Part shown: piece by piece, positions 1-53,873 of the stretch
Layout: every line of letters starts with the position of its first letter
How positions within the stretch are numbered: position 1 is the first letter of the stretch
Notes under the pieces: generated by a model
Told to the model about the DNA's origin: nothing
What the model saw: the letters and a program-made list of their open reading frames with translations, nothing else
Database searches by the model: none
DNA from: a virus
Taxonomy: Duplodnaviria; Caudoviricetes
DNA length: 53,873 bases
IMG/VR virus record: IMGVR_UViG_3300004805_000008
Coordinates: 1-53,873 of that record
Strand: one strand, 5' to 3'
Made by a program: the position numbers and the translations under genes

Positions 1-1
1 C

Positions 2-3000
2 CTTTGTCAGTAACGGCAAAGAAGAGCCACCGAGAAGAGTTATAATTTGAGCATCAAGGCCAGTAATAATGTCCTTAATCTCGGTAGGACCTTCTTTTAA
101 CTCGGCAATGAAACTTTTAATATCGGATACGAGAGTTGGGAAAGCTGAGAAGAATTCTGAGGGAATAAAGGACTCTACTGTTAGAGAGGGAACCACAGAT
201 TCTAAGATAACTAATACCTTAGTAAAGAAGAATCTCTGAACGCATAGTTTGGTTGCTACTGAGGTTGCTACTCTGGCACTTACAGAATACTCAGTATCTA
301 AATTATCTAGAATATGAAGAATTCCAGTTCTTGCGATGTTTGCATCGAAAGTAAAATCATATACTGGTACCTTGTCACTGTTAATAGTGACCCCGTTATA
401 AGTCTTTAGAGAAGCGGCCAGATTTATTAAAAGACCTACCGCTGGAGATACTTCAGAATTAAAGGAATTGATAGGACTTATTTCTGTATTTCCATATGCC
501 TGGCCCCTGGCTGCTTGGTTAGCAATATCTAAAGCAGCTGCCGAAATTGCGAAATCCTGAGTATGCTGAGGAACATCCAACAGAGCGGCGAGGCCAAGAG
601 ACTTATCATTAAGAAGCTTTTCTAATAGCTTTGTAGTGTAGTCAAATAAGATGTTAGGAGTAGCTGTTTGGATGCCCTTAAACGCATACTGAACTTCAGC
701 AGGGGCGGACTCTAATTCTTTCAAAATACGTAGAAGGAAAGAGGATATAGTATGGTTTGCAGTAGCTAAACGCTTAATCTTTGCCTTGGCTCTATTTCTT
801 TTTGCTGTAGCATGAGCAATCTTATCATGCTCCTTTAGAATAGATTGCTCTAAAGGAGAGTAAAGATTGAGAATATGAGCAAGTCTTTCGAGAGAAGCTC
901 TACGACTGTCTGCCTCCGGGGAAGCAGGTTCTTCTCCGACCTTAAGATCCTTAGGTTCTTCAGTAGAGACTTCATCGGTTGATGGCTCTCCCTCTACTGG
1001 GGCAGCTTTTGGAGATACGGTGGGAGCGGGTGCAGTCTTCAGGGGAAGTAATGAGAGGGAAGATATAAGTCTATTAGCATCTTCTACTGACTGAGTCTTT
1101 ACATACTTTACTACCTTGTCTATTAATTGCTCAGAAGTAGTAGAAGTAGGAATACTGAACTTTGAAAAAGAAGTCCCGAGTTCGATTACAGGATTCTCAA
1201 TCTGATCAATAAGGGCTTCTTTAGCAGATTGACTGGACAGTTCATGAGTAGCGGGTAGCTTCAGTGTCTGAAGAGTTTTTACAATGTTCTCTCTCTTCTT
1301 TTTAGAAGATACCAGAGCTAAAATAGCTTGTTTAACATCATTCTCAGTACTAGTAGAGGAAATAAGGACAGATCCAATACTGATAGGAGTAGTTATTTTA
1401 GGGATATTTACATAATACACATACTTGTTAAGTTTAGCCTCTAGTTGGTCAGCTACCTCATCCGCTGAGAATAAAGCTTCCATATCGATAGTTCCAACAA
1501 GAGAAGTAATAAAAGGAGTAAGTTCTCTAGATAGAGTAGCCTTCTTACGAGCAGAGCGGCCAGCACTCAACTTATCTTTTCTACGTCTAGAGAGCTCTCT
1601 GTTAGCCTCAAGTAATTGAGAGTCTAAAGAAGACAGGGCAAGAACTGCCTGAATCGCTTCATGTCTACCTTTATCAGTCTTGAATAAACCCTGAACATGG
1701 TTATTAAACTTTTTAAATACGAGAGCATACTCATTTAATACGTCTTCTAAATTCTGGCTAGTAGTAGTGAGATCTCTATCCTCATCACGGATACCTGATT
1801 TAGACTTAAATGAGTGATTAAAGTTTTCTATTTGCTTCTTAATGTATTTTATATCGTCAAAATCCTTTTTCGTAAGAGACTTTAACGTATTCAATAGCGC
1901 AGTCAATGCTTCATAAGAATACTCATAGTAAGGTCCACGAAGTAATACCTTCTTCTCAGCATCTGTCAATTTTTCTGGTTCCTGCTCCTGCTTTAACTTA
2001 ACTGTAGCGTAGGAAATATAATTAGTATACACAAGATCTGATACTGTCTTAACTAAAGCAGCAGAAGCGGTAGCATCATACGCATCACTTTGAAGCCATG
2101 TAATAAAGGCAGTCTGAACTTCTTGAACTTCCTTTGTTTCAAACGCCATATTCAAGATTTCTTCGGTAGTGGGAGCAGTTCCACTATGACTACTGGCCCT
2201 CTTTCCCAAATCAGCTTCTTCCTTACCCTTAGTATATGCTTTGGCGAAAGCCTGACGAGCATTTTCTCCTCTAAGATTTCGTAGAAGATCCGAACTTTGC
2301 TCGGCTTGCGTAACAGCGTCTCCAATCAGGGAGCGAGATACATCAGTAAGGAGGTCTAATGACGTATTCTTACCGATGGCATCTGAGGGCATGAACTTGT
2401 TATTGTCAATCTCAGCAAGATTTAGAATTTTTGGAGCCAGGGCTGCAAGAGAAGTGTACATGATAAACTTTGCTACTCTTTTTCTTGCAATGGGAGGAAG
2501 AATTGAGTCCTGTCTTACTGCTTCAACTAGTACAGAGCCTACAGTGGAAGCCGTCTCGGTAAACTCGGCATCCGCTAATAGCACCTTCTTGGTCTTTTTA
2601 AGAGCCTTTTTAAGTAAGGGATTACGAACAAAAGAGAAAGAAGAGAAATCAGTATTAGGAGAAAGCTCTAAGGGAGCCGTTAAGGAAACGCCAGTGTACT
2701 TCTTGCCTATAGCGGGGAAGAAGTTACCAGTTGCGGAGAAGATCTCATTTACAGACTCAGCAGGGAGGAAGGGGAATACTAGAGTAGAATAAGCTACTAT
2801 TGCTTTCTGCTCTGCACGAAGTTCCTTTTCTTTCTTGGACTTTTCCTCATCGGTGCTAGCCTTTGTGACATTGGTAAGCGAAGAGAACTTAATCCTTTCT
2901 ACCTTGCCATCCAGAATGGTTGCACAAAGACCGTAAAATTCTACCAATTCAGGTACTTGCTGAGACATGGCAGGAGTTACGCCATCGGTAACAAGGGTAT

Positions 3001-3598
3001 GTAGAACCTTATCTGCCACCACCTGTAACATTTCAACTAGATGCTCATTAGTGGAGGGAACCTTAAATCTGGTCCCGCTGATGGCCTTTAATACGATGCT
3101 ATCTCGTTCATCTGGAGTTCTTACGACAGCGTTTAAGGCGTGTAGAGGATTTTCTAAAGCTTTACCAGACCTATCTTGCTTCTTAGTAGAGGCAACTGGA
3201 CGATCATTGATCATTCTTGAGTTGAGATAGCCTATGAAAATACGTCTAATTTCTCCAATAGAAGCCTGGAGATGCTCTGGAACTTCCTTTTCCAAGAAAG
3301 CAGTAAGGTGCGGATCGACATATCGCTGTACTGAGCCTGCGGTAGTTGGTTGCCCGACAGTAACCTTAGCCGGTATCCACTCAGGAATAGTTATATTTCC
3401 CATTCTCTTTGAGTCATAAACCTTGGAAGCCAGTCTCTTAGCGACTACTTCAGGGCTATCTAGAGCCTCTTTAGCCTTTTCGCTAGGGAGTTTAGTATCT
3501 CTAGCTTCTTTCGGAAATAGTTCTCTCCCACGACGAACGGGAATCTTTTTCTTCTGAGCTTCAAAGAGACGGTTAAACAGGAAGGAGGAAGAACTCAT
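2..3598 (-). CDS. Giant hypothetical protein (>1199 aa, 3'-truncated by the window edge); probable internal head/ejection protein
   Basis: ATG at 3598 (MSSSSFLFNRLFEAQKKKIPVRRG...), AGGA upstream. The frame is open wherever I translated it and runs off the window, so the ORF track omits it. Preceded by TAATTAA; N-terminal L-F-E|A resembles a prohead-protease site. Confidence 0.85.
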   Translation of the reverse strand, partial: MSSSSFLFNRLFEAQKKKIPVRRGRELFPKEARDTKLPSEKAKEALDSPEVVAKRLASKVYDSKRMGNITIPEWIPAKVTVGQPTTAGSVQRYVDPHLTAFLEKEVPEHLQASIGEIRRIFIGYLNSRMINDRPVASTKKQDRSGKALENPLHALNAVVRTPDERDSIVLKAISGTRFKVPSTNEHLVEMLQVVADKVLHTLVTDGVTPAMSQQVPELVEFYGLCATILDGKVERIKFSSLTNVTKASTDEEKSKKEKELRAEQKAIVAYSTLVFPFLPAESVNEIFSATGNFFPAIGKKYTGVSLTAPLELSPNTDFSSFSFVRNPLLKKALKKTKKVLLADAEFTETASTVGSVLVEAVRQDSILPPIARKRVAKFIMYTSLAALAPKILNLAEIDNNKFMPSDAIGKNTSLDLLTDVSRSLIGDAVTQAEQSSDLLRNLRGENARQAFAKAYTKGKEEADLGKRASSHSGTAPTTEEILNMAFETKEVQEVQTAFITWLQSDAYDATASAALVKTVSDLVYTNYISYATVKLKQEQEPEKLTDAEKKVLLRGPYYEYSYEALTALLNTLKSLTKKDFDDIKYIKKQIENFNHSFKSKSGIRDEDRDLTTTSQNLEDVLNEYALVFKKFNNHVQGLFKTDKGRHEAIQAVLALSSLDSQLLEANRELSRRRKDKLSAGRSARKKATLSRELTPFITSLVGTIDMEALFSADEVADQLEAKLNKYVYYVNIPKITTPISIGSVLISSTSTENDVKQAILALVSSKKKRENIVKTLQTLKLPATHELSSQSAKEALIDQIENPVIELGTSFSKFSIPTSTTSEQLIDKVVKYVKTQSVEDANRLISSLSLLPLKTAPAPTVSPKAAPVEGEPSTDEVSTEEPKDLKVGEEPASPEADSRRASLERLAHILNLYSPLEQSILKEHDKIAHATAKRNRAKAKIKRLATANHTISSFLLRILKELESAPAEVQYAFKGIQTATPNILFDYTTKLLEKLLNDKSLGLAALLDVPQHTQDFAISAAALDIANQAARGQAYGNTEISPINSFNSEVSPAVGLLINLAASLKTYNGVTINSDKVPVYDFTFDANIARTGILHILDNLDTEYSVSARVATSVATKLCVQRFFFTKVLVILESVVPSLTVESFIPSEFFSAFPTLVSDIKSFIAELKEGPTEIKDIITGLDAQIITLLGGSSLPLLTK

Positions 3599-3638
3599 GT
3601 AATAAATCCTTATTTTGTAGACTATAAATCAGCTATAT

Positions 3639-3645
3639 TTAATTA
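3639..3645 (-). promoter_or_regulatory. Putative late promoter TAATTAA
   Basis: TAATTAA-ATAT-A on the minus strand, 40 nt before the giant ORF. Confidence 0.65.
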
Positions 3646-3653
3646 CAACCTAC

Positions 3654-3995
3654 TTAGTGTGAAAGATCCTGGAATCCTCGGAACCATTTTCCAGCTTCGC
3701 CCGGACCGTAGAAGTTCATTACATTATCTTCATTATCGCCTGGCCTCCATATTATATCTTTTGACTGGCATTTATTGCAGCAAGCCCGTCTAGCTTCCTT
3801 GTAGAGAGGAATATCGTTCGAATCTCTAATTACCTCATAAGTATAAAGGGTTTTTTCTGTCAAAGTATCAAAGTCCTCTATTCTTTCACTGGGAAGTTCC
3901 GATACAAGTTCGTGATTCCGCTTTATTGCAAGAAGAATTTTGCCTTCATCGGAACACGAGTTACAAACATATGCCTTTTTAATCAATGAAATCAT
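3654..3995 (-). CDS. Hypothetical Zn-ribbon protein
   Basis: CNSC ... CNKC cysteine pairs; 113 aa, tightly packed in the operon. Confidence 0.7.
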   Translation of the reverse strand: MISLIKKAYVCNSCSDEGKILLAIKRNHELVSELPSERIEDFDTLTEKTLYTYEVIRDSNDIPLYKEARRACCNKCQSKDIIWRPGDNEDNVMNFYGPGEAGKWFRGFQDLSH

Positions 3996-4001
3996 AGATA
4001 C

Positions 4002-4457
4002 TCACAGAGTTGTTGGAGATAGTAAAGTTACTAATAAATGCTTAAATGGCCGTAATAGGAACTCGAAGGGTTTTCGTTCTTGTTTCTGGAAAAGATGTCG
4101 GACATCGGAAGTTGCAGTTATTGGAGGACCTGTGAAAAGCTTCCTCTCATCAAAAGGAACAGATAAGAGAACAGAGTATAAGAACTTTTCGTATAGTTGT
4201 AGGGATTCTTTAGATATAGTATCGACAATTTGTAAGTCTTGCTTAGACATTATTAAGATAGGGTTCCAAGTTTCTACCATTATTAAATCAAAAAGGATAG
4301 TGGATGTACAAATAAAGTCTTGGTTAGAAGACAAATAAACACAAGTAGATATAGGGTATATGATCATAGTAGAGCAATTGTTAAGGTTCAATAGGCCCGA
4401 TACTACACCAAGTCGGTCAGTTGCAGGTATTTTTACTATGCTTCCAAACGGCGGCAT
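4002..4457 (-). CDS. Hypothetical protein, weak PemK/MazF-like fold pattern
   Basis: FGSIVKI / DRLGVVS / MIIYPIST follow the order of PemK strands; by eye only. Confidence 0.6.
   Translation of the reverse strand: MPPFGSIVKIPATDRLGVVSGLLNLNNCSTMIIYPISTCVYLSSNQDFICTSTILFDLIMVETWNPILIMSKQDLQIVDTISKESLQLYEKFLYSVLLSVPFDERKLFTGPPITATSDVRHLFQKQERKPFEFLLRPFKHLLVTLLSPTTL
4219..4245 (-). promoter_or_regulatory. Putative sigma28-like promoter (intragenic, upstream of the 3995 gene)
   Basis: TAAG-N15-GTCGATAC(T) on the minus strand. Confidence 0.45.
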
Positions 4458-4465
4458 GAGATATC

Positions 4466-4849
4466 CTAGAAGTAAAGACGTTCAAACTCTGAAGTAGGAA
4501 GCCCGTGAGATAGAACAGACCGTCTACCTTTATGACCACAAGAGGAGCAAGAATAAGTGATTAATGGCGTATTCAGTCCAGAGAACGGGGAATACAGCAC
4601 CCCAACAAGAACTCCGCTGATGGGCCCGGTACATTTGTTACAATTGCATTTGACAGGAACCGAAGAGATGGCCTCTGTCAACGGAGGAGCGGAGGAGTGA
4701 CTTGACTTCTTCTCTCTTCCGGCAGGTTTTACTTTTTCAACTTCCACATTCTTTAATTTTATTGCATCAGAACAGTATATTAAGTCATCCACATCATTTT
4801 CAAAAATATTAGAACGTCTTCGAGCCTTTTTGGCAGCACTGTTTGACAC
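4466..4849 (-). CDS. Hypothetical Zn-ribbon protein
   Basis: CNCNKC ... CSSCGH; start overlaps the upstream stop. Confidence 0.7.
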   Translation of the reverse strand: MSNSAAKKARRRSNIFENDVDDLIYCSDAIKLKNVEVEKVKPAGREKKSSHSSAPPLTEAISSVPVKCNCNKCTGPISGVLVGVLYSPFSGLNTPLITYSCSSCGHKGRRSVLSHGLPTSEFERLYF

Positions 4850-5181
4850 TAAGAATCTCCTTTTACTAATGTAATAGTTATTGCGGGAGTATGGTCACAA
4901 AATACTACAAACTTGCCATCCCTCTTTTTTATATCAATCAGGGATTCATACATAATAAGGGAAGGAGACATAGCACCTTCAAAAAAGTAAGCACTATAAT
5001 CAGATGAGATAGCTTCTAGGTATACCTTGCTATCGACCAAAAAAGAGCCCCCATGAGAAGAGAGGGCAGAGATAAACTCATCTAGTGGGCAGGTTAATCC
5101 AGATTCTTGTATAGACTCTTCCGAGACTATTGGAGAGTCTTCCTGGGATAAGAAATCTGAAAGCTTTAGTTTTTTAGTCAA
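4849..5181 (-). CDS. Hypothetical protein
   Basis: 110-aa ORF overlapping both neighbours. Confidence 0.7.
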   Translation of the reverse strand: MTKKLKLSDFLSQEDSPIVSEESIQESGLTCPLDEFISALSSHGGSFLVDSKVYLEAISSDYSAYFFEGAMSPSLIMYESLIDIKKRDGKFVVFCDHTPAITITLVKGDS

Positions 5182-5656
5182 GGGAAGTAGTGTATAGAGA
5201 CTTCGGTACTAATCGGGCTGCGGGTACTTCGGGTACAAAGTCTCCAGAGGTATTGTTTAGCCCTGGGAAGTTACTATTTTGAGGAGGAGCCGTAGTATAC
5301 GCATCGGTTATTGCCCCAATAACACTTTCAGGCGACACATTATAGCCACGTTGCAGGTACATACTAAACAGAGGCTGTAGATACTCTTCAGTAAGTATGT
5401 TTACCATGTGTAGATGTAGATATGAACGAAAATCGCCATTCTCCAGGGTATAATTATTGATGGATTCGGTTAGAGCTGCCAAGGCATTAGTCAAGTGCAG
5501 TTTATTCTCTGATAGTTGCCAGTTCAGATTACCAGCACCGGAGATCTCCTGTACGAAACGAAGTAATGAATCGAAAGGCATTTCAGTGCTACGATATACG
5601 TACTGATATATCTGAGTCTTAATATCGTTTAGGAGTTGTTCTTGAGAAATAGTCAC
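5174..5656 (-). CDS. Hypothetical protein
   Basis: 160-aa ORF, GTG start, operon packing. Confidence 0.7.
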   Translation of the reverse strand: MTISQEQLLNDIKTQIYQYVYRSTEMPFDSLLRFVQEISGAGNLNWQLSENKLHLTNALAALTESINNYTLENGDFRSYLHLHMVNILTEEYLQPLFSMYLQRGYNVSPESVIGAITDAYTTAPPQNSNFPGLNNTSGDFVPEVPAARLVPKSLYTTSLD

Positions 5657-5668
5657 GATGCGTCCCGG

Positions 5669-6022
5669 CTATACAGTATAAGTATAAGTGTATTCAACGT
5701 AAAAGAGGTCATCTGGATGTATATTGCAAGATGCCTCTGCTTGGGTAACGTCTAGTTCGCCACGCCTGTAGTGGGGATTAGAGTGTACTGTTACGGTAAA
5801 GGAAGAAGGACCAATAGTAAGCTCATAATAAAACTTAGCAAACTGATTGGTGGTACTGACAGTCTCTGAGATACGTTGGATTATTCGCTGGCCATTATAA
5901 GAGACAGATAACTTAGTAGCATCTTCTATTGTATTATTATAAGTTCTAGACATTTGGGTAGTACTGTCAATCCCAGCGTCATACTTGATACCTATGTATT
6001 TAGTAGAGTGAACGGTAGCCAT
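5669..6022 (-). CDS. Hypothetical beta-rich protein, possibly virion
   Basis: 117 aa, Thr/Tyr-rich, GAGG RBS, coupled to the upstream stop. Confidence 0.7.
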   Translation of the reverse strand: MATVHSTKYIGIKYDAGIDSTTQMSRTYNNTIEDATKLSVSYNGQRIIQRISETVSTTNQFAKFYYELTIGPSSFTVTVHSNPHYRRGELDVTQAEASCNIHPDDLFYVEYTYTYTV

Positions 6023-7182
6023 TATAGGACCTCACGGAGAGTGTTCATAACGGAAGCCTCAACTTCTAAGCTTTCGGTTAGCCAAGAAGAGTCCGGAGTG
6101 GTCGGTTTAATGCCTAAAATGCTCTTTAAACGAGTAACTTGAGGAGGCTGTATTTCTTTTGAATTGGCTTTTATCAGTGCTTTAAGCTCATCTTTGGTAA
6201 AATGAGCGTACACAGCAATGGGAGAATAGGGAGCAGGCTTCAATCCCGAGGCGGTTCTAGCGTAAACAGGAACCATTTCCTTGAACTGAGAGCCTTGAGG
6301 GAAGGGATTAAGAGCCGGATTGGTAAAGACGATGGCCCAGCCCTTTGGATACCACTTAACCATAAACTTATATTTGCGGTAGTGCTTTGCAGAGTCGGCG
6401 GGTGACTTATATGCTGAAATACTGTCACTTGATGCGTTACTAAGCTTCCGAAGGGTGGCGGAAATCATCTTTTCGTAGTCAGCCTTCTTGACATTAGTAG
6501 TAACTGGAGGACCGGGGGGCGGGCCTGGAGGAGGAGTATTCTGCCAAGGCATGATATCTGCGGCTTGAATTGCAGTACCCTTCTCCAGGGCAATGTAAGT
6601 TTGGTAATTATCCACAATAACGGCATAAATATGTTTGCATATAGTAGGATCTAATCGCTTTACACCAGACGCAGGGGGAATTGATCCCGGATCGGCAGTA
6701 TAACCGTAATCAACTAGCTTCTGCAGAAAGGTTGTGTCGAAGTCCATGCAACTACAGGATACATAATATCGCTGGGCAGACTGATCAGACATACTATCTC
6801 TACTGGTAACCAACACAACATGACCTGCACCGGAGGCAGGAGCAGCAGAACCTCCAACTCCCTCTTCAGGGACCTGTGATCTCGTTATAGCAGGTGGAAC
6901 CGGGTAGCGTTCCTTTAACTTATCATCCTTGAAACTACCATGATTAACGTTAAATTTATCACATTCAACCTTTACATTACCAAAGTTAACTGTAACCTTA
7001 CCCAAAGAAGTAACAGTGTAGTTAGTCTTGAAATGCTGTTGCTTTCTGTAAATTCTACGCTTACCGCCCTTTAATCCGGGCATACCAACTGAACTGTAGC
7101 TAAACTGAGGGTCTACAAAGGCATCAAGCCTGTCTAGCAACCAGGTAAAGTTCTCAACTAACATAAATTTGTTTGCGGCCAT
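6022..7182 (-). CDS. SWIM-type Zn-finger protein, possibly head-packaged
   Basis: VSCSCMDF ... ICKHIYAV is the SWIM CxC...CxH motif. Start reassigned to ATG 7182 (MAANKFMLVE), 4 nt after TAATTAA. Confidence 0.75.
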   Translation of the reverse strand: MAANKFMLVENFTWLLDRLDAFVDPQFSYSSVGMPGLKGGKRRIYRKQQHFKTNYTVTSLGKVTVNFGNVKVECDKFNVNHGSFKDDKLKERYPVPPAITRSQVPEEGVGGSAAPASGAGHVVLVTSRDSMSDQSAQRYYVSCSCMDFDTTFLQKLVDYGYTADPGSIPPASGVKRLDPTICKHIYAVIVDNYQTYIALEKGTAIQAADIMPWQNTPPPGPPPGPPVTTNVKKADYEKMISATLRKLSNASSDSISAYKSPADSAKHYRKYKFMVKWYPKGWAIVFTNPALNPFPQGSQFKEMVPVYARTASGLKPAPYSPIAVYAHFTKDELKALIKANSKEIQPPQVTRLKSILGIKPTTPDSSWLTESLEVEASVMNTLREVL

Positions 7183-7186
7183 AAAA

Positions 7187-7193
7187 TTAATTA
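7187..7193 (-). promoter_or_regulatory. Putative late promoter TAATTAA (leaderless start)
   Basis: TAATTAA-TTTT-ATG on the minus strand, at the primase stop. Confidence 0.6.
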
Positions 7194-8093
7194 AGCCGTC
7201 AAGCAAGCAAACCTATTTTTAAGTTTCGAAGAAAGAGTAGGAGCAACGTACCGGATGCTATTGTTCTTAATCCAACTGACCAATTGAACTGAGGATAGAG
7301 TCTCTGACAAAGTGCCCAGGTCATTATCCTGATATGCCGACTCATTAATACGATATATAGCCTTATTCGGGAACCATGAATGTAACGAAGCGCACAGAGT
7401 ATCCATGTTGTGCCCAGTCCCAGCATCAAGACATACATATATAGACGACCGCTTCTTAAATAGGTTAATCAGATGGCTCTCATTGTCTTGTCCAAGAGTC
7501 TTCCCAAGGAGAGCGACAGCATTAGGAAGCTTTGCGGCATCGAAAATACCCTCTGCAATAATACCAAGGTCACTAAACAGCATGCCTTCAGGAACCTTCG
7601 ACTCAAATAAGATGTTTGATCTAGATACATCGGCGTTCTTATATCTTGAAGTAGTCTCGGGATCAATGCTACGAGCAGTGAAATAAATCATCTTGTCTGC
7701 AGAATCAAAGATAGGAAGAATTACCCTATCCCTATATTTAGGAGAATGAGACACTAGAGGACGATAAGAGTGAATCATATCTTCAGTCCAACCTCGACTC
7801 TCAAGATAGGCATACTGAGGATCTGTATAGATGACCTCTCGCACCGGGTTCAAATCACTTAAAATGTCGTGAGAAGACAAGTCGAGAGGTTTAAAACTCT
7901 TCAATCTACTACTCTCAGCAAGTGATAGATGATCCTCCAGTTTAGCTAGAAGATCAGGAAATTTATAAAGCTTCTTAATACTGCCCTTAAAGCCACAGCG
8001 GAAACAATTAAAAAGTCCCATCTCCACGTTGATGTAGAGTTTAGAGGATTTTCCAGGGGGGCACATAGGGCAATGAAGAATTATTTCCGACAT
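7191..8093 (-). CDS. DNA primase (Zn finger + TOPRIM)
   Basis: HCPMC...FNCFRCG Zn finger; RVILPI, FTARSI, RYKN; TOPRIM IAEGIFDA, CLDAG, DNDLG. Confidence 0.88.
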   Translation of the reverse strand: MSEIILHCPMCPPGKSSKLYINVEMGLFNCFRCGFKGSIKKLYKFPDLLAKLEDHLSLAESSRLKSFKPLDLSSHDILSDLNPVREVIYTDPQYAYLESRGWTEDMIHSYRPLVSHSPKYRDRVILPIFDSADKMIYFTARSIDPETTSRYKNADVSRSNILFESKVPEGMLFSDLGIIAEGIFDAAKLPNAVALLGKTLGQDNESHLINLFKKRSSIYVCLDAGTGHNMDTLCASLHSWFPNKAIYRINESAYQDNDLGTLSETLSSVQLVSWIKNNSIRYVAPTLSSKLKNRFACLTA

Positions 8094-8680
8094 AAGACCT
8101 TCGATAGAAACGAAACTTCCTTTAAAGGACGCTGGAGAATCTTAAAAATACAGGTCTTAGTAAACTCTAGGTCTAACATCTCCTGAGGGTACTTCTGCAC
8201 TTCTATGTAGAAAGCATCAAGTAAAGGAAGAACATGAGTGTTACCAGAAGCCAACTCATCCCATACAAAAAGACCGAAGTCAAGAGTATCAGCCAGTTTC
8301 ATCAAGTTATACTGCTCTTCTGTACAACGCTCTAGAATAAGATCTCGCATTATCTGATCCTGAAAGAGATCTTCTACGATATCAGTCTCTAGCTTCTTTA
8401 GAAGTTCCCGGATACCGTACTTGGCTTTGATAGCAGAGTTGGCATCATTCTTCAATATACCCTCTGTGAGGTCGTGGAATAGGCCAAGGACAGCTACGGA
8501 GTTCGCTTTGGTAACATCACCCTCATAGAACTCTAAGGCTATTAGAAAGGCAATTTGACCCACCCGTGCCGAATGGTCAGCAACGGACTGGGTACGAATG
8601 GTGCTATGACCGTGGAATCGCTTCACTCCGGTTAGACCTGCAATAGTGTCGATGAGGACACGTTGCTCTTGTGGCAACAT
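8081..8680 (-). CDS. HD-domain deoxynucleotide phosphohydrolase (YfbR/DatZ-like)
   Basis: KRF...QSVADHSARV, LFHDLTE, KLADTLD; AGGAG RBS. Confidence 0.85.
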   Translation of the reverse strand: MLPQEQRVLIDTIAGLTGVKRFHGHSTIRTQSVADHSARVGQIAFLIALEFYEGDVTKANSVAVLGLFHDLTEGILKNDANSAIKAKYGIRELLKKLETDIVEDLFQDQIMRDLILERCTEEQYNLMKLADTLDFGLFVWDELASGNTHVLPLLDAFYIEVQKYPQEMLDLEFTKTCIFKILQRPLKEVSFLSKVLCRK

Positions 8681-8702
8681 AAAATGCTCCTATGCATTAT
8701 AA

Positions 8703-8729
8703 GTATCGTCAGTTTAGACTGGAAGGTAA
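8703..8729 (-). promoter_or_regulatory. Putative sigma28-like promoter for the HD/primase genes
   Basis: TTAC-N15-GACGATAC(T), just upstream of the HD gene RBS. Confidence 0.55.
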
Positions 8730-9757
8730 GTCGATTTCAGGCTAAAAAGCGTATTAACGGTAAACTCTAGATTAGAGGAACCTAGTAATTCCTTCACCTG
8801 ATTGAATACTTCCTTTTTCGAAGGAGCCTCGTAAGTCTCCAACAGTTTTTTCAGGGTCAAGTGAACGGTAGTGCCAGTGATGTACCGGGAAGACAGTTCG
8901 ATTAACTTGTAATTTCTACGAATTAGGTCGATATTAGCCGCTATCTTCTTCTCTAACTCGGTGTTACAACGCAAAGCAAGCATTTCGGCATATGCTAAGG
9001 TGTCCGACATATACAGAGCAAGAGACTCTTCTGACTCATTCTTCAGCTGTTCATTCATTAACTTGAATAAAGTCTTATATCCCAGGCGATCAATACCGTC
9101 AATATTGTCAGAAGTATCCCCAACTAAGGCTTTATAGAAGATATACTCACTGGCAGAGATGGTTACTCCACGGGTCTTAGACAGTTCAGAGAAGAATGCA
9201 GGGAAAGTATCCTTGGTAACATCCATCTTCTTGTAAGGAATAGAGCAAATCACATTAGAATCAGTAAGAAGCTGAAGGAAATCAGAGTCATTACTGAGAA
9301 TAACTATCTTCTTGCCTAGCTTCTTCAGCTCCTCAGTGGCAATACCTATGAAATCGTCAGCTTCGATACCATACTCACTAAACACTGGGATGCGGAAGAT
9401 GTCACAAAGGCGTAACACCGAAGATTTTAACTCAGCGAATAGAGTCGTATTAGGCTCGTTGAATGCGGCCATGGCTCCAGTACTAGCCTGGAATTGTCTA
9501 TTTCCTTTATATTCTTCAAATAAGGACTTCTTTCTTAGAGATCCACCATTATCGAAGGTGACATAAAGCCTATCACACGCATATTTCTTAGCGCAGATAG
9601 TTAGTTGATGCATGAATATCTGGGCGCATGACTCAATTAGCTCTCTAGGAGTAAGTAAGTTGTTGCCCTTATTCTTGGCAAAGAGGATTCGGATAAGAAG
9701 GTTGTTACCATCTACGAGGATGATACTCTTCTCTCCAGTAAACTTAGGATTAACCAT
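8714..9757 (-). CDS. rnh: 5'-3' exonuclease / flap endonuclease (T4 RNase H-like)
   Basis: LVDGNNL, YKGNR, EADDFIG, SNDSDFLQL, KALVGDTSDNIDGI. Likely start MVNPKF at 9757 (track gives 9793). Confidence 0.92.
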   Translation of the reverse strand: MVNPKFTGEKSIILVDGNNLLIRILFAKNKGNNLLTPRELIESCAQIFMHQLTICAKKYACDRLYVTFDNGGSLRKKSLFEEYKGNRQFQASTGAMAAFNEPNTTLFAELKSSVLRLCDIFRIPVFSEYGIEADDFIGIATEELKKLGKKIVILSNDSDFLQLLTDSNVICSIPYKKMDVTKDTFPAFFSELSKTRGVTISASEYIFYKALVGDTSDNIDGIDRLGYKTLFKLMNEQLKNESEESLALYMSDTLAYAEMLALRCNTELEKKIAANIDLIRRNYKLIELSSRYITGTTVHLTLKKLLETYEAPSKKEVFNQVKELLGSSNLEFTVNTLFSLKSTYLPV

Positions 9758-10982
9758 TGAATATTCCAGCCAATAGAGTCGAAATGTACGCATCGGACTC
9801 GTTATGTATAGTGTCGGCTGTTTTCGGCAAAGGAGTACTAGAAATACTGAACTGTTTTACTGAACTTTCTGGGAGAATCGCAAAAATTGAGGTTAAATCT
9901 ACAGCCGGATAGAGTTTTAAATACTGTTTAACCTGGGTGGAGAGGGTTTTTATCTCTGCGAGGGTGGAGGTTTTGTGTGGAGACTGGGTTAAAAAGCGTG
10001 ATAAACTGAGTTCTGGCGTAGATTGAGTAAGAGTTGTGGTGATTTTACCGAGAGAAGCAACATGGATACCGAAACCAGAAGTATAGAAATGGTGTAGTTT
10101 ACCCAAAATGACCTTATCGAAGGGCAATAACTTGGGGAGTCGTGACAAGTGTAGAGTGAAGTCATTACCAGTACCGAGTAGAAAGAGGTCAGCAAACTCT
10201 GGCTTGGTCAGAAAGGCGTAACTAAGCAGTTTATGAGCCTGGGATATAAGGGATAGGCCAATCCCATTAGACCTGGAGAAGGAAGTGTTCTTATTCTTGT
10301 GCTTGGGCAGAGATAAAATGAACTTGGAGTCGAAAAAGAAAGGATCGGAAGACTGGTTGGTGAAGTTCAAGTACATTAATAATAGATATAGGTATTGCAA
10401 ATTCAGATATTTGATGTGTTGTAACCCGAGTTTATTAATTATCTTGTTAGTCATAATAAATCTGCAGAAAAAGTCTAGCCCGGTAGCATTGTTATAGAAA
10501 AGAGAACGATTATTAGAGTCTATGGCTACGAAAGAGAGTTCTGCAGAGGTATTACTCATTGCCCAAGTAGACAGGTTATTAGTTACAATGCATATGGGTT
10601 GAGTAATTGTTCCAGAAATTTTCAGAGAATACACAAAGGAGGTCAAAGTATGTTCTATTACCGACACAGTGTATGAGTTTAGTACAGAAATGACATTTGC
10701 GGCATAGGGAATTTCAGCAGATGAGACTACTGCCAGTATTCCGGTAGGGAGACAGCTTTTACTCGTAGCATTTATCCATAATGTTACATATTTCTTAATG
10801 TCTATAGGAGTTTTAGAGTACTTTTGTCTGGATTCAAGGAGCAAACAGAAGTAGTCTATGTCCAAAAGAAGTACAGGTGGTACATCCTTTACCGATTTTA
10901 AGGTTCTTTCAGATAAGTGCTTTCGTCTATTTCCCAACTTATATCGGGAAGCGAAGGAATTTCTGAAAAGTAAGGAAGACAT
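9750..10982 (-). CDS. Hypothetical protein; possible catalytically degenerate FEN/RNase H paralog
   Basis: VLLLDIDYF, ICIVTNNLSTWAM and NGIGLS mirror the FEN motifs of the neighbour but lack most acidic residues. Confidence 0.7.
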   Translation of the reverse strand: MSSLLFRNSFASRYKLGNRRKHLSERTLKSVKDVPPVLLLDIDYFCLLLESRQKYSKTPIDIKKYVTLWINATSKSCLPTGILAVVSSAEIPYAANVISVLNSYTVSVIEHTLTSFVYSLKISGTITQPICIVTNNLSTWAMSNTSAELSFVAIDSNNRSLFYNNATGLDFFCRFIMTNKIINKLGLQHIKYLNLQYLYLLLMYLNFTNQSSDPFFFDSKFILSLPKHKNKNTSFSRSNGIGLSLISQAHKLLSYAFLTKPEFADLFLLGTGNDFTLHLSRLPKLLPFDKVILGKLHHFYTSGFGIHVASLGKITTTLTQSTPELSLSRFLTQSPHKTSTLAEIKTLSTQVKQYLKLYPAVDLTSIFAILPESSVKQFSISSTPLPKTADTIHNESDAYISTLLAGIFNG

Positions 10983-11149
10983 TATGATTTGGATATTTCT
11001 GAACTGGTTTTCAGTAGTAATATTCGCCCTAAAGGGCTAAAAGAGTTAGAAAGAGTATCTATAGTTATTTAAAGAGAAGTAAAGTAATAGTATTCATTCT
11101 TTCTTCTCCTCTCTTTCTTTATATTTATTTTTCCAACCTAACAAGGTTA

Positions 11150-11176
11150 GTATCGTATGTCCTCAAAAAAACTTTA
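11150..11176 (-). promoter_or_regulatory. Putative sigma28-like promoter, leftward arm
   Basis: (C)TAAAGTTT...: TAAA-N15-TACGATAC(T). Confidence 0.65.
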
Positions 11177-11202
11177 GGGCAAAATAAAATATATTTTCGG
11201 CC

Positions 11203-11229
11203 TCATTTTTTCTGTGGCCTGTCCGATAC
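11203..11229 (+). promoter_or_regulatory. Putative sigma28-like promoter for ssb-uvsX
   Basis: TCAT-N15-TCCGATAC(T), divergent from the 11150-11176 site. Confidence 0.6.
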
Positions 11230-11243
11230 TCTTAATGTAGGAC

Positions 11244-11250
11244 GAATTAA
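11244..11250 (+). promoter_or_regulatory. Putative late promoter GAATTAA in the ssb leader
   Basis: GAATTAA-TAGT-A. Confidence 0.45.
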
Positions 11251-11317
11251 TAGTATAGCGACTCACAGAGGTCGCACTCATGGGAGGACGACTCCTCCCC
11301 TTTCATAGGAGCCAACA

Positions 11318-12169
11318 ATGGCTACGAATTTCGCACGATTCAAGGAAAAGCTTGAGGCTAGCAAGGCCAAGAAAGCAACTACTGGGACTAACTGGTTTAA
11401 GGCAGAGACAGGCAAGCGGTATCAGCTCCGTTTCCTTCCCCTTAAGAACGAAGGTCTAGAGCTTCCTCTTACAATCTATCATCATCATGCAGTAACCTTC
11501 CCTGACGGTCATTTTGAGTCCGTTGCCTGTCCTAAGAAGCAGGATCTGGGTGAGTGTCCCTTCTGTGACCTCGCTTGGAAGACTTGGCGCAACTTCTCCA
11601 AGACTGAGAATGAGGCTTACCGTGATGCTTTCAAGAAGTTAGTAGTAAAGACGCATTACCTTATGGTCGCTTATGAGGCCGATCAGGTTGATGTGAATAA
11701 TATCACCGAAGCCGACCTGAAGATTGTTCGTGCTTCGTCTAAGACCAACATGGAACTCATTGAGTCCAAGCTTGAGAAGGGCGTTGACTTCTGTGATTTT
11801 ACAGACGGTCGAATTGTTGAGTACAGCAAGAGTAAGGCTACAACCAAGGGTGGATTCGATACCATCGTTCTCGATTTTGGTGACAAGTCCGTAGCTTTTG
11901 ACGGTAAGAATGGTAAGAAGTACTTCGATGAACTTGTTGAGAAGTCTCCTGACCTAACTGCTATTGTCACTCCCATGGATTCTGAGGCTCTCAAGGCTAA
12001 GTTCTCTGAGTTCTCTTCTCAGCCTGTTGCTGGTGATGACGATGAAGATGATCGTAATCTCCTCGCTCCAAAGCCCGAGATGCGAAAGGCTCCTGTAAAG
12101 GTTGTACAGCCTGTAGTTGAAGATGACGGCGAGATTGATCTTGACGAACTTCGCTCACAGCTTGATTAG
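11318..12169 (+). CDS. gp32: Single-stranded DNA-binding protein, T4 gp32-like
   Basis: LRFLP, HHH...ACP...ECPFC Zn site, acidic tail ending DDGEIDLDELRSQLD; AGGAG RBS; adjacent to uvsX. Confidence 0.85.
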   Translation: MATNFARFKEKLEASKAKKATTGTNWFKAETGKRYQLRFLPLKNEGLELPLTIYHHHAVTFPDGHFESVACPKKQDLGECPFCDLAWKTWRNFSKTENEAYRDAFKKLVVKTHYLMVAYEADQVDVNNITEADLKIVRASSKTNMELIESKLEKGVDFCDFTDGRIVEYSKSKATTKGGFDTIVLDFGDKSVAFDGKNGKKYFDELVEKSPDLTAIVTPMDSEALKAKFSEFSSQPVAGDDDEDDRNLLAPKPEMRKAPVKVVQPVVEDDGEIDLDELRSQLD

Positions 12170-12179
12170 TATTTAGCAT

Positions 12180-12220
12180 GTGGCCTTGATATGGGATAGT
12201 GAGTCCTGTATCAAGGCCAC
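12180..12220 (+). other. 17-bp intergenic hairpin between ssb and uvsX
   Basis: GTGGCCTTGATATGGGA / TCCTGTATCAAGGCCAC, 7-nt loop, no long U tract. Confidence 0.7.
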
Positions 12221-12237
12221 GCCTTTATGGAGATGAT

Positions 12238-13398
12238 ATGGCGTATGTAAAAAAGAGTGGTAAGTTAGATAAGGATCTGCCAGCCTCCGGTGCTGGTTCT
12301 TTTGATTATTCGGACCTAGGTGAGTTCCGTACTCAGCTAAAGAAGGAGTTCGGTAATAGTGCCGCTCTTGAGGACGATGACTTTGTAACTGATTTCCTTC
12401 CTACTAAGATCGAGCCTCTAGACTACCTGTTAGGTGGTGGTATCCCTCAGGGTAAGGTTACTGAGATCGTAGGTCTTGAGGGTGTTGGTAAGTCCTCCTT
12501 TGGTATCTATATGTTGGGCCAGATTCAGAAGCAGGGTGGCTTAGGTGTCTTGATTGATACTGAAAGTGGCGCTGGTGACCGTTTTAGGTTTGAAAACTTC
12601 GGTGTTGACACTAGTAAGTGTATCGTATCGGTTGAGGATCTTGCTGAGAAGGCATTTATGCAGATAGAGCGAGTGGCTAACTACATTTCAAAGAAGAATG
12701 TAAAGGCTCCTTCTCTATTGGTACTGGATTCTATTGCTGGTCTGACTACTAGGGCCGAGCAAGAAGCTGATATGGATCAACAGCAGTTTGCAGTAACTGC
12801 TAGAATGATTAAACGTGGCTTACAGCGTACTAAGATGGTGTGCCGGGAAACTAATCTCGCCGTACTTTGTATAAACCAAGCCAGAATTAAGATGGGTGGG
12901 ATGGTAAATGCGTACACTGGGCCTGAGTATACGAGTCCTGGCGGTGATACTCTTAAGTATCTTGCAATTACTCGCCTGTTTCTTACCCGAGGCTCTATGT
13001 TGGGGGAGCCTAAGAAGCCGGAAGGTCATGTGGTTAAAGCAAAAATCATTAAATGCAAAACCGCCGCATCTCTTGGCCGTACTCTCCCCCTGCGTTTTTA
13101 TTACGACAGTCGGGGCTATGATAGCGATCTATCTACTTATGACGTACTTAACGATGCTGGCGCTTTTGGTGGTGCCAAGTCTGCTTGGAAAACTATGATC
13201 ATGCCTGACGGTACTGAAAAGAAGTGGAATAGTGCTAACTCCTTCCTAGAAGTGATGAATGGCTCACCTGAAAACCGAGCTCACTTTTCTAGTATGATGA
13301 AGAAGTGTTTCATTGAGCAGCATAACTTTGTGACTAGATCGGAAGATAATGAGGAACCTTTCCCTCAGATTAGCGAACAGCTTCCTTCTGAAGATTAA
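12238..13398 (+). CDS. uvsX: RecA/UvsX recombinase
   Basis: LDYLLGGGIPQGKVTEIVG, Walker A GLEGVGKSS, Walker B LVLDSIA, INQ, SPGG. Start MAYVKK at 12238 with GGAG RBS. Confidence 0.93.
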   Translation: MAYVKKSGKLDKDLPASGAGSFDYSDLGEFRTQLKKEFGNSAALEDDDFVTDFLPTKIEPLDYLLGGGIPQGKVTEIVGLEGVGKSSFGIYMLGQIQKQGGLGVLIDTESGAGDRFRFENFGVDTSKCIVSVEDLAEKAFMQIERVANYISKKNVKAPSLLVLDSIAGLTTRAEQEADMDQQQFAVTARMIKRGLQRTKMVCRETNLAVLCINQARIKMGGMVNAYTGPEYTSPGGDTLKYLAITRLFLTRGSMLGEPKKPEGHVVKAKIIKCKTAASLGRTLPLRFYYDSRGYDSDLSTYDVLNDAGAFGGAKSAWKTMIMPDGTEKKWNSANSFLEVMNGSPENRAHFSSMMKKCFIEQHNFVTRSEDNEEPFPQISEQLPSED

Positions 13399-13425
13399 TT
13401 ATTTTTAGTACTGCGAGTTATAATT

Positions 13426-13456
13426 AAGCCTAACTAGAAAATAGTTAGGCTTTTTT
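13426..13456 (+). terminator. Intrinsic terminator after uvsX
   Basis: AAGCCTAACTA-GAAAA-TAGTTAGGCTT then T run. Confidence 0.85.
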
Positions 13457-13458
13457 AT

Positions 13459-13485
13459 TATGTTTATTTTTATTTTAGTCGATAC
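13459..13485 (+). promoter_or_regulatory. Putative sigma28-like promoter for the late sigma gene
   Basis: TATG-N15-GTCGATAC(T), between the terminator and ATG 13518. Confidence 0.6.
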
Positions 13486-13517
13486 TACTTAAGTAACTTC
13501 ATATAAAAGAGATAAGA

Positions 13518-14471
13518 ATGGCTGAAATCACTGATGATTCGTATAGTCCTATTGAAGAAGTTTCAGTAGGAAGAGAAAAATCTGGCTACAGAGTTATTAT
13601 GTATGATAAGCTTGAAGTAGAGCGACTTGAGAGAAATACTATACGTCTAATGATTGAAGATGATGCGAAGAGTAAGAAACCAGTTCCTCATTCGGATGCC
13701 TTTCTAATCAAAGCAATGGCCTTATTTCCAGACAGTTTCTTAGAGACTGAGGTTAAAAAGCGAAGAGGAAAGAAGTCTACATCGTATTTCATAGAGGATG
13801 TAGGGAAATATCTATGGTCTAAGTGGAAAGTATCCCAGGATTCAACGGACCGTAATAACTTTGTCTCCTATTGCTACACTTTAATCGATGGTGTTATCTT
13901 CAAGTACCAGAGACACAAGCACGGATTAGCGTACGAGGAGATTTTCCAAAGTGCTATACTGAAAGTAATACATGCAATGGATAAGTTCGATCCAGACAGA
14001 GTAGTAGGTAAGGATGATAAAGGTAAGGATGTATACGCCAGAGTGTTTACCTACTTTACCATGGTACTGAGCTTCGGTATCTGTACTATTACTATGGCTC
14101 ATGGCGCTGAGAAGATTACCAATGTCTCTTATGATGCTATCGCCCGTACTATAGATTCACATACAGATGGCTTTACTGATGCTGCTGTAGTATATCAGGA
14201 CTTTTTACTCACTTTAAACTCGATTTTACATGATGACACCGAGCAGTTTGACGATATAACTGATATGGACCGACTAGTTCTAGAAAAACTAGTCTTTTTA
14301 TTAGGTAATCCTTCCTCCCATTCAGGTCTTGTTCACAACTTAGAGTACACTTTAAAGACAGAAACTGGACTTAAGCAAAAAGAAATTGCTTCGTGTTTAG
14401 TTAAGCTTCGTTCTCACTTCGGCCCGTTGCATTTTGCTACCCAAAAAGGCACTCTTTCTGAAGAAGAGTGA
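13518..14471 (+). CDS. gp55: Late-transcription sigma factor, T4 gp55-like
   Basis: KKSTSYF, YEEIFQSAILKVIHAMDKFDPDR and VFTYFT match the sigma region 2 pattern of gp55-like proteins; possible C-terminal HTH (TETGLKQKEIA). Confidence 0.78.
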   Translation: MAEITDDSYSPIEEVSVGREKSGYRVIMYDKLEVERLERNTIRLMIEDDAKSKKPVPHSDAFLIKAMALFPDSFLETEVKKRRGKKSTSYFIEDVGKYLWSKWKVSQDSTDRNNFVSYCYTLIDGVIFKYQRHKHGLAYEEIFQSAILKVIHAMDKFDPDRVVGKDDKGKDVYARVFTYFTMVLSFGICTITMAHGAEKITNVSYDAIARTIDSHTDGFTDAAVVYQDFLLTLNSILHDDTEQFDDITDMDRLVLEKLVFLLGNPSSHSGLVHNLEYTLKTETGLKQKEIASCLVKLRSHFGPLHFATQKGTLSEEE

Positions 14472-14476
14472 ATTAA
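14470..14476 (+). promoter_or_regulatory. Putative late promoter GAATTAA (P1 of the structured leader)
   Basis: GAATTAA-TATGT-A, overlapping the sigma stop codon. Confidence 0.6.
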
Positions 14477-14509
14477 TATGTACAGGTGGAGGTTGGTAAC
14501 TACATTGAG

Positions 14510-14516
14510 TAATTAA
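14510..14516 (+). promoter_or_regulatory. Putative late promoter TAATTAA (P2, inside the rod)
   Basis: TAATTAA in the weakly paired centre of the rod. Confidence 0.5.
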
Positions 14517-14579
14517 TTTATGAGTTATATCTGTAGTGATAGTAACTTATATTATTTAACCACTCTAAGTGTAGTTATC

Positions 14580-14611
14580 GAAATCCACCTATCTTAAGGT
14601 GGATTTCTTTT
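14580..14611 (+). terminator. Terminator-like hairpin occluding the terS RBS
   Basis: GAAATCCACCT-ATCTTA-AGGTGGATTTC-TTTT, immediately followed by ATG 14612. Confidence 0.7.
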
Positions 14612-15154
14612 ATGAATGATATGTTACCCGAATCAAGGAAACCAATGACTCCTCAGAAAGATTCCGGTGCCGCTAGAGTAGACAAGATCAATCGTATTGT
14701 AGATACTGAGATTTCTAAGATGTTTGATGATCTTGATATTGTCTCCTCTGACTTAGATGCTCTCATGTCTATATTAAAGGATAGAATGATTGAATCCACC
14801 GAAGCGAGTTTCCCAATTGCTCTTGCTCGCCTCGGGGAATTGCGCATGGACGCTATTAAGAAGAGAATCGATATTCTTAAGACCTTAGTAACTGATAAGG
14901 GTTCTGAACTACAGGCCAAGAAGAAGTCAAATTCGGGTGACCTGGACTCTATCCTGTCCGGAGCAGGGCTTGGTATGATGCTTGGTGCTAAACTCGGACA
15001 GTCCAACTACAGTCAGCCACCCTCTATAGTAGTAAGCACTTCAGCTTTTGATACCATTAATACCGATGACGCTGAAGTAGTTTTCGATACGGAGCAAGTA
15101 AATACCGGTAACATTCTTAAAGACAGCGACATAGATACCATCCTAGGTGAATAG
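14612..15154 (+). CDS. Probable terminase small subunit
   Basis: 180-aa helical protein coupled to terL; positional inference. Confidence 0.6.
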   Translation: MNDMLPESRKPMTPQKDSGAARVDKINRIVDTEISKMFDDLDIVSSDLDALMSILKDRMIESTEASFPIALARLGELRMDAIKKRIDILKTLVTDKGSELQAKKKSNSGDLDSILSGAGLGMMLGAKLGQSNYSQPPSIVVSTSAFDTINTDDAEVVFDTEQVNTGNILKDSDIDTILGE

Positions 15155-17121
15155 TGGCTATAAATAACACAGGTAAACAGGCTCACGCTAAGAAATATAT
15201 CTCTCAGTACGAGGATAAGACTCATCTATCTTATGAGCCAGAGCGTCTTGTATACCGATGGAGACAAGAAGGCTTCTCGCAGGAAGAGATCAAAGTAAAG
15301 CTCACTGAGTATATTAATAGTGAGAGACAGAAGTGTATCGACGATATTTCTTACTTCGCTGAGAACTACGGGCTTATTTCCGGCCCTGGCGGTTCTGGTA
15401 TTATCCCATTCAAACTTGAGACGTATCAGAAGGACCTACTTAGATCATTCGCTTCAGATAAATACATCATCTGTAACAAGGCCAGACAGTTAGGTGTGTC
15501 GACTTCACTTATGTTCTATTCGCTCTGGTTAAGTATTTTCTCTTCTGGTAAGCGTTGTCTCGTAGTTGCACACAGAAAAGAATCTGCAGAAGAGTACATT
15601 ACCAAGCTTAAAACTGCCTATGAGTTCCTTCCCGCATGGTTGAAACCTGCGTGTACCTTATATAGTAAGAGCACTATTGAGTTCGAAACCAAATCTAGCG
15701 TTAAGGCTATTACCTCCAACCCACACGCCGCCCGTTCATTCAGTGCTACCGTGTTCCTAGTTGACGAAGCCGCATTCATTCCCAAGTGTGACGAAGTAAT
15801 CAAGGGTCTATTACCAACCATCTCGGCTTCTGACGGTAAGCTGATCGCTATTTCTACTCCTAATGGTAATAGTGATCAGAACTGGTTTTATACTACCTTT
15901 ACTATGGCAAAGTCTGGAGTAAACGGTTGGAAGTGGTTTGAGCTACCCTGGACTGTATCATCTATCTTTACTAAGAATCCTAATTTTAGACAAGATCAGA
16001 TCCGCATTGATAACGGAAATGTCGATAAGTTCAAGCAGGAGTACGAGGTCTGCTTCGATATTAACCTCAATTCCTTGTTCTCCCGTGAAGCCATCAATGC
16101 CTTTGAACCCTCCTCTGAGATTCTTAACAGGGCTTTTGGAGGTGTAACTTATGACGATACTCTATTTATATGGAAGACGGTAGAGTTTGGAGAGAAATAT
16201 ATCATTGGAGTTGACTGCGCCAGTAATAAGGCTTCGGCAAAGGACTCCACGTGCTTCCAAGTTATCAATGAGAACACCGTTGAACAGCATGCGGAGTATC
16301 TTGGCAAGCTACCAACTGAAGTATTTGTAGATATTCTCATCAAGACAGCCCGCCACTATAACAATGCCCTATTAATAATTGAGTCCAACACATATTCAGA
16401 TATCGTATTCTATCTCTTAGAACAACGTGGATATACGAATATTTGGTATGACGTTAATGCCTCATCGCCCGGCTTCCAGACGAATAGACGAACCAGACCG
16501 CTCCTTATTGAGAAGCTACTCCTCTTTTTTAATAACACTATTTATATGGAGAGACTACGCTCCGCCAGGCTCAAAGTACAGATGACTAATTTCTCGGCTG
16601 GCACCTTATATGTTGATGCCTCAAGAAAGTTCGAAGCTACCCGTGGAACTAATGACGATGCTGTATTAGCTCTAGCAATGGCCCTAGTTGATCTTACGCC
16701 AAAGGAGTTTGTCCATAAGCCCTTGATGGACTTCAGTCTCATCACTGAAACTAATAGAATGGATAATCGAGGCGAGTATTCACATGATTATTTAGAATAC
16801 CACTCCTCTAGAATGGGAATTTCGATCTCCGTCTTGGCTAATCGACTAAAGATATACCATGAGATCCGTTCTGGTGTATATGACGGATCCGGGCTTGAAA
16901 CTATGGAGATAGAGCACCCAGTAGAAGCCTTTGAGCGAAACCAATCCACCAAGGATTTCATCGGTGTACCCTTAATAACTCAGTATCCACAAGAAAACTT
17001 AGACTCTATAAGTCTGCTGCCAACAAATAGACAGTTTACTTTTGACGATCTCTTTGACCCACAGTTCCAGAACATGATTCAATCTCATCGTAACTTTCTA
17101 TATGGTAATACGGATTTCTAA
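15154..17121 (+). CDS. terL: Terminase large subunit
   Basis: NKARQLGVST (Walker A), FLVDEAAFI (Walker B), ISTPNG, IIGVDCA, IIESN, NDDAVLALA. Confidence 0.96.
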   Translation: MAINNTGKQAHAKKYISQYEDKTHLSYEPERLVYRWRQEGFSQEEIKVKLTEYINSERQKCIDDISYFAENYGLISGPGGSGIIPFKLETYQKDLLRSFASDKYIICNKARQLGVSTSLMFYSLWLSIFSSGKRCLVVAHRKESAEEYITKLKTAYEFLPAWLKPACTLYSKSTIEFETKSSVKAITSNPHAARSFSATVFLVDEAAFIPKCDEVIKGLLPTISASDGKLIAISTPNGNSDQNWFYTTFTMAKSGVNGWKWFELPWTVSSIFTKNPNFRQDQIRIDNGNVDKFKQEYEVCFDINLNSLFSREAINAFEPSSEILNRAFGGVTYDDTLFIWKTVEFGEKYIIGVDCASNKASAKDSTCFQVINENTVEQHAEYLGKLPTEVFVDILIKTARHYNNALLIIESNTYSDIVFYLLEQRGYTNIWYDVNASSPGFQTNRRTRPLLIEKLLLFFNNTIYMERLRSARLKVQMTNFSAGTLYVDASRKFEATRGTNDDAVLALAMALVDLTPKEFVHKPLMDFSLITETNRMDNRGEYSHDYLEYHSSRMGISISVLANRLKIYHEIRSGVYDGSGLETMEIEHPVEAFERNQSTKDFIGVPLITQYPQENLDSISLLPTNRQFTFDDLFDPQFQNMIQSHRNFLYGNTDF

Positions 17122-17127
17122 CACGGC

Positions 17128-17134
17128 TAATTAA
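17128..17134 (+). promoter_or_regulatory. Putative late promoter TAATTAA (portal)
   Basis: TAATTAA-TTTT-AGGA. Confidence 0.7.
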
Positions 17135-17153
17135 TTTTAGGATATGACTCAGC

Positions 17154-19094
17154 ATGGCTATCACAACCAATCGTAACTTATTCACGGCAATTTCAAAATT
17201 GTTTCAGAACAGTAAAAGTAACGAGTTTACTGCAAGAACCTCTATAGATTCCGTTTTAGCGGCTACCACTAGAGAGATTGCACCTACTCCAATTATTGAA
17301 CCTACTGTCATCTCGAACAAGGGAGTTGGACACGGATCTGTCTTTACTGAGGACGGTGTAGGTAAAAATTATCACAAATATCTTGAGCGTGAAGCCTTAC
17401 GACACTCTCGTTATGGTATGTATGATAGAATGGATGCCGACCTCGTAGCTTCGGCTCTTGACGTATATGCTAATGAGTCTACACAAAAGAATGATCGTGG
17501 TAAGGTTATCGGTGTCTTCTCTCCTTCTCGCTATATACAGGATGAACTCACTGATCTGCTTAACGATACTGGTATCAACAATTCTCGTAGCTGGTCTATC
17601 CTCAGAAGCATGTGTAAGTATGGTGACCACTTCTGTGCTTTGAAACTCGACTCTATTCGTGGTGTCGTAGAACTAATGGATCTAGACCAAGTTTCCGTAT
17701 ATCGCCTTGAGCGTCTTGGTAAGCTTGAGGGATATATTCAGGATCTGGACATTTTAAAGAGTCAGGTTCAGCAGGGTAACATCACCTCGGGTGGAGCTAA
17801 CCCTTATATCACTCTTAATACTCTCTCATTGCCCTACCTTACTGGCGACTCCTCCATCTCCCAGGATGACGAATCTCTTGTAATGTTCTTAAAGTATGAA
17901 CTGGCTCACTTTAGACTTCGTGGTAAGGGCGCTTTCATGCCCTACGGATCTTCGGTACTTGATTCGGCTGTGGATGTTTGGAAGAAACTAGACCTTCTAT
18001 TCGACTCACTCATCATTTATCGCTTAAATCGTGCTCCTACCCGCCTAGTTTTCTATGTCGATGTGGGCAATAACCAAGGCGCTGATGCAGAAAACATAGT
18101 TAAACGCCAGATTAATGCCATCAATAAGAAGGAATACTTCTCAAATGGCAAGCTGAATGAGCGTTATCAACTATTAGACATGAATGCCAACCTCTTTATT
18201 CCCATGGGTAAGGGTTCACAGTCTAAGGTAGACCTCTTAAACGGTGTTCAAAACATCGGAGATATTGAAGACGTGGCTTTCTTAAACAATCGCCTCTTCA
18301 GTGCTCTCAAAGTACCCAAGGCATTCTTAGGGTTTGAGGGTGACGTATCTTCAAAGGGCATGTTATCCCAGCAGAACGTTACTTTCGGTAAGGCTATTCA
18401 GAATATCCAAGAAGACTACCTAGAGACGATAAAGAATATCTGCTTGATCCATCTGGCTATTCGTGGCATCTCTAATGTTGATGAGATTAAGTCATTCGAT
18501 CTAGTCATGACTCGCCCTTCTTATATTGAAGAGAAGGCCAAGACTGAATTAGAAGCCGCTGCCGTAAATCTCGCAGGTCAATTCAGAGGCTTTGGTGTCA
18601 ATACTAGATGGATTGCCAAGAATATCCTTCATAGAACCGAAGGCGAAATTATAGAAATGTTCAAGCCAGATGATCTACTCCCAGCCCAGCCCAGTATGGA
18701 AGGCGGCATGGGTGGTGGAGGTGGCATGCCTATGGGTGATATGGGAACTGACTTCGGCACTCCTGATATGGGTGGAGGTGCTCCTCCTGATATGGGTGGA
18801 GGTGCTCCTCCGATGGGTCCCGCTGGTCCTGCTCCTATTGCTCTTCCCGGTGCTCCAGTCCAAGGTGGTGCTCCACTAGTTCAGTCTCGCCACACTGAGG
18901 GTGAGTTACTAGTAGAACACAACCATACCATCCTCTCTGCTACCTCAATAAAACTAGAGCTAAAAGAATACATTGCTTTAATTAAGGAAAATGGGATTGT
19001 AACTCCAACAGATTCAGCACAATCTTTTGGTATCCCATTAGTCGAAGTGAAAAATTTACAACTGACAGAACCAGAAGCTATCTTTTTAGATTAA
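17154..19094 (+). CDS. gp20: Portal protein, T4 gp20-like
   Basis: ASALDVYANEST, PYGSSVL, LIIYRLNRAPTRLVFYVDVGN, IGDIEDV, ALKVPKAFL; Gly/Pro-rich tail. Confidence 0.95.
   Translation: MAITTNRNLFTAISKLFQNSKSNEFTARTSIDSVLAATTREIAPTPIIEPTVISNKGVGHGSVFTEDGVGKNYHKYLEREALRHSRYGMYDRMDADLVASALDVYANESTQKNDRGKVIGVFSPSRYIQDELTDLLNDTGINNSRSWSILRSMCKYGDHFCALKLDSIRGVVELMDLDQVSVYRLERLGKLEGYIQDLDILKSQVQQGNITSGGANPYITLNTLSLPYLTGDSSISQDDESLVMFLKYELAHFRLRGKGAFMPYGSSVLDSAVDVWKKLDLLFDSLIIYRLNRAPTRLVFYVDVGNNQGADAENIVKRQINAINKKEYFSNGKLNERYQLLDMNANLFIPMGKGSQSKVDLLNGVQNIGDIEDVAFLNNRLFSALKVPKAFLGFEGDVSSKGMLSQQNVTFGKAIQNIQEDYLETIKNICLIHLAIRGISNVDEIKSFDLVMTRPSYIEEKAKTELEAAAVNLAGQFRGFGVNTRWIAKNILHRTEGEIIEMFKPDDLLPAQPSMEGGMGGGGGMPMGDMGTDFGTPDMGGGAPPDMGGGAPPMGPAGPAPIALPGAPVQGGAPLVQSRHTEGELLVEHNHTILSATSIKLELKEYIALIKENGIVTPTDSAQSFGIPLVEVKNLQLTEPEAIFLD
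18762..18809 (+). repeat. 24-bp tandem repeat x2 encoding PDMGGGAP
   Basis: CCTGATATGGGTGGAGGTGCTCCT twice. Confidence 0.85.
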
Positions 19095-19101
19095 TTTTAC
19101 G

Positions 19102-19108
19102 TAATTAA
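19102..19108 (+). promoter_or_regulatory. Putative late promoter TAATTAA
   Basis: Intergenic, before 19142. Confidence 0.7.
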
Positions 19109-19141
19109 ATTTTGAATCTCTTTTAAATAGGGTTTTTACTC

Positions 19142-20515
19142 ATGAAGCTAAATAATCTACTCAGTGTTCTTCGTGGCGGCAACTTAGCACTCGGTCAGAA
19201 GTTACACAACCTCCTAACAGAAGACTGTGTAATTCTTGAATATACAGATGATGCAGTATTATTTCACAAGAATAATCATCTAGTATTAGCCAAGTTTAAG
19301 CATAATCTCTCCGAATCCAGACTATCCGCCGAGGATGTTCTAGATAACGAAGTTTTATACGTTTCCGGGACGGATGCCGAAAAGGATCTCAAAAATTCTA
19401 TGCTATCTATTGTAGATAGCCTAGTAGAAGAGAACTATGTATCCGCTGAGGAGGAACTGGCTCATTTCTGTGAGCAGTACTTCCAATATTCCCTGTTAAA
19501 GAGACGATATCCTTCGCTGTTTACAGAGAACCTCGCTAAGAAGTCAAAGGGATTGGCCGTTAGACGTGCCGCTGCAAAGCAAATTCCCTCGTTCCGTTCT
19601 GACATTTTTAGTTTAGCTACTATTAATGAGTCAGTTATGGACGCTTCCGAATATGTTTCCGTTGTAGAGACTACTGGTTTAGTGTTGGCCTTAGGCAAGA
19701 AGAAGATTCTTCCTATCGTATTAGATGCTCTCCTAGGCAACCAGGAATTAGCCGAGCAGATTACTACTCGTCTATATGACACTGTTACTTCACTAACTGA
19801 AGCAAATAAAGATCTAATGGGTCTAGTATCCTCTGGCTATGATGTAGAGGGCGGCAAGTTTGCTGATGAAGACGAAGAGGATCTAGAGAACGAAGACCTA
19901 GAAGTTGGTGAAGACGAGGATAGTGACCTTGACTTAGATGACCTAGATAGTGAAAATGAAGAGGGTTCAGAAGTTGGTGAGTTCTCAGAATTCGATCCTT
20001 CAAAGTTAAGTGACGAGGAAATTAAGACTCTTCATGTTGATATTTTGAAGTCTTTCCTTGGTGCAATGAGTGAGTTCGTTGGTCGTGAAGCCAGCAACCC
20101 TGAGAATGACGCTGTTGATCCCGATCTTGATGAGAAGCTTAAAGAAGATCTAGACAAGCTTGATGAACTTGATGTTACTGATGAAGAGCTCTCACGTATT
20201 GAAGCTGATTGGCAGCCTGTTCTTTCCTTCTTCCTTGATTCTGACCTCTATAAGTCCGATCAGGATCTTGGTGATGATGAAGTCTCACTTGAGAATGTAG
20301 TTGACGGCGGTGAAGACGTTGATTTAGAGGGTTCCGGCGAAGATGAGTCAATGGAAACTCCTGAAGAGGAAGCTACGGAAACTCCTGAAGAGGAAGCTAT
20401 GGAAGACTCAGAAGGACTGGAAGAGCCCCTACCTGAAGAAGAGCCCCTACCCGCTGAGGAAGAGGAATTACCTCCCGCTCCCCGTCCAGCCCGTAAGCCT
20501 GCTCTCAGAGTATAA
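19142..20515 (+). CDS. Probable prohead core protein (very acidic C-terminal half)
   Basis: Between portal and protease; many [LI]-x-E sites; ETPEEEA repeat at about 20353-20399. Confidence 0.65.
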   Translation: MKLNNLLSVLRGGNLALGQKLHNLLTEDCVILEYTDDAVLFHKNNHLVLAKFKHNLSESRLSAEDVLDNEVLYVSGTDAEKDLKNSMLSIVDSLVEENYVSAEEELAHFCEQYFQYSLLKRRYPSLFTENLAKKSKGLAVRRAAAKQIPSFRSDIFSLATINESVMDASEYVSVVETTGLVLALGKKKILPIVLDALLGNQELAEQITTRLYDTVTSLTEANKDLMGLVSSGYDVEGGKFADEDEEDLENEDLEVGEDEDSDLDLDDLDSENEEGSEVGEFSEFDPSKLSDEEIKTLHVDILKSFLGAMSEFVGREASNPENDAVDPDLDEKLKEDLDKLDELDVTDEELSRIEADWQPVLSFFLDSDLYKSDQDLGDDEVSLENVVDGGEDVDLEGSGEDESMETPEEEATETPEEEAMEDSEGLEEPLPEEEPLPAEEEELPPAPRPARKPALRV

Positions 20516-20523
20516 GGAATAAC

Positions 20524-21165
20524 ATGGCCTCCTTTCTATTAAATGAGTTAACCTCTACTACTAGTAATTTTGAAGTACTAGAAGAGAAGATTTCTCCTAC
20601 ATCCTCTTGGAAAAGCCTTAAAATTAGAGGCGTGTTTCAGAGAGCTGATGCAAAGAATCAGAATGGTAGAATCTATCCTTATAAGGTACTAGACAAGGCC
20701 ATTCAAGAAGTAAACGAAAGTCTCAGTGCTAGAAATATGTTTGGTGAGTTGGATCATCCTAGCGATCAAAGTCCAACTGTATCTCTCAAGAACGTCAGTC
20801 ATGTTGTTACTACCCTGAGATTCCAAGGTAGCGATCTGATTGGTGAAGCTGTAGTATTCGATGATCCCGGTCCCTCTGGAACGCCAGGCGGTAGATTACT
20901 GGGTGCTTTAATTCGCAATAACTGTACGGTAGGTATCTCAAGCAGAGGTTACGGTGCTGTTAATAGTGACTACGATGGTTCTTCGATAGTGGAAGAGTAT
21001 AAGTTAGTGACTTTTGATTGTGTTCATGATCCCAGCACACACAAGGCGTTTATTGAGCCTGTCAATGAAGGAACTGACTTCAAGCGTAAGTTAAAACAGG
21101 CGCTTGATGAAAAAGAATTCATTGAACATCTTAGAAATGAATTTTCGTCAATATTTAAAAAGTAA
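20524..21165 (+). CDS. gp21: Prohead protease, T4 gp21-like
   Basis: GVFQRADAKNQNGRIYP, GELDHP, VGISSRGYG, FDCVHDPS. Confidence 0.95.
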   Translation: MASFLLNELTSTTSNFEVLEEKISPTSSWKSLKIRGVFQRADAKNQNGRIYPYKVLDKAIQEVNESLSARNMFGELDHPSDQSPTVSLKNVSHVVTTLRFQGSDLIGEAVVFDDPGPSGTPGGRLLGALIRNNCTVGISSRGYGAVNSDYDGSSIVEEYKLVTFDCVHDPSTHKAFIEPVNEGTDFKRKLKQALDEKEFIEHLRNEFSSIFKK

Positions 21166-21169
21166 TTAA
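21163..21169 (+). promoter_or_regulatory. Putative late promoter TAATTAA
   Basis: Overlaps the protease stop; before the scaffold gene. Confidence 0.65.
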
Positions 21170-21187
21170 CTTTTGTAGGTGTCCAAT

Positions 21188-22030
21188 ATGAATATACAAG
21201 AAATCAAGGAATTACTAGCCAACCCTGCCGTACGACAGGTCGTTGAGGAACAAATCAACGAACAAGTCAAAGCCAAGCAGCTTGAGTTAGACAAGAAGAT
21301 GAACGGCTTGGCACAGGATGTCAAGAAGCGTGAAAAGGAATCCTTCTTACTAAAGAAGACTATTCTTGCTAAGGCTAATCTTTTCGAATCGAAGCTTAAG
21401 GAATACTATGAATCAAAATTCCAAGAAGCCAAGAAGAAGCTTACTAAGGAAACTTATGACTTTATCAATGAGTCTGTTGCTTCCGTAGTAAAGAAGATTG
21501 AGCTAGATGCCAAGGATAACACAAAGGCTGCAAAACTTGAGGAAGCTTTCTCACAGGCCATGCGTAGTCTTGTTCCTTTTGTAAATGTCAACGAACTGAC
21601 TGAGTCTAATTCGTCTAAGATCGATGAACTGACTAAGAGAGTAAATGATCTTATCAAGGAAAATAAGCAACTAACTGGCAAAGCCTTCAATGGTGAGCTT
21701 CATGAGTTAGTAGTATCCGAATGTGCGGGTTATCCGGTCGACAAGATGGCCGTTATCTATAGAACCGTCACTAAGATGGCTCCCAAGACTTTAGTCGAAG
21801 GCAAGCAAGCAATTGATGCCGTTAAGGTCGCACTAAAGCAGAAGCAAGATGAAGCTGCTCAGATTAATGAATCTGCTGCTAGACAAACCGAAGTAAAGGA
21901 AACTGCTCCTGCCCGTGCTCGTCTTAAGGTAATGGCAGAAGACATTAAGAAAAAGGAAGCTAAAGCCGTAGTTGAGGAAAAGGCTTCCATGGTAAGTGCT
22001 GGCAGTTACGACATTTACTTAGGCGAATAA
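21188..22030 (+). CDS. Prohead scaffold protein, gp22-like
   Basis: Coiled-coil with many [LI]-x-E sites, between protease and MCP; ATG 21188 has an AGGTG RBS (track start 21179). Confidence 0.8.
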   Translation: MNIQEIKELLANPAVRQVVEEQINEQVKAKQLELDKKMNGLAQDVKKREKESFLLKKTILAKANLFESKLKEYYESKFQEAKKKLTKETYDFINESVASVVKKIELDAKDNTKAAKLEEAFSQAMRSLVPFVNVNELTESNSSKIDELTKRVNDLIKENKQLTGKAFNGELHELVVSECAGYPVDKMAVIYRTVTKMAPKTLVEGKQAIDAVKVALKQKQDEAAQINESAARQTEVKETAPARARLKVMAEDIKKKEAKAVVEEKASMVSAGSYDIYLGE

Positions 22031-22062
22031 AATAATCTGTTCTAACTTCAACAAAAAAACAA

Positions 22063-22069
22063 TAATTAA
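22063..22069 (+). promoter_or_regulatory. Putative late promoter TAATTAA (MCP)
   Basis: TAATTAA-CTTT-A, upstream A-tract, downstream AGGAG RBS. Confidence 0.72.
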
Positions 22070-22091
22070 CTTTATCAGGAGATAACCATAA

Positions 22092-23741
22092 ATGTTTAAC
22101 AATCCCGGAAATTTAGAACCCCTACATGAGGAAACAGTTCGTAAGATTCTTGCTCGTGACGAAGAGGCCGCTAAGAAGGCTGGTAAGGCTTCCTTCTGGA
22201 AGACTTTCAACGAGAATCTTGAGGGCGTAATTGGCGATAAGGACTTCCGTAACACCGTTCTACTTCACGCTGTTAAGTCCCTTCAGTACGCTTCACGTCA
22301 GAATCCTTTGATGGAAGCCACCACTACCTCAGCTACTTCAGCTGGTGGTTACAACAAGGCCATGCTTCCCACCATCATCACCCGTGTATTCCCCCAGATC
22401 GTTGCTACTAAGTTCATTGCAACTCGTCAGCTAGACGTTCCTACCCAGCTCATCCAGACCTTCCGCTTAAGCCGTAACACCACTAAGGGTGCTACTACTT
22501 CCGGCGATGAGTTCTTCGATCCCAGCCTGTACAAGAATCGTCCTGACACTGGCACCAAGCAGTACAAGGAAATGGCCCGTGGTATGGATGCTTTCTACTC
22601 CAGCCAGAAGGTAACTGAAGCAGTTGCCACCGCCGTTGCTGCTACTACCGCCGTTTCAAAGGCTCTGACCTTTGCTACTAACGCCTCCACTGGTGACGCT
22701 CTCGTTGCTAACAGCATCGTTGTTTACGCTGTAAGCAATATTGATCCCCGTAACCGTGTTGCCGTTGCTCACCAGACCGCTGCTGGCACTCTTTCAGCTA
22801 TCACTGGCTTCACTGGTGTTGGTACCGTCACTGGCGCTACTCCTACCTATACTCCTGCCGCTGGTGATACTACTGATACGACTGGTGCTATCCCTGCTTA
22901 CCTTATCGGTCTCGGTGGCACTGGCATTATTGGTTTCGCTACTTGGCACTATGAGTTTGAGTACCAGTACAACCAGGAACGCAATAAGAATCTCTCCGAG
23001 ATTTCATTCAAGATGAGCACCATCAATGCAGTAGCTAAGAGCCGCAAGAACTTCGCCCAGATCTCTGCCGAAGCCATTCAGGATCTCGAAGCTTACTCAG
23101 AAGGCAAGCTTGATGCACTGAAGGAGCTAGTCTCAGGTATGACTGAGTCCATGGCCCTTGAAATTGACCTTGAAATCATGCTCGCCATGATGAGCACCGC
23201 TGGCAAGACTTCCGTCTATGATGCCAAGTACGGTGACAACAAGTTCCGTGGTACCACCATGCAGAAGAACCAAGAGCTCGTTCACCGTATGAATTACCTT
23301 TCAAACGACATGAGCATCGACTTCCTCCGTGGTGAGGGCATGTTCGCCATCACTCATCCTCACGTGTTCACTCTCCTCCAGAACACCAATGAGTTCAAGA
23401 TGACTTCGCTCAACGACCACAAGGCCCAGGGCAACTTCGACATCCAGGCCGAGAAGTTTGGTACCGTAAACAACTTCACCGTTGCTAAGGCTCCTCAGTT
23501 CCCCTTCTCTGATCGTATTCTGATGGGCTTCACCTCCAAGGATCTAGCTAAGGCTCCCTATGCTTACTTCCCCTTCGTGACTTACCTCACCCCTCCCTCA
23601 ATCGACGTGATGAGCGGCGACCTCTTCAGTTCAGTGGTCGGTCTACAACAGCGTTACGATCACCAGCCTCTACTTGATGGTGATAAGGGTCTTGGCGTTC
23701 TTACCGTCAACAACCTCTACGACACTTCAGTATACGGTTGA
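22092..23741 (+). CDS. gp23: Major capsid protein, T4 gp23-like
   Basis: LPTIITRVFPQIVA, AKSRK...SAEAIQDLEAY, MALEIDLEI, YAYFPFV, GLQQRY; strong C-ending codon bias; probable propeptide cut at LME75|A. Confidence 0.95.
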   Translation: MFNNPGNLEPLHEETVRKILARDEEAAKKAGKASFWKTFNENLEGVIGDKDFRNTVLLHAVKSLQYASRQNPLMEATTTSATSAGGYNKAMLPTIITRVFPQIVATKFIATRQLDVPTQLIQTFRLSRNTTKGATTSGDEFFDPSLYKNRPDTGTKQYKEMARGMDAFYSSQKVTEAVATAVAATTAVSKALTFATNASTGDALVANSIVVYAVSNIDPRNRVAVAHQTAAGTLSAITGFTGVGTVTGATPTYTPAAGDTTDTTGAIPAYLIGLGGTGIIGFATWHYEFEYQYNQERNKNLSEISFKMSTINAVAKSRKNFAQISAEAIQDLEAYSEGKLDALKELVSGMTESMALEIDLEIMLAMMSTAGKTSVYDAKYGDNKFRGTTMQKNQELVHRMNYLSNDMSIDFLRGEGMFAITHPHVFTLLQNTNEFKMTSLNDHKAQGNFDIQAEKFGTVNNFTVAKAPQFPFSDRILMGFTSKDLAKAPYAYFPFVTYLTPPSIDVMSGDLFSSVVGLQQRYDHQPLLDGDKGLGVLTVNNLYDTSVYG

Positions 23742-23760
23742 TCGTAGTAAGCAAGTAATT

Positions 23761-23794
23761 AAAGAGGGCCTGAGAAATTGGGCCCTCTTTTTTT
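23761..23794 (+). terminator. Intrinsic terminator after MCP
   Basis: AAAGAGGGCC...GGCCCTCTTT-TTTT. Confidence 0.88.
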
Positions 23795-23796
23795 AT

Positions 23797-23803
23797 TAAT
23801 TAA
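23797..23803 (+). promoter_or_regulatory. Putative late promoter TAATTAA
   Basis: Directly after the MCP terminator; TAATTAA-ATAT-ACAGG. Confidence 0.7.
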
Positions 23804-23818
23804 ATATACAGGTGCTTA

Positions 23819-24310
23819 ATGACTAAACCCACTATATTTACTCAGATTAACGAGGCCTATAGTTCTATGACTAATCCTTCCGATGTATTGAAGGAAGGCC
23901 AGGACTTCCTTGGCGCTGTACCGGCTCCTATTGTTGGTTCCGATCCTAGAACTAGACCTTTATCTCAGGAAGATGAAAATATTCCAGATGAGCAAGAGGA
24001 TCCTACAGTACATGACGATATACTCTCCTCTTTTGATTCCATTTTCGAAAAGCAATTTTCACAGGCTCAAAAGAATGTTCTTCGTAATCGATTAGCTGGA
24101 AAAAGTAGAGCAATGATAGCAAAGCAATTCAATACTACTACACATGCTATTTATGTAATTGAAAAATCTATTATAGAACTTCTACAATCAGCTCTATCAA
24201 AAGAATTTCCACACCTAAATCGAGTCACTAATCCTAGTTTACTGGGGTTGAACGATACCTCCAGAAAAGCTAGACCAGCAAGAGTCTCCACCATAGATTT
24301 ACCTGAATAA
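23819..24310 (+). CDS. Protein with a sigma70 region-4-like HTH
   Basis: FSQAQKNVLRNRLAGKSRAMIAKQFNTTTHAIYVIEKSIIELL; N-terminal INE|A and LKE|G. Confidence 0.7.
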   Translation: MTKPTIFTQINEAYSSMTNPSDVLKEGQDFLGAVPAPIVGSDPRTRPLSQEDENIPDEQEDPTVHDDILSSFDSIFEKQFSQAQKNVLRNRLAGKSRAMIAKQFNTTTHAIYVIEKSIIELLQSALSKEFPHLNRVTNPSLLGLNDTSRKARPARVSTIDLPE

Positions 24311-24313
24311 CCC

Positions 24314-24340
24314 TACGCTTTCCATCTAAATGGCCGATAC
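24314..24340 (+). promoter_or_regulatory. Putative sigma28-like promoter for HNH and dNMP kinase
   Basis: (C)TACG-N15-GCCGATAC(T). Confidence 0.62.
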
Positions 24341-24364
24341 TACTATAAATAGGGTATCGGCCAT
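24330..24364 (+). promoter_or_regulatory. RBS-occluding hairpin before the HNH gene
   Basis: ATGGCCGATAC / GTATCGGCCAT, a perfect 11-bp inverted repeat ending 1 nt before ATG 24365. Confidence 0.8.
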
Positions 24365-24919
24365 ATGATTTATAGGATTGGTAAAATATACGGACTACTC
24401 AAGGTTTTAGCACTCGACACTACGAAAAAGAGACGCTCTTTTCATTGTCAGTGTTCATGTGGTAATATGCTGTCAGTTAGAAGCACGGATTTCATGAGAA
24501 CTACCTCTTGCGGTTGTTTAGTCCGAGAACTTAGACTAAAGAAAAAAGAGAATAACCCCAGTACTTGCTTTGGCTCTAAGAGAGAGCGACTGTTCTACTA
24601 CAAAGCGACTCGTAATCTATTTGAAGAGATCCGCCATAGAGATAATCACCATTGCGTATTCTGTAGTGCTGAGACTAACCTTCACGTTCATCATATATTA
24701 AGAAAAGGTCAGTATCCTCAGTATCGTTTATGTCCAGAGAATCTAGTTACCTTATGTGAGAAATGCCATCTCTGGTCTGCTCACGGTGGAAATACTAGTA
24801 CTTGTGATATAGATATTGCAAATGAATTATTACACATAGTATTCGACAACTCTCGAACTTATACTGTAAACCCATTAGTTATTAAAGCAACACTTGAGTC
24901 CTTTAAGGGAGTTTTATGA
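24365..24919 (+). CDS. HNH homing endonuclease
   Basis: N-terminal CQCSCG...SCGC; RDNHHCVFC, LHVHHI, ENLVTLCEKCH. Confidence 0.88.
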   Translation: MIYRIGKIYGLLKVLALDTTKKRRSFHCQCSCGNMLSVRSTDFMRTTSCGCLVRELRLKKKENNPSTCFGSKRERLFYYKATRNLFEEIRHRDNHHCVFCSAETNLHVHHILRKGQYPQYRLCPENLVTLCEKCHLWSAHGGNTSTCDIDIANELLHIVFDNSRTYTVNPLVIKATLESFKGVL

Positions 24920-25620
24920 GTTCAATCATTATGCCATCAGCCCGAAATAGTAATAGTTTGAGAATAGCGTTTTCTGGTAAGATGAGAAGTGGTAAGGAAG
25001 AAGCGATGAAGTTTCTAAATGAGAAGTATTTTGGCCACGCAGCCTTTGGTATTAACTTTGCAGATCCTCTTTATACCTTATGTAACACTGTTCAGGCTTA
25101 TTGTGGATTCCCTGTAGAGAAGGATAGAGGTCTTCTTCAGTTCCTTGGTACGGATTACGGTAGAGCAAAGGATCCTGATGTATGGATCAAGAAGCTTTTT
25201 GCTGATATTGAGTGTTACCATAGAGATAAGACTGTTATGATTGGTGATGCTAGATTTGCTAATGAGATGGATGCTTGTCGAGAAAGAAAGATTCCAGTCA
25301 TTAAGATTGAAGCAAGCGATGAAGTTAGATTAGCAAGAGGCGCTGATAGGGATAAACTTCACCACTCTTCTGAACTGGATATGGATACCTATGAGAACTA
25401 CGACTTCATAGTTGAGAACAATGGCAGTTTAGTTGAGTTTCACGCTAAGTTGGATATTCTTTTTGGGGATATTCTTTCCCTCGTAACTAATATGGTTAGA
25501 CCCGCACAAACTAATGCCGCCGGATCTCCATTAAAGATAGAACTAATTGATGAAGTACTTGCTCAAAGCGGTATTTCTTCGGGTGTTCGTATTACTGCCA
25601 GCGGTTTGTATTTACCCTGA
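24916..25620 (+). CDS. Deoxynucleoside monophosphate kinase (T4 gp1-like)
   Basis: FSGKMRSGK P-loop, FADPL, RGLLQFLGTDYGR, DVWI, DARFANE, HSSE. Confidence 0.9.
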   Translation: MSSIIMPSARNSNSLRIAFSGKMRSGKEEAMKFLNEKYFGHAAFGINFADPLYTLCNTVQAYCGFPVEKDRGLLQFLGTDYGRAKDPDVWIKKLFADIECYHRDKTVMIGDARFANEMDACRERKIPVIKIEASDEVRLARGADRDKLHHSSELDMDTYENYDFIVENNGSLVEFHAKLDILFGDILSLVTNMVRPAQTNAAGSPLKIELIDEVLAQSGISSGVRITASGLYLP

Positions 25621-25630
25621 TTAAATAGGT

Positions 25631-25637
25631 TAATTAA
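25631..25637 (+). promoter_or_regulatory. Putative late promoter TAATTAA (leaderless start)
   Basis: TAATTAA-GTTT-ATG. Confidence 0.62.
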
Positions 25638-25641
25638 GTTT

Positions 25642-25809
25642 ATGGCGAAACCTAAGAAAAAGCTAACTAAAAATGAATTATACAAGGCCATGAAAGGGAC
25701 TAAGTCTCCCGCTCATGCCACTAAGGTCATTCCGAATAAGAAGAAACACAACGCCAAACCTGGAATCGTTGTTCAGTTCGATAATTCGGATATTGGTATC
25801 GGTGATTAA
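25642..25809 (+). CDS. Small basic protein (55 aa), not in the ORF track
   Basis: MAKPKKKLTKNELYKAMKGTKSPAHATKVIPNKKKHNAKPGIVVQFDNSDIGIGD; fills the gap after a promoter motif. Confidence 0.7.
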   Translation: MAKPKKKLTKNELYKAMKGTKSPAHATKVIPNKKKHNAKPGIVVQFDNSDIGIGD

Positions 25810-25851
25810 TTGTGCCGGACAGTCAGCGATTGGATGTCGTATAAACAAAAT

Positions 25852-25858
25852 GAATTAA
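25852..25858 (+). promoter_or_regulatory. Putative late promoter GAATTAA (tube)
   Basis: GAATTAA-TTGT-A. Confidence 0.65.
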
Positions 25859-25925
25859 TTGTAGTGGTTTAATAATAGTTATTGCCCCGTTTCAGTAGTT
25901 CAAACACCTAGAAGGAGTAACACAT

Positions 25926-26432
25926 ATGTCTGAAAGGCTCATGGGTTGGACGTCAAATGTCCAACTGCCCAAAGCACTTAACCGTTTCGAAGTTTTATTC
26001 TCTGACGATGACCTTCGTCTAACTTGCCACAGCGCAACCATTCCAAACTTTACTGTCGGTGAGACTCCTATCGCTCGTATGCATAATGTATACAAGGTAG
26101 CTGGCGCACAGATTAAGTTTGAAAAGGTCGACTTCAAGTTCTACGACTTCGTTGACAATAAGGCTGGCAAGAAGATTGATGATTGGTGGAAGCAAGTTTA
26201 TAATATCAACACTTCTTTAATGGGCTTTCCTGGCCAGTATAAGAGAAACCTTACCCTTCTGATGTATGGTCCTGACCACTCAGTAGTTGAAAGTTGGTTG
26301 TTAGTTGGTTGCTTCCCTACCAGTATTACTCGTCAGCCCCTTGATTGGAAGACTGGCGATGCTGTGCAGGAAGTATCGCTCTCGGTTTCAATTGACGAAG
26401 CCAAGTTAGTACTCTCTGGATCAGCTACTTAA
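25926..26432 (+). CDS. gp19: Tail tube protein, T4 gp19-like
   Basis: NRFEVLF, SATIP, KVAG, YKRNLTLLMYGP...VVESWLLVGCFPT, LDW; AAGGAG RBS. Confidence 0.9.
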   Translation: MSERLMGWTSNVQLPKALNRFEVLFSDDDLRLTCHSATIPNFTVGETPIARMHNVYKVAGAQIKFEKVDFKFYDFVDNKAGKKIDDWWKQVYNINTSLMGFPGQYKRNLTLLMYGPDHSVVESWLLVGCFPTSITRQPLDWKTGDAVQEVSLSVSIDEAKLVLSGSAT

Positions 26433-26454
26433 GCATATGAATTCTTTTGAAGAC

Positions 26455-26487
26455 TGCCCCGATTATTTTTAGTCGGGGTATTCTTTT
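26455..26487 (+). terminator. Intrinsic terminator after tube
   Basis: TGCCCCGATTA-TTTT-TAGTCGGGGTA-TTCTTTT. Confidence 0.8.
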
Positions 26488-26488
26488 G

Positions 26489-26519
26489 TAATTAAATGTG
26501 TGTGAGTTCCAATAATTAA
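26489..26519 (+). promoter_or_regulatory. Two tandem putative late promoters (sheath)
   Basis: TAATTAA at 26489-26495 and 26513-26519. Confidence 0.68.
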
Positions 26520-26557
26520 GTTTAGTAACACTTATAGCCATTAAAAGGAAATTAACA

Positions 26558-29170
26558 ATGACAACATTCGTTTCAGCAGGTGTTTATTCCGTAGAGAAGG
26601 ACCTAAGTCAGTACGTCAGTGACCTTTCCTCTACCATCCTAGGGTTAGTAGGCACCTCTGAAATCGGTCCCACTAACACTCCTGTTCTAATCACTTCACC
26701 TCAAGAATACAAAGATATCTTCGGCGGTATTAGTTCAAAGCATTACATGGGATACGCTGCTGACGCTTACCTGAAGAAGGGCAACTTACTTTGGGTAAAC
26801 CGAGTAAGTCCTTCAGATGCCTCCAAAGCAATCAGTGCCTTCCTACTACCTAGCGGGTATTCTAACTACGCTGGTGACTGGGTTCTTTCGGCCCAGACTG
26901 CTACCGATCTAACCTTTACTCTTAGCGATAGTACTGGAGTAACTGGTGCTGACAAGGTAGTAAAGCTTGACTCTTCTACTCTTATCCCTGGTTTTGACTT
27001 TACTGACTCCGCTCAGACCGCTTATGCTAATGGTAAGCTTGGCGCCGATCTTTCAACCTTCGTAGGTAACTCTGCTATTGTCGGTAATGTCTTTACTGTA
27101 TCTCTCGGTTCTGGCCGTGGCACTTCAGCGTCAATCACTTCAGTAATTAACGATGGTGGCTCGCCTGCAGTAACCGTACCTATCTCAGCCTTTGCTTCAA
27201 ATAACTCTCCTGCTACAGCCTTTGCTACTGGCTCTATCGTAGCTTCAGCTGCTGCCGTTACTAGCACGTTAACCATTGGTATCACTGCTGATGCCCGTCC
27301 TATCAATATCGTAGCATCGGGTGTAAAGAATACAGCAATGGTCACTTCTCTAAAGGCTTTCGACTTCTCCGTACTAGAGACTACCTTGAGCACTCCTCTT
27401 GGTACAGCCCCTACCGCCCTAGTTGGTACTCTTCCCTTAGTAGCCGCCGATGCTTCCTACAATATGGACCTGATCGCTGCTTGGGTAGCTTGCTTACTTG
27501 CTGCTTGTAACTCAACTGCCAATCTTGCAGCACACACTAGTTTGACTGCTTGGCTCACTGTAGTTAAGTACACCCTAGCTTCTGGTCTATTCGGTATCGG
27601 TTCTGCTACTGGTGGTGTTAAGAGCGTAACAACTCTTAAGGATGCCGCAAGTTTAGTAATCGAGGTTCAGCTTGAGTCTGTAGTAGCTGGCGTTAACGGT
27701 ATTTCTGATTATCCTTCAGTTGGTGCCGGTACTGGTTTAGTTGTTGTTTCTCAGTCAATCTCCGGTAAGTTTACTACCTCAGCCTATCGTCCTAGCTGGA
27801 AGATGGAGTCTGCTGGTGCAGTATTTGTACCTACCGTAATCAAGATCTCAAGTCTTGGTGAAGCTGATGCAAGCAACACTGCAGTAACCTTGACTATTGA
27901 TGAGACTAATGTAACTACTCAGCAAGAACAGAACTACACTCTTAAGGTTTATGAGCGTATTGCTTCTACTAACATTCCCTCAACTTCATACAGATTAGCT
28001 GACTTCCAGTTAGTTGAACAGTTTGACGGTACTATTGCTAGCATTCAGTCCAAGGTAGTATCTGCTTCACGTAGAATCGCTCTGAAGATTGACTATTCAA
28101 CTACTGATTCGGTTAACATTACTACTGGTGTTGTTACTCCTGGCGTAACTACCGATAGCTTAGTTCACACTCCTGTTCTCATCACTTCCGAGACTGGTAT
28201 TGGTGCTGCAACTTGCTTCACTGTTACCTTAGGTGCTGGCGGTTACGATATGACCCTAGTAAATACTTTAGTTGGTGGCTCCCCCGGTACTGTGGTTAAC
28301 AAGTATGATATTATCGGTGATGCTGCTCTTAGAACTGGTATCTATGCTTTCGCTAATCCTGAAATGATTGATATCAATGTCCTTTCTGCTCCGGGTTGGT
28401 CCGCTGATCCCGCAGTAGCCAAGGCCATGACTGCCCTAGCCGAGTTCCGTGGTGACGCAATCGCACTGATTGATTCTCCCTTTGGCCTAAGTGTTCAGAA
28501 CGTTGTCGATTACAGAAAGAACATCCTAAATATCAATAGTTCCTACTCTGCCATGTACTACCCTTGGGTTAAGATTACCGATGCTGTAAATAAGAAGGAT
28601 ATCTTTGTTCCTCCCACCGGTATGGTAGCTGCTCAGTATGCTTACACAGATCAGGTTGCTGACGTATTCTACGCTCCCGCTGGTAGAACCCGTGGTACTC
28701 TGACTGAGGCTCTTGCTGTTGAGCGCACTCTTACTCAGGGCCAGCGTGACATTCTTGCTCTTAACCAGATCAACCCCATCCATTCTGAGGCTGGTTATGG
28801 TATCTATATCAAGGGCCAGAGGACTCTACAGACTGCAACTACTGCTCTTGACCGTGTAAATGTTCGTAGACTCCTTCTCAAGCTTCGTAAGGTTGTCGCT
28901 AGTGCTTCTAAGTCCTTCGAGTTCGAGCCTGGTGACTCTATTACCGCACAGAAGCTCAAGCAAGTAGCTGAGACAGTTCTAGAAGATCATCTCCGTAGAG
29001 GTGCCATTAACAGCTACACAGTTGATGTTGGTCCTAATGTTAATACTCCCTTAGTTCGTGAGAATAACGAACTCCGTATGAACATCAGTCTTGTTCCTAC
29101 TAAGACTGCTGAAGTAATTATTGAAACGTACTTGATCCAGAATCAGGGCGGTGGTATTAGTTTAGTATAG
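26558..29170 (+). CDS. gp18: Tail sheath protein, T4 gp18-like (870 aa)
   Basis: FVSAGVYSVEKDLS, GPTNTPVLIT, SSYSAMYYPW, FYAPAGRTRG, GQRTLQ, ALDRVNVRRLL. Confidence 0.96.
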   Translation: MTTFVSAGVYSVEKDLSQYVSDLSSTILGLVGTSEIGPTNTPVLITSPQEYKDIFGGISSKHYMGYAADAYLKKGNLLWVNRVSPSDASKAISAFLLPSGYSNYAGDWVLSAQTATDLTFTLSDSTGVTGADKVVKLDSSTLIPGFDFTDSAQTAYANGKLGADLSTFVGNSAIVGNVFTVSLGSGRGTSASITSVINDGGSPAVTVPISAFASNNSPATAFATGSIVASAAAVTSTLTIGITADARPINIVASGVKNTAMVTSLKAFDFSVLETTLSTPLGTAPTALVGTLPLVAADASYNMDLIAAWVACLLAACNSTANLAAHTSLTAWLTVVKYTLASGLFGIGSATGGVKSVTTLKDAASLVIEVQLESVVAGVNGISDYPSVGAGTGLVVVSQSISGKFTTSAYRPSWKMESAGAVFVPTVIKISSLGEADASNTAVTLTIDETNVTTQQEQNYTLKVYERIASTNIPSTSYRLADFQLVEQFDGTIASIQSKVVSASRRIALKIDYSTTDSVNITTGVVTPGVTTDSLVHTPVLITSETGIGAATCFTVTLGAGGYDMTLVNTLVGGSPGTVVNKYDIIGDAALRTGIYAFANPEMIDINVLSAPGWSADPAVAKAMTALAEFRGDAIALIDSPFGLSVQNVVDYRKNILNINSSYSAMYYPWVKITDAVNKKDIFVPPTGMVAAQYAYTDQVADVFYAPAGRTRGTLTEALAVERTLTQGQRDILALNQINPIHSEAGYGIYIKGQRTLQTATTALDRVNVRRLLLKLRKVVASASKSFEFEPGDSITAQKLKQVAETVLEDHLRRGAINSYTVDVGPNVNTPLVRENNELRMNISLVPTKTAEVIIETYLIQNQGGGISLV

Positions 29171-29207
29171 TAGAACGTTATTGGTAAAGTATTACTGATT
29201 CTGGATT

Positions 29208-29241
29208 ATAAGAGCCGACCTAAAAAATCGGCTCTTATTTT
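29208..29241 (+). terminator. Intrinsic terminator after sheath
   Basis: ATAAGAGCCGA...TCGGCTCTTAT-TTT. Confidence 0.85.
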
Positions 29242-29248
29242 GAATTAA
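29242..29248 (+). promoter_or_regulatory. Putative late promoter GAATTAA
   Basis: Directly after the terminator; GAATTAA-ATAC-A. Confidence 0.68.
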
Positions 29249-29268
29249 ATACATACAAGGATCGCTTC

Positions 29269-30837
29269 ATGCCAGATCTGTTTCCAGGATTTACTCCTCC
29301 TACTGGGTTCACCCCAGCTCCTTTGGTCAATAGTTCACTAGGAAACTTATCCATACCCTCGTTAACTCCATCTCAGCAATTTGGTGGAACTTTGGGAACT
29401 ACGGATGGGGTTACAGTAAATCCTACCTTTACTGGTATGGGTGGAAATTTACCAGAGAATCCTGACTTCTCTATACCACAAAACGATGGTATGACTTATG
29501 CTAACCCTGATGGTTCTCTCTATACTCCGTATCCTACTACTGGTAACATTAATGAATCTGGCTATTCAGTTCCATCATCTCCTGTAAATACTGGATGGGC
29601 TCCCGGATTAGCCAATATCACCACTAACTTTGATTACAGTAAATATACTTCCGCTGAATCTGCTGCTTCCTTCGGTTCTGCAGTACCTACGGCAGGTCAA
29701 TCTATAGTAAATGGATTAACAAGAGCATTACCAGCAGGATTTAGAACTGACGTTCAGTTAATTTCAGACTTTAGATTAGGTACTTTCTTACGTAGACACG
29801 GTAACTTAACGGGTGACCAAGCCTCGATGCTTGACGGTGCTCTTGATTTTGTAAGAAGCGACTCAGCCTCCGTATCTCCACATGCTAACTTTTCTATTGA
29901 TTATACTAAGAATTTTATTCCTATTATTATAAAGACTCAGTTTAATATAGATAGAACTACTGAAGGTAATCCAAAGCCTTTTTATATCGTCTTTGATTCT
30001 ACTCCAGAGGCTATCAGTTTTAGTAAGAGTGCTTCCTGGAATCCGCAATCGTTCTACGGAAGACCTGAACCTGTTCAAATCTATGCCTCCTCTGGCTCTG
30101 TTTCCTTTAGTTTAACCGGTACTTTCTTTTCAGTAAATGCAATAGATCATAATGATAAATTAAATTTATCTAATCGTTTGTTGGCTCTAACAACTCCATC
30201 TAAATACCATTTAATGCCTTCCCCAGTAGAAGTTAAGATAGGTGAATGGAAACACTTACGATGTATTGTAACCGATGTAAGAGTAGACTATAAGGGACCT
30301 TGGTGGATTCCCATTATGGATGATGTTGCTAATCCTCTCACTAAACAATCCTCTGCTAACCAAGCTATTAATGGATCCACCGAACGAGTTACCACTCCAT
30401 ATATGCTTCCTTCACATGCTCCTTATATCTATGAAGCCACTTTTAACTTTACTGTAGTTAGTGAACTTAATAGTGTTCAATATGCTGAAGATATTATGAA
30501 GTCAGGTTGGAACGGTGGCCTGGGAACGGTATCTAGTAATGCATGGACTGCTCAGATTACCTCGGATGCTATACAAACCAATTCGACGTGGAATGCAATG
30601 AAGGGCGATAATAATATAGTCTCTGGCGGTATTATCTACAACAACACTAGAGAGAAGATAGATGATAGTACTTGGAGTAATATAGAATATCTTCGAAGTC
30701 TTGGATTGGCTCAAGATACTAGTGGAGGAACTAATGTTGGGCCTATGGGCTTGATTACTTCAGGACTAACTGCGTCAATTACAGGGCTTATTAATAACCG
30801 ATTCGGTAATCAAATAAGTAGGATACTAGGTAAATAA
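29269..30837 (+). CDS. Probable baseplate / tube-initiator protein (tube-like domain)
   Basis: PEAISFSKSASWNPQSFYGRPEPVQIYASSG...SFSL and CIVTDVRVDY...PW resemble gp48/gp54-type tube-fold proteins. Confidence 0.6.
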   Translation: MPDLFPGFTPPTGFTPAPLVNSSLGNLSIPSLTPSQQFGGTLGTTDGVTVNPTFTGMGGNLPENPDFSIPQNDGMTYANPDGSLYTPYPTTGNINESGYSVPSSPVNTGWAPGLANITTNFDYSKYTSAESAASFGSAVPTAGQSIVNGLTRALPAGFRTDVQLISDFRLGTFLRRHGNLTGDQASMLDGALDFVRSDSASVSPHANFSIDYTKNFIPIIIKTQFNIDRTTEGNPKPFYIVFDSTPEAISFSKSASWNPQSFYGRPEPVQIYASSGSVSFSLTGTFFSVNAIDHNDKLNLSNRLLALTTPSKYHLMPSPVEVKIGEWKHLRCIVTDVRVDYKGPWWIPIMDDVANPLTKQSSANQAINGSTERVTTPYMLPSHAPYIYEATFNFTVVSELNSVQYAEDIMKSGWNGGLGTVSSNAWTAQITSDAIQTNSTWNAMKGDNNIVSGGIIYNNTREKIDDSTWSNIEYLRSLGLAQDTSGGTNVGPMGLITSGLTASITGLINNRFGNQISRILGK

Positions 30838-33800
30838 TGGCCTCAACTCCGACTCCGCAACAAGACTATTGGAAAAATTTTAGAGACTCCTTTAGAAAAA
30901 CTAACTTTGAAGAACGCTCTACTGCTAACGTAGCTAAGAATAATATCAAAGCTATTGATGACTTTCTAATTAGATTTATGTCTGGGGACGATAGAGCACA
31001 ACTTGAAAAAGATCAAGCAAGAACCGAGACTGCTAATAAAACTCCATTACCTTCCTATAACGTGCGTACGCCTCATGTGGATGTATGGATTAATGGAGTC
31101 CATGTAATAAAGCAAGGACAAACTGATGCTATTCAAGTTGATTTTAGACCCAGAACACCCGAGGAGCTCGCTAATCTCAGTCCTGAAGAGTTAATCAATT
31201 CCACAGTTCCTAATTTAGATGTCTTCTTTAAAGATCTAAATCTAGATATGGCTTTTGGTGGTCCTTTAGGCGCTGTAAAAGGAACGCTTACTTTATTTTC
31301 TAGAGATCCGTTAGACTTTTTAAGTTTCTTGTATGACTTTGCTTCGGATCTAGATTCTTGCGATGGCCTACCTTCTGCATCCATTCAGTTTGGATGGAAT
31401 ATTGCATCTCCTCAGGGAGCTACTTCTCCTAATAATGGATCTACTTTACTAAGTCCTAAGCTAGATTTTCTAGTAATGAATGTTGCTATGTCAGATCCCT
31501 CAGGAGAAATGCAAGGATCTACATTTACTCTTACTCTACAAGATACCGGTTCCGCTCTCTATGACAATGCTGCTGGTGACTTTGCCGTTATTTCGGAATA
31601 CCCTCAACAACAACTACGCATCATAGTAGAAAAGTGTATGGGAGTAAGATTGTTTACTTTGGATGATTTCTTGGGTGACCAATCTGAAGCTATTGCATCT
31701 ACACGTCCTGATTATGCTGATTATACTAAACTAGATCCTAACGATGCTGGTGATCTGATTATATTAAACCAGCTAGCGGAGAAACTAAAGACGGATGAAC
31801 TTAACAATACTGGAACCTCTACGGAAGCTGAGATTAGAACTACTAAGTCAGGTGTTACCATTACAGCTAAACCAGATACGGCTACTACTGCTGAGTTTAC
31901 TGAAGCCTCTGTTGACAGTTTATCACTGGCGGGTAAAAAAGAACTAATTGGGCGTATGTGTATAACTGAGGCTCATCCTAGAGATTTCGGATGGCAGTCA
32001 AGCGGTAAAACTATAAGTATGGAAAAGTATAGGCGGGACGCTAAAGTTTATGCTTTTATGAAGGAAACTTTGGCTTTCTATCCAGCTTATGCCAATGTTG
32101 CACAGTTCCAGCTCCCAGAAAATGGTGGAGTGGTTGGACTTCTACCCAGACTGGTATGGGAAGTAAATGGAAGTATAGTTACTTACGAAGGTAACCCAGC
32201 ATGGTATTATCCGGTAAGACCTACGTTACTTCCGGCAGTAGAGCATTTGTCTACTTGGCTATTTGCAAATAAACAAAGAGAACTTTCACATAACTATATG
32301 GTAGATCCTGTTGCAATATATACAGACGCAGCAAAAGCGGCTATTAGGATTTACGGTCCTTTGTTTACTCTCGGTACTGCACTAAAGGCAGATGTTCAGA
32401 GAATTTTCAAGGAAACAGAAGTAGCTACTCCAAGCATTATTGATGTCATTAAAAAATATAATACTGCTAATGCTGATATGGTTAGAAACGCTTTAAAATC
32501 TATTTATGATCAAACTCCTTCATTGTTTACTAGAACCTTTTTCTTAAACGGAATGTGCCCATCACTAAGAATGAATAGTAAATCGTTTAGAGAAAGTATT
32601 GAGTCTCTTGTATCCAGAATTCAATGTAGATGGTATCCCGTATCTAACTCACAACTACAAAAAGAACTTGATTCTAGTACAGCTCAAGCAACTGATGCAG
32701 AAGTATACGAAGCCTATAAGAAATGGAAAGCTGAAGTTGAGCGTAACCCAAGTTCTCCTACCGTGGACTCTCTTAAAGCAGCATATGACACGGCGAAGAA
32801 TAGAAAAGCTTACGGCTGTAGACTTATTTATGTATCCGGAGTCCCTAAATCATTTAAAAATACATCGGATAAAGTGTATATAAACGACTCTGATTTGACT
32901 GATGGTGCGTTTGTTTTGATTCCAAATATTAACCCTCTGCATATTAATGATAGTGAAATTCCTTTAATTTATGGCCCCGGCGGATCTAACTATCCTTATT
33001 TATATGGCGGCGCTCAGAATATAAAACAAGTATTATTAGATAAGAGTGGTAGACTTCCTTCTATGTATGGCGAAGTAATAGATGCGAAAGTTAACTTTAA
33101 TTCCATGACCGCTCTCATTGCTGGTAACTTTAGTGAGGAAACTGCTCTTGCTGAAGCTGGACAACGTATGTCTAAGGTAACTTCTCTTCCGGATGCTACA
33201 GTTACTGCTAAAGAAACTCCTGAACAGAAGGCCGCAAAAAGAGCGTCAAGAAAAGAAAAGTTAGAAGCTTGGATGAAGAAATACTATCCAGATTTAACAG
33301 GAACTACTTACGAAGCTAAGTGTCGAGAAGTAATAGAAGCTAACTTAGCAAACGGAGTTAGAAAAACTAAGAATTTTGCTCAGTATGCTACAGTTTATCA
33401 GGGTAGGAGAAAATTGTATAATGCGGACCCAGTAAATACTCCTGCGTCTGAGAGAACTTTTACTAATCCGGTACATCCCAAAGAATCTGCGGTTGACTTC
33501 TTAGCCCAGCGTTTAGGTAATATGTTATACAGTGCGACTTCAGTTAGCTTGGCTGTTATGGGAGATCCTTTCTTAGTTAGACAGGGTATTGGTGCTTTTG
33601 AACTACTCCATTACTTTGTAGATAAAAAAGGAACGGGACTAAGATTTAACTACTTATTAAGTGGTACTTATTTAGTACAGTCTGTAAACCATAGTATTTC
33701 ATTGGGTTCATATACCACTAATATTAAAGCGTTTAAGATACCTCCAGTAGAGGGTACTTTCAGTAAGCAGTTAGACAAGTGGAGAGTTAAGGGCGTTCAA

Positions 33801-34004
33801 AATATAGGCAGTACCTCGGTAGCCCTCAATCCAGAAGAGAGAACTGCACTAGAAGATATATTAACTACAAGTATTGATTTAGAAGATTTTGAGGCACATT
33901 CAGCTACTAGAATCACTGCCGGAACCGTTATAAATACAGAAGTTAATAGTACTCCAGCTAACTCCTTAGCAGAGATCAATAAATTCTACTTTGGTATCGG
34001 ATAG
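30837..34004 (+). CDS. Probable baseplate hub protein (gp27/GpD-like C-terminus) with large insertions
   Basis: C-terminal SLAVMGDPFL...LSGTYLVQSVNHSISLGSYTT. Confidence 0.6.
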   Translation: MASTPTPQQDYWKNFRDSFRKTNFEERSTANVAKNNIKAIDDFLIRFMSGDDRAQLEKDQARTETANKTPLPSYNVRTPHVDVWINGVHVIKQGQTDAIQVDFRPRTPEELANLSPEELINSTVPNLDVFFKDLNLDMAFGGPLGAVKGTLTLFSRDPLDFLSFLYDFASDLDSCDGLPSASIQFGWNIASPQGATSPNNGSTLLSPKLDFLVMNVAMSDPSGEMQGSTFTLTLQDTGSALYDNAAGDFAVISEYPQQQLRIIVEKCMGVRLFTLDDFLGDQSEAIASTRPDYADYTKLDPNDAGDLIILNQLAEKLKTDELNNTGTSTEAEIRTTKSGVTITAKPDTATTAEFTEASVDSLSLAGKKELIGRMCITEAHPRDFGWQSSGKTISMEKYRRDAKVYAFMKETLAFYPAYANVAQFQLPENGGVVGLLPRLVWEVNGSIVTYEGNPAWYYPVRPTLLPAVEHLSTWLFANKQRELSHNYMVDPVAIYTDAAKAAIRIYGPLFTLGTALKADVQRIFKETEVATPSIIDVIKKYNTANADMVRNALKSIYDQTPSLFTRTFFLNGMCPSLRMNSKSFRESIESLVSRIQCRWYPVSNSQLQKELDSSTAQATDAEVYEAYKKWKAEVERNPSSPTVDSLKAAYDTAKNRKAYGCRLIYVSGVPKSFKNTSDKVYINDSDLTDGAFVLIPNINPLHINDSEIPLIYGPGGSNYPYLYGGAQNIKQVLLDKSGRLPSMYGEVIDAKVNFNSMTALIAGNFSEETALAEAGQRMSKVTSLPDATVTAKETPEQKAAKRASRKEKLEAWMKKYYPDLTGTTYEAKCREVIEANLANGVRKTKNFAQYATVYQGRRKLYNADPVNTPASERTFTNPVHPKESAVDFLAQRLGNMLYSATSVSLAVMGDPFLVRQGIGAFELLHYFVDKKGTGLRFNYLLSGTYLVQSVNHSISLGSYTTNIKAFKIPPVEGTFSKQLDKWRVKGVQNIGSTSVALNPEERTALEDILTTSIDLEDFEAHSATRITAGTVINTEVNSTPANSLAEINKFYFGIG

Positions 34005-34011
34005 CAATTAA
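34005..34011 (+). promoter_or_regulatory. Putative late promoter CAATTAA
   Basis: CAATTAA-TTTT-AG before the tape measure gene. Confidence 0.55.
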
Positions 34012-34032
34012 TTTTAGTTAGGACTTTACACG

Positions 34033-36372
34033 ATGGCAGAACCAACCACTCCACCTACTACCCCGCCAGCTCCTAAACCACTTGCTGGAAGCGACGATGC
34101 TTTTACTAAGATGTTTATTCGTCTCGGTATGGCTACTTCAGCTACTTTTGAAGAGGACGTAAAAAGACCTCTGACTAAATTAGAAGCATCTATTCAAAAG
34201 TTCCATAATAGCACTCAGTACAAGGATAGCTTTTTCTCTAAGCTTTCTTCTGATGGTAGACTACTCGATAAACTTATTCCTGATGTAGCTAGATTTACTG
34301 TTTCTCTTATTACACTAGGCCAGGCTTCTAGAGATAGTGCAGATCAAAAACAACTATACGAAAGTATGGGAATGTTTGGAAAGCTTTTAGTTAACATGAC
34401 TCCAAGTATTGCAGATGCTGAAAAGGGAACTTGGGGCTTGGGATCCGCTATTCAGAAAGTATTTACTACGGGCATTCTCTTAGCTATTACTTTAGTAGTA
34501 ACTGCGTTAGCTTTTGCTGGACAGGCATTAAAAGATGTTGCATTGGCCGGTATTAAGTTCCAGGATGAACTGAATAAACTAAATACTATTATGGGTGGAG
34601 TGTCAAGAGATCGATTAAGTGCATTTAATATTCGACTTAATGAAACCTTTAAGGGATTAACCTCTCTCGGAGTCGGTGTTGGAACTGTACTTGAGGCGAT
34701 GGCAGGATTTATAAAAGGCGGATTAAACCCAGCTATAGCCTTCCAGGGAGATCTAATAAGAACCTCCACTATGCTAGCTAAGATCACTGGTGAGTCTTCA
34801 GAAGCCATGGCTAATTTCTTTGCTACTATTATGGTAGGATCCAAAATATCCTCAGAAAATTTGAAAAGCTTAGGAGACTCCTTTACTCGTATGAACAGAG
34901 TAGCAGAAGCATCTGGTGTTTTGGCCTCAGTATCTTTTGGTGATGTGCAAGAAGCTATTACCTCTGTAGGAACTGCCTTATTGATTGCTTCAAATAAAGG
35001 ATCTGTATTCACAGATAAGATGACTCATGATTTAGTCTCTCTTACTACTCTAGCAAAAACTTTAGGTGTCTCTGTAGCTGAACTAAATAGTAAATTTGAA
35101 GAGTCTAGTAATCTATTAACTAGTCCCGATTCTGGATTTAGAGCCCTTTTAGCCATTTCTGGGGGCGCTACTATATCTGAAATGTTAAGTAATAGTTTTA
35201 ATAAGACAGATGCTATGTTACGAATTTCCGGCACCTTGGAAAGATTAAATATTGCTCTACACGGCAATCTGAATTTAATGGGACAAGTAGCTCAAGCTCA
35301 GTTCGGTATCAGTAAACAAGATGCTATAAAGTGGGCAACTATGACACAACAGCAAAAGGATGCTATTAGACAAGCTAAAGCTGATGCTGAAAAGATGAAA
35401 AATGATGGTATAACTGATGCCTATAACAGCGTAACTGGTACATTAACTGAGACTTGGGAAAAGTTTAAAAACGTTATGTTCATGTCATTCCAGAGAGCCG
35501 TAGCTGGAAATCAGGGACTACAGGGATTCTTAGGTAAGATTGCTGATAAACTCAACGAATGGATTGCTGGTTTTGGAGATCCTAACTCTCCCGCACAAAA
35601 ATTCATAGATCGGTTATCCGAAGGAATGACTTGGATTAGTGAGATGCTGGAAAAATTATTTGATCGCTTAGTACCCATCTTAGAAAGTTTGGGAAATTGG
35701 TTTAATTCTATTCTAACTACAGCTATGGACGTTGGTGTAGGGACTGCTCTTGGGGATATACTAGGCGATATTTTAGTTAAATCATTAAGTTTTGCTTGGA
35801 AGGCTACTATTGGAAACCCCAAATTCTGGATTCCTCTAATAGGTGCTGTTATAGGCGGTATTATAGGGTTCATTTCCCCGCTTCCTGGTGGTGCTGCTCT
35901 CGGTGCAATGCTGGGCGGCGGTCTTTTCGCAGGTATGATGGGTGCTGTTCCCGAGGAAGAGAAAAAACAGGAAACCGCAAATGAGAGAAGGCAAAGTATA
36001 GCTGGATTATCTGGAAGTATTTCTGAACTGCTTAAGAGTACTGACAAAGATCAAAAGAAATATAGCAATCTAAAAGATACTGATATGGTAATGGGTAGGG
36101 ATGGAAATCTCACTCTGGCCGGACTTGAGAAAATTAAACTGGAAGAGAAAGAAGAAGCATTACTTAAAGTTCAGAAAAATCTAGCGGATAATACTAAGGA
36201 TCTAACTACCGCAATGATGGAAGCTACTGCAGCAATCAAGCAATGGGGAGGAAAAGTTGACGAGAATGCTGTTAAATCTCAAGTGGCGGGAATAAAAGCC
36301 AAAGAAGCAGAAAGAACCAACAGTCTTCAAGAAAACATAGAAGACAATCCCACGGTAATGATGGGTTCATAA
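34033..36372 (+). CDS. Probable tape measure protein
   Basis: 779 aa, Ala/Gly/Ser helical, two hydrophobic stretches, GxxxG-rich segment; lies in the tail module. Confidence 0.75.
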   Translation: MAEPTTPPTTPPAPKPLAGSDDAFTKMFIRLGMATSATFEEDVKRPLTKLEASIQKFHNSTQYKDSFFSKLSSDGRLLDKLIPDVARFTVSLITLGQASRDSADQKQLYESMGMFGKLLVNMTPSIADAEKGTWGLGSAIQKVFTTGILLAITLVVTALAFAGQALKDVALAGIKFQDELNKLNTIMGGVSRDRLSAFNIRLNETFKGLTSLGVGVGTVLEAMAGFIKGGLNPAIAFQGDLIRTSTMLAKITGESSEAMANFFATIMVGSKISSENLKSLGDSFTRMNRVAEASGVLASVSFGDVQEAITSVGTALLIASNKGSVFTDKMTHDLVSLTTLAKTLGVSVAELNSKFEESSNLLTSPDSGFRALLAISGGATISEMLSNSFNKTDAMLRISGTLERLNIALHGNLNLMGQVAQAQFGISKQDAIKWATMTQQQKDAIRQAKADAEKMKNDGITDAYNSVTGTLTETWEKFKNVMFMSFQRAVAGNQGLQGFLGKIADKLNEWIAGFGDPNSPAQKFIDRLSEGMTWISEMLEKLFDRLVPILESLGNWFNSILTTAMDVGVGTALGDILGDILVKSLSFAWKATIGNPKFWIPLIGAVIGGIIGFISPLPGGAALGAMLGGGLFAGMMGAVPEEEKKQETANERRQSIAGLSGSISELLKSTDKDQKKYSNLKDTDMVMGRDGNLTLAGLEKIKLEEKEEALLKVQKNLADNTKDLTTAMMEATAAIKQWGGKVDENAVKSQVAGIKAKEAERTNSLQENIEDNPTVMMGS

Positions 36373-36388
36373 ATACAGCGTAATTTCT

Positions 36389-36395
36389 TAATTAA
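36389..36395 (+). promoter_or_regulatory. Putative late promoter TAATTAA
   Basis: Before 36414; AGGA RBS follows. Confidence 0.65.
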
Positions 36396-36413
36396 CTTAT
36401 ATAGGACGCATAA

Positions 36414-36887
36414 ATGAAATATAAAATTCAAAATACTTCTACTTCCGTTACTGTATGGATCGACACCTTTAACCAGGGTAATGCATTTCCTTTAGCTCCT
36501 GGTGAGAAGTGCTCCGTTCCAGAGAGTACTAAAATTCAGGTTCTTAGAGAAAACCCTTTCCTTGTAGACCTTGGAACTGTTACAGATCCAGGTGCTCCAG
36601 CATATAGAAATGGTGCTGGAACTGCCTCTTGGGTTCTTTGGACTATCGGACCTGGTACCACTCAATACTCTAAACTTCGATTCTCCGCTACTACGGGCAT
36701 AGTTCAGATTTCATTCTCTGGCTGGGATACTACAGCCTCTGAAACTGCTCCTCCCACTTGGAGCGTTATTGATATTCCTATTGCTTCGGCAACCACTCCC
36801 TATGTTGAACTAGATCTTGGAATGGATCCAACTAATTCTTTCTATGTTAAGAGTGCCACTGGAACACTGACAGTCATTGCCAGTTAA
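36414..36887 (+). CDS. Hypothetical virion protein
   Basis: 157 aa, beta-rich; late motif upstream. Confidence 0.7.
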   Translation: MKYKIQNTSTSVTVWIDTFNQGNAFPLAPGEKCSVPESTKIQVLRENPFLVDLGTVTDPGAPAYRNGAGTASWVLWTIGPGTTQYSKLRFSATTGIVQISFSGWDTTASETAPPTWSVIDIPIASATTPYVELDLGMDPTNSFYVKSATGTLTVIAS

Positions 36888-36889
36888 CC

Positions 36890-36944
36890 GAATTAATACA
36901 TGTCGTGAAAACTCTCGTTAATTAAGTTGTAGCGAGAGTTTTCA
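36890..36944 (+). promoter_or_regulatory. GAATTAA followed by a 15-bp hairpin with TAATTAA at its apex
   Basis: GAATTAA 36890-96; TGAAAACTCTCGTTA (36906-20) / TAGCGAGAGTTTTCA (36930-44); TAATTAA 36919-25. Confidence 0.7.
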
Positions 36945-36961
36945 TTTAAAGGGTATATTTC

Positions 36962-38170
36962 ATGTCATCTTCGTCAATTCCAACTTTATCAGATGTACTA
37001 TTTTATACTGCTGCTGATTCTTATGACTATTTGACTGATAACCGCCCAATCCAGCAGTTATCGGACAATATCAAGGCCACTGCAGCTTCCCTAATAGGCA
37101 TCGGATATGGCGAGCATTCCTCCCTTTCAGGTGCTCTTATTGCCGCCGGTAAGGCTGTTGAACTCCAGGAAAATGGCAATATCGCTTATGCTACAAGCAC
37201 AGTAAAGACTGGTATTTATGGCTTAGTTGTAGGGTCAACGCAGGGTGGTCTAAACAAAGTCATCTGGCGCTCTTCTCTACTCGACCTTGAAGTAATTGGA
37301 TTACAGGGCCTTATTTCAGGTGCAACGGCTGACATGGTTCTAAAGATTACTCCCTCGACTGGCGTTATTTCAGCTGTCGGTGCTGGCACTATTACGGTCT
37401 CTGACCTAGTTCTTGGTACAGTTCTTAAGTCTCCTTATATCACTATCAATAGAGTTGCAAGTACTTCCTCAGCGGCTGATCCTTCTGCCAAAGAGAACTT
37501 ACTACACAACTATGGTTTTACTAGAAAGCAGAATTTCAATCTCTTTGCTTCATTAGACGCTCTACCTATCCAGTTTTCAAAGAGCGTAATGAGAGCACCT
37601 CTACTTTCTGGTAATAGAAATCCATTGAATATAACCTTATCTTCATCCACTGGTGAAGTTACTATTGATAATGTAACTGTAGATACTACTAACTATAACT
37701 CAGTTACTTGGGTGTTAAGAGAAACGTATACTCAGCTTCTTGTAAATGATACTACCCCAGTAGAAGATGTTTCAGTAAATGTAATCTCTTCATTAACTAC
37801 CACTACAAATACTCCTAACCTTTGGTCTAGTATTGCATATCCTTCTACCTTCCCTGTCTCTGGCGTAGATAATTTCGAAATTTCTGACACTAATGCAGCT
37901 AACTTAAAGAAGTTCTCGATTAGTCGTTACTATCAGTATCCTCAGGCTTCAGGATCAGTTATTACCACAAGTCCTTCAGTAATCGTAACTGTATTCGATC
38001 CCTTCGCTACTGGTGGAAGTAATGACGGCGGTGAAACTGGACGTATAGTAGTACTAGACTTCATCTATTACGGTACTGGTGGATATGAAACGTCAAGAAA
38101 ACGAATAACTCTAGTAGGTGCCGCAGCATTGGCTCTCTATAATGCCTTCCCATCAGAGTTAACTGCTTAA
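36962..38170 (+). CDS. Tail/baseplate fibre-like virion protein
   Basis: N-terminal YTAADSYDYLTDNRPIQQL shared with 39298; Ser/Thr-rich. Confidence 0.6.
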   Translation: MSSSSIPTLSDVLFYTAADSYDYLTDNRPIQQLSDNIKATAASLIGIGYGEHSSLSGALIAAGKAVELQENGNIAYATSTVKTGIYGLVVGSTQGGLNKVIWRSSLLDLEVIGLQGLISGATADMVLKITPSTGVISAVGAGTITVSDLVLGTVLKSPYITINRVASTSSAADPSAKENLLHNYGFTRKQNFNLFASLDALPIQFSKSVMRAPLLSGNRNPLNITLSSSTGEVTIDNVTVDTTNYNSVTWVLRETYTQLLVNDTTPVEDVSVNVISSLTTTTNTPNLWSSIAYPSTFPVSGVDNFEISDTNAANLKKFSISRYYQYPQASGSVITTSPSVIVTVFDPFATGGSNDGGETGRIVVLDFIYYGTGGYETSRKRITLVGAAALALYNAFPSELTA

Positions 38171-38177
38171 TAATTAA
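38171..38177 (+). promoter_or_regulatory. Putative late promoter TAATTAA
   Basis: Before the gp26-like gene. Confidence 0.6.
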
Positions 38178-38205
38178 TAATTATAGAAACACCTAGGAAT
38201 TTTAT

Positions 38206-38997
38206 ATGTCTCAAGTACCAGCGGCAGCGTTTAACTTAGCTTCGCTTTTGCCTCCTTTTCAGGAAATTACTCTCCCTTCTAACGGTTTTTATGACGCTGA
38301 AGTACCTGCAACCGTTCATGTTAGAGGGCTGACCATTAAAGAGTTGAAGTTCATTACTGCCAATGGAAAGCTAAACAAGAAGAGTTTTGACGGAACCTTA
38401 TCTGCCTGTATTAAAGAGAGTATAGATATCTCTAAGTTACTGGTAGAAGATTACAATTATCTTGTTTATATGATTAGACTCTATAGTAACGGTGGTCAAT
38501 CTACTGCTACCATTAGATGCAATAATATGTCATGCAGAAACCAATATTCTTTTGATTATGATATCACTGAGTGCGCTGTTGTAGATAGGGCCGAGGGTCT
38601 TATTGAAAAGAGTAAGACAGTCAACCTTCCACGCTTTACTAAGGAGCATAATCTCAATGTGAACGTAGAAGTTAAGAGACTCACTAGAAACGATATTATC
38701 AACGTTGAAAATACTATGCGTATTCAAACTGAGATGGCCTCCAAGGAAAAAAGACCTAACTCTGTTTTTCCTCTAACTGAGTATTTGAAGGCGTATATCG
38801 GATCTGTTACAGGTCTACCAGTACCAGTGCCTAAGGAACAACTACTAGACATCTTCTCAACTGAAGATTCCCAGCTAGTTACTACGGCATTCGATGATGT
38901 AGTTTTTGGAGTAAAGGGTCAAGCTGAATCAGTATGTCCGCATTGTGGGGAAACCAACAAGTATGACATTCCGTTCACTGACGCATTTTTTCTTTAA
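38206..38997 (+). CDS. Baseplate hub assembly chaperone, T4 gp26-like
   Basis: ITLPSNGFY, VRGLTIKE, DYNYLVYMIRLYS, CxxxxC and CPHCG, ends ...DAFFL. Confidence 0.75.
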   Translation: MSQVPAAAFNLASLLPPFQEITLPSNGFYDAEVPATVHVRGLTIKELKFITANGKLNKKSFDGTLSACIKESIDISKLLVEDYNYLVYMIRLYSNGGQSTATIRCNNMSCRNQYSFDYDITECAVVDRAEGLIEKSKTVNLPRFTKEHNLNVNVEVKRLTRNDIINVENTMRIQTEMASKEKRPNSVFPLTEYLKAYIGSVTGLPVPVPKEQLLDIFSTEDSQLVTTAFDDVVFGVKGQAESVCPHCGETNKYDIPFTDAFFL

Positions 38998-39241
38998 TTA
39001 CTTGGGAGTAGACTACCCCATAACTACAGAATTGCTAGACATGTATGATGATATTCAATACTACTTCATCACTAACTTCTTGTCTTACTCATATATAACT
39101 GACCTGCAACTAATGATGCGTTTCAGCATAAAATTGGACGTTTCTTATACCGATCTCATTACTCCGGTTGAATTTACTATGTGGCAAGCTAAAATGGAGA
39201 AAATTGAGGAGGCCCGTAAAAAGGACAGGGAGAAGAATTGA
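38993..39241 (+). CDS. Short gp51-C-like chaperone extension (possibly reached by +1 frameshift)
   Basis: Open in the +1 frame across the upstream stop; ends LMMRF...TDLITPVEFTMW...EKIEEARKK; no convincing RBS; internal ATG at 39041. Confidence 0.6.
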   Translation, partial: FNYLGVDYPITTELLDMYDDIQYYFITNFLSYSYITDLQLMMRFSIKLDVSYTDLITPVEFTMWQAKMEKIEEARKKDREKN

Positions 39242-39255
39242 TAGAGTAGACTTGG

Positions 39256-39262
39256 TAATTAA
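39256..39262 (+). promoter_or_regulatory. Putative late promoter TAATTAA
   Basis: Before 39298; AAGGA RBS follows. Confidence 0.68.
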
Positions 39263-39297
39263 TTTGTAGATCAAGATGTAGAAGGAAAAATTTATCT

Positions 39298-41895
39298 ATG
39301 AGTAAAGTTTCTTTAAGCCCTGTTAGATATTACGATGTAACTGATATTTACACGGCTTCTGTTGACAATAGGCCGCTAAGAGATATTTCCGCTAATATCG
39401 GATTTATTAATGACGCTATTCAGGCTTTGGGCTTTTACCAGGAACTCTACGCTTCAGTAGATGTTGAACCACCTGGCGGATTTACTCCATTTACCTGTGT
39501 AGCTGTAAGTAAGTCTAATCAACTCATTCCCATAGACATTTCACTTTCCGCACTGACTATAAATTATGCCTCTCTTCCACTCTATTTAGTCATAGAGTCT
39601 CTAGGGCACTCATTATACAAGTGCATCTCCTTCTCTTCCAGTATCTCATTACCTTCTGGACTCAACGTATTTTTAAATGAGGCTATTGGGAAGGCATTGA
39701 AAGTAGGCCCCAGCGGCTCTTTAGTAGATGAGATTTTCTTCGATCTCTACTATGGAAGTTCTAACTATCAGCAAATTGTAATAGGTAAGATCTTAACCCA
39801 GTCTACTTTTTCCTTCGGCGGAAACCAAGTAAATACTCTTGGGGATAATAGATTTCTAGCTAAGAATAGAAATGATTCCACTACTGGTCTTGTTACCCGA
39901 CTTATAGATACTCAAGATTCCCATACTGCTTTCTCCAGTATGATATTGTCTAGTAGTACCAACGCTTATAGTTCTTCCCACACTTCCTATCTGAACGCTG
40001 TTGCTGGTACGGGTACGGTCACTGCAGCTACAAAGTCACCAGTTTATTTTTCATATGTTCCTCTCCAGATTGACCCAGCATCAGGAAATCCGCTCCCTGG
40101 AGGATCTACTGGTTCCTTTCTTAATGATGTTCACTTTGCTACTATCACTGTAACTCCTACTATCACTGGGGGTTCTTCATTAACTTCGGGTGTTAATCTT
40201 AGTTCTCTGCTCGACTTTTCTTCGTCTTATTTAATACATGGTTCGTCATATTCTGCCTCTCTCGGAGAGACTGTGCAGACATTGGGAACTTCTTTAGTAT
40301 TGAGCGATAAATCTGATGGTACCGCCTCTCTGCTGCAGTTACCTATAGCAACTACTATATCTTCTACTTTAACTAGACCTTCTACTTTAGACCCCGTCTT
40401 TTTGCTCGATCCAAATATTATAACCCATTTGAATACTACCGATCACCCAGGTATCTCTTTTGGTTCTTTCCATCCCTCTTCAACCTCTTCGGCATTGGGA
40501 GGCGGCTTCTTGGGAATGGTGAGAGATTCAGGTCTAGCCCCAGTTACTCCTTTCAGTTTTAATGCTCTTGCCGCACCAACTGACTTCGATGCCTGTAACT
40601 CGTTAATTTTATATAGTAAGCAGAATAGTACTAATACTTCATTGGGATCTGCTGCCTTATATCTAATATCTGATGGTTATATTTTCCTCGGTTCTAATAA
40701 CGGTGTTTTCTGTCCTAATACTCCTTTATTAGACTTCGAAATTACTAATAAGATCTATGTAGACACTTTAGTAAAGACTATTTCAGACGCTGCGATGAAG
40801 AAGATTTCCATTACTGGAACTACTTCTTCTGCTCCAGTTACAGGCCCATTAATCTTTGACACTACTACCTCAGCAACTCCAAATGTTGTATTAGGATTCA
40901 CTACTCTAACTAAGAGTGAAATTCAAAGTACACAACATATTGAATTCACTGATGGGAACTCCAATTATCAGATAGTCTATGGTAAAACTCCCTTAGACGC
41001 TCTGACTACCGGATATAGTCCTCACGCTTTCACTACTTGGCAGCATGTAGAGACTAGAATTGCCGATATAACTTCGGGTTCTCTGACTGGCTATGTAGAT
41101 AAGACTACTGTTAATCAGGCTATTACTTCTCGTAAGTTGTTCAGAGAAACTGCTTCCGGTATGGGTGACGGCGGTATTACTATCGAGGCCACCGCAGAAT
41201 TGCAGATTCAGACAAGAGATATCCTTTCTGCTACTACCGGAATTATTAGAGTTCCTAATGCTATTGTACACTTTGGAATAAAAAATGCAGCTGAGGATCA
41301 GGTTAAACTAATTTCTGGAAGTACTATAAATGGTGACACTGGAAATACTGTAGTAACAAAGGATTATCTTCCTTCAGCTGTGTCTAGTGCTATAGACGCT
41401 ATTCTTGGTGCAGCACCCACTTACGGTATTTGGGGAACTCACGTTATTCCGACTACTCTAACTACGTGGGGTACTACTTATAGCGGATGGAGATGTCTCA
41501 CTCAGGGATCAGCTATAGATTTAAGTCCCAGTTTCTTATTGCTCTTCGAAGGAATGTCTTCAGCTTCTGGATTAACCTACGTTGGAACAAAATCCGCACT
41601 TTTCTCGGTTTCTGGTAGTGACAGTAGAACAAGTGTAGGTCCTGACATTAATTCACCCGCTGGTGTATTCCATGATGCCCTTGCTATAGTAGTCAAACGT
41701 GCTTCCAGTGGTCAATACGATGAAATTACCCGTAACGAGATTATGTTAGATTCTAGCGCAGGCAACCCCTCATGGGCTGCGGCCACTTCTGCTTCATGCT
41801 CTGTTGTGCTACATCCCGGTGACCAACTTGCAGTTCTTGCTGAATGGTGTACACATGGATCCGCTTCTATTGCCCTACTTAGATTTTTCCCTTAG
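39298..41895 (+). CDS. Tail fibre-like protein (865 aa)
   Basis: N-terminal VRYYDVTDIYTASVDNRPLRDI; fibre-type ITNKIYVD and VVTKDYL motifs; Ser/Thr-rich. Confidence 0.65.
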   Translation: MSKVSLSPVRYYDVTDIYTASVDNRPLRDISANIGFINDAIQALGFYQELYASVDVEPPGGFTPFTCVAVSKSNQLIPIDISLSALTINYASLPLYLVIESLGHSLYKCISFSSSISLPSGLNVFLNEAIGKALKVGPSGSLVDEIFFDLYYGSSNYQQIVIGKILTQSTFSFGGNQVNTLGDNRFLAKNRNDSTTGLVTRLIDTQDSHTAFSSMILSSSTNAYSSSHTSYLNAVAGTGTVTAATKSPVYFSYVPLQIDPASGNPLPGGSTGSFLNDVHFATITVTPTITGGSSLTSGVNLSSLLDFSSSYLIHGSSYSASLGETVQTLGTSLVLSDKSDGTASLLQLPIATTISSTLTRPSTLDPVFLLDPNIITHLNTTDHPGISFGSFHPSSTSSALGGGFLGMVRDSGLAPVTPFSFNALAAPTDFDACNSLILYSKQNSTNTSLGSAALYLISDGYIFLGSNNGVFCPNTPLLDFEITNKIYVDTLVKTISDAAMKKISITGTTSSAPVTGPLIFDTTTSATPNVVLGFTTLTKSEIQSTQHIEFTDGNSNYQIVYGKTPLDALTTGYSPHAFTTWQHVETRIADITSGSLTGYVDKTTVNQAITSRKLFRETASGMGDGGITIEATAELQIQTRDILSATTGIIRVPNAIVHFGIKNAAEDQVKLISGSTINGDTGNTVVTKDYLPSAVSSAIDAILGAAPTYGIWGTHVIPTTLTTWGTTYSGWRCLTQGSAIDLSPSFLLLFEGMSSASGLTYVGTKSALFSVSGSDSRTSVGPDINSPAGVFHDALAIVVKRASSGQYDEITRNEIMLDSSAGNPSWAAATSASCSVVLHPGDQLAVLAEWCTHGSASIALLRFFP

Positions 41896-41904
41896 GACTA
41901 ACTA

Positions 41905-42450
41905 ATGCCATTAACTTCACATAATAACGCCACACAGAGAGTGGATTCTCCAGGATTCTCGCCCCTGCTACGAAACGAGAGTCCTTATTTCAATAATCTG
42001 AATAGAGCTCCCAAGAATGCCTATGACTATGCCGAAGAGCTCAATAAGATTCTAAGTCTCGGTGGGTATGTCACAAAGCATGCTCCCGGTGTCTCTGGTA
42101 CTACTTTCGATATCTATGAGTTTGTTACAATAACTGACTCCGAGACTATATTAGCTAATCCTGTAAGCACTACTGAGAGAGTAGGAATTGTAGTAACTTC
42201 AGTAACGGACGATGGATTCTACTGGGTATGCACGTTCTGCCCCAATTTTACCTTTCCCTCAGCCGCCTCAATTGGTAACTTTGCAATCACCCCAAATCAA
42301 GAAAAAGTATCTTTAGCTAGTACTACACCTGGTTCAGTTACTACAAAAACTCTCGATGCTTTAGTCTTGTGTTTAGCGGGTGGACAGGCTATCGCTAAAA
42401 AGATAGGACCCCAAACAATCTTCTTCTGTGGATCGGCCCGTATATTCTAA
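41905..42450 (+). CDS. Hypothetical virion protein
   Basis: 181 aa; SPYFNNLNRAP weakly echoes the D-N-R-P motif. Confidence 0.65.
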   Translation: MPLTSHNNATQRVDSPGFSPLLRNESPYFNNLNRAPKNAYDYAEELNKILSLGGYVTKHAPGVSGTTFDIYEFVTITDSETILANPVSTTERVGIVVTSVTDDGFYWVCTFCPNFTFPSAASIGNFAITPNQEKVSLASTTPGSVTTKTLDALVLCLAGGQAIAKKIGPQTIFFCGSARIF

Positions 42451-45400
42451 TGAGACAACAGCCTGTTTCTTTCGATACATTTTTTAAGTCTATCTGGTAC
42501 AAAATACCGGAAGTATTTAGAAATGCTGATCCTGAAGTAGGTAGACCCTTACAGATACTGACGCTGACTATGGCTCAGCAGATGTATTACTATTTCTACT
42601 TGAAGATATACGCTATGGATGAGCTCTTTGATCCAGATAAGTGTCCTCAAGAGTATCTGGCCTTTCTTTCCTCTTTAGTTGGTTGGAAACTAGTAGGATC
42701 TGATCCCGATTCATGGAGACAACAGATTAAGCATGCCCCTCTACTTTATAAGATTAAGGGAACAGAAAAGTCTATTGTTATCGCTGAAAAGCTTATCGGC
42801 TATTCAGTTTTCATGACTGAACTGTATCGGGATTATACTGGAAATATAGTACCTAAAGAAAAGTTGTTCAACACCTTTCCAGTGAGTATAAAGGTTAAGC
42901 CTTGGTTTAGAAAGACTTCAATAGACACTGAAAAGCATCTATTTAATGATGCCTTTTCTGATTTATTTCCTGCCTTCAACGAGGGTACTTCAGAGATTAC
43001 TTCATTAGGTGAACTTCTCCATCCTAAAAAACTTAGAAGAGCCTCTACCCGATTTGTTCCAATGTCCACCACAGTTGGATATGACCCTAAGACAGGCGCA
43101 GCATCCTTAGCCAGACTAGCTAAACTTCCACGAATTAATCTAGTACTTAAAAAGGATAGGGATTTAGACTACGTAGCAAGTAACGGAGTATCTACCGATG
43201 CTACTGCTACTGACGCTCTAGCTCTTCTTTTACAGTTTAAACCCTTCCATGTCTATATTAATAACTTAGTTGTGCTATACAGTCTTACTGACTATCTTTT
43301 TGGTAACGCTTCTACTCCATCTGGTGATGGTAGTTTACCCGGAGATGCTGTGTTATTTAGAGAAACTCTGAGTGTTTATGGAACCGTAGGAGTTTCTGGA
43401 AGTACTGAACGAGTTTCCTACAAGTCTACTTCCTCTTCTAGTATCTCAGATACATCAACATCGGAACAAAATACGTCTATAAATAAAGGAAATGTTTTAG
43501 TAAAGTATTCTCTTTTAGACTTTACCAATATATTAACGTCTGACTATGTTACTGATGCTTCCTACTTAGAATCTATTGGAATGTCCTTGAAAGGATATAA
43601 TAGGGCCTATATAGTTGATCAACCCAATCATATCTGGAATTTCCATACTGACTTTATTCCCATCACTTTGGATACCCCAGTTGGCCACAGAGCCCCTGAG
43701 ATGTCTTCTATCCTGCCTTATTCAACACCTCCGGTACTGTCCGGTAACGTAATAACCCCAATGTCTTCTGGTTATGGGCTGACTTCCTTTACTGATACTT
43801 TTACATATTCTTATTTACCCACCGACTTTACTTCTATTAACTACTCTTTTGTTTCTAAATTTGCTAACGCTCCTAACATAACTCATCTGCACAACTTTAT
43901 CCCAGTTTCTTTGGGTGCCTCATCTATCGTATCTTTAGTTCCCTCGGCAGACTCGGGATTTTTACAGGATACCGTCACTATAAACTACATTGTTAGTAAT
44001 AGTTCTACAGTGTTGCAGTCAGTTCAAAATTACATATCCGGCGATGCTTGGTCACTTGATGGACTCTTTAAATTTAGAAGAGTATTACCCACTGTTACCA
44101 AATTGAGTACTGGAATTGTTTTAAATACGGACGAGCTAGTATTACAGGAACTATACAATCAGGGTACTTTATTAGTTGCTTCATATGAGGGACATCATAT
44201 AATTCTACAGGAATCAGATTATAAAATTGATTCCAGACGTGGTGCTATCGTATTTAATATGTATTCTATAGTTACTAAACTAGAACAGTACTTCTATCCG
44301 TCAACTTCCAATCCCGATTATTTCTACTTCCCTCTACTTAAGATTCATGCGCTCTATGCTGAGAAGGAATCAACTACAGAATCCTTTAACGTTGATACTG
44401 CTACAATCAATCGTGGAACTGGTATCTCATCAAAGAGAAAGCATAAAAAGTTTAACCGATTTGAGTTTGCTGATACTACTGCAATAGATACCTTACGCAG
44501 TACTCAGAGTGTAGAACATCTATATGAGGTAGATTCAGCAACTGGAATGATTGATGAGGCTTACCAGTACGCTAGAGGCTTCAACTCACAACTACCTACT
44601 CTATTTACCAGAAAGACATTATTCGAAGAAGAAAGAAGTTCAGTACCTGTGTTACAGATAAATAGTAGGGAGCCTAGAAACGAATCTCTGTGGACTATAT
44701 TTAAACCTTCTCCGGCTTCGTTTGTTGGGTCTACTCCACTGATGACAGACTTTTTTGCTAACTATTACAATATTGATACCTACACTACGGTAGCAGATAC
44801 TGTAGCATATTCAGCTATTGATATGAGTTCCGAAACCCAGATAGCTAATAGATCTTCTGACAAGTGGAAGACTTTTGTTAGTAATGTTCCAACTCACCAG
44901 AAAGAATACTTTTTAATCACTAGAAACAACGATCCTAGCCGAATTTCTAGGTGGACTAGAGGAAGTGCATTAAAATCTTCAAGACCTTATATAGGTGCCT
45001 CCAGGGCCTCTGTACAGCCTTTTAGAAGTGATTTAACATCCTTTAACCGAAGTTCTATGTTAAAAGATTATGCTACCTCTAGTATCTCAAGATATCCTCA
45101 TTTAGGCAACTATTCTTATGTTACTTCCTCCAACACTGATGTTACTTCAGAGTACTTCTCAGTAGAGGGAATCCCAGTTAGTACCACTCCAACTACCAAT
45201 GAATTTATCTACGTAGCTGACACAACTAAAGCAACTGTGTCAGAAACTGGAGTTATTAACTATCCTACAAGCACTTTAAACATTTCTTCATATGACACTC
45301 CTTTTGACTCGCTTCACGCAAGTAAGTATTATGCTTCTGAAACTAGTACCACTCCTTCATTCTCTATGTACGCTGGTAATATTAGATTTGATGTATCTCC

Positions 45401-46178
45401 AACCTCTGGCGTGTTATTAAACACTTTATTTGACAACGTAGATATTGATATTAGCGGTCTAGTGAAGCAGAATCTTTCGCTATCTTGGACTGATATTCAT
45501 GTCAGTAGAAGTATAGCTCTTGACTATAACACCTATATCGTATGGAGAGAACTGAATACTGGAGATACTGTAAATATTGGTCTTGCTCCCGATGTATCTT
45601 ATTCCTTAGTACGATCCAATATTAGATTTCTACATAACGGTATTGAACTATCAGCAGGAAACAACTGGTTTATAACAGACAATCCAATGACTCTAAATGT
45701 AGATCCTTCATTAGCTATCGAAGAAGGCGATGTATTTAGTCTTGAGTATGAAACTCTAGGTGCCGCAGTACACGATGATCCTAGACTGGTTGTACAGACT
45801 GGATTAACTACGGTATCTTCTGAGTCAACTAATATCACTTCTATTAATCGTAACTACCTGAAAGTTGTCCCCTTTACTCACTCTCCAGTAATTGAATGGT
45901 CAGATGGAGCAACCTATTGTGGCTGGTCTGAAACTACTACTAACTCAACAAATACTCTACCACCAGAACCATTAATCCATGTAGACACTGCCGTTCCCAA
46001 TGTTACAGTCTCCGTGGTATCTACTCCAGGACCTATTACAGTAGTTCTAGTATACGGAACTGATTGGAAGTTTAGAGCCATCCCAGATACTGTTTCATAC
46101 AGAATTCAATTGCTACAACACGCTTCAGATAGTTTAAAGTACGGTGATCAAATTCATATCACTTATAAGTATCGCTAA
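42450..46178 (+). CDS. Baseplate wedge / tail protein with P2 gpI-like N-terminus (1242 aa)
   Basis: LFDPDKCPQEYLAFLSSLVGW...IKHAPLLYKIKGT, FKPFHV. Confidence 0.75.
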   Translation: MRQQPVSFDTFFKSIWYKIPEVFRNADPEVGRPLQILTLTMAQQMYYYFYLKIYAMDELFDPDKCPQEYLAFLSSLVGWKLVGSDPDSWRQQIKHAPLLYKIKGTEKSIVIAEKLIGYSVFMTELYRDYTGNIVPKEKLFNTFPVSIKVKPWFRKTSIDTEKHLFNDAFSDLFPAFNEGTSEITSLGELLHPKKLRRASTRFVPMSTTVGYDPKTGAASLARLAKLPRINLVLKKDRDLDYVASNGVSTDATATDALALLLQFKPFHVYINNLVVLYSLTDYLFGNASTPSGDGSLPGDAVLFRETLSVYGTVGVSGSTERVSYKSTSSSSISDTSTSEQNTSINKGNVLVKYSLLDFTNILTSDYVTDASYLESIGMSLKGYNRAYIVDQPNHIWNFHTDFIPITLDTPVGHRAPEMSSILPYSTPPVLSGNVITPMSSGYGLTSFTDTFTYSYLPTDFTSINYSFVSKFANAPNITHLHNFIPVSLGASSIVSLVPSADSGFLQDTVTINYIVSNSSTVLQSVQNYISGDAWSLDGLFKFRRVLPTVTKLSTGIVLNTDELVLQELYNQGTLLVASYEGHHIILQESDYKIDSRRGAIVFNMYSIVTKLEQYFYPSTSNPDYFYFPLLKIHALYAEKESTTESFNVDTATINRGTGISSKRKHKKFNRFEFADTTAIDTLRSTQSVEHLYEVDSATGMIDEAYQYARGFNSQLPTLFTRKTLFEEERSSVPVLQINSREPRNESLWTIFKPSPASFVGSTPLMTDFFANYYNIDTYTTVADTVAYSAIDMSSETQIANRSSDKWKTFVSNVPTHQKEYFLITRNNDPSRISRWTRGSALKSSRPYIGASRASVQPFRSDLTSFNRSSMLKDYATSSISRYPHLGNYSYVTSSNTDVTSEYFSVEGIPVSTTPTTNEFIYVADTTKATVSETGVINYPTSTLNISSYDTPFDSLHASKYYASETSTTPSFSMYAGNIRFDVSPTSGVLLNTLFDNVDIDISGLVKQNLSLSWTDIHVSRSIALDYNTYIVWRELNTGDTVNIGLAPDVSYSLVRSNIRFLHNGIELSAGNNWFITDNPMTLNVDPSLAIEEGDVFSLEYETLGAAVHDDPRLVVQTGLTTVSSESTNITSINRNYLKVVPFTHSPVIEWSDGATYCGWSETTTNSTNTLPPEPLIHVDTAVPNVTVSVVSTPGPITVVLVYGTDWKFRAIPDTVSYRIQLLQHASDSLKYGDQIHITYKYR

Positions 46179-46187
46179 ACTAATCAT

Positions 46188-46194
46188 TAATTAA
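46188..46194 (+). promoter_or_regulatory. Putative late promoter TAATTAA
   Basis: TAATTAA-ATAT-ACAGG, the same context as 23797. Confidence 0.7.
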
Positions 46195-46209
46195 ATATAC
46201 AGGAAGTTT

Positions 46210-46788
46210 ATGTCACGTACATCATTAGAGTTGTTTGAGTTTATCAAAGAAGAATTTTTAGACGAGGCTAGACTTCGTCCAATGGCTACTGCTGCTGAAC
46301 GTGAGTGGAGCGCCTTTGACTCGGCTTATGAGTTTCTTCACAATGCCTCTGTATTTTCTTTTAGTATAATGCCCCAACAGACTCAGCATGTTCCTATTGG
46401 TGATGCTTCAGGCACTATCCAGAAATACGACTCTGAATTTTTACATTATATCGATCACTTCCAAGAGATGGCTGATAAGGATCCAGAACAAGATATTAAG
46501 TATCTTATGTTCAAGGATATTTTAGTTAGGAACCATAGAAACTTCCTTACGGCAGTTGGTGGTAAGACTAAGAGGGTATTCGATCCTATTTATTCTAATA
46601 ACCCCGTTCAAAATAGAAACATAGCTAGAAATCAGGCTTCTGGTACTGCTACTTTTGTGAATAGTAATCCTCCCGCCCAACTACCTAAAGTAGTTCCTGG
46701 CGTGACTCCAGTTTCTAGACGTTCTGATGTGACTATTAACCCCTCAATTCTAAACAGCACTGTACTCCCTTTAAACGATAGGAAATAA
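46210..46788 (+). CDS. Hypothetical, probable internal head protein
   Basis: N-terminal FIKE|EFLDE|A. Confidence 0.7.
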   Translation: MSRTSLELFEFIKEEFLDEARLRPMATAAEREWSAFDSAYEFLHNASVFSFSIMPQQTQHVPIGDASGTIQKYDSEFLHYIDHFQEMADKDPEQDIKYLMFKDILVRNHRNFLTAVGGKTKRVFDPIYSNNPVQNRNIARNQASGTATFVNSNPPAQLPKVVPGVTPVSRRSDVTINPSILNSTVLPLNDRK

Positions 46789-46789
46789 C

Positions 46790-47071
46790 ATGAAAATTGA
46801 AACTTTATTAAACGAAGAGGTTAGTGGAACTACTACCTCGAATATGTCTGGCGGCACCTTCGTTTCACCCATGAAGGATAAGGATGGAGTTGAAGTAGTT
46901 AAACGAGTCCCTATGAAGCGCCTCAAAGGACAGTTCGCCTCTTACGGTCTTGGCGAGAAGTCATGCAAGGGATGTGACCTGATCCATACTAGTTACGACA
47001 CTATGGGATCAAAGAGATCTCCTAAATTAATCACTTGCCAAATGTGTGGCACTAATCATAAAGTAAAATAA
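46790..47071 (+). CDS. Small Zn-finger protein, probable internal head protein
   Basis: MKIETLLNE|E; CKGC...CQMC. Confidence 0.7.
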   Translation: MKIETLLNEEVSGTTTSNMSGGTFVSPMKDKDGVEVVKRVPMKRLKGQFASYGLGEKSCKGCDLIHTSYDTMGSKRSPKLITCQMCGTNHKVK

Positions 47072-47084
47072 GGAGTTATATTTA

Positions 47085-47456
47085 ATGAGTTACGTTTATA
47101 AGAATATCACTAACCAGCCCCAACTAATCGCAGTTGTTAACGAGTCTCGTACTGATGTCTCGCACATTCCTCTTTCACCAGGTGCCCGTATCGAGCTAAA
47201 TGAGGCTACCCTAGACATGTATATGCCTCATATCCTTGCCCGTCTTAACGGTGATGGTCAAGATATCACTCATATGATTCTTCGTCAAGCTGAAGAGCAG
47301 AAGGCCGCCCTTGCCCGTACTGTCGCCGCAAAAGAAGCTTTCGCTGCTCAGTCAGCTGCTCCTGTTGCTCCAGTAGTTGAGGAAGTGGTACCCGCAGTTG
47401 AGGTTGTAGAAGAAGTCGCTCCAGTAGTTGGAAAGACTAAATCCAAGAAGGTTTAA
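47085..47456 (+). CDS. Hypothetical protein with an Ala/Val/Glu/Pro tail
   Basis: AAGGAG RBS; N-terminus resembles 36414. Confidence 0.75.
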   Translation: MSYVYKNITNQPQLIAVVNESRTDVSHIPLSPGARIELNEATLDMYMPHILARLNGDGQDITHMILRQAEEQKAALARTVAAKEAFAAQSAAPVAPVVEEVVPAVEVVEEVAPVVGKTKSKKV

Positions 47457-47459
47457 TTA

Positions 47460-48398
47460 ATGCGTCCGGCAAAGAGAAACTTCGCTTCCACTTATCTTAA
47501 CTCAGAGTCAGTACAAACTACTGCTAAGGCTATGCTCCAGGCTGTATTAGAAGAGTTTTCTACTCCTTCTATGACTACTGGCCCTGGCCCTTCAGATCCT
47601 AATGGAAAAGTAAAGCAAGCTAATCAAGCCAAGGTAGCCCAGGCACAGGAGACTCTAAAACAAGGGACTCCTGCTGCCTCTCCTACCCTAATGCCTGGAA
47701 TGATGAGTCAAGAAGATTTTGACAAACTTCCAAATGCTGCTCCCACTGATGTAATTATTAAGAAGGGTGCTGACGGTAAGTATTATTTCTCCTCTGCTAT
47801 AGATCCTACTAAGTTTTCTTTCTTCGCTCCATCCAAACCTGGAGCCGCTCAACCAATTCAGGCCCAGGTTCAACAAGTAGCTGAAGCCTACGATTTTATG
47901 GATCCGTTCTTATTTGAAGATAGCGATGTATTAGCACCTATTGATACTATGGATAAGCCAGCTACCCCCGCTCCCGTAGTCAAGATTGAAGTAGAAGTCA
48001 TTACTCCAGAGTCTGATGAAGACCCTGAAGACGATGAGGACGAAGAAGAGGAAGAGAAGCCAAAGAAGAAGACAAAAAAGAAAAAGAAGGAAGACGAAGA
48101 AGAGAATGAAGAAGAATCAGATGAAGATGCTGAATATGATATATTCGCCAGTCTTCCTCCTCTTGACCTAACTAATGATATTCAAAGAGCGGTTGCTGAC
48201 GCTCAACAGGATATGATGCCTAACGTTAGAGTTCTTCCAACTACTCAACAAAGAGCCGAAGTTATTCGAGATGGCCCAATAGGTACAGTAAAGCCAGTTG
48301 GAAAACCTTCAGTCCACAAGATTCTTCCCTTAGAATTAGATCCAGAAGGGCTTAGTGTTGTTGGGATGGATAATTCTCTAGGACTGAGATTTTTGTAG
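47460..48398 (+). CDS. Hypothetical low-complexity protein, possible head core protein
   Basis: Acidic and Lys blocks; VLEE, VAE|A and LFE|D sites. Confidence 0.7.
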   Translation: MRPAKRNFASTYLNSESVQTTAKAMLQAVLEEFSTPSMTTGPGPSDPNGKVKQANQAKVAQAQETLKQGTPAASPTLMPGMMSQEDFDKLPNAAPTDVIIKKGADGKYYFSSAIDPTKFSFFAPSKPGAAQPIQAQVQQVAEAYDFMDPFLFEDSDVLAPIDTMDKPATPAPVVKIEVEVITPESDEDPEDDEDEEEEEKPKKKTKKKKKEDEEENEEESDEDAEYDIFASLPPLDLTNDIQRAVADAQQDMMPNVRVLPTTQQRAEVIRDGPIGTVKPVGKPSVHKILPLELDPEGLSVVGMDNSLGLRFL

Positions 48399-48414
48399 TA
48401 CTTAATACTTCCTT

Positions 48415-48442
48415 AGACGGACTCTTTATCGGGTCCGTTTTT
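48415..48442 (+). terminator. Intrinsic terminator
   Basis: AGACGGACTC-TTTATC-GGGTCCGTTT-TT. Confidence 0.78.
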
Positions 48443-48451
48443 GTTTAAAGC

Positions 48452-48458
48452 GAATTAA
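48452..48458 (+). promoter_or_regulatory. Putative late promoter GAATTAA
   Basis: After the terminator, before 48470. Confidence 0.62.
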
Positions 48459-48469
48459 TTTCAAGAGGC

Positions 48470-48961
48470 ATGTATATTATGCAAATTCAGGACAATCTAA
48501 ATCTTCGTGGCGATGTTCTTATTACTGGTGTAGATTCAACTACTGGCGAGCAGACTACTTTCGTAGATGACAAAAACTTAATCGTTCTTAATGGAAGAGA
48601 AAAGTTAGCTAACCTCCTACTCAATGCCGTAGGACAGAGAATTGACACTATTATTCTGGGATCTGGTGGAACTCCTGCTAATAATCCTACCCTACCTTAT
48701 GCTGTTGATCCTACTGAGACGGATGTAAAAGTACGATTAGTTCCTGGGGTACTAGATACTAAGACGTTCACTATTGACTCTTCCGCAAAACCTAAGTTAG
48801 CCTTTACTTTGATTATTCCAGAGACTTCTTATAATGAGAAGGGCATTAACGAATTAGGATTAATGCTGAATGATGATACAGCTTTCGCAATCAAGCGTTT
48901 TGCTACCATTACAAAGAGCTCAAGTCTCTCACTCAAAATCGTCTGGACTATCTACCTTTAA
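48470..48961 (+). CDS. Baseplate wedge / tail-collar-like protein
   Basis: NLIVLNGREKLANLL, ILGSGG, INELGL, FATITKS...IVWTI; start may be 48479. Confidence 0.65.
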   Translation: MYIMQIQDNLNLRGDVLITGVDSTTGEQTTFVDDKNLIVLNGREKLANLLLNAVGQRIDTIILGSGGTPANNPTLPYAVDPTETDVKVRLVPGVLDTKTFTIDSSAKPKLAFTLIIPETSYNEKGINELGLMLNDDTAFAIKRFATITKSSSLSLKIVWTIYL

Positions 48962-48982
48962 CCCTACAACGAGTAACTATTA

Positions 48983-50338
48983 ATGGCTATTATTTTAGAT
49001 CGACAGGGAAATAAACTACCTCCAGTAGTTAACCAGTTTACTCGAACTACTATAGATCGAGAAAGCATGCTGTATCAATATCAGAATACAGTAGAGAGTT
49101 CCTATGTAGGTGATATTCGTCACTTAGTTAATAAGTTTGGTGAGTATCTTAAGACTAAAAATCATTATATTGACGTAATAAAAAATATGGCCATTGAATT
49201 CCCTATTCGCTATGCTGCTCCAAACCTAGTATTCTCTGACAATCTAGGTGCTAATGGAGTTGCAGAAGAGGCATCAATTAAAGATAGAATAGTCCTACCT
49301 GTGATCTCTTATGTGCTAAAGGGAATAGAGTATGACAATAAGAGAGCAGTAGATCCTTGCGTACGATACTGGTATAAGCCTGACAAGAATGATCCGTCAA
49401 AGACTTTAGTTACAACTGCTCCTAAGCCAATGAATTACAACTTTCAAGTGGATGTATGGACTGAAACTAGAGAGTCTTTTAACCAGATAATCACGGCATT
49501 TCAACTAGATTTTAACCCTTACTCACACCTCATGGACTTATATTCCTATGATGATGAGACTCAGAAATCTACGTATATTCCATATGCTAGAATGAACCTC
49601 ACCTCTTATAGTGATGCTTCTAACATAGTACCTGGAACCGATAGACGAGTAGTAAGAGGAACTTTAAACATTACTGTAGAAGGGTGGTTAACTCAGCCAC
49701 CAACTTCAATGTCCTACGTATTCACTACAAGTTTCAATGTGGACGGAGAATACGGAAGTTCTGCAGGGCCGCTCATGGCTAAGAAATGGGCAGATTCAGT
49801 TTGGACAGGTGGAGATACTATGGGTGTAGCAAGCGTATTTGGTAGACAGGGAATAGTTACTGGAGCAGTTGGTGACTATAATCCAGAACAGATTATCGTA
49901 GATCAAGCATTGACAGGTATTGCAGCACCTGGAGATACATTACAAGAAGCACTATCCAGTATCAATCAGAGAATTGCTAAAGATACCTTCAGTATTGCCC
50001 TTTCTGAGCCGATGATTCCAGGTACGGTATTTAGAATTATCAATCAGAAAGCATATAAGGTAAAATCAATAGACTCTACTACTCCTAATGTAGACGGAGT
50101 AGTTCTAACTGGAGGTAATGCTCTTGATGTCATTACTGCAGGTAGAAAAGTCAACACTGAATACGATTTAGGTATTCTTCAGACCACAGATGGCTGGTTA
50201 TATTTAGGTCAGGATGGTACTTTGACTAGTACTATTCCAACAAGTGTAGCAGGAGATGTGTATATTCTAGTTGTAGGTAAAGCAATGGCAGGAACTAACT
50301 CTTTCATTCTGGATCCAAAAACTCCAGTTAAGTTATAG
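48983..50338 (+). CDS. Tail terminator / sheath stabiliser (T4 gp15-like) with a C-terminal extension
   Basis: FPIRYA, IVLPVISY...IEYDNKR, PKPMNYNFQVDVWT...NQII...FNP. Confidence 0.72.
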   Translation: MAIILDRQGNKLPPVVNQFTRTTIDRESMLYQYQNTVESSYVGDIRHLVNKFGEYLKTKNHYIDVIKNMAIEFPIRYAAPNLVFSDNLGANGVAEEASIKDRIVLPVISYVLKGIEYDNKRAVDPCVRYWYKPDKNDPSKTLVTTAPKPMNYNFQVDVWTETRESFNQIITAFQLDFNPYSHLMDLYSYDDETQKSTYIPYARMNLTSYSDASNIVPGTDRRVVRGTLNITVEGWLTQPPTSMSYVFTTSFNVDGEYGSSAGPLMAKKWADSVWTGGDTMGVASVFGRQGIVTGAVGDYNPEQIIVDQALTGIAAPGDTLQEALSSINQRIAKDTFSIALSEPMIPGTVFRIINQKAYKVKSIDSTTPNVDGVVLTGGNALDVITAGRKVNTEYDLGILQTTDGWLYLGQDGTLTSTIPTSVAGDVYILVVGKAMAGTNSFILDPKTPVKL

Positions 50339-50346
50339 GATACATA

Positions 50347-50739
50347 ATGGCCCAGACTCTTCTAAAACTATTACCCGATGGTGCCGGAAACGAACAAGTT
50401 TCTGTGTCTATCCGTTCATTAAAAGATTCTGTTGCTTCTGATGCATCCACTGTTAATACTACCGTTATTTTTGATGCTGACTATAAGAAAATTAATCTTT
50501 TAGCCGATACTAATATTACATTCTCGGGTGGTACTAAGGATGGACAACAGTTAGTTTTAGCTCTAGTGCAAGCAGATATAGTTCCTCATACTGTAACTTT
50601 TACGAATGTTAGACTTGGAACAGATATTTTCAGTGTTCCATTGTTAACTACTGCTCTAGGAAAAACAGATAGATTGATGTTTTTCTACGATTTAACATCA
50701 AACACATATGATCTCATAGGATATGCACGTGGCTTTTAA
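50347..50739 (+). CDS. Hypothetical virion protein
   Basis: 130 aa, beta-rich; AGGA RBS. Confidence 0.72.
   Translation: MAQTLLKLLPDGAGNEQVSVSIRSLKDSVASDASTVNTTVIFDADYKKINLLADTNITFSGGTKDGQQLVLALVQADIVPHTVTFTNVRLGTDIFSVPLLTTALGKTDRLMFFYDLTSNTYDLIGYARGF
50484..50510 (+). promoter_or_regulatory. Putative intragenic sigma28-like promoter for GIY-YIG
   Basis: TAAG-N15-GCCGATAC(T), about 210 nt upstream of ATG 50723. Confidence 0.5.
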
Positions 50740-51511
50740 AAGTGGAATTTATATTATAACCAATACCTTGAACAATAAGGTATATATTGGTCAATCTACT
50801 AATATAAATAAGCGCCTATCCAAACATAAGCGAGAGTTATTTAGTAATACACATTTTAATAGTCATTTACAACTATCTTATAATTTACATGCGGAACAGT
50901 TTACATTTACTCCCTTACTATATTGTTCAATAAGTGATTTAGACTTGTATGAAATTAGACTTATTCGGTCGTATAGGGCAAGTGAAAGACAGTATGGATA
51001 TAATAATGAGTGTGGTGGTTCTTTAAATAAAATAGTATCTGAAGAAACTAAAAGAAAGCTATCCTTGGCTCAAACTGGTAAGACTCCTCCCAATAAAGGA
51101 GTCCCATGTACAGCTGAAACAAAGGCAAGGATTTCGGCTAGTAAAACCGGATGTATTCTGCGACCACGAACCGAAGAAGAGAAACAAAGAATTTCTGAGA
51201 GTAACAAAGGTCAGAAACGATCTGATGAAACCAAACTAAATATGTCTCTCTCTCATCAAGGTCCTCGCCCGTATCAAATAGGACGCAAGCATAGTGACGA
51301 AGCAAAACAGAAGGTGTCTGAAGCTAACAAGGGTAGGTCAGCCTGGAATAGGGGTATTGCTACCTCAGAAGAAGATAAAGAGAAACTAAGAAAACCAAAA
51401 AATAATACTGAAAAAATGAGAAAGCCCAAATCCGAAGAGCACAGGAAAAACATAAGTTTGGCTCAAATTGGACGAGTTCCGTGGAATAAAGGAATTAAAA
51501 AAGACAAGTAA
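50723..51511 (+). CDS. GIY-YIG homing endonuclease with NUMOD3-type repeats
   Basis: SGIYIITN...VYIGQS, R..H, GYN; repeated SEETKRKLS / SDETKLNMS / HSDEAKQKVS; PWNKG. Confidence 0.93.
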   Translation: MHVAFKSGIYIITNTLNNKVYIGQSTNINKRLSKHKRELFSNTHFNSHLQLSYNLHAEQFTFTPLLYCSISDLDLYEIRLIRSYRASERQYGYNNECGGSLNKIVSEETKRKLSLAQTGKTPPNKGVPCTAETKARISASKTGCILRPRTEEEKQRISESNKGQKRSDETKLNMSLSHQGPRPYQIGRKHSDEAKQKVSEANKGRSAWNRGIATSEEDKEKLRKPKNNTEKMRKPKSEEHRKNISLAQIGRVPWNKGIKKDK

Positions 51512-51515
51512 TTAA
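51509..51515 (+). promoter_or_regulatory. Putative late promoter TAATTAA
   Basis: Overlaps the GIY-YIG stop; TAATTAA-ATAT-A. Confidence 0.65.
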
Positions 51516-51558
51516 ATATATAGGTAATTCATAACATTCTAACACAGGAGAAATAAAA

Positions 51559-51960
51559 ATGGCCTTCACCCTCATTGATGCAGTGAAAAATTCAGCCTTA
51601 AATACAATTACTACAGCTATTGGAGCGAGTCCTTTACTTAGAATATATGACGCAACTGGTGGCGTTCCTGCTAATGCTAACGCTGCTCTAGGTTCTCAGG
51701 TTCTTTTAGGTACCTTAACCTTCTCAGCTACTCCCTTTCCCGCAGCCGCAACTGGTACTCTAACCGCCAATGCTATTACCCAGGACTCCGCTGCTGACGC
51801 TACAGGTACTGCTGCCTTTTATAGAATTCTTAATAGTGCTGGTACTACTACCTACGCTCAGGGCACTGTCGGTACTTCGGGTGCTGATCTTAACCTCAAT
51901 ACGGTATCAATTGTTCTAGGCGGACCCATCAGCGTAACGGCTCTTACCATAAGCATTTAA
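51559..51960 (+). CDS. Small Ala/Thr-rich virion protein
   Basis: LRIYD...DSAADATGTAAFYRI...QGTVGTSGADLNLN; AGGAG RBS. Confidence 0.8.
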   Translation: MAFTLIDAVKNSALNTITTAIGASPLLRIYDATGGVPANANAALGSQVLLGTLTFSATPFPAAATGTLTANAITQDSAADATGTAAFYRILNSAGTTTYAQGTVGTSGADLNLNTVSIVLGGPISVTALTISI

Positions 51961-51962
51961 CC

Positions 51963-52007
51963 TAATTAATATTTAAAAGGACTCCTCCTATAGTTGGGGA
52001 GTCCTTT
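51963..52007 (+). promoter_or_regulatory. TAATTAA followed by a hairpin (terminator or 5' stabiliser)
   Basis: TAATTAA 51963-69; AAAGGACTCCTC / GGGGAGTCCTTT at 51976-52007. Confidence 0.6.
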
Positions 52008-52038
52008 GATTTGCTAGCTCATTCCAAAGGGGAATTAT

Positions 52039-52242
52039 ATGAAGAATGTACTACTCGCTCTACTACTCTCACTAAGCACCGTTGCTTTTGCTCAAGAAGG
52101 TCCTCATAGGTCCTCTGCTCCTCTCGCTCCCAAGGCTGAGAAGAAGGTCGATACTCCCAAGGGTAAGAAGAAGTCCAAGAAGGCTAAGAAGGAAGTTGTT
52201 GTAACTCCCGCTGCTCCTAAGGTTGACGCTGCAAAGAAGTAA
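52039..52242 (+). CDS. Small secreted Lys/Ala/Pro-rich protein
   Basis: Sec signal MKNVLLALLLSLSTVAFA|Q; AAGGGG RBS. Confidence 0.8.
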   Translation: MKNVLLALLLSLSTVAFAQEGPHRSSAPLAPKAEKKVDTPKGKKKSKKAKKEVVVTPAAPKVDAAKK

Positions 52243-52259
52243 CCTTTCCAGTTATTTAG

Positions 52260-52285
52260 AAAATAGCCCTTCGGGGCTATTTTTT
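52260..52285 (+). terminator. Intrinsic terminator with a cUUCGg tetraloop
   Basis: AAATAGCCC-TTCG-GGGCTATTT-TTT. Confidence 0.9.
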
Positions 52286-52287
52286 AT

Positions 52288-52314
52288 TAAAGTTAACCTT
52301 TAGCTTTCCGATGA
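52288..52314 (+). promoter_or_regulatory. Putative sigma28-like promoter
   Basis: TAAAGTT...: TAAA-N15-TCCGATGA, 6 nt before ATG 52321. Confidence 0.6.
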
Positions 52315-52320
52315 GTAGGT

Positions 52321-52443
52321 ATGGAAAAAACTTTAGTTGAACTAGTCAATCAGTGGCTTCAAGAAATCGATGACACCGAAGAATATGAGGAAGTGGTGGA
52401 AGAGACTACTTCTACTGTAATACGATTAGATCTTCTCGTATAG
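52321..52443 (+). CDS. Small acidic protein (40 aa), not in the ORF track
   Basis: MEKTLVELVNQWLQEIDDTEEYEEVVEETTSTVIRLDLLV; fills the gap between promoter motifs. Confidence 0.55.
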   Translation: MEKTLVELVNQWLQEIDDTEEYEEVVEETTSTVIRLDLLV

Positions 52444-52460
52444 ACTTAATCTCAATCTGG

Positions 52461-52467
52461 TAATTAA
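52461..52467 (+). promoter_or_regulatory. Putative late promoter TAATTAA
   Basis: Before 52488. Confidence 0.65.
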
Positions 52468-52487
52468 GTATTGGATACAGATAAACT

Positions 52488-52835
52488 ATGCCTCATTTAA
52501 AAGACCGAGTTCAAGAAACTACTACAACCACGGGAAACTCAACTATTACCCTAGCCGGTGCAAAAACTGGCTATCGTACTTTTGCTAGTTGTCTTAAGTT
52601 GGGTGAGATGACTCATTACTGCATTACTGACGGTACTAATTGGGAAGTCGGTAAGGGATACTTAGTTACGTCTTCTACCTTATATAGAGATACCCTTTTA
52701 TCCAGTAGCACTGAAGACTTTATTGTTTTTGGGGCAGGATCAAAAGATGTTTTCGTTACAGCATCGGCAGAGTTTTTAGACAATGCAAGTATGGGAATGC
52801 AAATAGCAGGTAGAACCAATTTACTACTGCCTTAA
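52488..52835 (+). CDS. Tail-fibre-associated virion protein
   Basis: DRVQETTTTTG...LAGA..GYRTF...WEVGKG...GAGSKDVFVT, a common phage fibre N-terminal pattern. Confidence 0.75.
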   Translation: MPHLKDRVQETTTTTGNSTITLAGAKTGYRTFASCLKLGEMTHYCITDGTNWEVGKGYLVTSSTLYRDTLLSSSTEDFIVFGAGSKDVFVTASAEFLDNASMGMQIAGRTNLLLP

Positions 52836-52863
52836 TAACTAATAAATATCAGGAGAATAACAA

Positions 52864-53610
52864 ATGTCAGGAAATTCGGATCCTATTTTTTCAAGAGTCG
52901 GTGATGTTCAGGGTGGTGCGGTTCTAACTACACAGGCCACTACTGACTACACTGGTCAGAACATCAATAACGCTATTGTCTTCACAGCAGATGCTACCAA
53001 CGGCGGGTACATTCAGAGGCTTCGATTTAAAGCTCTAGGTACTAATACTGCTTCAGTAGCCCGTATTTATTACAACTCTGGTACTGGAAGACTCGCCTCT
53101 ATTGCTGGAACTATGTCGGCAATCACTCCTGCTGGAACTCCATCTAATAGTGGCGGTACTTTACTTGCGGGTCCATACTACGCTAAAGTTTTACCAGTTG
53201 ATCAGTATGGATCTATTGGTACGAGTTCTCTGGAATCTGCCTTAGTTACAGTAGTCTCAGGTAGTACTGGGTCTATTGCTTGGACATGGACTGCGGTAGC
53301 TGGTGCTGCCTCGTACATGCTTTTCGTAGGTTCTGCAACAGGTGGTGAAATAACCTGGTTCAGTGCTACTACTAACTCGTTCTCTCAAACAGCAGCTGTT
53401 GGTAGTAGAGACTCCGTCAACGGTATCAATACTACTGCACTCTACGGTGAAGTAGCATTACCTGGTACTACTGCCATTGCTACCACCAGTACAGTGGATA
53501 TTGATTATCCAATGAACTTTGCTCTCCCTCCTGGCGGTAGAATCCTAGTAGGCTTAGGAACTACCGTAGCGGCTGGATGGTCAGTTACGGCTATTGGAGG
53601 TAAGTATTAA
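52864..53610 (+). CDS. Virion protein (Gly/Ala/Thr-rich)
   Basis: NSDPIF, VFTADATNGGYIQRLRFKALGTN, ends AIGGKY; AGGAG RBS. Confidence 0.78.
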   Translation: MSGNSDPIFSRVGDVQGGAVLTTQATTDYTGQNINNAIVFTADATNGGYIQRLRFKALGTNTASVARIYYNSGTGRLASIAGTMSAITPAGTPSNSGGTLLAGPYYAKVLPVDQYGSIGTSSLESALVTVVSGSTGSIAWTWTAVAGAASYMLFVGSATGGEITWFSATTNSFSQTAAVGSRDSVNGINTTALYGEVALPGTTAIATTSTVDIDYPMNFALPPGGRILVGLGTTVAAGWSVTAIGGKY

Positions 53611-53873
53611 TGAAGTATTTACTAGTTCATTTTGTAGCGTTAGACCAAAACGGATACCAAGAAGTATTTAAAGGTAATCTCCAACGCATTACAGATATGG
53701 ATGGTAATACTATGTCTGAAGCTAATACTGGAGATATCTATGTAGTAGATGGTAATCCAACACAACCTTCTTGGGCATTACCAGATCCTGTAGAGGAATT
53801 AGTTAAACCTGCTCCAGTACAGCTATCTAAGCTTGAGTTTCTTGAAGCCTTTACTGAAGATGAATTAGAACTT
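53610..53873 (+). CDS. Partial ORF, probable tail-fibre-associated protein
   Basis: ATG overlaps the upstream TAA with a GGAGG RBS; MKYLLVHF...PVQLSKLEFLEAFTEDELEL runs off the window. Confidence 0.7.
   Translation, partial: MKYLLVHFVALDQNGYQEVFKGNLQRITDMDGNTMSEANTGDIYVVDGNPTQPSWALPDPVEELVKPAPVQLSKLEFLEAFTEDELEL

Follow-up and report, generated by a model that had tools for sequence, protein, structure and literature searches.

The 140-nt gap between a sigma-factor-like gene and the gene in the small-terminase (terS) position of an uncultivated freshwater phage holds a conserved structured RNA, which we read, at a probability of about 0.4, as a cis-acting structured 5' leader of terS/terL that gates terS expression. 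The gap belongs to a stretch of phage DNA of 53,873 nucleotides that was analysed at its full length (the window). A rod-shaped RNA switch had been proposed there in an earlier note, of which the observation is confirmed and the interpretation partly supported. Where transcripts start, that AATTAA is a promoter, and all consequences for translation or termination are inferred.

The locus and its flanking genes

The phage belongs to a family of freshwater phages with genomes of roughly 200 kb and a sigma factor of their own. No DNA match to the window was found among isolated phages, and the best TerL match to an isolated phage is 30.7% identical. The 317-aa product of the upstream gene (Table 1) was recognized by Pfam as Sigma70_r2 at E 1.3e-3, under the family cutoff, and PF04542 is precomputed on 2 of the 44 homologues returned for this protein. 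Its AF2 model (pLDDT 72.8) retrieved almost only sigma chains at the top ranks of a Foldseek search (best E 9.4e-3, probability 0.95–1.00), with no match at E ≤ 1e-3, and a PDB sequence search with the same protein found nothing. The gene may encode a 'late' sigma. The 180-aa product of the downstream gene falls into no Pfam family and yielded a sub-threshold lead in the Atlas (T5_Terminase_small, score 0.82); its identity as terS is positional. Neither a tRNA nor a tmRNA was found. Lake metagenomes contain the phage, and no RNA run is listed for the locus.

Table 1. Genes, motifs and RNA segments at the sigma–terS junction of the window
Feature	Position	Strand	Remarks
Sigma-factor-like gene, 317 aa	13518..14471	+	directly upstream of the element
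P1, promoter-like motif GAATTAAT	14470..14483	+	overlaps the sigma stop codon; ATGTAC next
Segment 1, 5' SD-like copy AGGTGGAGG	14484..14492	+	can pair with the anti-SD (14584-14590); invariant in 4/4 clade sequences
Outer rod helix, 5' arm	14493..14510	+	from the fold; pair changes include G-C to C-G (columns 26/110) and C-G to U-A (columns 34/102)
P2, promoter-like motif (G)TAATTAATTTA	14511..14517	+	AU-rich centre of the rod; start of the R1 match
Inner hairpin, local form of H1	14519..14552	+	13 bp, loop UGUAGU, bulged A; −10.1 kcal/mol
Outer rod helix, 3' arm	14562..14581	+	from the fold and pair changes in relatives
SD-masking, terminator-like hairpin	14580..14607	+	anti-SD TCCACCT 14584-14590; SD AAGGTGGA 14596-14603; −15.8 kcal/mol
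TTTT tract between hairpin and ATG	14608..14611	+	window only; CATT in L002, L003 and L004
Gene in small-terminase (terS) position, 180 aa	14612..15154	+	stop shares one base with the TerL GTG start
Large terminase subunit gene	15154..17121	+	PHROG 2, E 4.6e-41; Pfam Terminase_6N, E 6e-4

The gap folds into a rod and a hairpin

All the helices proposed in the earlier note are present: AGGTGGA (14484–14490) pairs with TCCACCT (14584–14590), TTGGTAACTACATT (14493–14506) with AGTGTAGTTATCGA (14568–14581), GAGT with ACTC within the rod, and TATGAGTTAT with GTAACTTATA to form the inner hairpin. The real gap is far more stable than shuffled controls. The fold of 14470–14614 reaches −46.3 kcal/mol (z −5.59), the 107-nt rod alone (14484–14590) −44.2 kcal/mol (z −8.10) and the 11-bp hairpin alone the value in Table 1 (z −5.6); for each of them, none of 200 dinucleotide-preserving shuffles was as stable as the real sequence. 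The minus strand of the gap folds too (−39.8 kcal/mol, z −6.7), 6.5 kcal/mol more weakly than the plus strand. The single 107-nt rod described earlier is not the minimum-free-energy (MFE) structure of the whole gap, which is an 85-nt rod (14495–14579) beside the 11-bp hairpin; the 107-nt form lies about 1 kcal/mol away. The rod is a long imperfect double strand of ~40 bp between two genes, with helices of 16–18 bp and 13 bp separated by small, AU-rich internal loops and without a large central bubble. Direct repeats, TATGTACAGGTGGA and TATCTTAAGGTGGA, flank 113 nt.

The 11-bp hairpin, which carries AAGGTGG in its 3' arm and is followed by TTTT and the ATG at 14612, ranks first among the terminator-like structures of the window, and the translation-initiation region of terS is the fourth most structured of 47 genes (−17.6 vs a mean of −7.9, sd 5.5). 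As a terminator, it has a stable GC-containing stem (11 bp, 5 G-C pairs; 12–13 bp and −19.6 kcal/mol for the SD hairpin of the relatives), but its U-tract is not conserved: the window sequence UUUUAUGAAU passes the scan, whereas L002, L003 and L004 have CCCATTATG at this position, so that CAUUAUG comes after the stem. This weakens the terminator suggested previously. The rod itself has no U-tract 3' of it.

No Rfam family matched the element at the gathering score, 6S included, and hits at E ≤ 10 were microRNA, snoRNA and leader noise only. Two candidate leader peptides were rejected as unconserved, one from ATG 14478 (12 codons; ATA replaces this first ATG in L004) and one from ATG 14520 (25 codons, to a TAA overlapping the SD); the L002 counterpart of the gap ORF begins with GTG and stops after 4 codons. 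A search of the gap for an attenuator sensor, be it a leader peptide, a ligand domain or an Rfam family, found none.

The fold is conserved at the RNA level

Three relatives at 76–78% sigma identity (L002, L003 and L004) retain the fold, with G-U-biased changes. Together with the window they form the rod clade of four sequences, only three of them distinct; seven sigma homologues at 75–83% identity (P0002–P0008) lie outside the gap alignment. The gap folds at −43.7 kcal/mol in L002 (z −5.07) and at −41.1 kcal/mol in L004 (z −4.88). In the alignment of the three distinct sequences, 44 pairs are kept with 94.7% of cells paired, against 35–44% in a control with slid partners, and the alternative full-rod fold is kept equally well (119 of 126 cells paired). 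In the relatives the SD-masking hairpin has 100% of its cells paired, with a single double change, A-U to G-C, and G-U at two pairs. Covariation, for which the earlier note had asked, is seen in 3 pairs changed on both sides, but with only three distinct sequences the shuffle control is marginal: values as high as the real ones turned up in 26 of 500 shuffles.

The changes are strand-specific. G-U occurs in 15 cells (9 pairs) and A-C in 3 cells (2 pairs), and the plus strand is 5–6.5 kcal/mol more stable than the minus strand in the window, L002 and L004. DNA identity is 83.1% in the gap (118/142), compared with 69.7–72.9% in the flanking genes. Contigs from four other runs carry a single population variant in the 140-nt gap, as against 10 in 14100–14471 and 10 in 14612–15000, and this sole variant, 14502 A>G, leaves its position paired, as G-U in place of A-U. 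Because the fold is kept with G-U-biased changes and conservation is higher here than in the flanking genes, the gap acts as plus-strand RNA, in agreement with the earlier proposal of an RNA-level rather than DNA-level structure. Purifying selection acts on the gap.

Further clade members were sought by pattern: a scan of viral_contigs returned the same three contigs only, a metagenome scan (with low-complexity peptide patterns) three distant loci only, and a scan of genome_contigs none, with one distant locus in the protein scan. The element is single-copy in the window and in G001 (27 kb), with no second copy in either; in G002 (230 kb, 93% complete) the search gave only a 29-nt match at chance level. 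Near-matches to the 13-nt 5' motif elsewhere were in coding regions only.

Two copies of a promoter-like motif

The plus strand of the window holds 43 copies of AATTAA, 27 of which touch intergenic DNA, although this makes up only 3058 bases (5.7% of the window). The two copies at the gap, AATTAAT at 14471 and 14511, agree with the earlier report of one late motif before the rod and one inside it. P2 has a PWM score of 14.1, in the upper half of the 23 intergenic sites; P1, with 7.0, is among the weaker members of the motif set, falls inside the coding-region range (−3.9 to 12.6) and is invariant across the four clade sequences except for one R position. Three further motifs lie on the 5' arm of a hairpin or in its loop (13422, 23757 and 36920), and the sites at 11245 and 36891 are directly followed by hairpins. 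The portal gene is preceded by the motif in a relative with 53% sigma identity. A promoter scan found no sigma70-like site within 14472–14611. A limited literature search found no published account of the AATTAA motif or of this phage family. Judged by its distribution, AATTAA is a genuine promoter-like motif, which would serve as a promoter and set the start sites considered here. No copy lies nearer than 14511 to the 14580–14590 arm, and no promoter was found from which RNA would start past this 5' arm of the SD hairpin.

A family-wide unit of motif and hairpin

A covariance model, R1, was built from distant relatives only, with the window clade left out. It found a single match in the whole window, at 14511–14554 on the plus strand (22.2 bits), a weak one, with an E-value of 0.24 for a search of 99 kb and of 7.2e-4 for one of 301 nt; on 301 nt each, L002 gave E 0.018 and L004 E 0.036. 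The R1 unit (AAUUAA, then an 11-bp hairpin that has a loop of the UGUAGU type and a single bulged base on its 3' side) is present at the window junction in the place, order and strand expected. P2 and the inner hairpin are homologous to this family-wide unit, in which the motif is followed by a UGUAGU-type-loop hairpin (H1).

In the family, 7 of the 11 H1 pairs are changed on both sides, a value reached by none of 500 shuffles. The UUGUAGU loop hardly varies, nor does the bulged G, and the strand bias recurs (G-U 6 vs 0). In the distant relatives (group B), the motif and H1 are followed by a second hairpin, H2, and by a GC-rich intrinsic terminator with a U-tract, ahead of terS; the window clade has no H2 and no conserved U-tract. 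The module is intact in relatives that have an extra ORF inserted on its upstream side (L027) or its downstream side (L035, L040). It is not universal: the element is absent from the sigma–terS junction of L005, and an R1 search found no H1 in L005, L012, L013, L014 and L023, though terS/terL are the same. The content of the junction also varies, with nothing in L005, two ORFs in L012 (one HNH_3) and other ORFs in L013, L014, L023, L027, L035 and L040.

H1 may be a protein site. On a bolder view, which we think unlikely, the junction would encode an undescribed small structured RNA expressed from the AATTAA promoter class of the phage, with H1 recognized by a phage factor or by RNA polymerase (put-/nut-like), which in the window clade is wrapped by the outer helix into a start-site-dependent terminase switch. 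The proposed RNA may comprise H1, with its near-invariant UUGUAGU loop and bulged purine, the second hairpin and the terminator; in the window clade, the decoy SD, the anti-SD and the real SD may form a switch around the wrapped RNA.

Two SD-like copies compete for one anti-SD

Both the 5' AGGUGGA and the SD can pair with the one anti-SD (14584–14590) and so are in competition, as the earlier note had proposed for its two AGGUGGA copies. In the window the two mutually exclusive pairings have comparable energies (−50.7 vs −49.6 kcal/mol), and full-length RNA is predicted to pair the anti-SD with the 5' copy at P 0.80 and with the SD at P 0.19; full-length RNA is bistable in the window only. Nascent RNA from 14484 is predicted to fold as the full rod, with P of at least 0.95 for the anti-SD paired to the 5' copy in the window, L002 and L004. 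The earlier claim that RNA from P1 frees the SD agrees with the predicted folds of nascent RNA from 14484 in all three sequences, but not with those at equilibrium in L002 and L004, where the SD-masking hairpin wins from every start tested (P at least 0.93). A stable 'on' state is therefore predicted for the window only.

The choice is sensitive to the start site. RNA starting at 14486 or at P2 would form the SD-masking hairpin (P at least 0.97), in line with the earlier statement that P2 transcripts are unable to form the rod; a start two bases past 14484 abolishes the predicted switch, and a P1 start must lie at or before 14484. Read-through RNA from the sigma gene had also been expected to free the SD, whereas it is predicted to mask it (P 0.99); P(SD unpaired) is 0.00–0.01 in both read-through and P2-start RNAs.

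A proposed start-site-dependent leader

The leader that we propose would have four parts: the terS SD, locked by the anti-SD in a hairpin of 11–13 bp; the upstream SD-like copy (14484–14490); the 85-nt rod, which would clamp this copy beside the anti-SD; and P2 with its own 5' hairpin, inside the rod. Held near the anti-SD by the clamp, the 5' copy could bind the anti-SD in place of the SD, which would then be accessible. RNA from P1, beginning at or before 14484, would form the full 107-nt rod co-transcriptionally; the SD would then emerge unmasked and initiation at terS would be possible, and in the window phage the terminator-like hairpin would also fail to form. RNA from P2 would lack the 5' arm and the decoy, so that the SD-masking hairpin would form and terS would stay untranslated, and in the window transcription may also end at TTTT. 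In the close relatives the open state would be merely transient, limiting terS to a short burst per transcript. Several points count against the leader reading: the small number of distinct sequences with its marginal shuffle control, the equilibrium masking in L002 and L004, the narrow limit on the P1 start, the weak motif match of P1, the unconserved U-tract and the weak R1 match. In addition, P2, the better-matching motif, would yield an RNA unable to express terS.

Alternative explanations

P2, H1 and the terminator-like hairpin could instead form a small RNA gene, with a trans-acting product of ~90 nt (~130 nt from P1) and with the masking of the SD incidental. This we consider unlikely. 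The distant relatives do have a self-contained module of motif, H1, H2 and GC-rich terminator with U-tract, which withstands the insertion of ORFs on either side; the near-invariant loop and bulged G are what a recognition hairpin would show, and the window hairpin is followed by TTTT. Yet CCCAUUAUG follows the hairpin in the three closest relatives, with no U-tract, and the window-clade hairpin contains the SD and lies right next to the ATG, so that it is linked to terS. A version of this explanation, the 6S-like promoter mimic of the earlier note, has no support. The element is rod-like, as 6S RNA in Rfam is, with a promoter-like sequence near its centre, but it spans ~107 nt rather than ~180 nt, has only small AU-rich internal loops in place of the 6S-type open bubble, lacks a conserved 3' end and matches no Rfam family.

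A processing or stability element, that is, an RNase III-type site or a protective 5' stem-loop of the terS mRNA that would part the sigma and packaging messages, is doubtful. The conserved, RNA-level rod, double-stranded with internal loops between two genes, may resemble the RNase III sites of phage T7, and the AATTAA sites at 11245 and 36891 precede hairpins as well. Such a site would leave the conserved 5' SD-like copy, the two-way anti-SD and the promoter-like motif in the rod unexplained, however, and a cut inside the rod would keep the SD masked.

Equally doubtful is an insulator with a restart promoter, in which hairpins would stop or attenuate sigma-gene transcripts and a promoter within a hairpin would restart transcription. 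The three motifs on hairpin arms or loops and the true terminator at the group B junction suit it, as does its likeness to PeSLs, described in the relevant part of PMC2839356 as a promoter plus a terminator stem-loop with variable stem position. P2 transcripts, however, contain the whole 14580–14607 hairpin and so cannot escape it, and the U-tract is missing after the hairpin in the close relatives and after the rod.

Two further explanations are very improbable. A DNA-level signal (a pac/terminase site, a cruciform or a hairpin promoter in single-stranded DNA) would suit an element that adjoins terS, as pac sites often do, and folds well on both strands, but the strand-specific G-U bias (15 vs 3 in the clade, 6 vs 0 in H1), which also disfavours the packaging signal of the earlier note, the weaker minus strand and the lack of H1 from relatives with the same terS/terL all argue against it. 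A functionless relic of motif and hairpin duplication, or of insertion at a hotspot junction, would fit the variable junction content and the flanking direct repeats, but not a gap that is better conserved than the adjoining genes, has fewer population variants and takes substitutions that preserve both folds.

Comparison with known control systems

The leader we favour is closest to those of T4 e (lysozyme), soc, 49 and I-TevI, presented in the pertinent sections of PMC3014915 as SD-sequestering hairpins with internal late promoters. As in those accounts, the host of the element is a T4-like phage, the SD/AUG is buried in an RNA helix and the structure contains a simple AT-rich promoter of late type, so that the leader fold depends on the promoter used. 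In the T4 leaders as described there, the internal promoter drops the inhibitory 5' arm and the RNA is translated; here, no internal promoter lies past the 5' arm of the SD hairpin, both motifs (14471 and 14511) being 60–110 nt upstream of 14580–14590 and thus of the complete hairpin, and a long clamp helix is added. The internal promoter would here remove the activating (anti-anti-SD) arm, which inverts the logic relative to T4.

Three-segment attenuators and expression platforms choose between 1:2 and 2:3 pairing, and kinetic translational control operates in the MS2 maturation gene and in hok mRNA. The present element likewise has a middle segment, the anti-SD, with two exclusive partners, and the order of synthesis favours the upstream one. 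Unlike attenuators, it has no conserved leader peptide or ligand domain, the start site would set the choice, and transcription attenuation would require a U-tract, which is unconserved here.

PeSLs are depicted, in the parts of PMC2839356 and PMC4122927 that concern T4-type phages, as dispersed repeats with sigma70-like early promoters, at ~50 copies per genome. Like them, the element combines a promoter with a stem-loop in an intergenic spacer running up to SD and ATG, and it sits at a junction whose gene content varies among relatives; its motif, however, is AATTAA rather than sigma70-like, and it is not multi-copy in 54, 27 and 230 kb. In T4 genes 38 and 25, treated in a portion of PMC3014915 as having 'split' ribosome-binding sites, RNA structure also lies between an SD-like sequence and the AUG, and with the rod and hairpin formed the 5' AGGUGGAGG is single-stranded and brought towards the start. 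Here, however, the ribosome-binding site would need to span two stacked helices (85 nt and 28 nt), there is another SD at normal spacing, and a split ribosome-binding site is only a possibility by this analogy.

Lambda PR'-tR' makes a short late transcript subject to Q antitermination, and HK022 has put RNA. Group B is similar in that, just upstream of the packaging genes, a late-type promoter precedes one or two hairpins and then an intrinsic terminator; it differs in that no Q-like or N-like gene was identified here and H1/H2 match no known family.

Significance

Terminase is needed in small amounts, late in infection, and to our knowledge the control of its level in phages with simple late promoters is poorly documented outside model phages. 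Should the leader reading fail, what remains is a structured leader or 3' UTR that is well conserved. If it is true, the junction would be a start-site-dependent RNA switch with logic inverted relative to the T4 lysozyme lock, and a conserved, unannotated RNA element (the motif and H1, with or without H2 and terminator) would be added to this phage family. On the predicted folds, a conserved folded RNA can hide or expose a ribosome-binding site according to where the transcript starts, a variant on the control known from T4.

A conserved structure in the sigma–terS gap

The 140-nt gap between the sigma-like gene and terS is strongly structured, and every helix listed in an earlier note on the sequence is present in it. 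On the + strand, 14470-14614 has a minimum free energy (MFE) of -46.3 kcal/mol (z -5.59), the 107-nt rod at 14484-14590 one of -44.2 kcal/mol (z -8.10), and the hairpin at 14580-14607, which masks the terS Shine-Dalgarno sequence (SD), one of -15.8 kcal/mol (z -5.6); the - strand of 14470-14614 reaches -39.8 kcal/mol (z -6.7), and 0/200 shuffles match the native energy in any of these four folds. The whole-gap MFE structure combines an 85-nt rod (14495-14579) with an adjacent 11-bp hairpin, and forcing the AGGUGGA:UCCACCU pairing costs only ~1 kcal/mol (-49.6 versus -50.7, on 14470-14630). The terS initiation region ranks fourth in structure among 47 window genes, and no Rfam family matches the gap element.

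The gap is kept in three contigs with 76-78% sigma identity (L002, L003 and L004); the L002 and L003 gaps are identical, leaving three distinct sequences including the window. The same architecture is found in L002 (-43.7 kcal/mol, z -5.07) and L004 (-41.1 kcal/mol, z -4.88). Across the three sequences, 44 pairs are 94.7% paired, three with both sides changed, and sliding the partners by 1-3 columns lowers pairing to 35-44%; the shuffle control for this pairing is marginal (26/500 shuffles as high), and an alternative full-rod fold is retained to the same extent (119/126 cells). G-U cells number 15 in nine pairs versus three A-C cells in two pairs, and the + strand fold is 5-6.5 kcal/mol more stable than the - strand fold in all three sequences. 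At DNA level the gap is 83.1% identical, the flanking genes 69.7-72.9%. Across the contigs of four further runs, from freshwater, lake-water, sediment and unspecified metagenomes, the gap has a single variant site and 14100-14471 and 14612-15000 have ten each, counts in which rare variants are invisible and to which three of the four runs contribute at low depth. The sole gap variant, 14502 A>G, occurs in all four runs and converts an A-U pair (with U14572) to G-U. Together, the kept pairing, the G-U strand bias, the gap identity and the few variants suggest that selection acts on a structure in + strand RNA.

The SD-masking hairpin is also kept; the relatives have a longer version of it (12-13 bp, -19.6 kcal/mol), in which one A-U pair has changed on both sides to G-C and two pairs are G-U. 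Its U-tract is not conserved, the window having TTTTATG and the relatives CCCATTATG; termination, which the earlier note had read from the terminator-like hairpin and TTTT, therefore cannot be a function common to the clade. The 5' AGGTGGAGG is invariant in the clade, and the relatives carry a 13-nt middle segment, UGGGAAUCUGCCU, able to pair with AGGUGGAGGUCCA or AGGUGGAUUCCCA.

Competition for the anti-SD

While transcription from 14484 has yet to reach the 3' arm of the SD hairpin, the nascent RNA is predicted to fold into the full rod in the window, L002 and L004, with the anti-SD on the 5' SD-like copy at a probability of at least 0.95. At full length, the window anti-SD is predicted on the 5' copy at 0.80 and on the SD at 0.19, and L002 and L004 flip to the SD hairpin (P at least 0.95). 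Starting at 14486, at the site expected for the internal motif P2 (motif at 14511, start at ~14521) or by read-through from the sigma gene gives the SD hairpin with P of at least 0.97 in the window and at least 0.98 in L002 and L004. Therefore, the switch proposed earlier, in which the rod frees the SD, is thermodynamically real in the window, while the relatives keep it only as a co-transcriptional intermediate; as modelled, it depends critically on the inferred transcription start site.

Gene neighbourhood

The window, 53,873 bases long, is a virus record from IMG/VR with an estimated completeness of 25%. No isolated phage has a DNA-level match to it, and among deposited phages the highest identity to its TerL is 30.7%.

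Genes and sequence elements around the sigma–terS gap
Feature	Position	Remark
gp32-like SSB	11318-12169	
UvsX/RecA-like recombinase	12199-13398	
Sigma-like gene	13518-14471	317 aa
5' SD-like copy	14484-14490	AGGTGGA
Anti-SD	14584-14590	
SD	14596-14603	
Gene in terS position	14612-15154	180 aa; stop overlaps TerL start by one base
TerL	15154-17121	
T4-type portal	17154-19094	

The sigma-like protein has a sub-threshold Pfam Sigma70_r2 match (E 1.3e-3), and precomputed PF04542 is assigned to 2 of 44 homologues. Foldseek matches of its AF2 model (pLDDT 72.8) are nearly all sigma chains, none at E<=1e-3, and a profile search of PDB sequences gave no match. We infer that it is a 'late' sigma. Farther upstream, at 12170-12240, the GTG listed as the start of the UvsX-like gene lies inside a 15-bp hairpin (-30.2 kcal/mol for the 65-nt stretch folded); the true start of this gene may be an ATG downstream.

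The AATTAA motif

The + strand has 43 copies of AATTAA, 27 of which fall at least partly in intergenic DNA (3058 bases, 5.7% of the window). Copies typically lie 15-45 nt 5' of a structural-gene ATG, often directly after terminator-like hairpins, with the extended consensus T-AATTAA-n-T-n-T-(A/T); the portal gene of L005 (53% sigma identity) is also preceded by one. From this position and a likeness to T4 late promoters, as described in PMC3014915, we infer promoter function and the RNA start sites; the listing from a literature search on the motif contained nothing relevant. P2 (14511) scores 14.1 on a position weight matrix and P1 (14471), the copy at the sigma stop, only 7.0, against leave-one-out scores of 2.7-19.0 for 23 other intergenic sites and -3.9 to 12.6 for 16 coding-region copies.

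A second gap of the same layout (36888-36961; -22.4 kcal/mol, z -5.8) has a GAATTAAT motif, then an 11-bp hairpin, GAAAACTCTCG/CGAGAGTTTTC, with a second TAATTAA motif in its loop. At 13422-13452 and 23757-23790, strong terminator-like hairpins have a 5' arm that overlaps AATTAA, and RNA started at the motif would therefore miss part of the stem. AATTAAT also lies within the 3' part of the sigma gene, ~230 nt before the stop, in L005 (4683), L012 (3183) and L013 (1471); the window clade lacks this copy. A second recurrent motif, CGATACT-N2-T-N2-A (13479-13497, 24326-24356, 11215-11240 and ~50490), may mark another promoter class; one of its copies precedes the sigma-like gene, and another lies within a palindrome 5' of gene 24365.

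A family-wide motif and hairpin

Among relatives at 51-55% sigma identity, the sigma stop of L005 directly adjoins the ATG, with no gap; L012, L013, L014 and L023 have ORFs inserted at the junction, one an HNH_3/AP2 endonuclease; and terS starts are unstructured (-6 to -9 kcal/mol). The junction is an insertion hotspot in relatives (L012 3390-4469; L014 3417-4733; L013 1708-2271; L027 3390-4286; L035 3508-4212; L040 3645-4244), its inserts including the endonuclease, an ORF with a weak intein-splicing match and Cys-rich ORFs. At L008 (4001-6943, on L004's contig), the 655-aa TerL match is spread over 2943 nt, with one part starting again at query residue 252, which suggests an internal insertion (intein, intron or endonuclease).

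In L027-L040 (group B, 45-48% sigma identity), AATTAA at the sigma stop is followed by hairpins H1 (11 bp, loop UUGUAGU, bulged G) and H2 and a GC-rich terminator with a U-tract, and terS or an inserted ORF lies ~25-45 nt 3' of the terminator. A conserved TATAGAAATAAGT, ~10-30 nt after the terminator and ahead of that gene, is a candidate ribosome site or further promoter. L027 (48%) lies on a 21.8-kb contig in a MAG labelled Bacillota, an unreliable host hint, as the binning may be spurious.

Covariation is strong in both H1 and H2. On the alignment A10, which was fitted to the covariance model and is thus biased towards the structure, 7 of 11 H1 pairs have both sides changed, 0/500 shuffles reach the observed score, and H1 contains six G-U versus zero A-C cells; RNAalifold finds double changes in 10 of 16 pairs. 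Trained on four group B sequences only, the covariance model R1 (motif plus H1) also found L035, L027 and L040 outside its training set (E 2e-8 to 6e-6). Over the entire window its single match, 14511-14554 on the + strand, coincides exactly with P2 plus the inner hairpin and scores 22.2 bits (E 0.24 over 99 kb, 7.2e-4 over 301 nt); the corresponding sites score E 0.018 in L002 and 0.036 in L004. This makes P2 plus the inner hairpin the probable local form of a unit of motif and 5' hairpin found across the family, while only the window's clade has the outer helix, P1, the SD-like decoy and a terminal hairpin fused with the SD. P1 with TGTACAG resembles the start of the L029 unit, a likeness that would fit a duplication; the R1 + strand score there is weak (4.2 bits).

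Proposed mechanism and alternatives

The best-supported reading, to which we give a probability of roughly 0.4, is a cis-acting leader controlling terS, with control probably reaching terL through the overlapping start. RNAs with the 5' arm would keep the anti-SD within the rod, leaving the SD exposed; P2-started RNAs would be unable to do so; in the window, the same choice may also settle termination at TTTT.

An unlikely alternative is a gene for a small RNA, homologous to the group B module. Less probable still are a processing or stability element and, to the same degree, an insulator with a restart promoter of the PeSL kind; PeSLs, the promoter and stem-loop cassettes of T4-type phages, share that composite with the window element and differ from it in promoter class and copy number (PMC2839356, PMC4122927). 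A DNA-level signal and a functionless relic have a slight chance each, and the 6S-mimic version of the small RNA gene is hardly credible. The leader reading and its rivals are partly compatible, not all being mutually exclusive.

Among known systems, the leaders of T4 e, soc, 49 and I-TevI come closest in the way they work; their defining trait is a promoter past the inhibitory arm (PMC3014915), which the window element lacks, and its logic is inverted. The terS leader holds a real, conserved, strand-specific RNA structure, and its predicted mechanism would plausibly be a new variant of promoter-dependent SD masking.
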